A stretch of 39,061 bases of DNA. It comes from a virus. Its lineage: Duplodnaviria > Heunggongvirae > Uroviricota > Caudoviricetes. The stretch spans positions 1 through 39,061 of the IMG/VR virus record IMGVR_UViG_3300021431_000077; one strand, written 5' to 3'. The number at the start of each line of letters is the position of its first letter. Position 1 is the first letter of the stretch. The notes beneath the pieces were generated by a model that saw only the letters and a list, made by a program, of their open reading frames with translations, searched no databases and had not been told where the DNA came from. Positions 1-39,061 of the stretch are shown one piece after another. A program made the position numbers and the translations under genes.

Positions 1-1
1 T

Positions 2-2701
2 TCCGCCAAGGCATCTTGCCCTCTGGTCATCAACGGAGCGTGTTGTTTCCACCAGTTCTACCCTATCCGTACCGAACTCGTCTCGAAGAATTCTGATGAG
101 GTGTGCTACGGTAGGATATATATTTATACCCTTTCTCAGGCTGGAAATTTCCTTGCTCGTGTCGAAGAAGATTCTCCAGCCGTCCTTTCCAGAACCGAAG
201 CTGCCACTACGGTCCTTGATTGCGTATCTCGACTGGTCGAATGGGCCGTAAGTACCGAATGAGTAACCTCTGATTTCCTCATCGTACGGGAAATACGGAA
301 GGTTGTACTCAATGTTTACTTGGGTGGTCTCGTCACCGCTCTTGGTATCGTCAAGACCTACCATGAAGTATTGCGTAGTTCCTGTCGGTGGTATATTCGC
401 CGAGGAATCGACAGATATGGTATGGGCATCTACGATTGTCGCAGATACTTCTCCATCAACATTTGTGATTTTCAGTGATACCTTTTTTCCTGCTTCAAGG
501 TCTTTTGGAATTTCCTTGGTGACAATGATATCGTTTGGCTTAGTGTATTCAGACTCGAACGGAATCATGCGTTGAGGTATCTTCATATCCTTTGGATATT
601 TACTGTACAATCCAACGTTGATGAACCTGATTTCGGTCCAACGAGTACCGATACACTGCATCGTGGTTACAGTCCGATAGAACCAAAGGAAGCGTTTCTT
701 TTTCTTCACCTTTCTGTATATTCGTGTAGGAATCAGCATTCTTGCAGGGAATGTTGCCGTTATCGGAATACCGTTTGTAACTCTGTAACACTGACCGTCT
801 CGCAGGATTCGCTCCTTGCTTTCAAACACTGAGTCGGCAGTATAATACTCGAAGTATTTTATCCTATTGACGACTCGGTTGAACTCTGTCACGCTCTTTT
901 CTAGCGAGCGTAGGCGGATTTTCAACATGGCGGCCATGCCAGGTTGTAGGAATGCCATTGCCACGATTGCGGCATCGAATTTGTCCAGAATGTCGTCAAC
1001 ATCATCGACGATGCTGAGCTTTTTTGAGAGGTGTGCGGTTTCAAAGGATGTGTCTGGCTGGAATGCAGGGATTAACATCGATGCACTATTCTTAGATGTG
1101 TCGGTTTCTGGTGTGCCGTCATCTGTAAGCACGGCGCCTCTATACCAGTCTACTACCCTGATTTTAACGTCTTGAAACTTGTTTACATCGGCTAAATCGA
1201 GAATCTGGGGCTGGTACAGGAATGTCGGCTGAGCAGCGTATGATACAGGTGTTAGTGATGCTGCCAAAGCGTGGTTCAGGAAATTACGTAACCACATATT
1301 TCGTCCATTATCGTCCAGACCCATCCTGTCCTTCAAATAGGTATCAAAGTAGTCTTGAAGCAGCTCGTAGAAATCTACAAAGTTGTATTCCGTATATGAA
1401 ATCATCGCTTTATCAACGTTGATGCCTTTATACGCTTTATCGAAGCCATCTTGGTCTATCGAACTTACCATTGGCATGTATTGGTAATAGCCAGGATAAC
1501 TGCTGTTATTGTTGTATACAAATCTCTTATAGCCGCTCCTTGTATAGTAAGGAACTACGATAGTCAAATTCCTGTTCCAGTCGGTCTCAACCACGGGGCA
1601 TTTCATAGATTCTAGGTCTACGAGGAAATGTTCATCTGGGTCAGTGAAAGCGTATTCTGCTGGTGTTGCGTTTCTGTAATCGGCTGCTGATACATCTTCG
1701 ATTTTTCTCCGAGTAGACTTTTTCAGAGACTTCTTCAATACCCAAAGGCTCTTTATTCCAGACAGCACATCGTCGAATGCGTCGTTGAAATCGTCAGCAA
1801 CTTCTTCTTTCGGAAAATATGCCTCGAAAGCATCTCTCAATGAAGGCAGGAACGGGGTTCTGTTGTCTCCAGTGCAATCAATCATGTACCCATAGTTCTG
1901 CATATTCGTGCAGAAACCCTGCGTATTTGCTTGGACTACATCTGATGCTTTCATTGAACGGGGAAGCGTAGGATTAGGAACGGTTACGTCAACAGGCCTT
2001 TGACCTTGTGGTGGAGGTGCTGCGTTCGGGTCAACTAGGTCGTAGTAAGTAGATACTTCGACCTCGAACTTATTCTCTCTAACTGCCCTTGCGACGTTGC
2101 TCATGCGGCGTTCAAGAGTTTTATAGGATAGAACACAGTTCTTCTTTCTGGGCTTGCTGGACTTTGCCCACTTTAATGTTTCGCATCCACTACCGAGCAG
2201 GCCGAACATTGCCATAGCGTGAACATACACGTCGGCATCAGTTGCTACGGGTTGTGGGTTAGTGATTAGCGTGTACTTTGGAACGACATTCAGCGTGACA
2301 GGAACTTTCTGGTCGATGTTAAAATCATCGTCGTAATGGGCATATCCTGTCACCGTCGATATCAAAGTTCCGTTAGGACGTGGAGCTTCGTACTCGGCGT
2401 CACCAAGAGGTGAGCCTATCCTGAATGCGTACCTGTCGTCGCCCTCGTCCCCGTCCTCGTTAATCACAGAACAGCTCTGGACCAGATGGCCTTCGGACTT
2501 GTCATAATTGCTACCCTCGAAATAATTGTCGGTTCCGAAATATCGGCTGTAATCCCCGAGGGTTACGCCTGTCACGATGTAGTCAATGTTGCGGGTGACG
2601 ATTTCGTTCAGCGATGTGTCGCCATCATCTGTGGATACGGATGAATCCGCCTTGATTGGGACATCTTTTAACTCTATTTTTGCGTCAGTTTTTCCTGACA
2701 T
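2..2701 (-). CDS. Large protein (>=900 aa, runs off the left window edge), probably virion-associated; the last residues in the window resemble the start of an M15-type peptidase domain
   Basis: ATG at 2701-2699 (MSGKTDAKIELKDVPIK...). I read the frame by hand down to position 2 and found no stop. It is absent from the ORF track, probably because no stop falls in the window. TATAAAC-type motif upstream at ~2749-2762. Confidence 0.85.
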   Translation of the reverse strand, partial: MSGKTDAKIELKDVPIKADSSVSTDDGDTSLNEIVTRNIDYIVTGVTLGDYSRYFGTDNYFEGSNYDKSEGHLVQSCSVINEDGDEGDDRYAFRIGSPLGDAEYEAPRPNGTLISTVTGYAHYDDDFNIDQKVPVTLNVVPKYTLITNPQPVATDADVYVHAMAMFGLLGSGCETLKWAKSSKPRKKNCVLSYKTLERRMSNVARAVRENKFEVEVSTYYDLVDPNAAPPPQGQRPVDVTVPNPTLPRSMKASDVVQANTQGFCTNMQNYGYMIDCTGDNRTPFLPSLRDAFEAYFPKEEVADDFNDAFDDVLSGIKSLWVLKKSLKKSTRRKIEDVSAADYRNATPAEYAFTDPDEHFLVDLESMKCPVVETDWNRNLTIVVPYYTRSGYKRFVYNNNSSYPGYYQYMPMVSSIDQDGFDKAYKGINVDKAMISYTEYNFVDFYELLQDYFDTYLKDRMGLDDNGRNMWLRNFLNHALAASLTPVSYAAQPTFLYQPQILDLADVNKFQDVKIRVVDWYRGAVLTDDGTPETDTSKNSASMLIPAFQPDTSFETAHLSKKLSIVDDVDDILDKFDAAIVAMAFLQPGMAAMLKIRLRSLEKSVTEFNRVVNRIKYFEYYTADSVFESKERILRDGQCYRVTNGIPITATFPARMLIPTRIYRKVKKKKRFLWFYRTVTTMQCIGTRWTEIRFINVGLYSKYPKDMKIPQRMIPFESEYTKPNDIIVTKEIPKDLEAGKKVSLKITNVDGEVSATIVDAHTISVDSSANIPPTGTTQYFMVGLDDTKSGDETTQVNIEYNLPYFPYDEEIRGYSFGTYGPFDQSRYAIKDRSGSFGSGKDGWRIFFDTSKEISSLRKGINIYPTVAHLIRILRDEFGTDRVELVETTRSVDDQRARCLGG

Positions 2702-2844
2702 CTTCTTGTAATATTTGCTGAAATCGAACATATTGGCTCACGGGTTTTCGTTTATAGTTTATCAGGCTGGAAATAAAACATTTCGATATAAAAATACCTT
2801 TTGAAAAATGTATTTTAACAGCAGTTAAACACATAGGTATACCC

Positions 2845-3492
2845 ATGAAACATACATTGACCCTACATTCCGTTGACCTCAAGGTTAACATCGACGAAAA
2901 GAAGGAATTTCTCGACCAAGTATTCGGTCGTGGCAAAAAAGGCCCCGACAAAGAATATTCAATCGGAAGCTTTGACATCTTGGGCCGTGCCCTGACCAGA
3001 CTCAGCGGTAAGCTGAATCAGGAAGACTATGGCAAGGTGTATGACTTCCTTGAAGCGGTTGAACAGTCCGTTGGCGAAGGGTTCTGCAAAGTCGCTAGCG
3101 ACCTGCTTACAAGTTCCCGCAACGTCATGAGCGAGATTGACGCAGTGAAGCTCAACGCTGATGGCGATGGCCATGCTGCACAGGAGCTTGACTGCAATGT
3201 TCCGTCCCTATACAGAACAATCATCGCTCTTCTTGAAGGAATGAAGATTTGCTGCCACGAACGCCTCTGGAAGGTGAAGTACGCTCCGAGACAAAAGATT
3301 GAAGACCCTGAAATCAAGAAATACGAGGCGGAAGCCGCTGCTGAAAAATCGAAGAAGAAAGGTAAGAAGAAGGCCGAGAAGGAAACGCCTGTCCTCACAA
3401 AGGAATTTGTCAACAAGAAGGTTATCAAAGTTGACGAAAACCAGCCGAAAAAGGAAACCAAGAAGACTGGTTCGGCCAAGAAAGCAAAGTAA
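2845..3492 (+). CDS. Hypothetical protein with Lys-rich C-terminal tail
   Basis: 215-aa ORF followed by a terminator hairpin. Confidence 0.75.
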   Translation: MKHTLTLHSVDLKVNIDEKKEFLDQVFGRGKKGPDKEYSIGSFDILGRALTRLSGKLNQEDYGKVYDFLEAVEQSVGEGFCKVASDLLTSSRNVMSEIDAVKLNADGDGHAAQELDCNVPSLYRTIIALLEGMKICCHERLWKVKYAPRQKIEDPEIKKYEAEAAAEKSKKKGKKKAEKETPVLTKEFVNKKVIKVDENQPKKETKKTGSAKKAK

Positions 3493-3515
3493 GAAATTAC
3501 ATAATTAAATAAGAA

Positions 3516-3543
3516 AGCCTCCCCAAATGGGGAGGCTCCTTTG
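3516..3543. terminator. Intrinsic terminator between convergent genes
   Basis: agcctcccc-aaat-ggggaggct hairpin. Confidence 0.7.
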
Positions 3544-3573
3544 TTGTGGCTATAAGGAGGCAATTCACCACAA

Positions 3574-4056
3574 CTAAAGCTTAATCTGGTCCTTGTAGTC
3601 CTTCTGGGTAATCGGCTTGTCGGACGTTGCCGATGCGGTAGTGCAGATAGCGAACCTGTTCTGCCTGAGCGCTCTGAGCAGTTCGTCCTTGTCCCATATC
3701 TTGCGCTCCTCTGCGGCTTCACGGTCGTTAACTGCGGACTTGCCGATGTTGCTGGCATCCTTGGGAATGTCGTACTCCATACGGCGGTAGTTTCTGTAAC
3801 CACGGCCTGGGGTGTTGTTCACCATGTCGTCTTCGAGAAATTTATCCTGTTCTGCGGCAAGCCTGTCTGCGGTGTGCCAGTAGTTCTGGTTGTAGGCACG
3901 GTCAAGGAACTTCTTTGCCTTGCCACTGGAAATGTCGCTCACGTTCTTGGCATATTCCTGACACATCGTGAACATGTCGTGGCGATAGTCTGGGTGTGTG
4001 TCGAAGTTGTCACCAGCACTGCGATAAGCGTATTCAGAAGATTTTAGAGTACCCAT
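3574..4056 (-). CDS. Hypothetical protein
   Basis: 160-aa ORF; TATAAACT motif upstream on the minus strand (4084-4091). Confidence 0.7.
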   Translation of the reverse strand: MGTLKSSEYAYRSAGDNFDTHPDYRHDMFTMCQEYAKNVSDISSGKAKKFLDRAYNQNYWHTADRLAAEQDKFLEDDMVNNTPGRGYRNYRRMEYDIPKDASNIGKSAVNDREAAEERKIWDKDELLRALRQNRFAICTTASATSDKPITQKDYKDQIKL

Positions 4057-4140
4057 AAAGAATCCTTTTATGACTTCTCATTTAGTTTATATATTCGTTA
4101 AACCTTGCCAAAAACGCAAAGATGGATTATATTTGCTTTT

Positions 4141-4695
4141 ATGAGAACTTCCGAAGAATACAACTTTCCAGACCTTCTGAATGACATCAGCGGGTATCAC
4201 CTCGAACGGTGGAACAAGAAGACCACTGCATCTGGGTTTGAACGCTATGCGTCCGTTGACGAGTGGAAGAACATGGCTTTAATGGAAGTAATTAGCGTGA
4301 AGTCCGAGAAAAAGCTGCATGACCTCACCATAGGAATCATAATCAATGTGCTGGATAGGGGGACTGTTCAGCTATGCCTTACCTTCAAAAGTGAGTACAG
4401 TAAAGGAAGACATACCTTCAAGGGTGACAAATCTATGTACCGTATGAGGATGGAGTTCCTTTTCTCCCGATTGAAGTGTAAGCAGTGGGTGCGTTTTGGC
4501 CTTGTTGAAGATGGTAGGTGCTGGCTTAGTGTTCCGCCATCGCATGCAACCGAGGTTCCAGACCTGCTGTGGGAGATATACAAGAACATTCTGCTATATC
4601 CTTGTGACAAGGCGTATGAGGATGTAGGAAAGAAGCCTGACCAGACTGCCACTTCGCTACCTGACCTATCATTCTCAGAGCTGGACGGGGTATAA
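4141..4695 (+). CDS. Hypothetical protein
   Basis: ATG at 4141 is in frame with the TTG at 4105 used by the ORF track. Confidence 0.65.
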   Translation: MRTSEEYNFPDLLNDISGYHLERWNKKTTASGFERYASVDEWKNMALMEVISVKSEKKLHDLTIGIIINVLDRGTVQLCLTFKSEYSKGRHTFKGDKSMYRMRMEFLFSRLKCKQWVRFGLVEDGRCWLSVPPSHATEVPDLLWEIYKNILLYPCDKAYEDVGKKPDQTATSLPDLSFSELDGV

Positions 4696-4727
4696 ACTAT
4701 TGATGATTGAATCAGTGGTTTAGCTCG

Positions 4728-7700
4728 ATGGCGTTGTGCGATGAAATTGCAATAGAAACCCCCTTTATTATCTTTGGCCGTAACTATACAGGTCAGTTTG
4801 TTTCTCGCATATATGTTTCGGATTCTATTACCAGTCTGGAACTCGTCGATACGAACGGGTTGTTTAAGTTGACACCTGATAATTTGGGCATTTACAGTCT
4901 GTCGTTGTACAGGTGTGCCCTCATCAATGTTCAAACATGTGACTGCCCACCTAAAAACGAACTAAAACTCCGTGTTAACGGTACGGATGAATGTACATTC
5001 CAGATATACACGGTAATTCCTGGCCATGTCAAAAATGCGGCGACGGAAGCGAATACATTTGGAAAGCAGCTTGTGCTTGATTTTAATATGCTTCCCGTCC
5101 TTGACGCTAATGGCAAGACATCATGCGAAAAGGGCTTTGACCCGTCATCTGTAAACCTGTCTGATTTGCTCGCCTATTTCCATGTCCTTTTTGAAAACGA
5201 AGGTGAAAAGTCCGTTGCGGAACACTCTTCGTTCGAGACCCGTTTCTGCCAGATGTTCTATCAGAGCATTAAGATACAGCCTCGATACAAAATCAAGGAG
5301 ATGTTCAGCCCAGGTGATGTGCTTACCCTCAAATACAAGGTAGGCGTGGATGAATACGGAAACGACATCTACTATGTCATGGACAAGTCGGCTATTTACA
5401 AAGACGGCGTGAAGGAAACTGGTCCAATAGTTGTCAAGTATGTCCAGAACGACAATACGCTGACACTTGAACGCCCTGTTGATACTGATGCAACTGATGA
5501 CAGGAAGTTTACTACGCAGGTTATTCCTAATGGTTCCTACTACGATTATATTGAAGTAGGCAAGTCTATGGTAAGCGGAACCTTCGACACGTTGTCCCAC
5601 ATCTATATCATGAGCAAGGGCAACATCAAGGGGAAGGCAAAATTCTATGTGGATGGTGTGCTTGTCGGTACGTTCGGAAAGGATGTTGTCGGCAACGTGA
5701 GGGTTGATGGTGTTGAGTACAAAGTTTGGAAAGTTGACTTTGATTCAACCGTGCGGTTGACACTTGAATCGGTAATAGGCTTGAAGTCTCCTAACGGGGA
5801 ACAGTTTACGACATTGCTCATGGATGGAAGTGTCGTAATCGGGCAGAACATTGAAGAAATCGGCCTGTTGAAGTTCCCGATTGACCAGTGCCATAACGAC
5901 TTTATCGTAGAAGGTTCAAGTACCTCCTGCACCGAGCTGCAACTATACGATGGTGTCAGCACGGCCAATGTGCCTGTGTATGAACTTGACTTGGATAACA
6001 ACCAAATCAAGATAAATCTGATGCAGGGAATGTTCCCTGTGGACGAGCGTGGGCGTGAGGTATGCGGAAAGAGTAACATCGTTATCAGCGGAAAGGGCTG
6101 TGGTGAAGACCAACCAGCATACCGTGTTGATTTCCCTGTCATACGTTACGTGTACGACGGTTCTAAGTATGACGGAAAGTACACGACGGGTGCGAACTGC
6201 ATCTATACATCCCCAATCGAATTGAATACGGATGACTACAAAGGTGATTCAAATACGCCAGCCAAGAACTACGGAAAGGATATGTATGTCAAGCTGCGTG
6301 ACCCGCAGTCATGCTGTGCGATGAGATATCTTTCAGTCAAGGTGAAGTACAATGAGTATCTCCAATACAAGCACGGCGAACTTACACTGAATGGAATTAA
6401 GTTGCAGGAAAACGACTTGGTATGGCTTACATCGCAGTTCATCAAGGAATCCGAAGATGGAAAATCCGTAAACGAGAACGGATTGTGGATTGTAAAGAAG
6501 GGTGACTGGGAGTATTACGGAGATGTTACCGAAGATACGTTTATTGACCTTGGCGCCCGTGTCACCGAGACCGTGGCGGCAACAATCGAAAGCAATGTTG
6601 GAAGAAGGTACGGAAACTATTGGCTTGGAACAATCAATCTGAGAAGTGGTATGATTGTCAACCTGCAGAATCAGGCTGACGGCCAGAACGGCCTGTATCG
6701 CATCATGTGTGGCGAATGGAAGTATCTGGGTGAAGCTGGCCCGTATAGCGGCAATAGCGTCGATATGTCCAATGATATCGTCACCTACAACGACATTGAC
6801 TTCTGCAAGTGCGGAGTTTACCACATCTGGTATTACTACCTCAATGGCTCTTGCGTTCTGAATACGGCGACAAGGACAGTGAAGGTTGTAGGTAAGTGCG
6901 GTGAAAAGGACGGAACCCTTGTTCCTGGCAAACGAATCCGCATAACTGACTATCAGGTGAAGACGGAAGTCGATAAGGACTTGATGCCAGGTAGCAGCGG
7001 CGACCCGCTGATAGATGAGTGTGTAAAAAATGTTGAGTCATTTGACCAGCAATACAGATTTGACTTAGAAGATGTTGTTCAGCAAGGAAGCTGCATACAA
7101 GACGCTATCTACCCGAACTGCAATGAAGGTGCTCTATGCGACCACGAGTACGCCGCATTCTCCAAGGGGGAAGATGGCAAGTACAACAGCGCTGATGGTA
7201 CTGGATTCAGTATGGTGTTCTGGCAGGCAACAATGGAAGACGACCGTGTTGACTATTGGACGATGTACGCACTTGTTGGCCGTACCTCGAAGCATCCAAA
7301 AGAATATGTGGCATACCGCATACAGCAAGTTGGTGCGGCAACAGTTGAAATGGTAGATGTTACCGACTGGTTCGAACTTTTGCCAGTATCATACGATGAT
7401 GGCGAGAACACTTATTTCAGGAAGGTTCCGATAACTCGTGCTAACATTGCTACTGATACGATTACATTCGATTTGCCTGTCAACGACTATGTTGACAAGG
7501 TTCAGGTAGGCGATGTCCTGAATGTGTCGAACGGAAATGTGATGGAAGACAAGATGCGGGCCAAAGTAACCCGTATTGAAAATGGTGTTGCAACCGCTGA
7601 CATTACCCTACATGCTGGATTCAACAAAGATGACTACTATGTGGAGATTTATCGCCACAAGATGGTCGGGTATGGCATTGAAATCAGTGACCCGTCTTGG

Positions 7701-8402
7701 GTTTTCAGCGGAAGTGCCGACTATCCGTTGACGTATAAATCCACCTATGAAAGTAAGGATTATTATGAATTGGTTGTTCCTGTAAGTGGCCGTCTCACGG
7801 TTGGCGAGACCTATTATGCCTATTCAACTAAGGGGCAAATACGCCCGATACCGTTTACTATAAAGGTTGATAAAGAGGATGAAAATTATATAACGTATGA
7901 GGCTTGCCTGAGTCATGAAGTACCTACCTATGATGTGGTCACCCGAAATGTAGAGGATGGGGAATTGGTTGAAACGGTCGAGAAGAAACGCTATCCTATC
8001 CGTGTTGCTGTCGGAAATTCTCTCACATGGAGAACAATAGACGAGAGCTGGACTATAAAATCGAACACGACAAAAGTCAAGATACCTAAGTCTTACGATT
8101 TCAGGTTCTACAATACACCGATATCCGTTCAGGAATTTGTCGATTTGTACAATGCGACGAAACCTCAGTGTGTCTACCCTGTCGATGGTGAGCTTATTCT
8201 TGCGGACGATGATGACGACCCTGATAAAAAGGAGTATTGGATTAAGGACCTGGGTAACATGGATGGTTACCCGTCAGTAATCTTGCTAGACTCAATCTCC
8301 TATGGTCCTGTTGTAGACAATGAGCCAGACCCAGAAGGTAGCTCTACTAAGTATGTTGCGATAGCGGCAGACGGCTACCTAAATCCAGGGTACGAGGATT
8401 GA
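4728..8402 (+). CDS. Large Cys-rich putative virion structural (tail/baseplate) protein
   Basis: ~1225 aa, ATG 4728 (track start TTG 4707). Two copies of the LxGIxLxxxDxVxLxxQ...xNGLxxxxxGxW repeat typical of phage tail/structural proteins. TATAAACT at 4691-4698. Confidence 0.7.
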   Translation: MALCDEIAIETPFIIFGRNYTGQFVSRIYVSDSITSLELVDTNGLFKLTPDNLGIYSLSLYRCALINVQTCDCPPKNELKLRVNGTDECTFQIYTVIPGHVKNAATEANTFGKQLVLDFNMLPVLDANGKTSCEKGFDPSSVNLSDLLAYFHVLFENEGEKSVAEHSSFETRFCQMFYQSIKIQPRYKIKEMFSPGDVLTLKYKVGVDEYGNDIYYVMDKSAIYKDGVKETGPIVVKYVQNDNTLTLERPVDTDATDDRKFTTQVIPNGSYYDYIEVGKSMVSGTFDTLSHIYIMSKGNIKGKAKFYVDGVLVGTFGKDVVGNVRVDGVEYKVWKVDFDSTVRLTLESVIGLKSPNGEQFTTLLMDGSVVIGQNIEEIGLLKFPIDQCHNDFIVEGSSTSCTELQLYDGVSTANVPVYELDLDNNQIKINLMQGMFPVDERGREVCGKSNIVISGKGCGEDQPAYRVDFPVIRYVYDGSKYDGKYTTGANCIYTSPIELNTDDYKGDSNTPAKNYGKDMYVKLRDPQSCCAMRYLSVKVKYNEYLQYKHGELTLNGIKLQENDLVWLTSQFIKESEDGKSVNENGLWIVKKGDWEYYGDVTEDTFIDLGARVTETVAATIESNVGRRYGNYWLGTINLRSGMIVNLQNQADGQNGLYRIMCGEWKYLGEAGPYSGNSVDMSNDIVTYNDIDFCKCGVYHIWYYYLNGSCVLNTATRTVKVVGKCGEKDGTLVPGKRIRITDYQVKTEVDKDLMPGSSGDPLIDECVKNVESFDQQYRFDLEDVVQQGSCIQDAIYPNCNEGALCDHEYAAFSKGEDGKYNSADGTGFSMVFWQATMEDDRVDYWTMYALVGRTSKHPKEYVAYRIQQVGAATVEMVDVTDWFELLPVSYDDGENTYFRKVPITRANIATDTITFDLPVNDYVDKVQVGDVLNVSNGNVMEDKMRAKVTRIENGVATADITLHAGFNKDDYYVEIYRHKMVGYGIEISDPSWVFSGSADYPLTYKSTYESKDYYELVVPVSGRLTVGETYYAYSTKGQIRPIPFTIKVDKEDENYITYEACLSHEVPTYDVVTRNVEDGELVETVEKKRYPIRVAVGNSLTWRTIDESWTIKSNTTKVKIPKSYDFRFYNTPISVQEFVDLYNATKPQCVYPVDGELILADDDDDPDKKEYWIKDLGNMDGYPSVILLDSISYGPVVDNEPDPEGSSTKYVAIAADGYLNPGYED

Positions 8403-8442
8403 TTGTAAAATATCTTTTACATTAACATTTTTAGAATCCCCC

Positions 8443-8471
8443 TTGACAAGGGGGATTTAATAATCTATATT
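8443..8471 (+). promoter_or_regulatory. Sigma70-type promoter for the IF3 operon
   Basis: TTGACA-17 nt-TATATT; the -35 box is the centre of an 11-bp inverted repeat (8435-8457). Confidence 0.8.
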
Positions 8472-8524
8472 CTGGTAGTCTGGGGTAAACTGCCTCCGAC
8501 CAAACATTAAAACAAGGAAATTAA

Positions 8525-9124
8525 ATGTACAAATCCTACAATAACGGCAACTTCGGCTACAAGCGCAATGATGCCCGTGATTTTAACGAAACGAAGACTT
8601 TCGACCGTAATGCCTCCATCCGATTGAAGAAGGATGATGGTTCAATCGAACAGATGACCTATGGTCAGGCTGAAAAGCTGGCTCAGGACCAAGGTTTGGA
8701 TGTCGTTGTCGTGAACGAAAAGGCTGCCATCTTCAAGCTTGGCGACCGCAAAAAGGAAGAGTACCTGAAAAAGAAGGCTCAGAAGGAACAGGAAAAGAAG
8801 AGCCGTGAAAACGCTCGCCGTTCCGAAGAAAAGACCATCACCTTTGGCCCGAACATTGGTGAAAACGATTTCAAGACGAAGATGAACAAGGCTGCAGAAT
8901 TCATTGAAGAGGGTCATCCCGTCAAGGTTATCGTCCAGTTCCGTGGCCGTGAAATTTCCCACAAGGATACGGCGATGTCTACCTTGAAGCCGATGATTGT
9001 TGAACGCATGACTGCGGCCAACGCCGTGTGTACCAAGGAATTGCCGATTACCGACAAGAATAATGCCCGTGACTGGATGTTCTTCTATGTGAAGGGTAAG
9101 GGCCAGGCCAAGGAGTCTGTATGA
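8525..9124 (+). CDS. infC: Translation initiation factor IF3 homolog
   Basis: IRL...A..LA...GLDVVVVN N-domain, Lys-rich linker, and K.ITFGPNIGENDFKTKMNKAAEFIEEGHPVKVIVQFRGRE C-domain match the IF3 pattern. Confidence 0.9.
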   Translation: MYKSYNNGNFGYKRNDARDFNETKTFDRNASIRLKKDDGSIEQMTYGQAEKLAQDQGLDVVVVNEKAAIFKLGDRKKEEYLKKKAQKEQEKKSRENARRSEEKTITFGPNIGENDFKTKMNKAAEFIEEGHPVKVIVQFRGREISHKDTAMSTLKPMIVERMTAANAVCTKELPITDKNNARDWMFFYVKGKGQAKESV

Positions 9125-9261
9125 GCATGAAAGAATGGATAAACCTTGTTAAAAACAAGGCCCATATCGCTATTGTTGGCTTGAAGATGGCAGGTATCGG
9201 TCTTATGCTTGGCATTACCATCATGAATATCGTTCGTAAGTTTAAGAAGGAACAAGATTAA
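9121..9261 (+). CDS. Small putative membrane protein (46 aa)
   Basis: MSMKEWINLVKNKAHIAIVGLKMAGIGLMLGITIMNIVRKFKKEQD; ATGA/TAATG overlaps couple it to both neighbours. Confidence 0.6.
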   Translation: MSMKEWINLVKNKAHIAIVGLKMAGIGLMLGITIMNIVRKFKKEQD

Positions 9262-11024
9262 TGCGAAAGCAACTGGCGAAACGGCAGGATGGTCCGATAG
9301 CGGATGAAACCCATCCGCCGTTATCGGATTCAATTCAGAAACTCAAAGATATCACACAGAATATCGAACAGGTTGACTTTTGGCTGGAGGAATTTCCATC
9401 CAAGACGAGGGATAAAATTCTGTATGCTGCAAAGCGTATTGGAAAAATCTTTCTTGACCCGTCGATTGCGGTGAGTTTGATTGAATTTGCCTGCTCTGGA
9501 TATACGAAGAAGGAAATACGGAACAGTGTTGCACTTAGCTCAATTGATGCTGTCCGTAACGTATTGATGGCCAAGAAGTTCGGTGACATGATAGTAGACA
9601 AAATCAATGTCATAAAGGTTACCCAGAAGTCCCAAATGATGGAGACTATCGAGGAACTGTATCCTAACCTGAAAAAATACAAATACGATATAAAATACCC
9701 GTTTTCTATCCCGTTCTTCCCACAAATTTACATGTGGTTACTCGGTAAATCCTACTGGACAAAGAAACCAATAAATGTATTCATACGCCAGTTAGAAAAG
9801 AATGTGACAATCAGGGTTGTAGATACCAATATATTGTACAATGGCACCACTGGGATTGGTGAGCTTTCCGCAATGGACTCTCGCGGTGAAATTGTCCACT
9901 TCAGTGACGATGTTCATGAGAAATTCTTCTACGCTTTGTTCGAACTTGATATCGACGACGATAGATTTCGATTGATGGCAACATATTCTATTAGCAATTT
10001 GGAACGTAACACGCAAGACAATCTTCTTCTCCATCTTGACATGTCTTATGGCTCAGCCGCCAACGGAAAAAACAGTGCATATAAAAGACGGTTTTATGGA
10101 GAACACTGCGGACCCAAGCATGGCATGACGATTAGTCAACTTATCGGCGCTGCTTTTCTTCAACAATGTTTGGCAGAATATAGGTCCATACCTGACGGGC
10201 AAGACGGGTCCGCAGAACCGAGGGATAATGACGGGTATGTACATGGATTTGAGGCACTGGTTGTTAATGATGGCAAAGGAGCTCGCGCATGCACTTCTTT
10301 TGTCTCCACCGCAATTCCGTATGTAAACTATGCTGATTCATTATCGTCTGAAACGGATGATGGTAAAATGGTTATGGACGGTGTAAGGTATATCATGGAA
10401 CACGGTGGCCATCGCGGTTATGCCTTCGTAGGAAAGCCAGGTAGCGGCAAAACAACATTGATGAACCGTATTGTGCAGGAATTTTCCGATAAGGCCGATT
10501 TCGTCATATTGGGAAAGGATGACTTGGGTGCGATGAATCCGTATACGGTATCTGGATTGTGCTCCCTATTGGGAAATGTGATAATCGTAGTTGATGATAT
10601 CGATTCGGTGGACTTTGAGGACAAGAACAACAACGTCGATACATTGATTCGATTGTTTAGCGACCTGAACTCGCTTGATTGTAACTATGTGTTTATCTGC
10701 ACAGCGAATAATGCTTCGAAAATAAATAAGTGCCTTATCGGTCGTGCAGACAGAATCGACGAAGTGGTCAACTTCGATGGAGTTACAACGGAAGAGGCCA
10801 AGAAGTTCTTTGAAGATAAGTTTTCAGGGCAGGATTTCAGCCAATCGTGTGAGCGTCTATTCCAGCAGATTCAAGATGAAGGAATGACTTACTCGGACCT
10901 TGGTAACCTCGTTCAGCTGGTTACAATCTATTTCGATGGAAAGGTGACGTGCGATTCTCTTTCGTTCGCAATCAAACGTGTTGTTGATACGAAGAAACTA
11001 GCTAGCAATGAGGATACGGTTTGA
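9261..11024 (+). CDS. AAA+ family ATPase with long N-terminal region
   Basis: Walker A GKPGSGKT, Walker B IIVVDDID, sensor TANN, and GRADRIDE arginine-finger-like segment. Confidence 0.85.
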   Translation: MRKQLAKRQDGPIADETHPPLSDSIQKLKDITQNIEQVDFWLEEFPSKTRDKILYAAKRIGKIFLDPSIAVSLIEFACSGYTKKEIRNSVALSSIDAVRNVLMAKKFGDMIVDKINVIKVTQKSQMMETIEELYPNLKKYKYDIKYPFSIPFFPQIYMWLLGKSYWTKKPINVFIRQLEKNVTIRVVDTNILYNGTTGIGELSAMDSRGEIVHFSDDVHEKFFYALFELDIDDDRFRLMATYSISNLERNTQDNLLLHLDMSYGSAANGKNSAYKRRFYGEHCGPKHGMTISQLIGAAFLQQCLAEYRSIPDGQDGSAEPRDNDGYVHGFEALVVNDGKGARACTSFVSTAIPYVNYADSLSSETDDGKMVMDGVRYIMEHGGHRGYAFVGKPGSGKTTLMNRIVQEFSDKADFVILGKDDLGAMNPYTVSGLCSLLGNVIIVVDDIDSVDFEDKNNNVDTLIRLFSDLNSLDCNYVFICTANNASKINKCLIGRADRIDEVVNFDGVTTEEAKKFFEDKFSGQDFSQSCERLFQQIQDEGMTYSDLGNLVQLVTIYFDGKVTCDSLSFAIKRVVDTKKLASNEDTV

Positions 11025-11036
11025 TGAGGTAGGTGT

Positions 11037-11213
11037 ATGATTAGAATGAAAGACGATTTTCAGTGTACCCATGACCTCCTCGATATTTGGGAATGGATGG
11101 AAAATGCCTTTATACGGGAGTGCGACCGCAAGGGTATTGACCCTGATGATTACGGCGAGATTACCGTGTCATTTTCAGTGAGTGTAAAACAGAAAAAGAA
11201 GCCGAGGAAATAA
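11037..11213 (+). CDS. Hypothetical protein (58 aa)
   Basis: GAGGT SD, ATG 11037, stop overlaps next ATG (TAATG). Confidence 0.55.
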   Translation: MIRMKDDFQCTHDLLDIWEWMENAFIRECDRKGIDPDDYGEITVSFSVSVKQKKKPRK

Positions 11214-11575
11214 TGGAAGCTCATGTCTATGTTCGGAATGGTTCTCCGTGGATTTGTGCGGTGTGTCCCAAATGCGGTCACGGTGTCTATCAATCTGAAA
11301 AATACTGCAAGGAATGCGGTACGAAGATTGAATTCAATGATTTTCTCAAAGTAAGCCACACTCGTGGACTTAAATTTAGAAGTAGTGAATGGGTAAGATA
11401 CATTCCTAACAAAATGGAGAATCTAAAGAATTTCTTGTATGAATTGAAAAAGCTTGAACAGGCGCATCAAATTGAAGAAACCAGCATGGTGAAAATCATG
11501 CGTGATGCCTATTGCAAGACGTGTGCTGATGAATTGTTTAAGCTGGAGGTGCCCAATGAAAGTGTATCTAAATAA
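11213..11575 (+). CDS. Zinc-ribbon-containing hypothetical protein
   Basis: CPKCG...CKECG motifs. Confidence 0.7.
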   Translation: MEAHVYVRNGSPWICAVCPKCGHGVYQSEKYCKECGTKIEFNDFLKVSHTRGLKFRSSEWVRYIPNKMENLKNFLYELKKLEQAHQIEETSMVKIMRDAYCKTCADELFKLEVPNESVSK

Positions 11576-11849
11576 CGGAACAATGATTGAATGCACCGTA
11601 GATGAATTCGAGGAACTCTACACAAGAGGATATCTTGGTGAGAACGGGATGCAGAAAGCGCTAGACGATTTCATGAAAGGCGTTCCAGGCACTCCCATTC
11701 AGCCAAAGCCAATCCAGTTTCCTAGGAATACGGAAATAATGCTGTATGGTTGCGGATTTCCGTCGCCTATCGCTGACCAACCCCACGTTTATACCTCTGG
11801 AACGCAAGGTGTTGATGCAACTTCGCCAACGGACAGGAGCGACAAATGA
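11556..11849 (+). CDS. Hypothetical protein
   Basis: GGAGG SD before ATG 11556 (MKVYLNNG...). Confidence 0.65.
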   Translation: MKVYLNNGTMIECTVDEFEELYTRGYLGENGMQKALDDFMKGVPGTPIQPKPIQFPRNTEIMLYGCGFPSPIADQPHVYTSGTQGVDATSPTDRSDK

Positions 11850-12004
11850 CAATAACGACCGTAGCAGACTTGGTTGAACGGCTTCAAAAGATGCCGCAAG
11901 ACTTGCCCGTAGTTGATATGGGAAAGATGCCGTTTGAAGATGTGTTTGAAGACATCAAATATTACGACGATGGGCGAGAAGAGAAAGTCGTTGTCGTGTA
12001 CTAA
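11846..12004 (+). CDS. Hypothetical protein (52 aa)
   Basis: AGGAG SD, ATGA overlap; MTITTVADLVERLQKMPQDLPVV... Confidence 0.6.
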   Translation: MTITTVADLVERLQKMPQDLPVVDMGKMPFEDVFEDIKYYDDGREEKVVVVY

Positions 12005-12018
12005 TAGGAGAATATCTA

Positions 12019-12189
12019 ATGCCGCAAAATGTTCCTGAACGACCGAAGATGGAAATTGTCATCGACAATGGAATTTTCGACCCAATCGTACGGCTATTGG
12101 TAAAGCTTGGCCTGTGCCATCAAAAGGAACGGTTTCAAGCCGAACATCCAAATGCCAATGTAAGATACCAATGGGAATACGACAAATAA
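12019..12189 (+). CDS. Hypothetical protein (56 aa)
   Basis: AGGAG SD, followed by a terminator. Confidence 0.55.
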   Translation: MPQNVPERPKMEIVIDNGIFDPIVRLLVKLGLCHQKERFQAEHPNANVRYQWEYDK

Positions 12190-12193
12190 GAAG

Positions 12194-12219
12194 AAAGCTC
12201 CGTTTGAACGGAGCTTTTT
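12194..12219. terminator. Bidirectional intrinsic terminator
   Basis: aaagctccgt-ttga-acggagcttttt between convergent genes. Confidence 0.75.
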
Positions 12220-12222
12220 GCG

Positions 12223-13248
12223 TTACCAACCACCAAGAAGTTTCTCGCAAGGTTGATAGGACGGGGACTCGGTAACGTTGTCCACGCATTCTGGAACTTC
12301 GGGAGGCCTGAACAGGACATCCTTTTTGAGCTCGTCCACTGTTGCGTTGACCGCAAACGGGTATTCCGCTTGTGTTGTCGGCTTTGCCGCATCCGAACCA
12401 GATTCCATTTCTCCCTTCTCGTAGGTTGTCTTTCCGAGGAGGTTGTTGATGAAGTTCTCCTGGTCGGGCTTCATCAAAACGTCGTCCGATACCTTCTGTC
12501 CAGAATCCACTGCCGTATCCACGAAAACCTTCCACCAATACTTTCTTTGCTTGTACTCGTATTCAGGCTGCTCGTCGGAAATCTTGGTCACCTGATACAA
12601 GATGTTGTTGAACTCGAACTTGAGCATATCGCCAGCCTTGGGGAAAATCTGCTGTGCGGTATAACCATAGTAACGGAAGTCTTCATAGCCACGCTGATAC
12701 CAGATTGGGTTGTGCTCTGTCGGGGCGCATGCGGGCTTGATGCCGTGTTCCCTCAGCGACTGGTAGTTGCATTCTAGGAAGTAGGTCATCAGGAATTGAA
12801 GTTCCATCTTGCCGTCGAACTGGATGCCGTACCTGTCGTAAAGTTCCTTCTGCGGCTGGAACCCGATTAGAACTTGGAAGTCGAACTCCCTGTCAACAGT
12901 ACGCAAGTTGTCCTCGTGGAACAGAGAGTTGCTGTCCACGTCCATCGTTACGGTGTAATACTTTACGAATACACCCTGACGCTTTACGAAGTCCGCTGAC
13001 ATCCTGTCATAACGCTCTTGGTCAAGGAATGCGTTGTGCCTGCGGTAGTGGAACCTCACCCCGAGGTTCCTGTCACGGGACATGACTGGGTTGTTAATCT
13101 GGGCCTTTTCAGACCGTTCGACATAGGCTCCAATCCTGTCGTTCCACAGATGTTCGGAAACGTTTGTGAGAACCGAGAAGTTCTTTCGCTCCTCGTTTAT
13201 AGCTCGGCAGTTACCCCTTACGGGTATGATGAATCCGTTTACCTTCAT
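12223..13248 (-). CDS. Neck/head-closure protein, T4 gp14-like
   Basis: GVFVKYY...LFHED...F...YDRYGIQFD...FPKAGDMLKF...NILYQVTKI...EY...KYWWKV follows the gp14 pattern, recognised by eye. Confidence 0.6.
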   Translation of the reverse strand: MKVNGFIIPVRGNCRAINEERKNFSVLTNVSEHLWNDRIGAYVERSEKAQINNPVMSRDRNLGVRFHYRRHNAFLDQERYDRMSADFVKRQGVFVKYYTVTMDVDSNSLFHEDNLRTVDREFDFQVLIGFQPQKELYDRYGIQFDGKMELQFLMTYFLECNYQSLREHGIKPACAPTEHNPIWYQRGYEDFRYYGYTAQQIFPKAGDMLKFEFNNILYQVTKISDEQPEYEYKQRKYWWKVFVDTAVDSGQKVSDDVLMKPDQENFINNLLGKTTYEKGEMESGSDAAKPTTQAEYPFAVNATVDELKKDVLFRPPEVPECVDNVTESPSYQPCEKLLGGW

Positions 13249-13266
13249 GCAAATAGTTTATAAACT

Positions 13267-13797
13267 ATGTGTATGGAAACGAAACTGTTTTTTGAATCTA
13301 TCGGAAAGCTCGGCCTTTCCGAGGCCCAGTTGGAAGCCATCAAGCGTCTTCACAAGGCGTGTTTTGAGGGCTATGAACGAAACCTGATGTTGCCGATGGC
13401 TGAGAACCATAACATTCATGATGCTATTCAGTTACCTATGGCAACTAACAGTTCTCACTCGAACGAAGTAGGCGCCCAACAGCACCCGATGACCATTTCA
13501 ACAAACCCGAATGCAAACCGAGACCCTAAGAAGGAAATGAAGGAATGCTTCCCTGGCAAGATTGTATGGAAGAGGGAAAAGATTAAGACTGACCCGAAAA
13601 TTCAGGAAATGATAAAGACCGCACAGGGTCACATCAAGCAGAATTACCCAGTCCTTAATTATAACGCAAGCGCACAGCCGATGGCATGTGGGTTCGCTGC
13701 TCCTAACAGGATGAACTACTCGCCGTACAAGCAGGGTTGTGCCGTTGGTTGCTACGATGGTGGTGGCGGAGCTGATGCAGGTGGCCCGACGGTATAG
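13267..13797 (+). CDS. Hypothetical protein with shared N-terminal leader motif (possible internal head protein)
   Basis: FFESIGKLGLSEAQLEAIKRLHKACFE leader; palindromic AGTTTATAAACT upstream. Confidence 0.7.
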   Translation: MCMETKLFFESIGKLGLSEAQLEAIKRLHKACFEGYERNLMLPMAENHNIHDAIQLPMATNSSHSNEVGAQQHPMTISTNPNANRDPKKEMKECFPGKIVWKREKIKTDPKIQEMIKTAQGHIKQNYPVLNYNASAQPMACGFAAPNRMNYSPYKQGCAVGCYDGGGGADAGGPTV

Positions 13798-13798
13798 T

Positions 13799-14527
13799 AT
13801 GTACAACGTAACTGTTAAAAAGAACCGCCCGATAGAATACCTCGTTATTCACTACACTGCGGGCACGAGTTCCAAGGGTGGAACTGCAAAGCGTGTTGCA
13901 ACGTCTTTTGGAAAGCAGTCCAAAAAAGCAAGCGCTGACTTTATTGTAGACCAAGATGAGGTTGTTCAGTTCAATCCAGATATCAGGAACCAGTATTGCT
14001 GGGCTGTTGGTGATAAGATTTACAATAAATTTTCCACATCGCTTGGCGGAACGTTGTACAAGACCGCTCGTAATGCAAACTGTATCTCGATTGAGATGTG
14101 TTCCGACAAGAAGAATACCAAGTCACTCAAAGTAACTGATACCGACTGGAGTATTTCGGACAAGGTTATCGAACGTACCGCATTGCTTGCAAAGAAGCTC
14201 ATGAAGGAATACGATATTCCTCTCGACCACGTAATCATGCACCATTGCATTAGCGGAAAGCAATGCCCGCAACCGTGGACGAGGGACGAGGAATCTCTAT
14301 CCAACTGGTATGACTTCCTTAAAATCATCGGCCCCGAAAAGCGTAAGAGGAATCCTTTGTATTCAGGTGTTACCACCGCCAATCTGAATTGTCGTGAAGC
14401 TCCCATTGTAGGAAATGTCGTCACTAAATATGAGAAGGGCACCCAGATAAATATCTATGCTGAAAGGCGTGGGTGGGGCCGAACCACTGACGGATGGGTT
14501 TCACTAAATTATGTCGAACGGATATGA
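13799..14527 (+). CDS. Endolysin: N-acetylmuramoyl-L-alanine amidase (Amidase_2) with C-terminal SH3b domain
   Basis: IEYLVIHYTAG, SADFIVD, ISIEMC, IMHH..SGKQCP; LNCREAP...GWGRTTDGWVSLNY; ATG 13799. Confidence 0.85.
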   Translation: MYNVTVKKNRPIEYLVIHYTAGTSSKGGTAKRVATSFGKQSKKASADFIVDQDEVVQFNPDIRNQYCWAVGDKIYNKFSTSLGGTLYKTARNANCISIEMCSDKKNTKSLKVTDTDWSISDKVIERTALLAKKLMKEYDIPLDHVIMHHCISGKQCPQPWTRDEESLSNWYDFLKIIGPEKRKRNPLYSGVTTANLNCREAPIVGNVVTKYEKGTQINIYAERRGWGRTTDGWVSLNYVERI

Positions 14528-14555
14528 AGAAAGCGGGTGTTGAACCCGCCTTTTT
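14528..14555. terminator. Intrinsic terminator
   Basis: gcgggt-gttga-acccgc followed by ctttttc. Confidence 0.7.
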
Positions 14556-14619
14556 CATACCTTGCCCGTTATCAATAGAATTGTTATGACGACGATTGCG
14601 AAAGTTACCAGAGGATAAA

Positions 14620-14814
14620 TCATGTAGTTTCGACAGACGACGTTCCGTCGCCGTTGTCCTTGTCAACGGACTTCCAGTCCTTCTCGACGAACTCAGGGGC
14701 GTCGTCATCCTCTGGGAAGGTTGCGTCGTGAAGTTCTTCGATGACCGATTCCATTGCCGCTGGCAAGCTCAACTTTCTGATTTCTGATTCGAACATTTGC
14801 TTCTTCAATGACAT
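14620..14814 (-). CDS. Small acidic protein with shared N-terminal leader motif
   Basis: MSLKKQMFESEIRKLSLPAAMESVIEELHDATFPE; AGGAG SD. Confidence 0.65.
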   Translation of the reverse strand: MSLKKQMFESEIRKLSLPAAMESVIEELHDATFPEDDDAPEFVEKDWKSVDKDNGDGTSSVETT

Positions 14815-14823
14815 ATTGTCCTC

Positions 14824-15603
14824 CTAGATTGCCCCGAGACGTTTTGCCTCGTCGATGTCTCTCTTGTTCATAATGTAGTAGCCGTTACGGTTCTCTGCCG
14901 TGTTGTTCTTCAATGCTCCGAACCTGTACCGATAAGCGTCGATGTCGTGCGGGGCTGCTGTTCCCGTCACTTCAAGTTCATGCATAGGGACGAACTGTTG
15001 TGCAAACTGGTTCATGTCGGCTTCGTTCTTGAAACGGATTACGTCCACCTTGCTGTCGTTGTTCTTGTCCTTGATGAACATTAGTCTGGATTCGCTAAGC
15101 TCGTCATATTCCTTCTTGTTCTTCATGAGGTCGTCAGCGTGGCGAGCCTTCATGCTGGAATCGTTTGTCGTTGTCACGTTGTATTTGCCGCCTGACATAC
15201 GATTGATTTCGTTCATCTTGTTGGTGAACGACGTTCCGTGCATGTTCGCACCCCACTGAGCCTTCGGAATGCTTACGTACTGCCAGATATGAATCATCTC
15301 GTGGAGCAGGACTTCCTCAGCCTCGGTTTCGGTGATGTCGTTGAAATAGCTTGACAGACGGATTTTGAGTTTACCAACGTAGTTGTCGCCAACCTGTATG
15401 CTTCCAGCTGACGGCATGTTGCTGACGACACATGATGCGTCGCCGACAGCGTTTTGCGTTCCAGACATCTCGAACTGGATATCCTTCGGGAGCTTTCCAC
15501 CGAAGAAACGGGAATTGAACTCGTTGTACTTCCGTTTGGCCCACTCGCTGGTTATCCTAAGGTTTGTGTCGAGCTTGTCGATGCGTTCAAAAAGAGAATT
15601 CAT
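14824..15603 (-). CDS. SprT-like zinc metalloprotease
   Basis: YNEFNSRFFGG, IRLS, VLLHEMIH (HExxH), HGTSF. Confidence 0.8.
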   Translation of the reverse strand: MNSLFERIDKLDTNLRITSEWAKRKYNEFNSRFFGGKLPKDIQFEMSGTQNAVGDASCVVSNMPSAGSIQVGDNYVGKLKIRLSSYFNDITETEAEEVLLHEMIHIWQYVSIPKAQWGANMHGTSFTNKMNEINRMSGGKYNVTTTNDSSMKARHADDLMKNKKEYDELSESRLMFIKDKNNDSKVDVIRFKNEADMNQFAQQFVPMHELEVTGTAAPHDIDAYRYRFGALKNNTAENRNGYYIMNKRDIDEAKRLGAI

Positions 15604-15659
15604 TTTACGACCTCTATCTGAATACAGTTTATAAACTCTAATTGTTAAAGGGGGCCACT

Positions 15660-16013
15660 ATGCAAGCAATAATGCAAAACAAACAGATTATAGACCAGAA
15701 CGCACCGAAGCTGCTAATCAACTACGATATTGCCGAGATGATACAGCTTGCAGTAGATGTTCTTAAACGCTTCGGCAAGAACGTACAAGAAGTTGAACTT
15801 ATGGGCAAGAAGATGCACGGGATATGCTATCAGGATTCCGTCGTCACTATCCTGTCCGACAGGATGAAACGGCATTTTGCGGTGTATCGCAACCGTACTG
15901 GAACGCTCGTTGCAACCATTATGGACGGGATTGTGAACTCCTACCACTGGGAGATAATGTTCATTGAAGCCCATCTGAAACATTTGTTGGGACAGGAAAC
16001 CGATAAACTGTAG
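15660..16013 (+). CDS. Hypothetical protein
   Basis: ATG 15660 after GGGG SD; palindromic AGTTTATAAACT at 15626-15637. Confidence 0.6.
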   Translation: MQAIMQNKQIIDQNAPKLLINYDIAEMIQLAVDVLKRFGKNVQEVELMGKKMHGICYQDSVVTILSDRMKRHFAVYRNRTGTLVATIMDGIVNSYHWEIMFIEAHLKHLLGQETDKL

Positions 16014-16035
16014 ATGAATTTGATTGGTGTCAAAT

Positions 16036-16890
16036 ATGGATAATTACAAGATTTTCATGGAAGCTATATCCAAGCTGGACCTTAGCAAGCCTCAGTTGGA
16101 AGCTCTCAGCAATTTGTATAGGATTAGTGCAAATCGTCCTAAGATTAACGGCGAGAACATGGGAGATGTTATCAACGAGGTTAACGAACGGATGGATGCT
16201 TATGCGTCTTACCTTAGTTCTATGCCTCACAGCAAAGAAGAGTTCTTTGACAAGGTGAATAAGAAGTGGCACGAGCTTAGGGATAGATACAATTTGAGAG
16301 TACCTGAGGATAACTGGTTCGATGTGGACCTGCACTCCCTGACGTGGATTCCTAGAATTAAGCACTTGGACGAGGATAGTGTATATAGTGATGAGGAAAA
16401 ACGCTATGACTCCGATGCACAGGCCAAGGCTTGGCTCAACATGATGTTTGACCGTCGAAAGAAGGATAGGTCTGACTTCAGAAGGTATCTCCAATGGGAA
16501 CGTGATTGCCTACGGATGAAGTACCCGTCTCGTGGTGCAGGTATTTCCGCATACAAGAATGACCCTGAAATCAACGAAGCCCTTAACCACGGAGGAACTG
16601 CCGAGCTTGTAGGAAAGTATTGCTTGGAAAAGGCTCTCATGCACCCGTTACTGGCAGGGTTGGAACAGGCTGACAATCCAGAGACTAAACGGAAATATGC
16701 TGATTTGTCTAACAGGATGGCGTACATAGAAGATGTTAAGTTCAATGGAAAAATTCCTTCAATGTATCTTGATGGCCCAGACGAGATATGGTTCGGATGG
16801 CACAGGATTCCAGGTGGAAAGAGGGCGTTCACAAAGAAACGCTTTGGCCGAGATTCTGACATGTTCTCGAAGATACCGCCCCGTCAATAA
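16036..16890 (+). CDS. Hypothetical protein with shared N-terminal leader motif
   Basis: MDNYKIFMEAISKLDLSKPQLEALSNLY. Confidence 0.7.
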   Translation: MDNYKIFMEAISKLDLSKPQLEALSNLYRISANRPKINGENMGDVINEVNERMDAYASYLSSMPHSKEEFFDKVNKKWHELRDRYNLRVPEDNWFDVDLHSLTWIPRIKHLDEDSVYSDEEKRYDSDAQAKAWLNMMFDRRKKDRSDFRRYLQWERDCLRMKYPSRGAGISAYKNDPEINEALNHGGTAELVGKYCLEKALMHPLLAGLEQADNPETKRKYADLSNRMAYIEDVKFNGKIPSMYLDGPDEIWFGWHRIPGGKRAFTKKRFGRDSDMFSKIPPRQ

Positions 16891-16900
16891 ACGAACACCA

Positions 16901-16929
16901 TTGACAAAACGGCCTTCATATCCTATCTT
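16901..16929 (+). promoter_or_regulatory. Sigma70-type promoter
   Basis: TTGACA-17 nt-TATCTT. Confidence 0.6.
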
Positions 16930-16935
16930 TGGGGC

Positions 16936-17736
16936 ATGAAGGCCTTTATTTTTTCGGATTTTCACTATGACTATTACAGGAAGGAGATGTCTATGGACAC
17001 GTTTGTGTCCAAGTTCCTCCCTGCTGACATGCTGATTGTCCCAGGCGATATAGCAAGCAAGTTTAATGCTGCCAAAGAAATTCTAAAACGGCTATGCGAC
17101 ATGTACAGTCATGTCGTTTTTTGTCTTGGAAACCACGACATGACAACCCATGTTGACTATGGCAAGTTCAAGACGACAGAAGAAAAGATTGAATGTTTCC
17201 ACCAGCTGGCTGACTCCATCGGTAACCTCCACTTGCTGGACGGCAATGCGGAAACCATCTGTGGCGTGACCATTGGAGGATGTACTGGCATCTGGGACTA
17301 TACCTACCTGAGATACCTCGATACGTCCCATACCCAGCAGGAAGTTGACAGCAACTGGGTCGCTAACACGTATGACGGCAAGTTCTGGAACTACATGAAC
17401 AACGACATCACCCGTATCAGGGAGAGATTGAACCAGCAGTGCAGGTCCGTCCTCGCATTGAAGCCCGACGTGATGGTTACTCACTATGCCCCGATAAATT
17501 TCCGAGTGCCAGACGAGCATGCCAAGTTCAACTCGGTATATTACTATTTCTCGCCTGAGTATATCAAAATGTTGAAACCAGGTTCCATCTGGTGTGCGGG
17601 CCATACACATACCGCATACCATGTTGGAAACCTCTATATCAACCCGTTGGGATATCCAGATGAGAAACCCTACGAGTTCAATTCTTTAGACAAAGAAGAT
17701 TTTGTTATAGATTTGCCTCACAATAATTTATTTTAG
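16936..17736 (+). CDS. Calcineurin-like metallophosphoesterase
   Basis: SDFHYD, VPGD, LGNHD, VTHYAP, AGHTH motifs. Confidence 0.88.
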   Translation: MKAFIFSDFHYDYYRKEMSMDTFVSKFLPADMLIVPGDIASKFNAAKEILKRLCDMYSHVVFCLGNHDMTTHVDYGKFKTTEEKIECFHQLADSIGNLHLLDGNAETICGVTIGGCTGIWDYTYLRYLDTSHTQQEVDSNWVANTYDGKFWNYMNNDITRIRERLNQQCRSVLALKPDVMVTHYAPINFRVPDEHAKFNSVYYYFSPEYIKMLKPGSIWCAGHTHTAYHVGNLYINPLGYPDEKPYEFNSLDKEDFVIDLPHNNLF

Positions 17737-17758
17737 TAATCGAATCAAGGAGACTCAA

Positions 17759-18415
17759 ATGCAAGAAGTGAACAATGCTACCGACAGCGTGAGAAATCAC
17801 AATGTAGGCAACTCTGACTACGCAAAACATAAAATACAGCCGTGGGATGTATGGATTGAGTTCCAGCTGAACCCGTTCGATGCAGACCTTGCCAAGAGGA
17901 CGCTCCGCACCAAGGCGGAAGGCGGCATGACCCAGAACGAAGCAAGGAAGCTCGACTACGAGAAAATCGTGCATATCGCTTCCGAGCGCATCCGACAGAT
18001 TAAGACGGGCGTCACATGGCCTGTATCTGCCGTTGCGTGTCCGACGGGAGCGAGGGTCGATGATATAGTACAAGAATACAATCTTTGTGCGAGAGATGCG
18101 ATGATTCTTGACAGCATCCTCATGAAGGAACCTACGGATGCTGGTCGCATCAGGCAGTATGAAGATGTCATTCGCTTTGCTAAGGAACGCATTGAAGAGC
18201 TTAATCCGCTGATTGCAGAGGAAAAAAGACAGGCAAAGAGCAAAAAAGTACCCGATAAGCGTGATTTTATCATCGAAAATGCCGCTAAAACCATAAATGC
18301 CTGCCTCAAAAAAATTTCGGCGGAACAGTCAACATATAAACAAATAACAAAGTCGATGGAATCGCTGTTGAATGAAATCGCTTCCAAAGACCAGTTAGAC
18401 TTGTTTAACCATTAA
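17759..18415 (+). CDS. Hypothetical protein, N-terminus resembles DUF3310-type phage proteins
   Basis: VGNSDYAKHKIQPWDVW...LNPFDADLAKRTLR; GGAG SD. Confidence 0.55.
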   Translation: MQEVNNATDSVRNHNVGNSDYAKHKIQPWDVWIEFQLNPFDADLAKRTLRTKAEGGMTQNEARKLDYEKIVHIASERIRQIKTGVTWPVSAVACPTGARVDDIVQEYNLCARDAMILDSILMKEPTDAGRIRQYEDVIRFAKERIEELNPLIAEEKRQAKSKKVPDKRDFIIENAAKTINACLKKISAEQSTYKQITKSMESLLNEIASKDQLDLFNH

Positions 18416-18432
18416 CCTGAGAGGGAGACATC

Positions 18433-19047
18433 ATGAGCGTTTACGAAGATATGAATGTCATCAACCTGTCCGTACTGGATGAGGCTGCCCTTTCAGAGTT
18501 CTTTACGAACAACGTAAACAAGCACTTCTGGTTCCAGCGTACTGACATCGGTCTTGAATTGAAGTATAATACGGTATTGGAACAAACAGGGCATCTGTGG
18601 TGGAAGAAAGTTAGACGAGCCGCAAAGTTGGCTAACTTCACACCGCCAGAAGGGGATGACTACAACGTGTGTTCCGATATCGCCAAAAAATTTGGACATC
18701 TTATCGAAGAACACTTGCCAAGCGGTTACGAAATTACTATAATGGCAACGTTGAAGTTCATCCGAATCGATTGCCCCTACAAGGGAACATATCGACAACC
18801 AGTCTACGATTACAACGTAGTGAACGTGGTGGACAGAAACAGTAACCGACAACTATCGATGGAAGAAATCATTGATATCTGCGGCAAGACCAAGCTAAGG
18901 GCGCCCGATTTCGAAGTCGGAGAATACATGTTCCTAAGTCTTGGCGAGATGTTCAAATCCTTTGAGTCGTTCAAAAAGTACGTTCGAGAATGCGATAAAG
19001 ACCATTACGAACTAATAGCTTTCAGGGCGACACAAGAAATTCGATAA
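18433..19047 (+). CDS. Hypothetical protein
   Basis: 204-aa ORF, GGAG SD. Confidence 0.7.
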   Translation: MSVYEDMNVINLSVLDEAALSEFFTNNVNKHFWFQRTDIGLELKYNTVLEQTGHLWWKKVRRAAKLANFTPPEGDDYNVCSDIAKKFGHLIEEHLPSGYEITIMATLKFIRIDCPYKGTYRQPVYDYNVVNVVDRNSNRQLSMEEIIDICGKTKLRAPDFEVGEYMFLSLGEMFKSFESFKKYVRECDKDHYELIAFRATQEIR

Positions 19048-19072
19048 AAATTAAAAAAAATCGAATTACCCC

Positions 19073-19101
19073 TTGACAAAGATTTTGAATATTTCTATAA
19101 T
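19073..19101 (+). promoter_or_regulatory. Consensus sigma70 promoter driving the RNA operon
   Basis: TTGACA-17 nt-TATAAT. Confidence 0.85.
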
Positions 19102-19486
19102 TGACGACGTAAAGGAACAGTCAAGGTTTCAAACCTACTTTCCTGCGTCAGATTGGACCGTGAGTCCTTTCAGAAGATTGACATTTCGGCTTTGCAAAAG
19201 TTGCTAGGTTGATAACCTTACTCACACATGATAGTCTTGGCAATGGACTGTGTTGGGTGATTTAAACAATCATGACGTTAAGAACGGTGTACCCGTAGGT
19301 GAGGGAACCGTCAGCAGCAATGTTGAAGACGCCTTGTTCGATACAGGTCGGAAGGCATCGTTCTTGCGTTTTCTTTTTTAGGCTCCTTCATATGGAGGGG
19401 TCTAAATAAGGAAACGCTCACGTTTCCTAGCGGCTAATAACCGCTATGCCGTACAACGGTGGTGCTGGAAGCACCTTAAAAACTTG

Positions 19487-19560
19487 CGGGGTGTAGCTCA
19501 GTCTGGTAGAGCGCCTGCTTTGGGAGCAGGATGTCGTCAGTTCGAATCTGGCTACCCCGA
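19487..19560 (+). tRNA. tRNA-Pro(TGG)
   Basis: Cloverleaf; cctgc-tt TGG ga-gcagg. Confidence 0.93.
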
Positions 19561-19932
19561 CTATTGTCCGAGTGGAGATGATACAAGTAAGCCCGTTCAA
19601 GGTATATCCTTTTGGGGCTAGTGCAGTAGCATAAGTTGCGGGATAGAGGCTGGGAAGGCTGTATGGATGGCCCAGTAATGCGCTACTCGGATGATTAAAG
19701 TGGTTTTGTCAGTTTGGCGGCTCCTATGTGGTTAACCATGGGATGTCGAGACCATCACCTAAAACAAACTGAATATTATGGTACAGGGTTGAATGGCTGG
19801 TCTGTTGCCTCCATACGTGGTTTACCCCAATGTTAAAAGTGGTAGGTTCGTGAGCTTTGAGTAAAGCTCTCTGCGACCAATCCTGTCGCACCCATGACAA
19901 CATGTGAAAGGGGTGGTGCCCATGGATATTAT

Positions 19933-20005
19933 TGACATGTAGCTCAGTTGGTAGAGTAGCGGACTGTTAATCCGTTCGTCACTGGTTCGAGTCCAGTCAT
20001 GTCAG
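19933..20005 (+). tRNA. tRNA-Asn(GTT)
   Basis: gcgga-ct GTT aa-tccgt. Confidence 0.93.
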
Positions 20006-20593
20006 CTAAATTTAAAAGGATGTTGACATAGGTTATGGCATAGTTCCCAGGTGGTAGTTAACTACCGCATATACATCCGCTGAAACGAAATTTGTAGGCC
20101 AGTACGGAGTGCGCAGGAAGTCTGGTCGGGACGGTAGGGACAGTAAAGCAAAACGACGCCCCAAGTTTAGATTGGAACTCTGGGTAGCTCCCAGAAACAT
20201 CCGCAGGTGAAAAGCGGCCCCTAATAGGTTGTGATAATCGTGATGGTAGCTCCATCGTGGGAACCCAACCGAAAAGGGCGGCCTATTAGCCTGAGCATTT
20301 AAAAACGGGGCTTCGCAGGTGTTTAGCATTTACTCTGCGGAGAAGATGAAGGTACTGGCGTCCAATGCTTGTATAAGTCAGTTATACCATGCATCAGTGA
20401 AGTTTTTATCCATTTGTGCGGATATCGACCGTTCTTCACAGTTTTTTCGTTGTAGTTTAGTTGGTAAAACGGGCGAAAGTTGAGTTCTGCCTTGCCAGTT
20501 AAAAGCACTAATCCGTCTGCTATAGAAATGACGGAGAGACCTTCTGACAGTTAATACGGGAAAGTCCCAAACCAGGGTTAAGCTGTCATTTTT

Positions 20594-20666
20594 GCCTGGG
20601 TAGCTCAGTTGGTAGAGCGACGCATTTGTAATGCGTTGGTCGGGAGTTCGAGCCTCTCCGCAGGCG
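20594..20666 (+). tRNA. tRNA-Thr(TGT)
   Basis: acgca-tt TGT aa-tgcgt. Confidence 0.92.
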
Positions 20667-20681
20667 CTAATTTATTTTCAT

Positions 20682-20752
20682 TCACGTTTAGCTTAACTGG
20701 AAGAGTTGCCTGTCTGCAGCGGGAAACAAAGGTTCGATTCCTTTAACGTGAG
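20682..20752 (+). tRNA. Atypical tRNA with TGC anticodon (no Ala G3:U70, C33)
   Basis: tcacgtt/aacgtga acceptor, T arm aaagg-ttcgatt-ccttt, loop tc TGC ag. Confidence 0.55.
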
Positions 20753-20760
20753 CTATTTAT

Positions 20761-20833
20761 TGCCGATTCGCCAAGCTGGTAAGGCACAGGATTCTGAATC
20801 CTGTATTCGGGCGTTCGAACCGCTCATCGGCAA
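20761..20833 (+). tRNA. tRNA-Gln(CTG)
   Basis: cagga-tt CTG aa-tcctg. Confidence 0.9.
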
Positions 20834-20846
20834 CTATGAAGAAATT

Positions 20847-20920
20847 CGCGGGGTGGAGCAGTTGGTAGCTTGTTGGGCTCATAACCCAAAGGTCGCAGCG
20901 TTCGAGTCCTGCCCCCGCTA
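20847..20920 (+). tRNA. Initiator tRNA-fMet(CAT)
   Basis: C1:U72 mismatch, three G:C pairs in anticodon stem (ttggg-ct CAT aa-cccaa). Confidence 0.9.
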
Positions 20921-20927
20921 CTAATTC

Positions 20928-21016
20928 GATTGTCCAAGGGTCGTCATGACGGCATTTGGTAAAGTTCGAAGCCTATCAAGTGGAAGGTTAAATTCCTTCA
21001 CGATTCTTGGACAATC
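20928..21016 (+). ncRNA. tRNA-like RNA with 17-bp terminal stem and T-arm
   Basis: gattgtccaagggtcgt/acgattcttggacaatc; gaagg-ttaaatt-ccttc directly before the 3' strand. Confidence 0.55.
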
Positions 21017-21022
21017 ATTTTT

Positions 21023-21096
21023 GCCGCTGTAGCTCAGTGTGGTAGAGCGTTGGTCTGAAGAACCAAGCGTCAGAGGTTCGACTCCTCTCGGCGGCA
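21023..21096 (+). tRNA. tRNA-Phe(GAA)
   Basis: ttggt-ct GAA ga-accaa. Confidence 0.93.
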
Positions 21097-21100
21097 CTAC

Positions 21101-21167
21101 ACATAGGTGAAATAAAGTAGGTGCCCACCGTGTGGGATTTTGGTGGTTCTAAACCACCCACCTATGT
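21101..21167 (+). ncRNA. tRNA-like RNA (9-bp acceptor-like stem, triloop hairpin, T-arm, no D-arm)
   Basis: acataggtg/cacctatgt; cccac-cgt-gtggg; ggtgg-ttctaaa-ccacc. Confidence 0.55.
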
Positions 21168-21173
21168 CGTTAT

Positions 21174-21247
21174 CCGCAGCTATAGCAATTGGTTAGATAG
21201 CCACTCTGATAAGGTGGAGGTTCCTGGTTCGAGTCCAGGGTTGCGGA
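21174..21247 (+). tRNA. tRNA-Ile(GAT)
   Basis: ccact-ct GAT aa-ggtgg. Confidence 0.88.
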
Positions 21248-21258
21248 CTACAATTTTT

Positions 21259-21332
21259 GGCGCTATCGAATAACTGGCCTAGTTCATCGCCCTTTCACGG
21301 CGGCAATACGGGTTCGAGTCCCGTTGGCGCTA
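21259..21332 (+). tRNA. tRNA-Glu(TTC)
   Basis: tcgcc-ct TTC ac-ggcgg. Confidence 0.9.
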
Positions 21333-21338
21333 CTACAT

Positions 21339-21411
21339 TCCGACGTAGCTCAGCTGGTAGAGCAGGGCTTTCGTAAAGCTCAGGTCGTAAGTTCGAGTCT
21401 TACTGTCGGAG
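21339..21411 (+). tRNA. tRNA-Thr(CGT)
   Basis: gggct-tt CGT aa-agctc. Confidence 0.9.
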
Positions 21412-21642
21412 TTAGAAAACATCTGGCTAAATGTCCGTCATTGAGGGCCAGACCCGTTTCGTTCGGATATCGATGGACGGGAGGCGTGATGAAGCCTGCT
21501 ATTAAAAGGTAACGATACCCATCTAGGTCTATGTAAGGGCTGGTAGGTGAGCCCGTTCGCAACATAGATGACAAACCGATGGCCTCGGCGACAAGCGGAA
21601 AGGATGCCGTAACCCCCGCAGCTCCTCGAATTCATCAAACTT

Positions 21643-21716
21643 CGGAATATAGCTCAGTCTGGTAGAGCGCTTGCTTCGGGAGCAAGAGGTCGTAGGTCCA
21701 AATCCTGCCATTCCGA
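21643..21716 (+). tRNA. tRNA-Pro(CGG)
   Basis: cttgc-tt CGG ga-gcaag; T-loop TCCAAAT. Confidence 0.88.
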
Positions 21717-21719
21717 CTA

Positions 21720-21987
21720 AAACACAAATGAGTAGAACCCGTGTTGCATCATTCTTGATTTCATGCTAGCGGGCTAACCCAGATGGGGAAAACTCTGGGA
21801 TGAGGAATCTGTCTCTGCGAATTAGATGAATACCAGAATGATGGTCGCAGAGGTGTAGTATTGGCTCTACTAAAATATGCCACGTGAGACCATTTGAAAT
21901 AAGAATGGGGGAGATAAACTTTGGGTTAACCACCAAGTGTGCTCCTTAATCCGACCTTGAAATTAGGCCGCCTGTAAGTTTGTGTTT
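21720..21987 (+). ncRNA. Candidate pseudoknotted structured RNA (~270 nt)
   Basis: aaacacaaa/tttgtgttt terminal stem; catcattct/agaatgatg; crossing helix ctctgcga/tcgcagag. Confidence 0.5.
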
Positions 21988-21995
21988 TCATTTAT

Positions 21996-22068
21996 GGCTC
22001 CATAGAATAATGGCTTAGTTCGCTGCCCTCTCAAGGCGGAAATTCGGGTTCGAAGCCCGATGGAGCTA
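21996..22068 (+). tRNA. tRNA-Glu(CTC)
   Basis: ctgcc-ct CTC aa-ggcgg. Confidence 0.9.
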
Positions 22069-22079
22069 CTATAAAATCT

Positions 22080-22198
22080 GGTGCTTATTATATTCTATTT
22101 TGCGCTTCTATAAAAGTTATCTATGATAACTGAAGCTGCCAACTGTGTTGGTGGAGGGAATATTGGTTCGAGTCCAGTCAAAACGTATAGTAAGTACC
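22080..22198 (+). ncRNA. tRNA-like RNA with extended terminal stem and T-arm
   Basis: ggtgcttatta/tagtaagtacc; ttttg/caaaa; attgg-ttcgagt-ccagt; triloop hairpins. Confidence 0.5.
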
Positions 22199-22206
22199 TT
22201 CTTTTT

Positions 22207-22289
22207 GCAGCCATGCTGAAATTGGTAGCCAGGCCAGCCTGTCACGCTGGTGTCCTATGGGCGTGCGAGTTCAAGTCTCGCTGGTTGCG
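22207..22289 (+). tRNA. tRNA-Asp(GTC) with long variable arm
   Basis: ccagc-ct GTC ac-gctgg; variable stem gtcc-tat-gggc; G73. Confidence 0.85.
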
Positions 22290-22296
22290 CTAATAT

Positions 22297-22371
22297 ACTT
22301 CCATAGCTCAGTTGGTTCAGAGCGCTTGCCTTACAAGCAAGGGGTCATAGGTTCGAATCCTATTGGGAGTA
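22297..22371 (+). tRNA. tRNA-Val(TAC)
   Basis: cttgc-ct TAC aa-gcaag. Confidence 0.93.
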
Positions 22372-22381
22372 CGAATTTACC

Positions 22382-22452
22382 CCCTCAGTAGTGTAATGGC
22401 AGCACAAGGGATTGTGATTCCCTTAGTTCGAGTTCGAATCTCGGCTGGCGGA
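22382..22452 (+). tRNA. tRNA-His(GTG), atypical acceptor end
   Basis: aggga-tt GTG at-tccct; A73 and no genomic G-1. Confidence 0.8.
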
Positions 22453-22623
22453 CTAAAATCAAAAACAGTATAAAAATCGTCATAGTTTATCCGCTGTTCT
22501 ATGACAGAGTTTTTGCTCTTGCAAGGCGGTCTCCGTCAATTAAGTCAATCATGTCGAGACGGACATGGGATGTCGGAGGGCGTGACCCCTGCTCGGTGTC
22601 AGGCTAAAACGCCGCCATTTTAT

Positions 22624-22697
22624 GCTCTCGTAGCTCAACTGGATAGAGCGCCAGACTACGAATCTGGAGGTTGCAAGTTCGAGCCTTGCCGAGAGTA
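22624..22697 (+). tRNA. tRNA-Arg(ACG)
   Basis: ccaga-ct ACG aa-tctgg. Confidence 0.93.
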
Positions 22698-22705
22698 CGA
22701 GTTTT

Positions 22706-22791
22706 AGAGGTGAGTTGGCTGGCGCATCACGCGGTCTTGAAAACCGTTTGGGGTTAATAGCCCCTCGCAGGTTCGATTCCTGTCACCTCTG
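22706..22791 (+). tRNA. tRNA-Ser(TGA)
   Basis: gcggt-ct TGA aa-accgt, long variable arm, G73. Confidence 0.88.
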
Positions 22792-22963
22792 CGAATTTTG
22801 AAAAGGTTCATTAGTGTTCTCCTCGCAAAAGAGCTAATGACAGGTTGAAAGATGCGAGGTCTTTACGAACCTGAGGTTGCAACGTACTACAACTGGAGAA
22901 GTTTGAGGTTGCACATGATGACGTACCTGATATGAAAGGGAAACCCAAAAGCGTCATCTTCCC

Positions 22964-23036
22964 TGCGGTGTAGCTCAGTTGGTAGAGCAACGGAATCATA
23001 ATCCGTGTGTCAACGGTTCAAGTCCGTTCTCCGCAA
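22964..23036 (+). tRNA. tRNA-Met(CAT), elongator type (Met versus Ile2 not resolved)
   Basis: acgga-at CAT aa-tccgt. Confidence 0.85.
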
Positions 23037-23150
23037 CTATGCAGCTCGGCAGTTAAATAATGCCGTTTCTGACAAAGATAAGGTTGGTCAGTATAAAGCG
23101 CTTCAACAACATAAGAACCTAAAGCAACGGGGGCTGCTATAATTTTAAAT

Positions 23151-23232
23151 CGGGTTGTGGCGGAATTGGTAGACGCGCACCGTTCAGGGCGGTGTTCTGA
23201 GAGGAGTGTGAGTTCGATTCTCACCAACCCGA
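23151..23232 (+). tRNA. tRNA-Leu(CAG)
   Basis: caccg-tt CAG gg-cggtg, variable arm, A73. Confidence 0.9.
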
Positions 23233-23295
23233 CGCTGACAAGTTTTTGACAAGCAAAGATTTTTGTCAAATTTTCAACTTTTTTGACAAAACGGG

Positions 23296-23324
23296 TTGAC
23301 AGTTGTCAATTATCTTTCTATATT
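23296..23324 (+). promoter_or_regulatory. Internal sigma70-type promoter for the second half of the RNA operon (includes the Y-like RNAs and Ro60)
   Basis: TTGACA-17 nt-TATATT, flanked by several extra TGACA boxes. Confidence 0.75.
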
Positions 23325-23384
23325 TCAGGACGTGGTTGACACGAGATGCCAACTCGCTGATTTACAGTTCGGTTTTGCAATTAT

Positions 23385-23457
23385 GGGGTATTAGCTCAGT
23401 TGGTAGAGCACCTGCTTTGCAAGCAGGGGGTCAGGAGTTCGAATCTCCTATGCTCCA
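23385..23457 (+). tRNA. tRNA-Ala(TGC)
   Basis: cctgc-tt TGC aa-gcagg; G3:U70. Confidence 0.95.
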
Positions 23458-23692
23458 CGAATTTTAATGATACAGGCATACAACCGATTCATTGGAGCAA
23501 CAATAATCGGTGGCGATTAAATCGGCTTTGGATGTGCTAGTCCGAGACAGAGGTATTCAGCCGATTGACTGACTGGGCGACCATTAATGTATGCTGAATC
23601 GATGTGGACCACAGGTGTGCGGTGCGACAGGGGAAGGTTAACCCTTCTTACGAGTCCCCTCGGGTCGAGTATCATTATTTCTTTTTTCTTTT

Positions 23693-23781
23693 GGGTTGAC
23701 TGCGAGGATGGTGGTTTCGCAACGGACTGTAAATCCGTTCCCTCTGGGTAAACGCTGTAGGTTCGACTCCTATTCAACCCA
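23693..23781 (+). tRNA. tRNA-Tyr(GTA)
   Basis: acgga-ct GTA aa-tccgt, long variable arm. Confidence 0.88.
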
Positions 23782-23785
23782 CTAA

Positions 23786-23857
23786 AAGTCAGTGTCGTTT
23801 GAAAGCGTTACTTAGGATGAAGCTAAAAAGAACACGCTTTCTCTTTTTACCTGACTT
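23786..23857 (+). ncRNA. Small Y-RNA-like hairpin (module A)
   Basis: aagtcag/ctgactt terminal stem; TGTCG opposite TCTTTTT internal loop; gaaagcgt/acgctttc stem; TACTT. Confidence 0.6.
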
Positions 23858-23864
23858 CTTTTGT

Positions 23865-23993
23865 TCCAGGATAGCTCAGTTGGTTAGAGCACGTAAAACA
23901 CCTGTTCGCCTTTTTCTCCCGCAAGGGTTGCGATAGAATGGGTTACTTAGCCTGTTAAGCTCGGGGTCGTAGGTTCGAGTCCTGCTCCTGGTA
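23865..23993 (+). ncRNA. tRNA-Asn(GTT) body carrying a 55-nt structured insert (23894-23948) in the anticodon stem
   Basis: Intact D and T arms; removing the insert gives cgagc-ct GTT aa-gctcg and a 74-nt tRNA. Confidence 0.75.
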
Positions 23994-24005
23994 CTAATAA
24001 ATTTC

Positions 24006-24094
24006 ATCCAGTGTCGATAGAAACCGTTACTTCGCTCTGTCTTTTACACAGATTTGCCCTAACGGGCGTAATCGGTTTCGCTTTTTACCTGGAT
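24006..24094 (+). ncRNA. Y-RNA-like hairpin with two apical stem-loops (module B)
   Basis: atccag/ctggat; TGTCGATA opposite GCTTTTT; gaaaccg/cggtttc; TTACTT. Confidence 0.6.
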
Positions 24095-24097
24095 TTC

Positions 24098-24223
24098 CCC
24101 AGTGTAGCTCAGTTGGTAGAGCGCGTAAAAGACCTGTTTGCTTTTCTCCCGCAAGGGTTGCGATAGAATGGGTTACTTAGTCTGCAAAACTCGTGGTCAC
24201 AGGTTCGAGTCCTGTCGCTGGGT
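24098..24223 (+). ncRNA. tRNA-Cys(GCA) body carrying a 53-nt structured insert (24126-24178) in the anticodon stem
   Basis: Removing the insert gives cgagt-ct GCA aa-actcg and a 73-nt tRNA with U73; 39 nt identical to the segment at 23912-23950. Confidence 0.75.
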
Positions 24224-24493
24224 CTAAACAATCTTTCCGTTTCAGCGTAGCAGCAAACGGTGCCAAATCGCAGGTGGCACACCAAACCGTATGAGTATCC
24301 ATTCCGTGGCTGGATGTGGTGAAATGACACAAGGTGATTCTTGCGGATATATCGGTCGCTCCGATGAAATTTCCTTTTGTAAACGGCTGTTTCGCACAGC
24401 GCAAGCTCCCTTTCGGAAACAAAAGTTAAAAGGGATTATGATAGCGGATAACCAACGCCAATGGTGATATGCGAAGGAACAAATGCGAGGCTA

Positions 24494-24567
24494 GGGACCT
24501 TAGCTCAGTTGGTGAGAGCAGCGGACTCATAACCCGTCGGTCCCCGGTCCAAGTCCGGGAGGTCCCA
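24494..24567 (+). tRNA. tRNA with CAT anticodon, Ile2-like
   Basis: gcgga-ct CAT aa-cccgt; gggacct/aggtccc acceptor; T-loop TCCAAGT. Confidence 0.8.
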
Positions 24568-24895
24568 GAGTCTTGCTTTCTTACCGTTTGTTTACTGTGA
24601 CGACATTGCAAATCAAACGGCCTCTAAAGTTGGAAGTAAAAAGGGCAGGAAGGATATGGCGTCGAAAACCGTATCTGGTAATGCGGGTGAACTTCACATG
24701 AGGATAGTTCTATGCCTCGGAGAGTTTCAAATAGATAGCGTTTCGCACCGTCCCGAGATGAAGGTGGGGTGTCAGCGACCCAAAGAGCTGATGGTGCAAT
24801 AGATTGGTGCACAAATCTTAGCCTCCAGGTTTGGTGCAGTTCGGACTTCGGCTCGTCCTGTGTCGTGACTCGATTTCACGAAGGTTAACTAATAT

Positions 24896-24968
24896 GCGGA
24901 TGTAGCTCAATTGGTAGAGTTCCTGCCCTCCAAGCAGGTTGTTGTGGGTTCGAGTCCCATTATCCGCT
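24896..24968 (+). tRNA. tRNA-Gly(TCC)
   Basis: cctgc-cc TCC aa-gcagg (C33), U73. Confidence 0.88.
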
Positions 24969-24975
24969 CGAATTT

Positions 24976-25048
24976 GAGTTCGTAGCTCAGATGGTAGAGC
25001 AATAGACTTTTAATCTATGGGTCGCGAGTTCGACTCTCGCCGAGCTCA
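24976..25048 (+). tRNA. tRNA-Lys(TTT)
   Basis: ataga-ct TTT aa-tctat. Confidence 0.93.
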
Positions 25049-25057
25049 CGAAAATAA

Positions 25058-25130
25058 GCTTCATTAGCTCAGTTGGTAGAGCAGTTGCCTCTTAAGCATC
25101 GGGTCCAAGGTTCGAGCCCTTGATGGAGCA
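25058..25130 (+). tRNA. tRNA-Lys(CTT)
   Basis: gttgc-ct CTT aa-gcatc. Confidence 0.9.
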
Positions 25131-25139
25131 CTACATTAC

Positions 25140-25212
25140 TGGGGTATCGTCAAGTTGGTAAGACATGGGATTTTGATTCCCATATTCGTTGGTTCGAGTC
25201 CAGCTACCCCAA
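25140..25212 (+). tRNA. tRNA-Gln(TTG)
   Basis: tggga-tt TTG at-tccca. Confidence 0.92.
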
Positions 25213-25214
25213 CG

Positions 25215-25810
25215 AAATAGGCACTGAAAGATGGTCATGTGTTGCAAGACACGTTATAAAATCCAAAGGTTGCGGAGAAATCCACATAACGGGTGCCAAC
25301 ACGAATTTCCACAATCACTAAAAATGACTGCCGTCTTCGCCCCAATGCAGTTGGCGGTAGTTATGGATAGGACGCAGGTAGTTCACAGTGACTGGCATGC
25401 TACTATCCGTGTGATTCACAATGCATCATCCCGATGAGTTAAACCCTTATCGGTGAGGGCAGACTGCTCTCATTCCAGGTGTGGAAGTCAAGGGAAGACG
25501 ATGATGTACAAGTTCCTGTTCTTTCTAACAGGATATATTGCTCGAAGAAATGTTGGTATTGAGGGCTATGTATTCAGTGAATACTTGCTGCAACCATATA
25601 GCATTACGAGGAAGTTCCTCGGACATGTAATGGTGACAGCAATGTCAATGGATATTGAGCCAAGATAACATACGTCTCCGTGTTTTCAATCAGGTACTGT
25701 TCCCTGCGGTGAATCCGAAAACTGGCCGCATTGATTTGCGCATAGGTGCGGATGATTGCCTCTATAAGAGCACGGCTTACCATTCAGCTCGTTACGAAAG
25801 AGAATGGATT
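25215..25810 (+). ncRNA. Candidate large (~600 nt) structured non-coding RNA
   Basis: No convincing ORF with an SD; more than ten short helices in tandem between two tRNA genes. Confidence 0.45.
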
Positions 25811-25812
25811 TC

Positions 25813-25898
25813 GCGCAAGTACCCAAGTGGTCGAAGGGGGAGGTCTGCAAAACCTCTAGGCCGAAAGGCTCGCGTAAGTCCGAATCTTACCTTGTGCT
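25813..25898 (+). tRNA. tRNA-Cys(GCA) with long variable arm
   Basis: gaggt-ct GCA aa-acctc; variable ggcc-gaaa-ggct; U73; T-loop TCCGAAT. Confidence 0.8.
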
Positions 25899-25923
25899 TA
25901 ATTTTAACAGTAATGGAGACTCT

Positions 25924-26226
25924 ATGAGTACATTGGATAACGTTCATGTGGCGCAAGCTGTTGCTGCGGTAAAGGCTGCCGTTGAACCTCAAATTGAAAA
26001 GCTGGCTGAAAACAAGCTTTTGTTCAAGGATGGCGAAGCTTCCAGACGTGAAATTCTCGATGCCGTTTATGACATTTATCGTAAGGCGACGATAAACAAC
26101 GGTGTTAAGATGTGGCGTGCTTGGGACAATTTCGACAAGGATACGCACACATGCACGATAACGGTTGACGTTTTTGCTGGAAAGGAAAAGGTAACGTTTA
26201 AACACGTTGTCGGCCCGAAACAGTAA
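25924..26226 (+). CDS. Hypothetical protein (100 aa) inside the tRNA array
   Basis: GGAG SD before ATG 25924. The track start at 25804 overlaps tRNA-Cys and is unlikely. Confidence 0.7.
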   Translation: MSTLDNVHVAQAVAAVKAAVEPQIEKLAENKLLFKDGEASRREILDAVYDIYRKATINNGVKMWRAWDNFDKDTHTCTITVDVFAGKEKVTFKHVVGPKQ

Positions 26227-26234
26227 TTCCGATT

Positions 26235-26308
26235 GTGCTTGTAGCTCAGTTGGATAGAGCAACAGTTTCCTAAACTGTAGGTCGCCAGTTCGACTCTGGC
26301 CAAGCACA
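26235..26308 (+). tRNA. tRNA-Arg(CCT)
   Basis: acagt-tt CCT aa-actgt. Confidence 0.92.
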
Positions 26309-26313
26309 CTAAT

Positions 26314-26397
26314 GGAGAGATGGCTGAATTGGTAAAAGCGGAGCTTTGCTAAAGCTTTGTCGTAACAGACGCGCAGGTTCGAACCCTGTTCTCTCCT
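26314..26397 (+). tRNA. tRNA-Ser(GCT)
   Basis: gagct-tt GCT aa-agctt, long variable arm; U73 instead of the usual G73. Confidence 0.85.
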
Positions 26398-26405
26398 CTA
26401 ATTTC

Positions 26406-26539
26406 CCCACAGTAGCTCAGTCTGGTAGAGCGCTAGTAAATGAACAGCCTTTCGCTTTTTTCCCTGCAAAGGTGACGTATGGATGGCTTACTTCGATAAT
26501 GGGAACTGGATGTCGTAGGTTCAAATCCTGCCTGTGGGA
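26406..26539 (+). ncRNA. tRNA-Pro-derived body with ~60-nt Y-like insert in the anticodon arm
   Basis: cccacag/ctgtggg with A73, Pro-type D and T arms; insert agcctttc/ggatggct, GCTTTTTT, cct-gcaa-agg, TACTT; residual tgg ga actgg. Confidence 0.65.
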
Positions 26540-26551
26540 CTAAATTTTTTC

Positions 26552-26626
26552 GTGGTTATAACATAGTCTGGTCTAATGTGTCAGCTTGCCATGCTGGAGA
26601 CATGGGTTCAAATCCCATTAACCACT
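26552..26626 (+). tRNA. tRNA-Gly(GCC)
   Basis: tcagc-tt GCC at-gctgg; U73. Confidence 0.88.
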
Positions 26627-26630
26627 TAAC

Positions 26631-26788
26631 ACATGCCGACGCCTCCCCGTCAATCTGGCGACAGGTTGATTAACGGTAGGGGAGGGTTCCTCTTACAACT
26701 TTCTCGGTGAAAATCGTTGCGACGTGAGAGTTACTTAGATTGCCATAACATTAATCTTGTGAAAGTTCGACTCTTTCCGTCGGCATGT
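26631..26788 (+). ncRNA. tRNA-like RNA (11-bp terminal stem, T-arm) containing the Y-like module
   Basis: acatgccgacg/cgtcggcatgt; gaaag-ttcgact-ctttc; ctcttac/gtgagag, cggt-gaaa-atcg, TTGCGA, TTACTT. Confidence 0.6.
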
Positions 26789-26800
26789 TTTTTCTTTTAT

Positions 26801-26939
26801 GTCAGATTAGCTCAATGGTAGAGCTCCAGGCCCAAAACTCAGCCACTTTCGCTTTTCCCAATCCATTTGGATTGTGGTGTAGAAACGTGCTACTTAGGAA
26901 TCATCCAGGAGGTTGTCGGTCCGAGTCCGACATCTGGCA
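26801..26939 (+). ncRNA. tRNA body with Y-like insert and degenerate anticodon, immediately upstream of Ro60
   Basis: gtcagat/atctggc; D arm gctc/gagc; T arm gtcgg-tccgagt-ccgac; agccactttc/gaaacgtgct, GCTTTT, TACTT. Confidence 0.65.
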
Positions 26940-26991
26940 ATACTTTTTTTAACAACATCAACAATTCCTAATCACAACAAAGGAGATGATT

Positions 26992-28332
26992 ATGGCGTCG
27001 ATTAACAAGAGAAAGGTATCTACCCCTGTGTTTACTTACGAGGGTGGAAAGGCTTCACGAATCGGTTTCGAGGAGAAGTTGCAGCGTACTGTGCTGTGCT
27101 GCCTCCTGAACGAGGATACGTTCTATGAGGACGGCGAGTCCATCAAGGACCGCATCAAGGAATACATGGGCAAGGTCAGCCCAGAGTTCGCAATCAAGAC
27201 TCTGAACAAGGCCAAGCACGAGTATCACCTTCGTCATACCCCGTTGTTCATGCTTACTGTGCTCGCAAGTCAGGGTAAGCTGACTAAGGAACTTGTTTAC
27301 TCGACGGTAACCCGTGTTGATGACATCACCGAGTTGCTCGCCATGTACCTCGCAGACGGCAAGAAGAAGACGCTTCCGAAGCAGTTGCAGAAGGGCTTGG
27401 CTATGTCGTTCGACAAGTTCGACGAGTACCAGTTCGGTAAGTACAAGGGTAACAAGAAGAATGTGTCATTGAAGGATGCAGTCATGCTGTGCCACCCGAA
27501 GGCACCGAATGACGAGAAGAACGCTCTCTACAAGAAGATTGTAGACGACAGCCTTGCTACACCGCTTACTTGGGAGACCGAGTTGAGCGCTGGTAAGGAC
27601 AAGAAGACGGTCTTCGAGAACCTTCTTTCAACGAACAAGCTGGGTGCCCTCGCCCTGTTGAGGAACCTCCGCAACATGGAGCAGGCAAAGGTGTCACAGC
27701 GAGCAATCGCAGACGGCATCTCGAAGATGAACGTGCGTGGTATCATGCCGTACAACTTCTACACCGCAAACAAGCACAGCGACGGAACCTACTCCAAGCA
27801 GATTGAAGCAGCAATGCTCAGGGCAGCTCGTGAGACGTTCGACAAGTTGGAGGGTAACACCCTGTTCATGGTCGATACGTCGGGTTCTATGGACAACCAT
27901 TTGGCAGGTAAGAGCGAAGTCACTCGTGGAGAGGCTGCCGCATCTCTCGCTGCCATCATGGATGAGGTCTGTGAGTTTGACAAGGTTTACACCTTCGATA
28001 TGGATGCACATGCAACCACATCCAAGGGTTTTGCACTTGCCGACCGCTGTTCTCGTTGCACTGGCGGTACTGACCTTTACGGTTGTACCAACAGTGCTGT
28101 TCGCGCTAACACCAGACCGTTTGACCGTGTGATTATCATCACCGACGAGCAGTCTATTGGCGGTTGCTTCACCAAGGATGTTCTCCGCATCCCGCACAAG
28201 TACATCGTGAATGTGGCTCCGCACCAGTTCGGAATCTCTTACGGTGACTTCATCCACATCAACGGATTCAGCGACGGTATCTTCAAGTACATCGCTGAGT
28301 ACGAGAAGATGGGTGCAAAGAGCGAAGAGTAA
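26992..28332 (+). CDS. rsr: Ro60/Rsr-like RNA-binding protein (TROVE + vWA domains)
   Basis: TYEGGKA, EDTFYE, LRHTP, FDEYQFGKY, TWETELS, LGALALLRNLRN (TROVE); VDTSGSM and IIITDEQ (vWA MIDAS); AGGAG SD before ATG 26992. Confidence 0.92.
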   Translation: MASINKRKVSTPVFTYEGGKASRIGFEEKLQRTVLCCLLNEDTFYEDGESIKDRIKEYMGKVSPEFAIKTLNKAKHEYHLRHTPLFMLTVLASQGKLTKELVYSTVTRVDDITELLAMYLADGKKKTLPKQLQKGLAMSFDKFDEYQFGKYKGNKKNVSLKDAVMLCHPKAPNDEKNALYKKIVDDSLATPLTWETELSAGKDKKTVFENLLSTNKLGALALLRNLRNMEQAKVSQRAIADGISKMNVRGIMPYNFYTANKHSDGTYSKQIEAAMLRAARETFDKLEGNTLFMVDTSGSMDNHLAGKSEVTRGEAAASLAAIMDEVCEFDKVYTFDMDAHATTSKGFALADRCSRCTGGTDLYGCTNSAVRANTRPFDRVIIITDEQSIGGCFTKDVLRIPHKYIVNVAPHQFGISYGDFIHINGFSDGIFKYIAEYEKMGAKSEE

Positions 28333-28354
28333 TTTCTTTGTTCGTTAGACATTA

Positions 28355-28381
28355 GGGTGGCCGAAAGGCCATCCGTTTTTT
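28355..28381 (+). terminator. Intrinsic terminator after Ro60
   Basis: gggtggcc-gaaa-ggccatcc-gtttttt. Confidence 0.7.
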
Positions 28382-28454
28382 AGGGCGTTCGACCAGTTGG
28401 TAGGTCTGCAGTCTCCAAAACTGTTAGTCGGTGGTTCGAGTCCATCACGTCCTG
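28382..28454 (+). tRNA. tRNA-Trp(CCA)
   Basis: gcagt-ct CCA aa-actgt; G73. Confidence 0.9.
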
Positions 28455-28460
28455 CTATAT

Positions 28461-28543
28461 CGGTTAGTGGTGGAATGGAAGACACTCCAGCCTTAGGAGC
28501 TGGTGCTCGAAAGGGCGTGTGGGTTCGAGTCCCACCTTGCCGA
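28461..28543 (+). tRNA. tRNA-Leu(TAG)
   Basis: ccagc-ct TAG ga-gctgg, variable arm. Confidence 0.9.
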
Positions 28544-28558
28544 TTATTTTTCTCACCT

Positions 28559-28642
28559 CGGTAGGTGGCGGAATTGGCATACGCGCCAGACTCAAAATCT
28601 GGTATTCGCAAGGGTGTGAGGGTTCAAGCCCCTCCCTACCGA
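28559..28642 (+). tRNA. tRNA-Leu(CAA)
   Basis: ccaga-ct CAA aa-tctgg, variable arm. Confidence 0.92.
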
Positions 28643-28657
28643 CTAATACCTGTGTTC

Positions 28658-28731
28658 GCCCGAGTAGCTCAGCTGGACAGAGCGTCTGCCTTCTAAGCAG
28701 AGGGTCACAGGTTCGATTCCTGTCTCGGGTA
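28658..28731 (+). tRNA. tRNA-Arg(TCT)
   Basis: tctgc-ct TCT aa-gcaga. Confidence 0.93.
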
Positions 28732-28761
28732 CTATTTGCAAAGCCGAAAGATAAAATCTCA

Positions 28762-28791
28762 GGCCCGACTGGTTTCCAGTCGGGCTTTTTT
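28762..28791 (+). terminator. Terminator ending the RNA operon
   Basis: gcccgactgg-ttt-ccagtcgggc-tttttt. Confidence 0.85.
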
Positions 28792-28793
28792 AG

Positions 28794-28822
28794 TTGACAT
28801 AATAGGTATATTTTACTATATT
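28794..28822 (+). promoter_or_regulatory. Sigma70-type promoter for ligase N-part
   Basis: TTGACA-17 nt-TATATT. Confidence 0.8.
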
Positions 28823-28844
28823 TTCTAGCAAGAAAGGAAATTCT

Positions 28845-30185
28845 ATGCAGAACACTGACTTTATTGAAACTCTTTCCGCAAAACTGTCTGACGGTGTACA
28901 ACCAGCTATGGATTTAGTGGTAGAAAACATCCTAAATGAATCTGATTTTGCAAAGTATGGGAACGACGAAGAGGATGTTTACTACAAGTATTCAATCCTC
29001 CTTCGTGCATCTGGGTTTCGCCCGAACGAGTTCGAAAATGAACTGAGGGCATCCGTGAGTGCCGCATCCGATATTGCGGTCACATCTAACTCTAAGAAGG
29101 GAAAGGCTTTGGACCGTGAGTCGTTGCTGTGCGAGGTTATTGAATATCTCGCCAGGGAATACTACAACGGTCATGAAAAGGCTTCTGACGATTCGTATGA
29201 CGGTCTCGTAATGGAACTTCGGTCTATCAATCCGAAGAACCCGTTGGCTGCGGGTGGGTTGGCTGCAGCTGACGATACGGGCCGAAAGAAATTCCAGCAT
29301 TACCTTGTTACTGGTACTCAGCAGAAGTATGCCAACATGGACGCATTCAAGGATGAATGGTTTCCGCAGTATGGTGGCAAGCATCGCCTTATGCTGAATG
29401 GCAAATGCGATGGTGCTGGAAGCGAAGTCATGTATCAGGACGGCAAGATTGTCCAAGCGATTTCCCGTGGTGACGGTTTCCAAGGTGAAGATATAACTCA
29501 ATCTGCTTTGAAGTGGAAGGGGCTTATTCACGAAATTCCGAACTTCACGGGTTCAATCCGTGGTGAGTTCATGTTGAAGGAAAGCGTGTTCCTCGAAAAG
29601 TATTCCCAGACGATGAAGACTGCTAGAAACGCTAGCTCTGGTTTGTCAAAGCGTCTTGACGGCAAGGGTTCCGAGGATATGTCCTTTGTCGCCTACGATG
29701 TTCTCAACAGGGCTCCGACCCAGTTCAAGACCGAATTGGAAAAGATGCAGTGGCTGGAATCCTGTGGATTTGAAGTTCCTATGTATGAACTTGTCGATAC
29801 GCTTGAACAGGTCAATGCGTTCCGTGAAAAGGTGTTTGCAAGCCGAAAGAAATCTATCGACTATGGCTGTGACGGCATTGTGGTCAAGATAAATGACATC
29901 GACTATGACGACCTTCGCCGCAAGACCCCGATGACGCAGTGTGCTATCAAGTTTGAACTGGAAACCGCCATTGCCACTCTAATTGGAATAGAATGGAGCT
30001 GCAAGGGCAGGTATCTTTCTCCCGTAGCCATCCTGACCCCGACTGAACTTGATGGTGTGACGGTAGAACGAGCCTCCTTGTCTAACCTGAACAAGATGCA
30101 GCAAATGGGCATTCAGATTGGTTGCAAGGTCCAGATTTCCCGTCATGGTGAAGTTATTCCTCAGGTCGATAGTGTTGTAAAATAA
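28845..30185 (+). CDS. ligA: NAD+-dependent DNA ligase, N-terminal part (Ia, adenylation and OB domains)
   Basis: SDDSYDGLVMELRSINP, GKCDG (KxDG), AISRGDGFQGEDIT, IRGEF, ARNASSG, DGIVVK, AIKF, VAILTPTELDGVTVERASLSN, RHGEVIPQV then stop. Confidence 0.9.
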   Translation: MQNTDFIETLSAKLSDGVQPAMDLVVENILNESDFAKYGNDEEDVYYKYSILLRASGFRPNEFENELRASVSAASDIAVTSNSKKGKALDRESLLCEVIEYLAREYYNGHEKASDDSYDGLVMELRSINPKNPLAAGGLAAADDTGRKKFQHYLVTGTQQKYANMDAFKDEWFPQYGGKHRLMLNGKCDGAGSEVMYQDGKIVQAISRGDGFQGEDITQSALKWKGLIHEIPNFTGSIRGEFMLKESVFLEKYSQTMKTARNASSGLSKRLDGKGSEDMSFVAYDVLNRAPTQFKTELEKMQWLESCGFEVPMYELVDTLEQVNAFREKVFASRKKSIDYGCDGIVVKINDIDYDDLRRKTPMTQCAIKFELETAIATLIGIEWSCKGRYLSPVAILTPTELDGVTVERASLSNLNKMQQMGIQIGCKVQISRHGEVIPQVDSVVK

Positions 30186-30202
30186 TTTTTACAATATAGG
30201 TG

Positions 30203-30231
30203 TTGCCAAGAAGTATTTAATTAGGTATATT
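30203..30231 (+). promoter_or_regulatory. Sigma70-type promoter for the protease / ligase C-part
   Basis: TTGCCA-17 nt-TATATT. Confidence 0.65.
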
Positions 30232-30257
30232 TTAGGTACAAACAAAGAGGTAACATC

Positions 30258-30917
30258 ATGAAAAAGCTTATCGGTATCATTCTTGTTTTCGCTGCAATGG
30301 TGTTTGCGAAATACGATGTGTACGGTGGAACGGGATTCTTCGTAAATAGCGAGTATCTCGTGACTGCATATCATGTCGTTGATGGTTATGAAAATATCTG
30401 CTATTACGACATAAAGAATGATACATGTATCAAGGCTCACGTCGTGGATTATACGGTTGACTCGGATGTTGCCTTGTTGAAGCTTGATGAGGAACCTGTG
30501 GAAATGCCTATGGTATGCCGTCTTGCTCACGGTGAATTGCCTATCGGGGAAAGACTGCTGTCGTATGGCTATCCTGACCCGATTAACGACACTTCTTTGA
30601 CTGTTATCCCGTTGAGTATTCGCATGCAGTATCGGTATGATGGCAATTACAGTTTCTATCGAATGACAGGAACGTTGCGGAGTGGAATGTCTGGCGGGCC
30701 TAACTTTACTAGGGACGGTCGAATCGGCGGAATGAGCAAGTCTATAATTGTGGAAGAGAATACTAGCAATGTGGTTAAGTCTACCGAATTGGTTCGTATT
30801 CTCCGTAAGAATGGTGTAACGGAATATCCGAATACAAAGAATGTGAAGAAATGTGTTATAAGCATCTTGAGTTCAGATTCAGAGTTCAAGTCTGCTCGTC
30901 AAAAATGGGGTTACTAA
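30258..30917 (+). CDS. Secreted trypsin-like serine protease
   Basis: Signal peptide MKKLIGIILVFAAMVFA; GTGFFV, VTAYHVV (His), DVALLKL (Asp), GMSGGP (Ser). Confidence 0.85.
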   Translation: MKKLIGIILVFAAMVFAKYDVYGGTGFFVNSEYLVTAYHVVDGYENICYYDIKNDTCIKAHVVDYTVDSDVALLKLDEEPVEMPMVCRLAHGELPIGERLLSYGYPDPINDTSLTVIPLSIRMQYRYDGNYSFYRMTGTLRSGMSGGPNFTRDGRIGGMSKSIIVEENTSNVVKSTELVRILRKNGVTEYPNTKNVKKCVISILSSDSEFKSARQKWGY

Positions 30918-31810
30918 TGATTCCTGAAAAATACAAAGAATATGTGGCATCGAACATTGCTTTCCCGAAGGAATGCCCTGTCTGCCACGGTGAGTTGAAT
31001 GTGTTGGACAACGGGATGGTTTGCTGTGTGAACCCGTCCTGCCCTCAAAAGATTGTCCATAAGTTTGCCAACTTCTTCGATGTCTTGGCGATTGACGGTG
31101 CTGGAGATAGCTGTGTTTCTGCCCTTGTCAATGAAGTCGGCATGAAGAAGATTCCTGAACTGATTTCCGATGCCGTATCTGGCGGAAACGGGCTTGCCAA
31201 GGCAATGAATAGCCAAGTGAACGGTGCGAAGCTCCGTAAGAACATGTTGGCGGCGATGAACGAACCGATTTCCATGAGCAAGTTCCTGTCCCTGTTTGAC
31301 TTTGACGGGTTCTCCGAAGCGAAACTGTCTGGTTTGGAGCGCCTTGAAGTGTTTGGCGGATGGTATGACAACCCGATGTCCACATTGGCGACCATCCGTT
31401 CATATACTCCTGAAAAGCTTGCCATGTTGGTCATCCCTGGGTTCAGCGCTTATGAAGTTAAGTTGAATTTGTTTACCCAGATGTTTGACGCTATTGATGA
31501 AATCACGGGAACTGTTGAACTCGGAAAGTTCACTTTCAAGAAGTCTGTGGAAATGGATGCTCTTGGTGGATTGTCTTTCTGCTTCACTGGTGCGATGGAA
31601 TACAATCGTGACGACCTTGAACGCACCGTGAAGGCGTTTGGTGGGCTTGTAAAGGGAAGTGTCAGTGCAAAGCTTGATTATCTCGTGCAGGCTGACGAAA
31701 ACTCCACCTCTACCAAGTCGAAGAAGGCAAAGCAGCTCGGCGTGAAGATTATTACGCCAGAAAAGTTCTTTGCCCTCTTGAAAGAAAAGGGTGTAAATAC
31801 TATATTGTAG
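30917..31810 (+). CDS. ligA: NAD+-dependent DNA ligase, C-terminal part (Zn finger, HhH, BRCT)
   Basis: CPVCHGEL...CVNPSCP, LAIDGAG, FCFTGAMEYNRDDL...VKGSVSAKLDYLV...KSKKAKQLGVKII. Confidence 0.88.
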   Translation: MIPEKYKEYVASNIAFPKECPVCHGELNVLDNGMVCCVNPSCPQKIVHKFANFFDVLAIDGAGDSCVSALVNEVGMKKIPELISDAVSGGNGLAKAMNSQVNGAKLRKNMLAAMNEPISMSKFLSLFDFDGFSEAKLSGLERLEVFGGWYDNPMSTLATIRSYTPEKLAMLVIPGFSAYEVKLNLFTQMFDAIDEITGTVELGKFTFKKSVEMDALGGLSFCFTGAMEYNRDDLERTVKAFGGLVKGSVSAKLDYLVQADENSTSTKSKKAKQLGVKIITPEKFFALLKEKGVNTIL

Positions 31811-31822
31811 TTGGAGGTTCTC

Positions 31823-32209
31823 ATGAATGAAGAAGAACTTAAAGATTTGAGCGTCGATGTCAAGGAATGGTTTCAAGACCAGGTCGAACTTGATTGCGAC
31901 TGCATGAATGTTGAAAGCGAAACCGAAGGGGATGATGATAGCGATGTTGTCATCACGGTAGGCTACCATTCAAAGGAATGGTCTGTCGCAAACCCTGACG
32001 GAAAGATGTTTGAAACGGAAACTGCTCTTGAAGAGTATCTGAAAGAGAAGATTGGTTCCGACCTTGAAGACGTACTTAATCAGTACGATGTGGAATATTC
32101 CAATGTGGACGTAAGTGTTACTTCGATGTTTGATTTCACTGCAACCATCGAAGGAAAGTATGCTCCCAAGGAAGAGAGTGACGAAACGGATTCGTCTGAC
32201 CTTTATTAA
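31823..32209 (+). CDS. Acidic hypothetical protein
   Basis: GGAGG SD before ATG 31823. Confidence 0.7.
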   Translation: MNEEELKDLSVDVKEWFQDQVELDCDCMNVESETEGDDDSDVVITVGYHSKEWSVANPDGKMFETETALEEYLKEKIGSDLEDVLNQYDVEYSNVDVSVTSMFDFTATIEGKYAPKEESDETDSSDLY

Positions 32210-32224
32210 CCGAAGAGGATTAAA

Positions 32225-32662
32225 ATGAAAGAAGTACAAATCAAAATCAAGTATCTTGATGACAGTATCACCCGCCTTACCTATGTTGATGGCAAGTCAG
32301 ACTGGATTGACTTGGCAGCCGCTGAAACTGTCACGTTGAAGAAGGGCGAATTCAAGCTTATCCACCTTGGTGTTGCGATGGAGTTGCCCGAAGGTTACGA
32401 AGCACATATCGCTCCTCGCAGTTCTACGTTCAAGAACTTCAAGATTCTTGAAACTAACAGCGTTGGTGTGGTTGACCGTTCATACTGCGGCCCGAACGAC
32501 TGGTGGAAGATGGCTGTTTACGCAACGGAAGACACCACCATCAACAAGGGTGACCGCATCGCACAGTTCCGCATCATTGAAAACCAGCCGAAGCTGAACT
32601 TTGTCGAAGGTGAACTGACTGGCAAGGACCGTGGCGGTTTTGGCTCTACGGGCAAAAATTAG
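32225..32662 (+). CDS. dut: Trimeric dUTPase
   Basis: [35 protein letters not shown]. Confidence 0.92.
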
Positions 32663-32785
32663 TCGGAAAAATTCGATGTATAAACATTAAAGTGAGTGCT
32701 AGCGAAGTGTGTCGCCATCATATAGGCATGGGACCGTCGCTGGCACTTATTTTTTAGCCTATCTGCTAGTGTAGAAAAGGTTTCT

Positions 32786-32820
32786 GGGGTCGTCAGAGCA
32801 ATCTGGCGGCCCCTGTTTTT
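32786..32820 (+). terminator. Intrinsic terminator
   Basis: ggggtcgtcaga-gcaa-tctggcggcccc-tgttttt. Confidence 0.7.
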
Positions 32821-32873
32821 GTATGGTGGCTCCTTAAAATATATAAACCCTTAGTAGGTGCAAAGGAGCCCTC

Positions 32874-33266
32874 ATGAAAGAGCTAATCAAATCGCTTACC
32901 TCCATGGGCCTTACGGTGACCAGGGATGGGATGATAATCTATGATAATATCACCTTCGGCAAACTGGACTCAAACGGGAAACCCGCAATCTACTGCTATC
33001 CCTTCATCTGCTGGGATGACGAGCAAGACAAGGAATGGCTCGATTCAAGCGAAAGTATCAGCGTAGATGACGAGTTCTACGACTATTACGAGCAATTTTG
33101 CGCGGACTACCATAGCTTGTTTAACTTTAACAAAATGGGCGGAGTTTCCCTTGTAGGAAGCGTCTCGAAGCATGACGTGAACATCGTCGAGCTGTTCCGT
33201 GATGTCCTGCAAATTTATAAGGAAATTGTACGCGATTTAAGAGAAAAAGCTATTCAAAATTTTTAG
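32874..33266 (+). CDS. Hypothetical protein
   Basis: AGGAG SD; TATAAACC upstream. Confidence 0.7.
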   Translation: MKELIKSLTSMGLTVTRDGMIIYDNITFGKLDSNGKPAIYCYPFICWDDEQDKEWLDSSESISVDDEFYDYYEQFCADYHSLFNFNKMGGVSLVGSVSKHDVNIVELFRDVLQIYKEIVRDLREKAIQNF

Positions 33267-33324
33267 TCTATATGGCCAAGAATCTATAAACTAATGGTAT
33301 GGTTAGATACCCGAGGATAGGTTT

Positions 33325-33753
33325 ATGGCAGAAATGTGGATAGCGGCTTTGAAGACGAATAGTCCAGCGTTGCTGATATTCACGTTGGTTGCTCTTGGAT
33401 TGTTTTATCTCATCAAGCGGATTGAAACGCAAAGGAAGGACACAGGAGTTAAACGTAACGAGCAATTCAGTCAAGTGGACAAGAAGTTCCTTGAAATGCA
33501 ACTGGAATACCAGAAGAAAGAAGCCTGTTACAGAGAGCAGATGCTTCTTCTGGAAAACAAGATTTTATTGACACAGAAAGATGTAGATGCTGTAAAGGAC
33601 AAATTGAAGACTGTGGACTATAAATTAGAGCAGATTACTACGGCCCTAAATGCAATCAACGAGAACCTGTCGGGTATCAAATCGACTTTAACCACATCGT
33701 TGAATACGATTGAAAAACGAATTGAAAGATTGGAAAACGCAAAAGATGAGTAA
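33325..33753 (+). CDS. Membrane-anchored coiled-coil protein (holin- or XhlA-like, uncertain)
   Basis: N-terminal TM segment LLIFTLVALGLFYLI followed by a heptad-rich helix. Confidence 0.6.
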   Translation: MAEMWIAALKTNSPALLIFTLVALGLFYLIKRIETQRKDTGVKRNEQFSQVDKKFLEMQLEYQKKEACYREQMLLLENKILLTQKDVDAVKDKLKTVDYKLEQITTALNAINENLSGIKSTLTTSLNTIEKRIERLENAKDE

Positions 33754-33768
33754 AACTGAGGGGGATAT

Positions 33769-34506
33769 ATGAGCTGCGGATGTCACAACGGAATACCGAA
33801 CGAGATTTATGACAGGATGCCTTACATGAGGCAGACACCGACACATCGTCATTGCTGCCCTCCGCCTCCACCACTGTTCATGCCGTTCCAACCACCTCCT
33901 TGGTTTGGACCGTGCTTCCCGCCTCCGCCTAGACAGGCAGGCCCGTGGGAATACACCCCGTCGAGGATGTACCCAGGTCCTCCGCCATGTGGATGCGGAC
34001 CTCGCCCGCACATTCCTCCTCCGTACCCCCACTTTTGGCCGCATCCGTGGCACCAGCCTTATTTTGGCGGTCCGACCTTCCATTACCAGTGTATGCCTCA
34101 ACAGGCTCCTGTATGCGGCTGTATGGGCCCGATGATGCCTATGCCGCATCCTCCTCATGGTTGTGGATGCCATCCTAGACCTATCTGGCCGAATCCAATT
34201 GGCCCGATGCCGCCTATTCCACCGAGGCCGCTTCCGCCTCCTCCGCCAGACCCGCCTGAGATTGCTCTTCACCCGAAGCGCATCGTCGCTGCGGTTCCTA
34301 CGGAACATCATGATGCTACCATCGTGGAATACAGCAACGGTCATTTCGACGTGATTGCAAACGGATATGTTCCTGTTGGCGGTGGACGCAACAATGGACC
34401 GAAGTGCTGGCATGCTCAGGACATTCGTGGAGACATTTCCGATTCCGAAGGTCTCGATACGGTCAACTTCCAGTTTAACACTTCTGAAGCAGGCGCTAGT
34501 TTCTAA
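33769..34506 (+). CDS. Pro/Cys/His-rich low-complexity protein
   Basis: GAGGGG SD; stop overlaps next ATG (TAATG); repeated CGC and poly-Pro. Confidence 0.65.
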   Translation: MSCGCHNGIPNEIYDRMPYMRQTPTHRHCCPPPPPLFMPFQPPPWFGPCFPPPPRQAGPWEYTPSRMYPGPPPCGCGPRPHIPPPYPHFWPHPWHQPYFGGPTFHYQCMPQQAPVCGCMGPMMPMPHPPHGCGCHPRPIWPNPIGPMPPIPPRPLPPPPPDPPEIALHPKRIVAAVPTEHHDATIVEYSNGHFDVIANGYVPVGGGRNNGPKCWHAQDIRGDISDSEGLDTVNFQFNTSEAGASF

Positions 34507-34922
34507 TGGATAAGCATTCAACATTTGTCGATACTATCAAGCAGCTCGGGCTGGATGAAGCTATGTTCGAGTGTATTGCTGGTATTCACAAGGCATGCTT
34601 TGAACAGGTTGCGTTCGATGTCAATGCAAAGCCTAATCCAGAATCGCCTATCCCGTGGAGGCATACTGGCCAGATAAACCGACTTCCTAGCCTTATTGGT
34701 AAGAAGGAGGTTGGCTACGGCAATTTCAACTCGGAGTGGTTCCCAGAGAGCAGAGTGGCGACGACAGACCCGACGGTTAAGAACCTGATTGCCTCGTCAA
34801 AGGAGAGCCAGATGGGTTATCGGGTTGGAACATGGGGCGGACCTGGCCGCACGGTCCTCGGTAAGAGTTCGGCGCTGTCGAACGAAAACATCTGTGCGGA
34901 CACGAGTACGAGTCAGTCATAA
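34506..34922 (+). CDS. Hypothetical protein with shared N-terminal leader motif
   Basis: MDKHSTFVDTIKQLGLDEAMFECIAGIHKACFE. Confidence 0.7.
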   Translation: MDKHSTFVDTIKQLGLDEAMFECIAGIHKACFEQVAFDVNAKPNPESPIPWRHTGQINRLPSLIGKKEVGYGNFNSEWFPESRVATTDPTVKNLIASSKESQMGYRVGTWGGPGRTVLGKSSALSNENICADTSTSQS

Positions 34923-34925
34923 ATG

Positions 34926-34955
34926 AAAAAGCAATCGGAAATCCGATTGCTTTTC
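34926..34955. terminator. Bidirectional intrinsic terminator
   Basis: aaaagcaatcgga-aa-tccgattgctttt. Confidence 0.8.
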
Positions 34956-34973
34956 TGTTTCAAATGTTGTTCC

Positions 34974-35804
34974 TTATCGGTTCACATTTTCCATTATCTT
35001 GCAAAGAGATTCGAACTGAGACTTAGGAAGGTCCTTGTACTTGTACAGGAGGTTGGCACAACGGTTCTTGTATTCGTCAGTATACTTTGACATACCCTTC
35101 ATCTTGTCAACGGTTGCACGGAACTGCTTGATGGCATCCTTTGCGTTCTTGTCCCAGTCATCGCAGATGAACTTTGTGTTGACTGGAATATCAAGCTCGT
35201 CATAGCCAACCATATTGTTGTTCACGGCCTTCATCTTTTCCACCTTCACCTTGGTGACTGGCTGTATGTCCTTGACTTTCAGGAATTCTGGGTTGTTCTT
35301 TATTTTCGGAAACTTTTTCTCTTCGGTAGTGGGGTCAGTGACTGCGTTGATGATGTTTCTTGTTTGTCTAGGCTTTGCGACCTTTGAAACATTGTCGTTA
35401 AACATGTTCTTGACTTGGTTTGCCTTGTTGTCCCATGATTTTTCGTCGGAAGCGTCATTGCGGATTTTGGTGAGTTCTTCCTTGACGGTTTCTTTGATAG
35501 ATTCTGGAATGTCGGAATCGGTGACAACGCCGTTCTTCTTCATTACATCGGCTGCACCAGAAACCTTGGGTTTAAGAGCAGTCTCCTTGCTGGGCTTCAC
35601 TTCCTTGAAGTCCTTCTTTTCTTCGGTCTCGATGAACGATGCGCTTGCTGGGTCGTCTTCATCACCTCCATCAAACTTTTTTGCTTCGGGGGTCGCCTTC
35701 AATTCGACGGGCCTCATGAGGCTCGTGTAACTGCCGCAAGGGTCGTCTTCAGGAAGGTCGGCGACCAAGTCAAACAAATTCTTGTAGTCTTCAATGAATT
35801 TCAT
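34974..35804 (-). CDS. Lys/Asp-rich hypothetical protein
   Basis: ATG 35804 (MKFIEDYKNLFD...); TATAAACT at 35833-35840 on the minus strand. Confidence 0.7.
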   Translation of the reverse strand: MKFIEDYKNLFDLVADLPEDDPCGSYTSLMRPVELKATPEAKKFDGGDEDDPASASFIETEEKKDFKEVKPSKETALKPKVSGAADVMKKNGVVTDSDIPESIKETVKEELTKIRNDASDEKSWDNKANQVKNMFNDNVSKVAKPRQTRNIINAVTDPTTEEKKFPKIKNNPEFLKVKDIQPVTKVKVEKMKAVNNNMVGYDELDIPVNTKFICDDWDKNAKDAIKQFRATVDKMKGMSKYTDEYKNRCANLLYKYKDLPKSQFESLCKIMENVNR

Positions 35805-35912
35805 AATATACCGAGTGGTTATATTTACCAATAGTTTATAACCTTATTATGAATGCGGATATGGAAGTGACTGTATAAACTATATACGAAATCACAATTG
35901 TAGGATGCCATA

Positions 35913-36449
35913 ATGTCCAATCAAGTCGATATGTTTAAATACTATGCCTCTCAACTGAATTTGAGTAAGCCTCAGTTGGAAGCTGTCACGAATTGTTTTC
36001 AGGCTTGCTTTGAAGCTGATGAAACTGCAACAAACGCAGAGACTGGCACTGAGCCTAATGTCACTAAGCAGCCCGAGGAAGCCGCTCCGTCTGAAAACAG
36101 GCAGCAGAAGGGTTCTTTCCAAGATAACAACATGTGGAGTGATGTTCAGATGAAGGAACTGTTGAAGACCGACAATTCTCGTCTGAAGCAGATGATGAAC
36201 AACAGGGGTAGCAGGGGCGTTGCCAAGGTTAGCAAGGGTGACGAGAAGGCTATCATGAATGCTGGCCGTGATGTTGTCAACGGAAACTACCACAACATTG
36301 TTAACAATGAAGAGGCTCGTCAGCGTAACATTCGTTGGCAGAATTTCCTTAACAAGACGCTTGGACTCAATCTTGATGTCGATGGAAAGTGGGGCAAGGA
36401 AACCGCTGCTGCATATCAGCAGTATCTGGACTCCAAGAAACAGGCTTAA
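35913..36449 (+). CDS. Protein with shared N-terminal leader and C-terminal peptidoglycan-binding-like domain
   Basis: FKYYASQLNLSKPQLEAVTNCFQACFE; WQNFLN...LDVDGKWGKETAAAYQQY (PG_binding_1 pattern). Confidence 0.7.
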   Translation: MSNQVDMFKYYASQLNLSKPQLEAVTNCFQACFEADETATNAETGTEPNVTKQPEEAAPSENRQQKGSFQDNNMWSDVQMKELLKTDNSRLKQMMNNRGSRGVAKVSKGDEKAIMNAGRDVVNGNYHNIVNNEEARQRNIRWQNFLNKTLGLNLDVDGKWGKETAAAYQQYLDSKKQA

Positions 36450-36471
36450 TCAACTTCGCTTTAAATTAACG

Positions 36472-36500
36472 AAAAGCCCTTCCGATTGGAAGGGCTTTAT
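36472..36500. terminator. Bidirectional intrinsic terminator
   Basis: aaagcccttcc-gatt-ggaagggcttt. Confidence 0.8.
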
Positions 36501-36515
36501 TTTGATGAGTTCGAT

Positions 36516-37175
36516 TTATTGTACAGTCACATAGCTTCGGACCTGATATGTGCATTTTGCCATATCTGTCGTATTGGGACGGTTTTGCTTCACGAATCCA
36601 GAAAGGAGCATGCCGTCATAGAAGAAAGATAAGTCGGATTTGCGATTGCTGTTTCTGAAAGTCATTCCGATTACTTTTCCGTGACTGGAAATTGCGGCTC
36701 CGCTGAAACCACCTGGCAATCGGACATTCAATGCACGGGCGACATACTCAGGAAATGTCGAATCGGAAACGACCTTTGCGGGAAACGCCTGTGACTGGAC
36801 CTTGGGGTTGAACTCGTTGAACCCTGTTACTGTTACGGGTTCACCCGATTTTACAGCACGGTCTTCGATTTTGCATGCGTTAAGGAATACCTTGTTGTCA
36901 ACCTGTACGATAGCCAAGTTGACATATTCGTTCTTGGCTTTGTCAAACACGGTGTCTGCGGAGTATTCAACTCTTGCGATGATGGGGAGGCCGTTTACCA
37001 TCACGACGATGGAATCCAGTTTTTCGGATGCTCGTGCGACATCGCCTGATGTAACGATGTAGTGCTCGTTGAATGCGATGCCTGTACCGTATACCTTTGT
37101 TATTTTGTGCTTTTCCGTATCAGCGAACAGGGAGGTCGCAAGGATGCAGATTAAGAGGATGAGTGTTTGTTTCAT
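36516..37175 (-). CDS. Secreted trypsin-like protein, catalytic triad degenerate
   Basis: Signal peptide; GTGIAF, IVTSGDV (His missing), NLAIVQV (Asp to Asn), GFSGA. Confidence 0.7.
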   Translation of the reverse strand: MKQTLILLICILATSLFADTEKHKITKVYGTGIAFNEHYIVTSGDVARASEKLDSIVVMVNGLPIIARVEYSADTVFDKAKNEYVNLAIVQVDNKVFLNACKIEDRAVKSGEPVTVTGFNEFNPKVQSQAFPAKVVSDSTFPEYVARALNVRLPGGFSGAAISSHGKVIGMTFRNSNRKSDLSFFYDGMLLSGFVKQNRPNTTDMAKCTYQVRSYVTVQ

Positions 37176-37203
37176 GATGTACTCCTTTTGTGTTTACAGG
37201 TTT

Positions 37204-37232
37204 AATATACATAATTAAAAGCGAGCTGTCAA
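37204..37232 (-). promoter_or_regulatory. Sigma70-type promoter (minus strand)
   Basis: TTGACA-17 nt-TATATT on the reverse strand. Confidence 0.75.
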
Positions 37233-37282
37233 GATGTTTTTATAAAAAAAATATAAAAAAGTAACAAAATCTAATTTTTGAG

Positions 37283-37311
37283 TTGACAATAAATAAATAA
37301 TTAACTATATT
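37283..37311 (+). promoter_or_regulatory. Sigma70-type promoter (divergent partner)
   Basis: TTGACA-17 nt-TATATT. Confidence 0.75.
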
Positions 37312-37341
37312 CATAACACAACCAAACACAAAGGAAATATC

Positions 37342-37731
37342 ATGGCTGAAAAGAAAGAAAACTGCATTGATTGCAGTAAGGGTTACTATTCCATTGCGTT
37401 CTACTCCAAGACCGAAAATACTGAAACCGTCGATTCGTTCGTTCCTAAGGACGAAACGGATATGCATGATTACTTGAAGCGTACTATCGGTCACTTCTTT
37501 AGTAATTATTGCTCGACGGGTGATACCAGCATGGTAAAGAAGATGGAAGATTTGAAACTGTTTGACGGCTCTCCGCTTGCCCTGTCTCACGACAAGGTGT
37601 CGCTCGAATATCATTCGGGTACGGTCAAGTATTGGAGTGTCATGTTTGACTATTACATCTGCATAAACGGGTGCCCTGGTCACAAGGAAGCTGCTTATAT
37701 GCTTGTTCATGTTAAATGGAACAGGACTTGA
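37342..37731 (+). CDS. Hypothetical protein
   Basis: AAGGA SD, 129 aa. Confidence 0.7.
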   Translation: MAEKKENCIDCSKGYYSIAFYSKTENTETVDSFVPKDETDMHDYLKRTIGHFFSNYCSTGDTSMVKKMEDLKLFDGSPLALSHDKVSLEYHSGTVKYWSVMFDYYICINGCPGHKEAAYMLVHVKWNRT

Positions 37732-37790
37732 TGCTATGCAAGTCTTGCTAAAAATGTATTTTACTGATAGTTTGAAACTAATAGACTATC

Positions 37791-38846
37791 ATGAGTACAT
37801 TGAGCGTTTGCATCATTGCTAAGAATGAATCTGAGGTAATCGGACGGTGTCTTGACTGTGTAAAGTCGTTTGCCGACGAGATTGTAGTTGTTGATACTGG
37901 TTCTACCGACGACACAAAAGAAATTGCTTCCAAGTTCACCGACAAGGTGTTCGATTTTAAGTGGATAAATGATTTTGCCGCCGCAAGGAATTTCAGTTTC
38001 AGCAAGGCCACAATGGATTATGTCATGTGGTTGGACTGCGATGATATAATCGATGAGGCCAATCAGAAGGCGATACGTGATTGGAAAGATGCTGTCCCGT
38101 CGAATGATTGCGATACGTTCATGGCGAAATACGATGTCGGCGGTTCCATGACAACGATGGTAACTCGTATCATCAAAAGAGGTACATGCCAGTGGGAAGG
38201 TTTCGTTCACGAGTACCTCGCATCCACTTCAAAACGAATCTGTTTGGACTTTACAATCACCCACAGCAAGCCGACTTCAAGTGTAGAGCGTGATAGCGGA
38301 AGGAATCTGAGGATTTTCCAAGAGAAGCTGAAAGAAAATGTCCAGTTCAGTACAAGGGATATCCTATATTATGCGAAAGAACTGTATTGGAATGGGGACA
38401 ACGAGAATGCCAGTATATGGTTCAATAAATTCTTCGACCAGCCTAATGCGTGGGTAGAAGATAGAATAGAAGCGGCTCGTATGAAGGCTGACATTCTTGA
38501 AAAGGAAGGGAAGCTGGATGAAATGATAGGCTTCCTTTCACAATCAATTCTCAAGTATGGTATGAACAATCGCCTTCTGTACATGTGTGGATTGGGACTT
38601 TATCACGCAAAGAAATACCACGAGGCGACAATGTATTTCCTTGCGGTTGTAAACGGGTTGGGAACAAACAGCGAGTATTTTGCTGATAGCACGGACTACA
38701 CTTTCCTGAGTCTGGTTTGGCTCAGTTGTTGCTACTGGTATTCTGGCGACAAGGTTACAGGAAAGCGTTTCCACGAGATTGCCAAGGCGATGTACCCTCA
38801 GGCGCCAGTGATACAGACCAATGAACAGTTCTTTGGAGCTGTTTAG
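37791..38846 (+). CDS. Glycosyltransferase family 2 with TPR-like C-terminus
   Basis: LSVCIIAKNE, IVVVDTGSTDDT, FAAARN, WLDCDD, VHE. Confidence 0.88.
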   Translation: MSTLSVCIIAKNESEVIGRCLDCVKSFADEIVVVDTGSTDDTKEIASKFTDKVFDFKWINDFAAARNFSFSKATMDYVMWLDCDDIIDEANQKAIRDWKDAVPSNDCDTFMAKYDVGGSMTTMVTRIIKRGTCQWEGFVHEYLASTSKRICLDFTITHSKPTSSVERDSGRNLRIFQEKLKENVQFSTRDILYYAKELYWNGDNENASIWFNKFFDQPNAWVEDRIEAARMKADILEKEGKLDEMIGFLSQSILKYGMNNRLLYMCGLGLYHAKKYHEATMYFLAVVNGLGTNSEYFADSTDYTFLSLVWLSCCYWYSGDKVTGKRFHEIAKAMYPQAPVIQTNEQFFGAV

Positions 38847-39034
38847 GCGGTAAGCAGTTTAATTTCGTCGTCAGTGTAGCTCAACCAAGTAGGCTTCCAG
38901 TTTTCAAGGAGGCCTTCTTCTTTTAGCGTTTTTAGCAGGGCTGACATTGGAATCAGCTTATGCACTGGGTTGAACACGTATGTGTTCTCCGTGCTTGAAT
39001 CCAGAACACATGTATCGTCATCGTTGAATGTCAA
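38843..39034 (-). CDS. Small hypothetical protein
   Basis: 63-aa ORF with TTG start at the window edge, convergent with the GT2 gene. Confidence 0.35.
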   Translation of the reverse strand: MTFNDDDTCVLDSSTENTYVFNPVHKLIPMSALLKTLKEEGLLENWKPTWLSYTDDEIKLLTA

Positions 39035-39061
39035 TACATAAAAGCATTCGTTTTTGGGGCC

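What the first reader, a model, noticed from the sequence alone, without database searches (positions are those of the whole stretch)
23786..28332. Phage Ro60 with a family of seven Y-RNA-like modules, five circularly permuted into tRNA or tRNA-like bodies
Seen in sequence: one module recurs seven times upstream of the Ro60 gene. It is an outer stem, an internal loop with a (G/T)CTTTT(T) strand opposite a TGTCG/TTGCG-type strand, a 7-8 bp inner stem, then TACTT. At 23786 and 24006 it is a free hairpin closed by its own 5' and 3' ends. At 23865, 24098, 26406, 26631 and 26801 the strand order is reversed. There the outer stem is capped by a loop (GCAA, GCAA, GCAA, GAAA, ATTT) and the open end joins a tRNA or tRNA-like body with free acceptor ends. 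Established: bacterial Ro60 (Rsr) binds Y RNAs encoded next to its gene through the stem formed by their 5' and 3' ends. YrlA-class Y RNAs carry a tRNA-mimic domain with a closed acceptor stem. Inference: A and B are ordinary-topology Y RNAs. The other five are the inverse topology, tRNAs with a Ro-docking arm. That could be an undescribed Ro60-tRNA system, such as aminoacylatable Y RNAs, anticodon-nuclease decoys or tRNA repair and quality control.
Basis: partly seen in the sequence, partly recalled or inferred. Interest (0 to 1): 0.95.

Follow-up and report, generated by a model that had tools for sequence, protein, structure and literature searches.

The report
tRNA-shaped Y RNAs beside phage Ro60
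A giant rumen phage encodes a Ro60 protein and, just upstream in its tRNA array, seven partner-type (Y) RNAs; five of them are the known bacterial tRNA-mimic Y RNA built the other way round, as real tRNA-order genes with open acceptor ends and a closed Ro60-docking arm, a layout I did not find described.

Summary
One stem/internal-loop/stem module followed by UACUU occurs exactly seven times on the + strand, within 3.2 kb upstream of a TROVE (Ro60) gene.

- **Free hairpins:** two copies (A, B) are closed by their own ends.
- **tRNA-embedded copies:** five (C-G) have the strand order reversed and the outer stem capped by a tetraloop. They sit where the anticodon arm of a tRNA or tRNA-like body should be.
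- **Match to known Y RNAs:** the same two loop strands occur in the Deinococcus Y RNA consensus and in YrlA-order RNAs beside bacterial TROVE genes. C-G are therefore circular permutations of YrlA-type Y RNAs, in tRNA gene order.
- **Specificity:** complete 419-422 kb relatives carry five capped copies each, all next to TROVE.
- **Other lineages:** ten other phage TROVE loci (37-46% protein identity) have the same tRNA-embedded arm. None of 80 bacterial loci do.
- **Splicing:** this looks unlikely. There is no splicing endonuclease, RNA-library contigs are unspliced, and the anticodons are non-natural or absent.

Ro60 binding and the function are inferred, not shown. This scan noted the same thing earlier on related rumen phage DNA, and analogous systems with another Ro60-like family. 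I found no published description.

Verdict: a new variant of a known kind.

The parts
23786..23857 (+). Y RNA A, ordinary topology. Outer stem AAGUCAG/CUGACUU closed by the RNA's own ends, then UGUCG strand, inner stem GAAAGCG/CGCUUUC, UUACUU, a variable loop, and the CUUUUU strand.
   Evidence: Sequence. Fold. Conserved stems with a variable loop in relatives. It fills the spacer between tRNA-Tyr (ends 23782) and element C (starts 23865).
23865..23993 (+). Element C, a tRNA-order Y RNA. It has acceptor, D and T arms. The capped module 23900-23948 is inserted between tRNA positions 28 and 29, and an Asn-like (GUU) anticodon hairpin is retained beside it.
   Evidence: Rfam tRNA 38.2 bits over 129 nt. 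Model R1 68.9 bits. Model R3 109.8 bits. ARAGORN calls Asn(gtt) after in-silico deletion of the insert.
24006..24094 (+). Y RNA B, ordinary topology. Outer stem AUCCAG/CUGGAU, UGUCGAUAG strand, inner stem GAAACCG/CGGUUUC, UUACUU, and a two-hairpin variable domain.
   Evidence: Fold z-score -4.6. Both stems change in a compensatory way relative to A. The variable domain is replaced in the 84% lineage.
24098..24223 (+). Element D, a tRNA-order Y RNA. The capped module 24132-24178 lies between positions 28 and 29, beside a Cys-like (GCA) hairpin. In the 84% lineage this hairpin becomes an 8-nt loop.
   Evidence: Rfam tRNA 42.9 bits. R1 65.6 bits. R3 111.8 bits. Alignment. ARAGORN result.
26406..26539 (+). 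Element E, a tRNA-order Y RNA. It has a full 5-bp anticodon stem (CUAGU/ACUGG, with covariation in relatives). The capped module 26444-26493 replaces the anticodon loop.
   Evidence: Rfam tRNA 46.9 bits with a 67-nt insert. R1 63.6 bits. R3 108.3 bits. Alignment.
26631..26788 (+). Element F, a degenerate tRNA-like body. It has an 11-bp terminal stem, a long hairpin in place of the D arm, and a T arm at 26761-26777. Capped module at 26690-26736.
   Evidence: Sequence. R1 32.1 bits. Alignment A1 shows the inner stem CTCTTAC/GTGAGAG. Conserved in relatives.
26801..26939 (+). Element G, a tRNA-order body with acceptor, D and T arms but no recognisable anticodon. Capped module at 26841-26895, with a 6-bp outer stem and ATTT loop.
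   Evidence: Rfam tRNA 40.8 bits. R1 47.8 bits. R3 71 bits. The inner stem covaries in relatives.
26986..28332 (+). Ro60 (TROVE plus vWA) gene, 448 aa.
   Evidence: Pfam TROVE, E 4e-15. The closest solved relative is the Ro60 of Thermus phage phiLo (9KOP/9L5Y, E 8e-26 over residues 12-437). The DxSxS metal-site motif is invariant in the family alignment (D297, S299, S301).
28355..28374 (+). Terminator-like hairpin followed by a T run, just after the Ro60 stop codon.
   Evidence: Consensus scan only.
23296..23324 (+). Promoter-like site (TTGACA, 17 nt, TATATT; 11 of 12 positions). It could start the unit that runs through the Y RNAs to Ro60.
   Evidence: Consensus scan only. The number of such sites is no higher than in shuffles.

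Best explanation
The seven elements are the Y RNAs of the phage's own Ro60.

**Docking site.** All seven share one Ro60-docking module. It is an outer helix, an internal loop with a UGNCG(A/U) strand opposite a GCUUUU(C) strand, a 7-8 bp inner helix, then UUACUU.

**Two layouts.**
- A and B are short Y RNAs of the usual layout, with the docking helix closed by the RNA's own ends.
- C-G are the tRNA-mimic class (YrlA type) built in unpermuted tRNA gene order. The acceptor stem is open, and the docking helix is closed by a tetraloop. It projects from the anticodon arm, either between positions 28 and 29 beside a retained anticodon-like hairpin, or in place of the loop.

**Inferred steps.**
- Because the genes lie inside a tRNA array, host RNase P and 3' processing release C-G as tRNA-like molecules. 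A and B fill inter-tRNA spacers exactly, so the same cuts release them.
- The Ro60 ring binds the module.
- The tRNA-shaped body is the effector domain that links Ro60 to a factor that recognises tRNA.

The architecture, its conservation and its link to TROVE are shown. Binding, processing and function are inferred.
For: **Ro60 gene**
- TROVE domain. The nearest solved relative is the Thermus phage Ro60, which binds Y-like RNAs encoded upstream of its gene (PMC12135203).

**Module structure**
- In alignment A1, 91% of cells are paired against 74% in shuffles. In A3 (53 distinct sequences), all 10 pairs show changes on both sides.

**Link to TROVE**
- The capped module occurs 5 times in the window's own 175 kb record and 5 times in each of two complete 419-422 kb relatives. 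Every copy lies next to TROVE.

**Match to known Y RNAs**
- The Rfam Deinococcus Y RNA consensus reads outer stem, CCGAAG, inner stem, UUACUUC, in the same order as A and B.
- B reads GUCGAUAG against the published Ro60 motif GNCGAAN0-1G (PMC4201824).
- Acidobacterial TROVE loci hold RNAs with the same two strands in YrlA order. For example L106:1993-2125 has a closed acceptor with a TTCG loop, then a D arm, then GCUUGUUCC. This shows the circular permutation directly.

**Other phage lineages**
- Tightly capped modules with 5 or more inner pairs occur 26 times in 16 phage loci, and in 10 loci besides the window they sit in a full tRNA body. None of 80 bacterial loci has a well-paired capped module.
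- L015 (TROVE 46% identical) has a Glu-like gene with the insert at 28/29 directly upstream of TROVE.

**RNA evidence and processing enzymes**
- Rumen metatranscriptome contigs from 4 studies span the elements with the insert in place.
- Complete relatives encode an enzyme of the CCA-adding family.
Against: - **No binding data:** nothing here shows that Ro60 binds these RNAs.
- **Motif not exact:** the published GNCGAA/CGAA motif is not matched exactly. The copies read CGAUA, CGUUU, CGUAU, and UGUAG in G.
- **Rfam models silent:** the Rfam YrlA and Deinococcus Y RNA models do not reach threshold on any element.
- **Census models blur topology:** models R2 and R3 also score the 3' strand of one unit followed by the 5' strand of the next in tandem YrlA-order arrays. 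Only copies with a tight cap prove the topology.
- **RNA evidence is indirect:** it comes from contigs, which cannot show RNA ends, CCA tails or rare spliced forms and may include DNA.
- **Unexplained feature:** the intact anticodon-like hairpins in C and D, and the recurrence of the GUU loop, are not explained by this model.
Confidence: 0.8

Rival explanations
1. C and D, and similar genes elsewhere, are real tRNA genes (Asn, Cys, Glu, Lys) interrupted at position 28/29 by a new kind of small intron. An unknown nuclease would cut it out and the phage RtcB would reseal the tRNA. Ro60 might assist, or the excised hairpin might itself be the Y RNA.
For: - Deleting the insert restores a perfect 5-bp anticodon stem and 7-nt loop in at least 9 elements with 8 different stem sequences. 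ARAGORN then calls Asn, Cys, Glu and Lys.
- The window's own phage record encodes RtcB.
- The insertion site is the same in distant lineages.
Against: - Two complete relatives have no tRNA-intron endonuclease (best E 0.04, below cut-off).
- The junction is an internal loop, not a bulge-helix-bulge motif.
- E, F, G and the class without a hairpin have nothing to splice to.
- Several 'anticodons' are not natural decoders. GCU and UAG sit on short-arm bodies, one is AUG, and D has an 8-nt loop in the 84% lineage.
- C has a U1-U72 mismatch and A73. The phage's ordinary tRNA-Asn (19933-20005) has G73.
- The same pairs form a three-way junction without any splicing, and bacterial YrlA-order RNAs have the same junction and hairpin with no exons.
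- UUACUU also follows the inner stem in A, B and the Deinococcus Y RNA.
Confidence: 0.08
2. The module is a processing, termination or mobile repeat of tRNA arrays that has nothing to do with Ro60. Its position next to TROVE would be hitch-hiking.
For: It lies in a tRNA array. C and D share an identical 39-nt segment, which suggests recent copying.
Against: - There are no copies elsewhere in about 1 Mb of three genomes that carry dozens of other tRNAs.
- Across 79 phage and 80 bacterial TROVE loci, every model hit lies on the TROVE strand within about 1.6 kb of the gene.
- The stems covary.
- The motif is shared with a Y RNA whose partnership with Ro60 is established (PMC4201824).
Confidence: 0.03
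3. C-G are decaying tRNA pseudogenes that picked up an insertion and have no function of their own.
For: F and G have lost tRNA features. In E, the place where an anticodon would be is degenerate.
Against: - All five are kept in relatives whose Ro60 is only 84% identical, with compensatory changes in the acceptor, inner and outer stems.
- The same architecture is kept in ten other phage lineages.
Confidence: 0.03

Closest known systems
YrlA (Y RNA-like A; Rfam RF02553; Chen et al. 2014, PMC4201824; structure in bioRxiv 10.1101/312249)
   Same: Both are encoded beside a Ro60 gene. Both join a Ro60-binding helix to a tRNA-like domain with D arm, T arm and acceptor stem, and in both the binding helix extends from the anticodon-stem position. 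M. smegmatis YrlA is even cut by RNase P and receives CCA.
   Different: YrlA is described as resembling a circularly permuted tRNA. Its ends lie in the Ro60-binding helix and its acceptor stem is a closed loop. Here the gene order is that of a tRNA: the acceptor is open and the Ro60 helix is closed by a tetraloop. Some copies keep an anticodon-like hairpin. RF02553 does not match them (best 25 bits, at junctions between tRNAs).
Deinococcus radiodurans Yrn1 (Rfam RF01053)
   Same: The 5' strand has the same order: outer stem, a (G)NCGA-type loop strand, inner stem, UUACUUC. It also carries tRNA-like pieces.
   Different: Yrn1 has ordinary topology. Its 3' loop strand differs. The model does not reach threshold on A or B.
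Thermus phage phiLo Ro60 with Yrl1/Yrl2 (PMC12135203; PDB 9KOP, 9L5Y)
   Same: A phage-encoded Ro60 that is the closest solved relative of this protein. Stem-bulge-stem RNAs are encoded upstream of the gene, and binding was shown by gel shift.
   Different: Yrl1 and Yrl2 are simple hairpins with a CGAA motif. No tRNA-order bodies were reported.
Short bacterial Y RNAs (YrlB, Yrn2)
   Same: A and B are a short docking helix plus a small variable domain, encoded next to a tRNA-mimic Y RNA.
   Different: A and B sit exactly in inter-tRNA spacers of a phage tRNA array.
Permuted and intron-containing tRNA genes of algae and archaea
   Same: They show a circular-permutation relationship between a tRNA-order RNA and an RNA with a closed acceptor. 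Some inserts lie at non-canonical sites in the anticodon stem.
   Different: Those are processed by a splicing endonuclease into working tRNAs. Here no such enzyme is found, and most bodies have no usable anticodon.

Membership tests
Y RNA (Ro60-associated non-coding RNA) | Encoded next to a Ro60/TROVE gene, on the same strand | tested here: met
   All seven lie within 3.2 kb upstream of the TROVE gene on the + strand. The same holds in relatives and in other TROVE loci.
Y RNA (Ro60-associated non-coding RNA) | Helix-loop-helix carrying the conserved Ro60-binding motif (GNCGAAN0-1G in bacteria, PMC4201824; CGAA in PMC12135203) | tested here: inconclusive
   The architecture is met and covaries. 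The motif is only approximate: GUCGAUAG in B, UGCGAUAG in C and D, GACGUAUG in E, GGUGUAG in G. The strand order matches the RF01053 consensus, including UUACUUC.
Y RNA (Ro60-associated non-coding RNA) | Physically bound by Ro60 | not testable with these tools
   This needs a gel-shift or co-immunoprecipitation experiment.
YrlA (RF02553) | tRNA-like domain with D arm, T arm and acceptor stem | tested here: met
   The Rfam tRNA model matches C, D, E and G from end to end. Acceptor, D and T stems are 98-100% paired across 19 elements.
YrlA (RF02553) | Permuted order: 5' and 3' ends in the Ro60-binding helix, acceptor stem closed by a loop | tested here: not met
   C-G have open acceptor ends, and the Ro60 helix is closed by GCAA, GAAA or ATTT loops.
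YrlA (RF02553) | Reaches the Rfam gathering score (69 bits) | tested here: not met
   The best YrlA matches in 23650-27000 are 18-25 bits and span junctions between ordinary tRNAs.
Canonical tRNA (RF00005) | Cloverleaf with 7-bp acceptor stem, D arm and T arm | tested here: met
   C, D, E and G score 38-47 bits against a gathering score of 29. F does not match.
Canonical tRNA (RF00005) | Uninterrupted 5-bp anticodon stem with a 7-nt loop, and identity elements that fit the anticodon | tested here: not met
   Inserts of 50-67 nt are present. ARAGORN calls none of the five correctly. C has A73 and a U1-U72 mismatch. The anticodon of D is not kept in relatives.
Intron-containing tRNA | A splicing system: a bulge-helix-bulge motif with its endonuclease, or a self-splicing group I intron | tested here: not met
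   PF01974 is absent from two complete relatives. No intron family matches in Rfam. The insert is only 53-67 nt, and the junction is an internal loop.
Intron-containing tRNA | Spliced product present in RNA | tested here: inconclusive
   Contigs from four rumen RNA libraries carry the insert, and no joint removes it. Contigs miss rare forms and mature tRNAs.
Ro60 / Rsr protein | TROVE domain followed by a vWA domain with a DxSxS metal site | tested here: met
   Pfam TROVE, E 4e-15. D297, S299 and S301 are invariant in the family alignment. E 8e-26 to the phage Ro60 structure over residues 12-437.

The most novel reading that the evidence does not exclude
[quoted passage not shown] Through their retained anticodon-like hairpins, with GUU recurring in phages and bacteria, they would present Ro60 to enzymes that read anticodon loops. 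Candidates are host anticodon nucleases and G34-modifying enzymes. Under this reading Ro60 acts as a phage-side guard, decoy or repair platform for the phage's own large tRNA set, together with RtcB.
Probability: 0.15. Interest if true: 0.85.

Novelty: new variant of a known kind. Interest (0 to 1): 0.72.

Why it matters
**A long-standing puzzle.** YrlA-type Y RNAs resemble circularly permuted tRNAs, and the partner of their tRNA-like domain is unknown. This window holds the natural unpermuted form, ordinary short Y RNAs and the Ro60 gene side by side in one phage tRNA array. The exact permuted counterpart occurs in bacteria.

**What it offers.**
- It gives a concrete path for how Y RNAs arose from tRNA genes.
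- It explains how such RNAs can be released from a tRNA array by ordinary tRNA processing.
- It provides compact natural constructs, about 125 nt with free acceptor ends. These make three questions testable: does a Ro60-bound tRNA mimic receive CCA, is it charged, and is it attacked by anticodon nucleases?

**A gap in detection.** Current Rfam models miss this whole clade, in phages and in Acidobacteriota alike.

Tried and rejected
- **Phage database:** blastn of 23600-28400 against the phage collection found only shared tRNAs and no relative.
- **Rfam Y RNA models:** neither the YrlA nor the Deinococcus Y RNA model matched any of the seven elements, even at E 10.
- **RNAduplex test of topology:** comparing upstream and downstream pairing partners by duplex energy was too noisy. 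The background was -12 to -19 kcal/mol.
- **Rule-based censuses of topology:** two attempts were too permissive. One relied on inner-stem pairing of 6 of 7 with 3 outer pairs, the other on the order of acceptor, D and T arms. They even flagged the window itself as YrlA-order, so I dropped them.
- **Models R2 and R3 as topology tests:** both also score the junction between two tandem YrlA-order units in bacterial loci, up to 75 bits with unpaired inner stems. The counts of 135 and 83 hits therefore show only that the two motif strands lie beside TROVE. The tight-cap criterion replaced them.
- **Laid RNA contigs:** they show no joint that removes the insert. The listed joints with 20-22 nt sides are other organisms' tRNAs. 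The join 23911 to 24142 runs through the 39-nt repeat shared by C and D and may be a k-mer collapse. Contig depth cannot rank expression.
- **PNPase in the phage:** no RNase PH or PNPase domain was found in the phage genomes. Any PNPase partner would have to come from the host.
- **Two reviews:** PMC10870794 and PMC6047535 were not held.

Full report
**What is in the window.** The window is the first 39 kb of a 175 kb IMG/VR virus record, estimated 42% complete. Relatives include two complete genomes of 419 and 422 kb with terminal repeats. The sequence occurs in bovine and sheep rumen metatranscriptomes, so this is a giant rumen phage.

The region 19.4-28.8 kb is a tRNA array of 35 ARAGORN calls. 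The ORF 26986-28332 encodes a 448-aa TROVE protein (Pfam E 4e-15). Its closest solved relative is the Ro60 of Thermus phage phiLo (E 8e-26 over residues 12-437). Its vWA metal-site motif DxSxS is invariant in the family alignment.

- A (23786-23857) and B (24006-24094) read: outer stem, UGUCG-type strand, 7-bp inner stem, UUACUU, variable domain, inner stem, (G/U)CUUUUUAC, outer stem.
- In C, D, E, F and G the order is: inner stem, GCUUUU(C) strand, outer stem capped by GCAA, GCAA, GCAA, GAAA or ATTT, U(U/G)NCG strand, inner stem, UUACUU.
- The Rfam tRNA model matches C, D, E and G from end to end with a 50-67 nt insert at the anticodon loop.
- MAFFT showed that F's inner stem is CTCTTAC/GTGAGAG.
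- The U[UG][GUA][CU]G-N9-13-UACUU strand occurs seven times in this orientation in 39 kb, all in the seven elements, where about 0.2 would be expected in this 3.2 kb.

**Structure.** Orthologues of all seven elements exist in relatives whose Ro60 is 84-99% identical.

- On 26 capped modules, the two helices are 91% paired. Shuffles give 74% and slid controls 26-54%. Pair types include CG/GC, CG/AU/UA and GU/UA.
- After adding distant phages (53 distinct sequences), all ten pairs show changes on both sides. That alignment is fitted to the model, which favours pairing.
- A and B differ from each other by compensatory changes in both stems.
- Across 19 tRNA-order elements from 11 lineages, the 7-bp acceptor stem is 97.7% paired with every pair covarying. 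[quoted passage not shown]

These are real tRNA-shaped RNAs with a real extra arm.

**Is the module a Ro60 site?** Four lines of evidence point that way.

- **Exclusivity.** A covariance model of the capped module finds five copies in the window's own 175 kb record and five in each complete 419-422 kb relative. All lie next to TROVE and none elsewhere.
- **Known Y RNA.** The Rfam consensus of the Deinococcus Y RNA reads outer stem, CCGAAG, inner stem, UUACUUC. B's GUCGAUAG is one letter from the published bacterial Ro60 motif GNCGAAN0-1G (PMC4201824).
- **A distant phage.** A high-GC phage with a 25%-identical TROVE gene has four ordinary-topology units with GUGCAUAG...(C/U)UACUUC upstream of the gene. 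One of them is a partial YrlA match.
- **Bacterial loci.** Bacterial TROVE loci, from Acidobacteriota and Bradyrhizobium, carry the same two strands (UGGCGUAG...UUACUUC and GCUUGUUCC) in RNAs of classic YrlA order. The order is: strand 1, T arm, acceptor closed by a TTCG loop, D arm, strand 2 (L106:1993-2125).

The phage elements C-G and these bacterial RNAs are exact circular permutations of one another, down to the anticodon-like hairpin that follows UACUU. The literature describes most YrlA RNAs as resembling circularly permuted tRNAs with closed acceptor stems (bioRxiv 10.1101/312249). C-G are the unpermuted form.

**Is it confined to this phage?** No.

- An ENA contig with a 46%-identical TROVE gene has, directly upstream, a Glu-like tRNA gene with the module inserted at the same 28/29 site. 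It also has an ordinary-topology unit downstream.
- I fetched 74 diverse viral TROVE loci and 80 bacterial ones. Every model hit in both sets lies on the TROVE strand within about 1.6 kb of the gene.
- My models also score the junction between tandem YrlA-order units. I therefore counted only modules whose outer stem is closed by a loop of at most 12 nt and whose inner stem has at least 5 pairs.
- By that criterion there are 26 modules in 16 phage loci, and in 10 loci besides the window they sit in a full tRNA body. None of the 80 bacterial loci has a well-paired one.
- At this depth of sampling, the tRNA-order layout is a phage trait.

**Two classes.**

- **With a retained hairpin.** In C, D and relatives elsewhere, the arm leaves the anticodon stem between positions 28 and 29, and a 3-bp hairpin with a 7-nt loop remains. 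Deleting the insert in silico gives ARAGORN calls of Asn (three independent lineages), Cys, Glu and Lys. It also gives His-AUG, and Leu-UAG and Ser-GCU on short-arm bodies.
- **Without a hairpin.** In E and its like, a full 5-bp stem carries the arm in place of the loop, and no consistent anticodon emerges.

**The splicing rival.** Another first-stage note on this window read C and D as interrupted tRNAs. I rate this unlikely (0.08), for these reasons:

- There is no tRNA-intron endonuclease in two complete genomes, and no intron family in Rfam.
- The junction is an internal loop, not a bulge-helix-bulge.
- E, F and G have nothing to splice to.
- Several anticodons are not natural decoders, and D's loop becomes 8 nt in the 84% lineage.
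- C has a U1-U72 mismatch and A73, while the phage's ordinary tRNA-Asn has G73.
- Bacterial YrlA-order RNAs have the same junction without exons.
- RNA-library contigs from four studies span the elements unspliced. This last point is weak, because contigs miss rare forms and cannot show ends.

**How it probably works.** A begins 3 nt after tRNA-Tyr and ends 7 nt before C. B begins 12 nt after C and ends 3 nt before D. RNase P and 3' trimming of the neighbouring tRNA-shaped genes would therefore free A and B as well.

C-G would be cut out like tRNAs. No tRNA in the array encodes CCA, and complete relatives encode an enzyme of the CCA-adding family.

Ro60 would dock on the capped arm, and the tRNA body would serve as the effector domain, as proposed for YrlA. 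The phage also encodes RtcB but no PNPase.

These steps are inference. The partner of the tRNA body and the role of the GUU-type hairpin are unknown.

**Prior knowledge.** Full-text searches found YrlA, the Thermus phage Ro60 paper and a jumbo-phage survey that mentions TROVE with a tRNA-like partner. None describes tRNA-order Y RNAs with a capped Ro60 arm.

This scan has noted the same arrangement on related rumen phage DNA, and analogous tRNA-bodied RNAs beside a different Ro60-like family in many phages. Those are unchecked AI notes that agree with, but do not add to, the evidence here.

Noticed in passing
L106:1993-2270, L166:1540-1690, L115:2030-2460 (bacterial TROVE loci): YrlA-order RNAs (closed acceptor) with the same docking strands lie upstream of TROVE in Acidobacteriota and Bradyrhizobium. 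None of 20 such loci reaches the Rfam YrlA gathering score, so RF02553 under-detects this clade.
   Followed up: partly
window 23949-23963; L042:2664-2680; L097:2498-2515; L036:2165-2180; L166:~1575-1592: An anticodon-like hairpin with loop CUGUUAA (Asn GUU) follows UACUU in independent phage lineages and in a bacterial YrlA-order RNA. It looks like a conserved functional part, not a leftover of a real tRNA.
   Followed up: partly
window 24244-24811 and 25323-25727: The two long non-coding spacers, one around tRNA-Met and one before the small ORF, are covered by the deepest contigs in four rumen RNA libraries. They are candidates for further abundant structured RNAs.
   Followed up: no
window 23911 joined to 24142: One metatranscriptome contig joins element C to element D through their identical 39-nt segment, deleting B. 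This is either a strain deletion or a k-mer collapse in assembly.
   Followed up: no
window 28845-31810: The NAD-dependent DNA ligase is split into an adenylation-plus-OB ORF (28845-30185) and a BRCT-bearing ORF (30851-31810). A trypsin-like protease ORF (30258-30917) lies between them.
   Followed up: partly
window 25813-25898: ARAGORN and Rfam call an 86-nt tRNA with anticodon GCA (Cys) and a long variable arm. That is unusual for tRNA-Cys.
   Followed up: no
L026:531-1432, L027:2074-2856, L042:2379-2897: Some phage TROVE loci carry arrays of 6-8 docking-module units only 5-80 nt apart. In these arrays it is unclear which strand pairs with which, so capped and ordinary topologies cannot be told apart.
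   Followed up: partly
G000:C1:65656-66723; G001:C1:38511-38894: The phage lineage encodes RtcB RNA ligase and an enzyme of the CCA-adding (PolyA_pol) family. It has no PNPase and no tRNA-intron endonuclease.
   Followed up: partly

What the first reader, a model, noticed from the sequence alone, without database searches (positions are those of the whole stretch)
23865..24223. tRNA-Asn and tRNA-Cys interrupted at the same non-canonical site (between nt 28 and 29) by near-identical inserts
Deleting 23894-23948 (55 nt) gives a perfect cgagc-ctGTTaa-gctcg anticodon arm. Deleting 24126-24178 (53 nt) gives cgagt-ctGCAaa-actcg with U73, so both Cys identity elements are present. The two genes share an identical 39-nt segment (23912-23950 = 24142-24180) on different tRNA scaffolds, which suggests recent module copying. 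Known bacterial tRNA introns are group I or II, much longer and mostly in the anticodon loop. These inserts are too short for either. Inference: either a new short tRNA-intron type needing a trans-acting nuclease and ligase, or a retained extra arm at a three-way junction.
Basis: partly seen in the sequence, partly recalled or inferred. Interest (0 to 1): 0.85.

Follow-up and report, generated by a model that had tools for sequence, protein, structure and literature searches.

The report
tRNA-shaped Y RNAs with Ro60 handle
The two "interrupted" tRNA genes are most likely not intron-containing tRNAs but tRNA-shaped small RNAs that permanently carry a folded docking arm for the phage's own Ro60-like protein, a design that recurs next to Ro60 genes in many phages, including the cultured gut phage crAss001.

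Summary
Deleting 23894-23948 and 24126-24178 gives textbook tRNA-Asn(GUU) and tRNA-Cys(GCA) cloverleaves, and 39 nt are identical between the two inserts.

The insert is not private to these two genes. The window holds five embedded copies and two free-standing, circularly permuted copies. All lie on the + strand within 3.2 kb upstream of a TROVE/Ro60-like gene (26986-28332).

A covariance model of the insert hits nowhere else in the own 175-kb record, two complete 420-kb relatives or crAss001. It does hit within about 0.9 kb of the TROVE gene, always on its strand, in about 20 of 75 diverse phage contigs and in 14 bacterial loci.

All 11 modelled pairs covary. The conserved unpaired parts (UGGCGWAG, UACUU) match the two motifs reported for bacterial YrlA Y RNAs (GNCGAAN0-1G, YUAY).

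No archaeal splicing endonuclease was found. RNA-library contigs show only the unspliced form, which is weak evidence.

Best reading: a retained Ro60-docking arm at a three-way junction in the anticodon stem, that is, a permuted YrlA-like RNA. The intron reading is unlikely (about 0.1). The scan has noted related phage Ro60/tRNA-mimic RNA sets on other DNA before.

The parts
23865..23993 (+). Asn*: tRNA-shaped RNA with acceptor, D arm, T arm, a module arm and a complete GUU anticodon hairpin. It has U1.U72 and A73, followed by a CUAA trailer.
   Evidence: Rfam tRNA hit; ARAGORN after deletion; trailer
23894..23948 (+). 55-nt insert, the docking module. Inner helix ACCUGUUC/GAAUGGGU; loop strand GCCUUUUUCU; outer hairpin CCC-GCAA-GGG; loop strand UUGCGAUA; tail UACUU.
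   Evidence: Covariance-model hit 23893-23950, 73 bits; covariation
23949..23963 (+). Anticodon hairpin AGC-CUGUUAA-GCU plus C42 G43. It is invariant in all Asn* orthologues.
   Evidence: 0/15 differences versus 6-16/57 in the module
24098..24223 (+). Cys*: tRNA-shaped RNA with a module arm, a GCA anticodon hairpin, U73 and a CUAA trailer.
24126..24178 (+). 53-nt insert, the docking module. Its 3' 37 nt (24142-24178) lie in the 39-nt block 24142-24180 that equals 23912-23950 of Asn*.
   Evidence: Covariance-model hit 24125-24180, 68.9 bits; identity
23787..23856 (+). Free-standing module 1 in classical Y-RNA connectivity. Outer stem AGUCAG/CUGACU; UGUCGUUU; inner stem GAAAGCG/CGCUUUC; UUACUUAG; UCUUUUUAC. 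It lies between tRNA-Tyr and Asn*.
   Evidence: Sequence; fold; conserved in L003-L009
24006..24094 (+). Free-standing module 2. Outer stem AUCCAG/CUGGAU; UGUCGAUA; inner stem GAAACCG/CGGUUUC; UUACUUCG; GCUUUUUAC.
   Evidence: Fold z = -4.0, 0 of 200 shuffles as stable
26406..26539 (+). T3: tRNA-like body with an intact 5-bp anticodon stem. The module (26439-26495) and 11 unpaired nt take the place of the loop. No tRNA is restorable.
26632..26787 (+). tRNA-like remnant with a 10-bp terminal stem and a T arm, carrying the module at 26682-26738.
   Evidence: Covariance-model hit 32.9 bits, E = 3e-5; sequence
26801..26939 (+). T4: tRNA-like body with acceptor, D and T arms, the module at 26836-26897 and no recognisable anticodon.
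26986..28332 (+). TROVE/Ro60-like protein with a vWA MIDAS motif (DxSxS); the proposed partner of the modules.
   Evidence: Pfam TROVE E = 4e-15; PDB best hit is Thermus phage phiLo Ro60 9L5Y/9KOP, E = 8e-26 over residues 12-437; invariant D297 S299 S301

Best explanation
Asn* (23865-23993) and Cys* (24098-24223) are tRNA-shaped, Y-RNA-like small RNAs. They are not split tRNA genes awaiting splicing. The 53-55-nt insert is a retained, folded module. It has an 8-bp inner helix and a short outer hairpin closed by a GNRA loop. Between them lies a conserved asymmetric internal loop, GCUUUUUCC on one strand and UGGCGWAG on the other. An invariant UACUU tail follows. The module leaves the anticodon stem after base pair 28:42 as the third arm of a three-way junction. 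The remaining 3 bp and the 7-nt anticodon loop stand beside it. This is why deleting the insert 'restores' a perfect anticodon arm. The module is the docking site for the phage's Ro60 homologue encoded 2.8-3.1 kb downstream (inferred). The architecture is that of bacterial YrlA (Ro stem, then V, T arm, acceptor, D arm, Ro stem) but circularly permuted. Here the Ro stem is closed by a tetraloop and the acceptor stem is open. The RNA should therefore be cut out of the tRNA array by RNase P and RNase Z like its neighbours, and it may receive CCA (inferred). What the Ro60-tethered tRNA body with its conserved Asn or Cys anticodon hairpin then does is not shown. The most plausible role is in phage tRNA quality control or repair, or counter-defence: presenting a tRNA or anticodon-arm mimic to a host factor, or recruiting PNPase or RtcB.
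For: (1) Family. The window holds five embedded and two free-standing permuted copies, all on the + strand within 3.2 kb upstream of the TROVE gene. The same set is present in seven related rumen megaphage contigs.
(2) Specificity. Model R2 finds 4 (own record), 5, 5 and 2 copies in the own 175-kb record, two complete genomes of 419 and 422 kb, and crAss001. All lie next to the TROVE gene and none elsewhere in about 1.1 Mb.
(3) Linkage across lineages. Among 75 diverse TROVE-bearing viral contigs (35-42% protein identity), 29 hits fall in about 20 loci. All are on the TROVE strand, at most about 0.9 kb from the gene, and none are in about 170 kb of control loci. There are 17 analogous hits upstream of TROVE genes in bacterial contigs.
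(4) Structure under selection. Over 41 distinct sequences all 11 pairs show changes on both sides. 88.7% of cells are paired, against at most 52% when the partner is slid. The covariation score is 0.65 against 0.20 for shuffles.
(5) Motifs. The consensus unpaired strand UGGCGWAG and the invariant (U)UACUU correspond to GNCGAAN0-1G and YUAY, the two conserved 5' motifs of YrlA. The first is proposed there as the Rsr contact (PMC4201824; Rfam YrlA consensus). Phage phiLo Ro60, the best PDB match of this protein, binds Y-like RNAs encoded next to its gene that carry a CGAA motif in a stem-bulge-stem (PMC12135203).
(6) Permutation. The same motif set occurs in two strand connectivities. This is expected for a selected RNA fold and not for a DNA insertion or an intron.
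(7) Not restorable elsewhere. In T3, T4, the 26632-26787 element and the L006-L009 paralogue with an 8-nt loop, no deletion restores a tRNA.
(8) Identity elements. Asn* has A73 and U1.U72, whereas the array's true tRNA-Asn has G73. The L004 Cys* orthologue has A73 instead of U73.
(9) Trailer. Asn*, Cys* and T3 carry the same N73-CUA trailer as 19 of 33 ordinary tRNAs in the array.
Against: No binding, processing or expression experiment exists, so the Ro60 link rests on gene neighbourhood and motif resemblance. Rfam's YrlA model does not match these RNAs, and the strand opposite the GNCGAAG-like motif is U-rich here but A-rich in YrlA. The anticodon hairpins of Asn* and Cys* are invariant, while the module changes at 5-16 of about 57 positions. 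Exons that are better conserved than the insert are also what an intron would show. The genome encodes RtcB, the ligase an intron model would need. The alignments used for the larger covariation counts were fitted to the model structure, which inflates them somewhat.
Confidence: 0.65

Rival explanations
1. A new short tRNA intron. A trans-acting endonuclease cuts at 28|29 and after UACUU, and RtcB joins the halves to give functional tRNA-Asn and tRNA-Cys. The released hairpin might then serve as a Y RNA.
For: Deletion restores canonical anticodon arms, also in unrelated phages such as L038 (CGUCA-CUGUUAA-UGACG) and L051. The anticodon hairpins are invariant while the insert drifts. RtcB is encoded in the own record and in both complete relatives. 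The window's other tRNA-Cys is atypical, with a long variable arm.
Against: No EndA-family endonuclease is present in the own record, two complete relatives or crAss001, although the search detected it in four archaeal control genomes. The junction lies inside a potential GUAA/UUAC helix and not in a bulge-helix-bulge (sequence). crAss001 has the module-bearing RNAs and TROVE but no RtcB. Sibling copies cannot yield a tRNA, and free-standing permuted copies have nothing to splice. Asn* lacks G73, and the L004 Cys* lacks U73. No insert-free orthologue exists in viral contigs. RNA-library contigs from three studies span both junctions unspliced and none shows a clean 53- or 55-nt skip. This last point is weak, because contigs drop rare forms and DNA carry-over is possible.
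Confidence: 0.1
2. The module is a retained structured arm whose partner is not Ro60. It might bind another protein (RtcB, PNPase, an aminoacyl-tRNA synthetase, a nuclease), or act as a ligand sensor or small ribozyme. On this reading its closeness to TROVE genes reflects a shared operon only.
For: Binding is untested. Rfam YrlA does not match. The U-rich strand differs from YrlA. Ro60 systems work with PNPase and RtcB (PMC12135203, PMC7790460 abstracts).
Against: The linkage is to the TROVE gene specifically, at most about 0.9 kb away and on the same strand, in phages that share little else. RtcB is absent from crAss001. The conserved unpaired motifs are those assigned to Ro60/Rsr recognition in known Y RNAs.
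Confidence: 0.15
3. Decaying tRNA pseudogenes disrupted by a small mobile DNA element (MITE-like), with no function.
For: Multiple near-identical copies lie close together. One 39-nt block is identical.
Against: The genes are orthologous and syntenic in eight genomes, with only 0-3 changes in 59 nt of the Asn* tRNA body (up to 8 in 58 nt in Cys*). The module helices covary, copies occur in permuted order, there are no target-site duplications or terminal repeats, and the same design exists in crAss001 and dozens of unrelated contigs.
Confidence: 0.03

Closest known systems
YrlA (Y RNA-like A) of bacteria and mycobacteriophages, partner of Rsr/Ro60 (Chen et al. 2014, PMC4201824; Rfam RF02553; Wang et al. 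2018, bioRxiv 10.1101/312249)
   Same: Encoded beside a Ro60/TROVE gene. tRNA-like D and T arms. A stem, internal loop, stem 'handle' with a GNCGAAG-type motif followed one helix strand later by YUAY. The same cyclic order of elements: handle, V, T arm, acceptor, D arm, handle.
   Different: The connectivity is circularly permuted. In YrlA the RNA ends lie in the handle and the acceptor stem is closed by a loop, with no free CCA end. Here the handle is closed by a GNRA loop and the acceptor stem is open, with tRNA-type flanks. A full 7-nt anticodon loop (GUU, GCA) is kept as an extra branch. The strand opposite the motif is U-rich and not A-rich. The Rfam model does not match.
Yrl1/Yrl2 of Thermus phage phiLo bound by phiRo60 (PMC12135203; PDB 9L5Y, 9KOP)
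   Same: A phage Ro60 homologue, the best solved-structure match of the window's protein. It has Y-like RNAs encoded next to the gene, a stem-bulge-stem with a CGAA-type motif, and a reported ternary complex with host PNPase.
   Different: Those RNAs are free-standing hairpin-type Y RNAs, like the window's 23787-23856 and 24006-24094, and are not embedded in tRNA bodies.
Archaeal and eukaryal tRNA introns at non-canonical positions (bulge-helix-bulge, EndA plus RtcB)
   Same: A short insert in a tRNA gene outside position 37/38. Removal gives a canonical tRNA. An RtcB ligase is encoded in the genome.
   Different: No bulge-helix-bulge at the junctions and no EndA homologue. The insert is a conserved, covarying structure that is also found free-standing and in non-restorable tRNA mimics. 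The genome is a phage; a near-identical contig sits in a sheep-rumen Bacteroidaceae MAG, which is only a host hint.
Bacterial group I tRNA introns
   Same: An interruption of a bacterial-type tRNA gene in the anticodon arm.
   Different: 53-55 nt is far too short. There is no Rfam intron match, and the position is in the stem and not the loop.

Membership tests
YrlA / bacterial Y RNA (RF02553) | Encoded adjacent to a Ro60 (TROVE) gene | tested here: met
   All copies lie at most 3.2 kb upstream of 26986-28332. There are none elsewhere in about 1.1 Mb of four phage records. The same linkage holds in about 20 of 75 other viral TROVE loci.
YrlA / bacterial Y RNA (RF02553) | GNCGAAN0-1G motif in the handle, then YUAY after the next helix strand | tested here: met
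   Consensus over 41 sequences is U G G C/U G W W G, then an 8-nt helix strand, then U-UACUU, with UACUU in 39-41 of 41. The window's own copies read UUGCGAUAG, UGACGUAUG and UGUCGAUAG, matching 4-5 of 6 defined positions.
YrlA / bacterial Y RNA (RF02553) | tRNA-like D and T arms | tested here: met
   Rfam tRNA model hits of 38-47 bits run end to end across Asn*, Cys*, T3 and T4.
YrlA / bacterial Y RNA (RF02553) | RNA ends in the handle, acceptor-like stem closed, no free CCA end | tested here: not met
   The handle is closed by CCC-GCAA-GGG. The acceptor strands are about 120 nt apart and flanked like those of tRNAs. Only the two free-standing copies have their ends in the handle.
YrlA / bacterial Y RNA (RF02553) | Reaches the Rfam gathering score | tested here: not met
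   No YrlA hit on these RNAs even at E <= 1. For comparison, CcrColossus YrlA-like RNAs score 30-42 bits.
YrlA / bacterial Y RNA (RF02553) | Bound by Ro60/Rsr in vivo | not testable with these tools
   Needs RIP or EMSA.
Bulge-helix-bulge tRNA intron | Two 3-nt bulges separated by a 4-bp helix at the splice sites | tested here: not met
   By inspection, the only 4-bp helix bridging the two junctions is G28-U-A-A with U-U-A-C. This puts the 5' junction inside a helix and not in a bulge.
Bulge-helix-bulge tRNA intron | EndA-family splicing endonuclease available | tested here: not met
   PF01974 is absent from the own record, two complete relatives and crAss001. The control search detected it in four archaea. 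A host enzyme cannot be excluded.
Bulge-helix-bulge tRNA intron | Spliced product detectable | tested here: inconclusive
   RNA-library contigs show only unspliced forms, but contigs cannot prove absence.
Group I / group II intron | Catalytic core detectable, length over 200 nt | tested here: not met
   The inserts are 53-55 nt and have no Rfam intron match.
Decoding tRNA-Asn / tRNA-Cys | Acceptor-end identity (G73 for Asn, U73 for Cys; E. coli rules, from established knowledge) | tested here: not met
   Asn* has A73 and U1.U72 in all orthologues. Cys* has U73 in the window but A73 in L004.
Decoding tRNA-Asn / tRNA-Cys | Uninterrupted 5-bp anticodon stem able to enter the ribosome | tested here: not met
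   A 53-55-nt arm interrupts the stem between pairs 28:42 and 29:41. Whether the ribosome tolerates this cannot be tested here.

The most novel reading that the evidence does not exclude
The chimeras are processed, CCA-tailed and perhaps aminoacylated tRNA bodies that stay tethered to the Ro60 ring. On this reading the phage displays authentic Asn, Cys and other anticodon stem-loops as decoys or sensors for host anticodon-directed nucleases or modification enzymes, coupled to PNPase or RtcB. Alternatively, the handle is removed on demand, so that Ro60 gates the release of a functional tRNA. Either reading would link Ro60/Y RNA biology directly to tRNA-targeting phage defence.
Probability: 0.2. 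Interest if true: 0.85.

Novelty: new variant of a known kind. Interest (0 to 1): 0.6.

Why it matters
Y RNAs that mimic tRNA have been known since 2014, but what the tRNA-like part is for remains open. Here the mimicry is nearly complete. The RNAs have an open acceptor stem in a tRNA array, tRNA-type trailers, and canonical Asn and Cys anticodon loops that stay invariant while the Ro60 handle drifts. The handle enters at a conserved point, after nt 28. The Asn-type CUGUUAA loop recurs in unrelated phages and bacteria. This points to the anticodon arm as the functional cargo and gives a concrete hypothesis to test. crAss001, a cultured and abundant human-gut phage whose TROVE gene is expressed early (PMC8375218), carries two unannotated RNAs of this kind. 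That makes the open question directly testable at the bench. There is also a practical consequence for annotation: such genes are missed or mis-called by tRNA finders. ARAGORN called a truncated 'tRNA-Asn' at 23927-23994 and missed Cys* altogether.

Tried and rejected
(a) Metatranscriptome contigs. I looked for a clean 55- or 53-nt skip and found none. The listed joints with 15-20 foreign letters between the sides are ordinary tRNAs of other organisms sharing the D and T arms. Unspliced contigs are present in three studies, but their depth is similar to that of neighbouring non-tRNA DNA, so DNA carry-over cannot be excluded. This is neither proof of expression nor proof of no splicing.

(b) A scan of viral contigs for the insert-free Asn or Cys anticodon region gave only two unrelated ordinary tRNA-Asn genes.

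(d) MAFFT alignment of the whole genes (A1) was out of structural register in the module and was not used for pair counts.

(e) Single-sequence folds of whole RNAs are mostly no better than shuffles (z from +0.1 to -1.8). Only free module 2 stands out (z = -4.0). I therefore relied on covariation.

(f) My automatic parse of the anticodon arm in diverse loci mis-set the D-stem end in several cases. I cite only the cases I checked by eye.

(g) Three papers could not be read because they are not held: the Sim et al. 2020 review, Sim & Wolin 2018, and Burroughs & Aravind 2016. A prior description of the permuted form there cannot be excluded.

Full report
**Observation**

The window carries an array of about 36 tRNA genes on the + strand between 19.4 and 28.8 kb.

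- Rfam's tRNA model matches 23865-23993 (129 nt) and 24098-24223 (126 nt) from the first to the last model position, with a large insertion in the anticodon arm.
- Removing 23894-23948 or 24126-24178 leaves 74- and 73-nt sequences that ARAGORN folds as normal tRNA-Asn(GUU) and tRNA-Cys(GCA).
- Both inserts follow nucleotide 28.
- 39 nt are identical between the two inserts.

It is also incomplete. The tRNA model finds two more over-long 'tRNAs' at 26406-26539 and 26801-26939, and their inserts resemble those of Asn* and Cys*.

**Anatomy of the insert**

All copies share one plan:

- an inner helix of 8-9 bp;
- a U-rich strand (GCUUUUUCC type);
- a short outer hairpin, usually closed by a GNRA loop (CCC-GCAA-GGG in Asn* and Cys*);
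- a return strand (UUGCGAUA, UGACGUA or UGGUGUA);
- the 3' strand of the inner helix;
- an invariant UACUU.

A covariance model built from the Asn*, Cys* and T3 groups of the window and its relatives, then rebuilt on its own hits, finds exactly five copies in the 39-kb window with filters off: 23893-23950, 24125-24180, 26439-26495, 26682-26738 and 26836-26897.

Two more copies, at 23787-23856 and 24006-24094, have the same motifs in circularly permuted order. Their 5' and 3' ends form the outer stem, and the inner helix is closed by a variable loop. Free module 2 folds far better than shuffles (z = -4.0). A motif set that recurs in two strand connectivities is the signature of a selected RNA fold. 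It is not what a DNA insertion or a spliceosome-type signal would leave.

**Neighbourhood**

The next gene downstream (26986-28332) encodes a TROVE-domain protein (Pfam E = 4e-15). Its best solved-structure match is the Ro60 homologue of Thermus phage phiLo (E = 8e-26 over nearly the full length). It keeps the vWA MIDAS motif.

The window belongs to a 175-kb fragment of a rumen megaphage. Relatives of 419 and 422 kb are complete. An RtcB RNA ligase lies about 40 kb away.

**Comparative evidence**

*Close relatives.* Seven related viral contigs (TROVE identity 83-99%) carry the same series: tRNA-Tyr, free module, Asn*, often a second free module, Cys* or a paralogue, then T3, a remnant type and T4, then the TROVE gene.

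Among Asn* orthologues:

| Region | Differences |
|---|---|
| tRNA body | 0-3 of 59 positions |
| Anticodon hairpin | 0 of 15 |
| Module | 6-16 of about 57 |

The module keeps its helices despite this drift.

*Covariation.* Pair counts on three alignments of increasing breadth:

| Alignment | Distinct sequences | Pairs changed on both sides | Cells paired | Paired when partner slid |
|---|---|---|---|---|
| A2 | 15 | 4 of 11 | 92% | at most 61% |
| A4 | 18 | 9 of 11 | 91% | at most 55% |
| A5 | 41 (including distant phages) | 11 of 11 | 88.7% | at most 52% |

For A5 the covariation score is 0.65 against 0.20 for shuffles. The larger alignments were fitted to the model, which favours the structure somewhat. 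The MAFFT-only alignment A2 already shows the effect.

*Specificity.* The model hits nothing else in the own 175-kb record. In the two complete 420-kb genomes it finds five copies each, all in the 3.4 kb upstream of the TROVE gene. In crAss001 it finds two copies just downstream of the TROVE gene gp96.

*Generality.* I fetched 75 further viral contigs encoding TROVE proteins only 35-42% identical to the window's. The model gave 29 hits in about 20 of these loci. Every hit is on the TROVE strand and within about 0.9 kb of the gene. There were none in about 170 kb of control loci.

Inspection shows the same composite RNA in these loci:

- acceptor strand, D arm, N26-C27-G28;
- an A-rich linker, the module, UUACU;
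- a 3-bp/7-nt hairpin, C42-G43;
- variable loop, T arm, acceptor strand.

In L038, deleting the module gives CGUCA-CUGUUAA-UGACG, and in L051 it gives GUCGA-AUGCUAA-UCGAC. In others (L035, L045, and T3 of the window) the 5-bp stem is intact and the module sits in the loop.

Seventeen analogous hits lie upstream of TROVE genes in bacterial contigs. There the acceptor-like stem is closed, as in classical YrlA.

*crAss001.* crAss001 is a cultured phage. Its two RNAs (L011 4088-4231 and about 4330-4490) are not annotated in the record.

**Comparison with known Y RNAs**

Chen et al. 2014 describe YrlA as follows (PMC4201824):

- a handle whose 5' strand carries GNCGAAN0-1G, proposed as the Rsr contact;
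- a conserved YUAY at the start of the V region;
- then a T arm, a closed acceptor-like stem and a D arm, before the handle's 3' strand.

The Rfam consensus, seen on CcrColossus RNAs, shows this layout. The consensus of 41 module sequences here is UGGCGWAG, then an 8-nt helix strand, then U-UACUU. Both motifs are therefore present in the same order. Read cyclically, the order of tRNA elements is also the same.

The differences are these:

- the permutation (open acceptor, closed handle);
- the extra anticodon hairpin;
- the U-rich opposite strand;
- Rfam's model does not match.

The phiLo study reports that a phage Ro60 binds two Y-like RNAs encoded beside its gene through a CGAA-bearing stem-bulge-stem, and that it assembles with host PNPase (PMC12135203).

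**The intron alternative**

Points in favour:

- the anticodon arm is restored exactly;
- the anticodon hairpins are invariant;
- RtcB is present.

Points against:

- No EndA-family endonuclease is found in any of four phage records, although the search detected it in archaeal controls.
- The 5' junction lies within a potential GUAA/UUAC helix and not in a bulge.
- crAss001 has the RNAs and TROVE but no RtcB.
- Sibling RNAs cannot be turned into tRNAs by any deletion.
- Free-standing copies have nothing to splice.
- Asn* has A73 and a U1.U72 mismatch, where the array's ordinary tRNA-Asn has G73 and U1-A72. The L004 orthologue of Cys* has A73.
- No insert-free orthologue was found.
- In four rumen metatranscriptome assemblies, contigs from three studies span the junctions unspliced, and none shows a clean 53- or 55-nt skip.

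The last point is weak. These are contigs, and DNA carry-over is possible. In the retained-arm model the 'restoration' needs no splicing. Pairs 27:43 and 28:42 and pairs 29:41 to 31:39 simply flank a three-way junction.

**How it most likely works**

*Shown:*
- a conserved, covarying RNA module tightly linked to Ro60 genes;
- its placement after nt 28 of otherwise tRNA-like bodies;
- tRNA-type 3' trailers: N73-CUA in Asn*, Cys*, T3 and 19 of 33 ordinary tRNAs.

*Inferred:*
- The precursor is cut by RNase P and RNase Z like its neighbours.
- The module folds as a side arm and docks the Ro60 ring.
- The particle presents a tRNA body with an Asn- or Cys-type anticodon loop.

The purpose is unknown. 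The Asn-type loop CUGUUAA recurs in unrelated lineages (L036, L038, L097, L147; L031 has UUGUUAA). In L006 a Cys-type loop sits inside a free module. Together these suggest that the anticodon arm is the cargo. It could serve as a decoy, sensor or substrate in conflicts over tRNA cleavage and repair. This would fit the known Ro60-Y RNA-PNPase and rsr-yrlBA-rtcBA connections (abstracts).

**The 39-nt identity**

The window's Asn* module differs from Cys* modules by 4-5 positions but from the Asn* modules of other genomes by 10-16. This indicates recent gene conversion between the two modules, which lie 230 nt apart. One RNA-library contig joins 23911 to 24142 across this repeat, showing a strain in which the two genes have recombined.

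**Verdict**

The intron reading is unlikely. The retained-arm reading is supported and sharpened to a permuted, YrlA-like Ro60 partner RNA.

I found no published description of this connectivity in the papers I could search, but three key papers were not available. Earlier notes of this scan report related phage Ro60/tRNA-mimic RNA sets on other genomes, and the same module family on this window. I used those notes as leads and re-tested the claims here.

Noticed in passing
window 25813-25898: tRNA-Cys(GCA) with U73 but a long, type-II-like variable arm (86 nt). This is unusual for tRNA-Cys, and it is the only other Cys-anticodon gene in the array.
   Followed up: no
window 24037-24053 (inside free module 2); L006 about 7035-7050: The variable loop of free module 2 holds a 5-bp/7-nt hairpin UCUGU-CUUUUAC-ACAGA, shaped like a tRNA-Lys(UUU) anticodon arm. 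The loop varies in relatives (CUUUCAC in L005, 9 nt in L003). In L006-L009 the loop of free module 1 holds a Cys-like CUGCAAA loop, while the Cys* gene is replaced by a paralogue.
   Followed up: partly
L006 7341-7471, L007 7547-7676, L008 6642-6772: In four relatives the second module-bearing gene has an 8-nt loop, AUUAGGAA, in place of the Cys anticodon loop, with a different acceptor stem and G73.
   Followed up: partly
L036, L038, L097, L031 (viral), L147 (Hyphomonas MAG): An Asn-type loop CUGUUAA (UUGUUAA in L031), closed by 3 bp that start in the UUACUUCN tail, recurs directly after the module in unrelated TROVE loci.
   Followed up: partly
L063, L057, L035, L045: Several distant tRNA-like bodies start AUGG and have an 8-bp acceptor stem with C73, like the bacterial tRNA-His G-1:C73 pair. 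In four of the seven bodies checked (L063, L035, L045 and one of two in L057) an encoded CCA follows C73.
   Followed up: no
window 23911/24142 (RNA run X16, record 9): A 907-nt contig joins Asn* to Cys* across the 39-nt repeat and skips 230 nt, including free module 2. This is a natural recombinant strain.
   Followed up: no
window, 3' flanks of the tRNA genes: 26 of 33 ordinary tRNAs are followed by C-U/G-A directly after the discriminator (CTA in 19, CGA in 7) instead of CCA.
   Followed up: partly
L105 (JAFXNA010000004.1): A 317-kb contig with a 96%-identical TROVE gene is binned in a sheep-reticulum Bacteroidaceae MAG. This is either a host hint or a mis-binned phage.
   Followed up: no
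L011 (NC_049977.1 about 96.2-96.6 kb): crAss001 carries two unannotated module-bearing tRNA-like RNAs and further UUACUUC repeats downstream of gp96 (TROVE). ARAGORN-type annotation misses them.
   Followed up: partly
window 22207-22290: tRNA-Asp(GUC) is 84 nt long, with an extended variable region.
   Followed up: no
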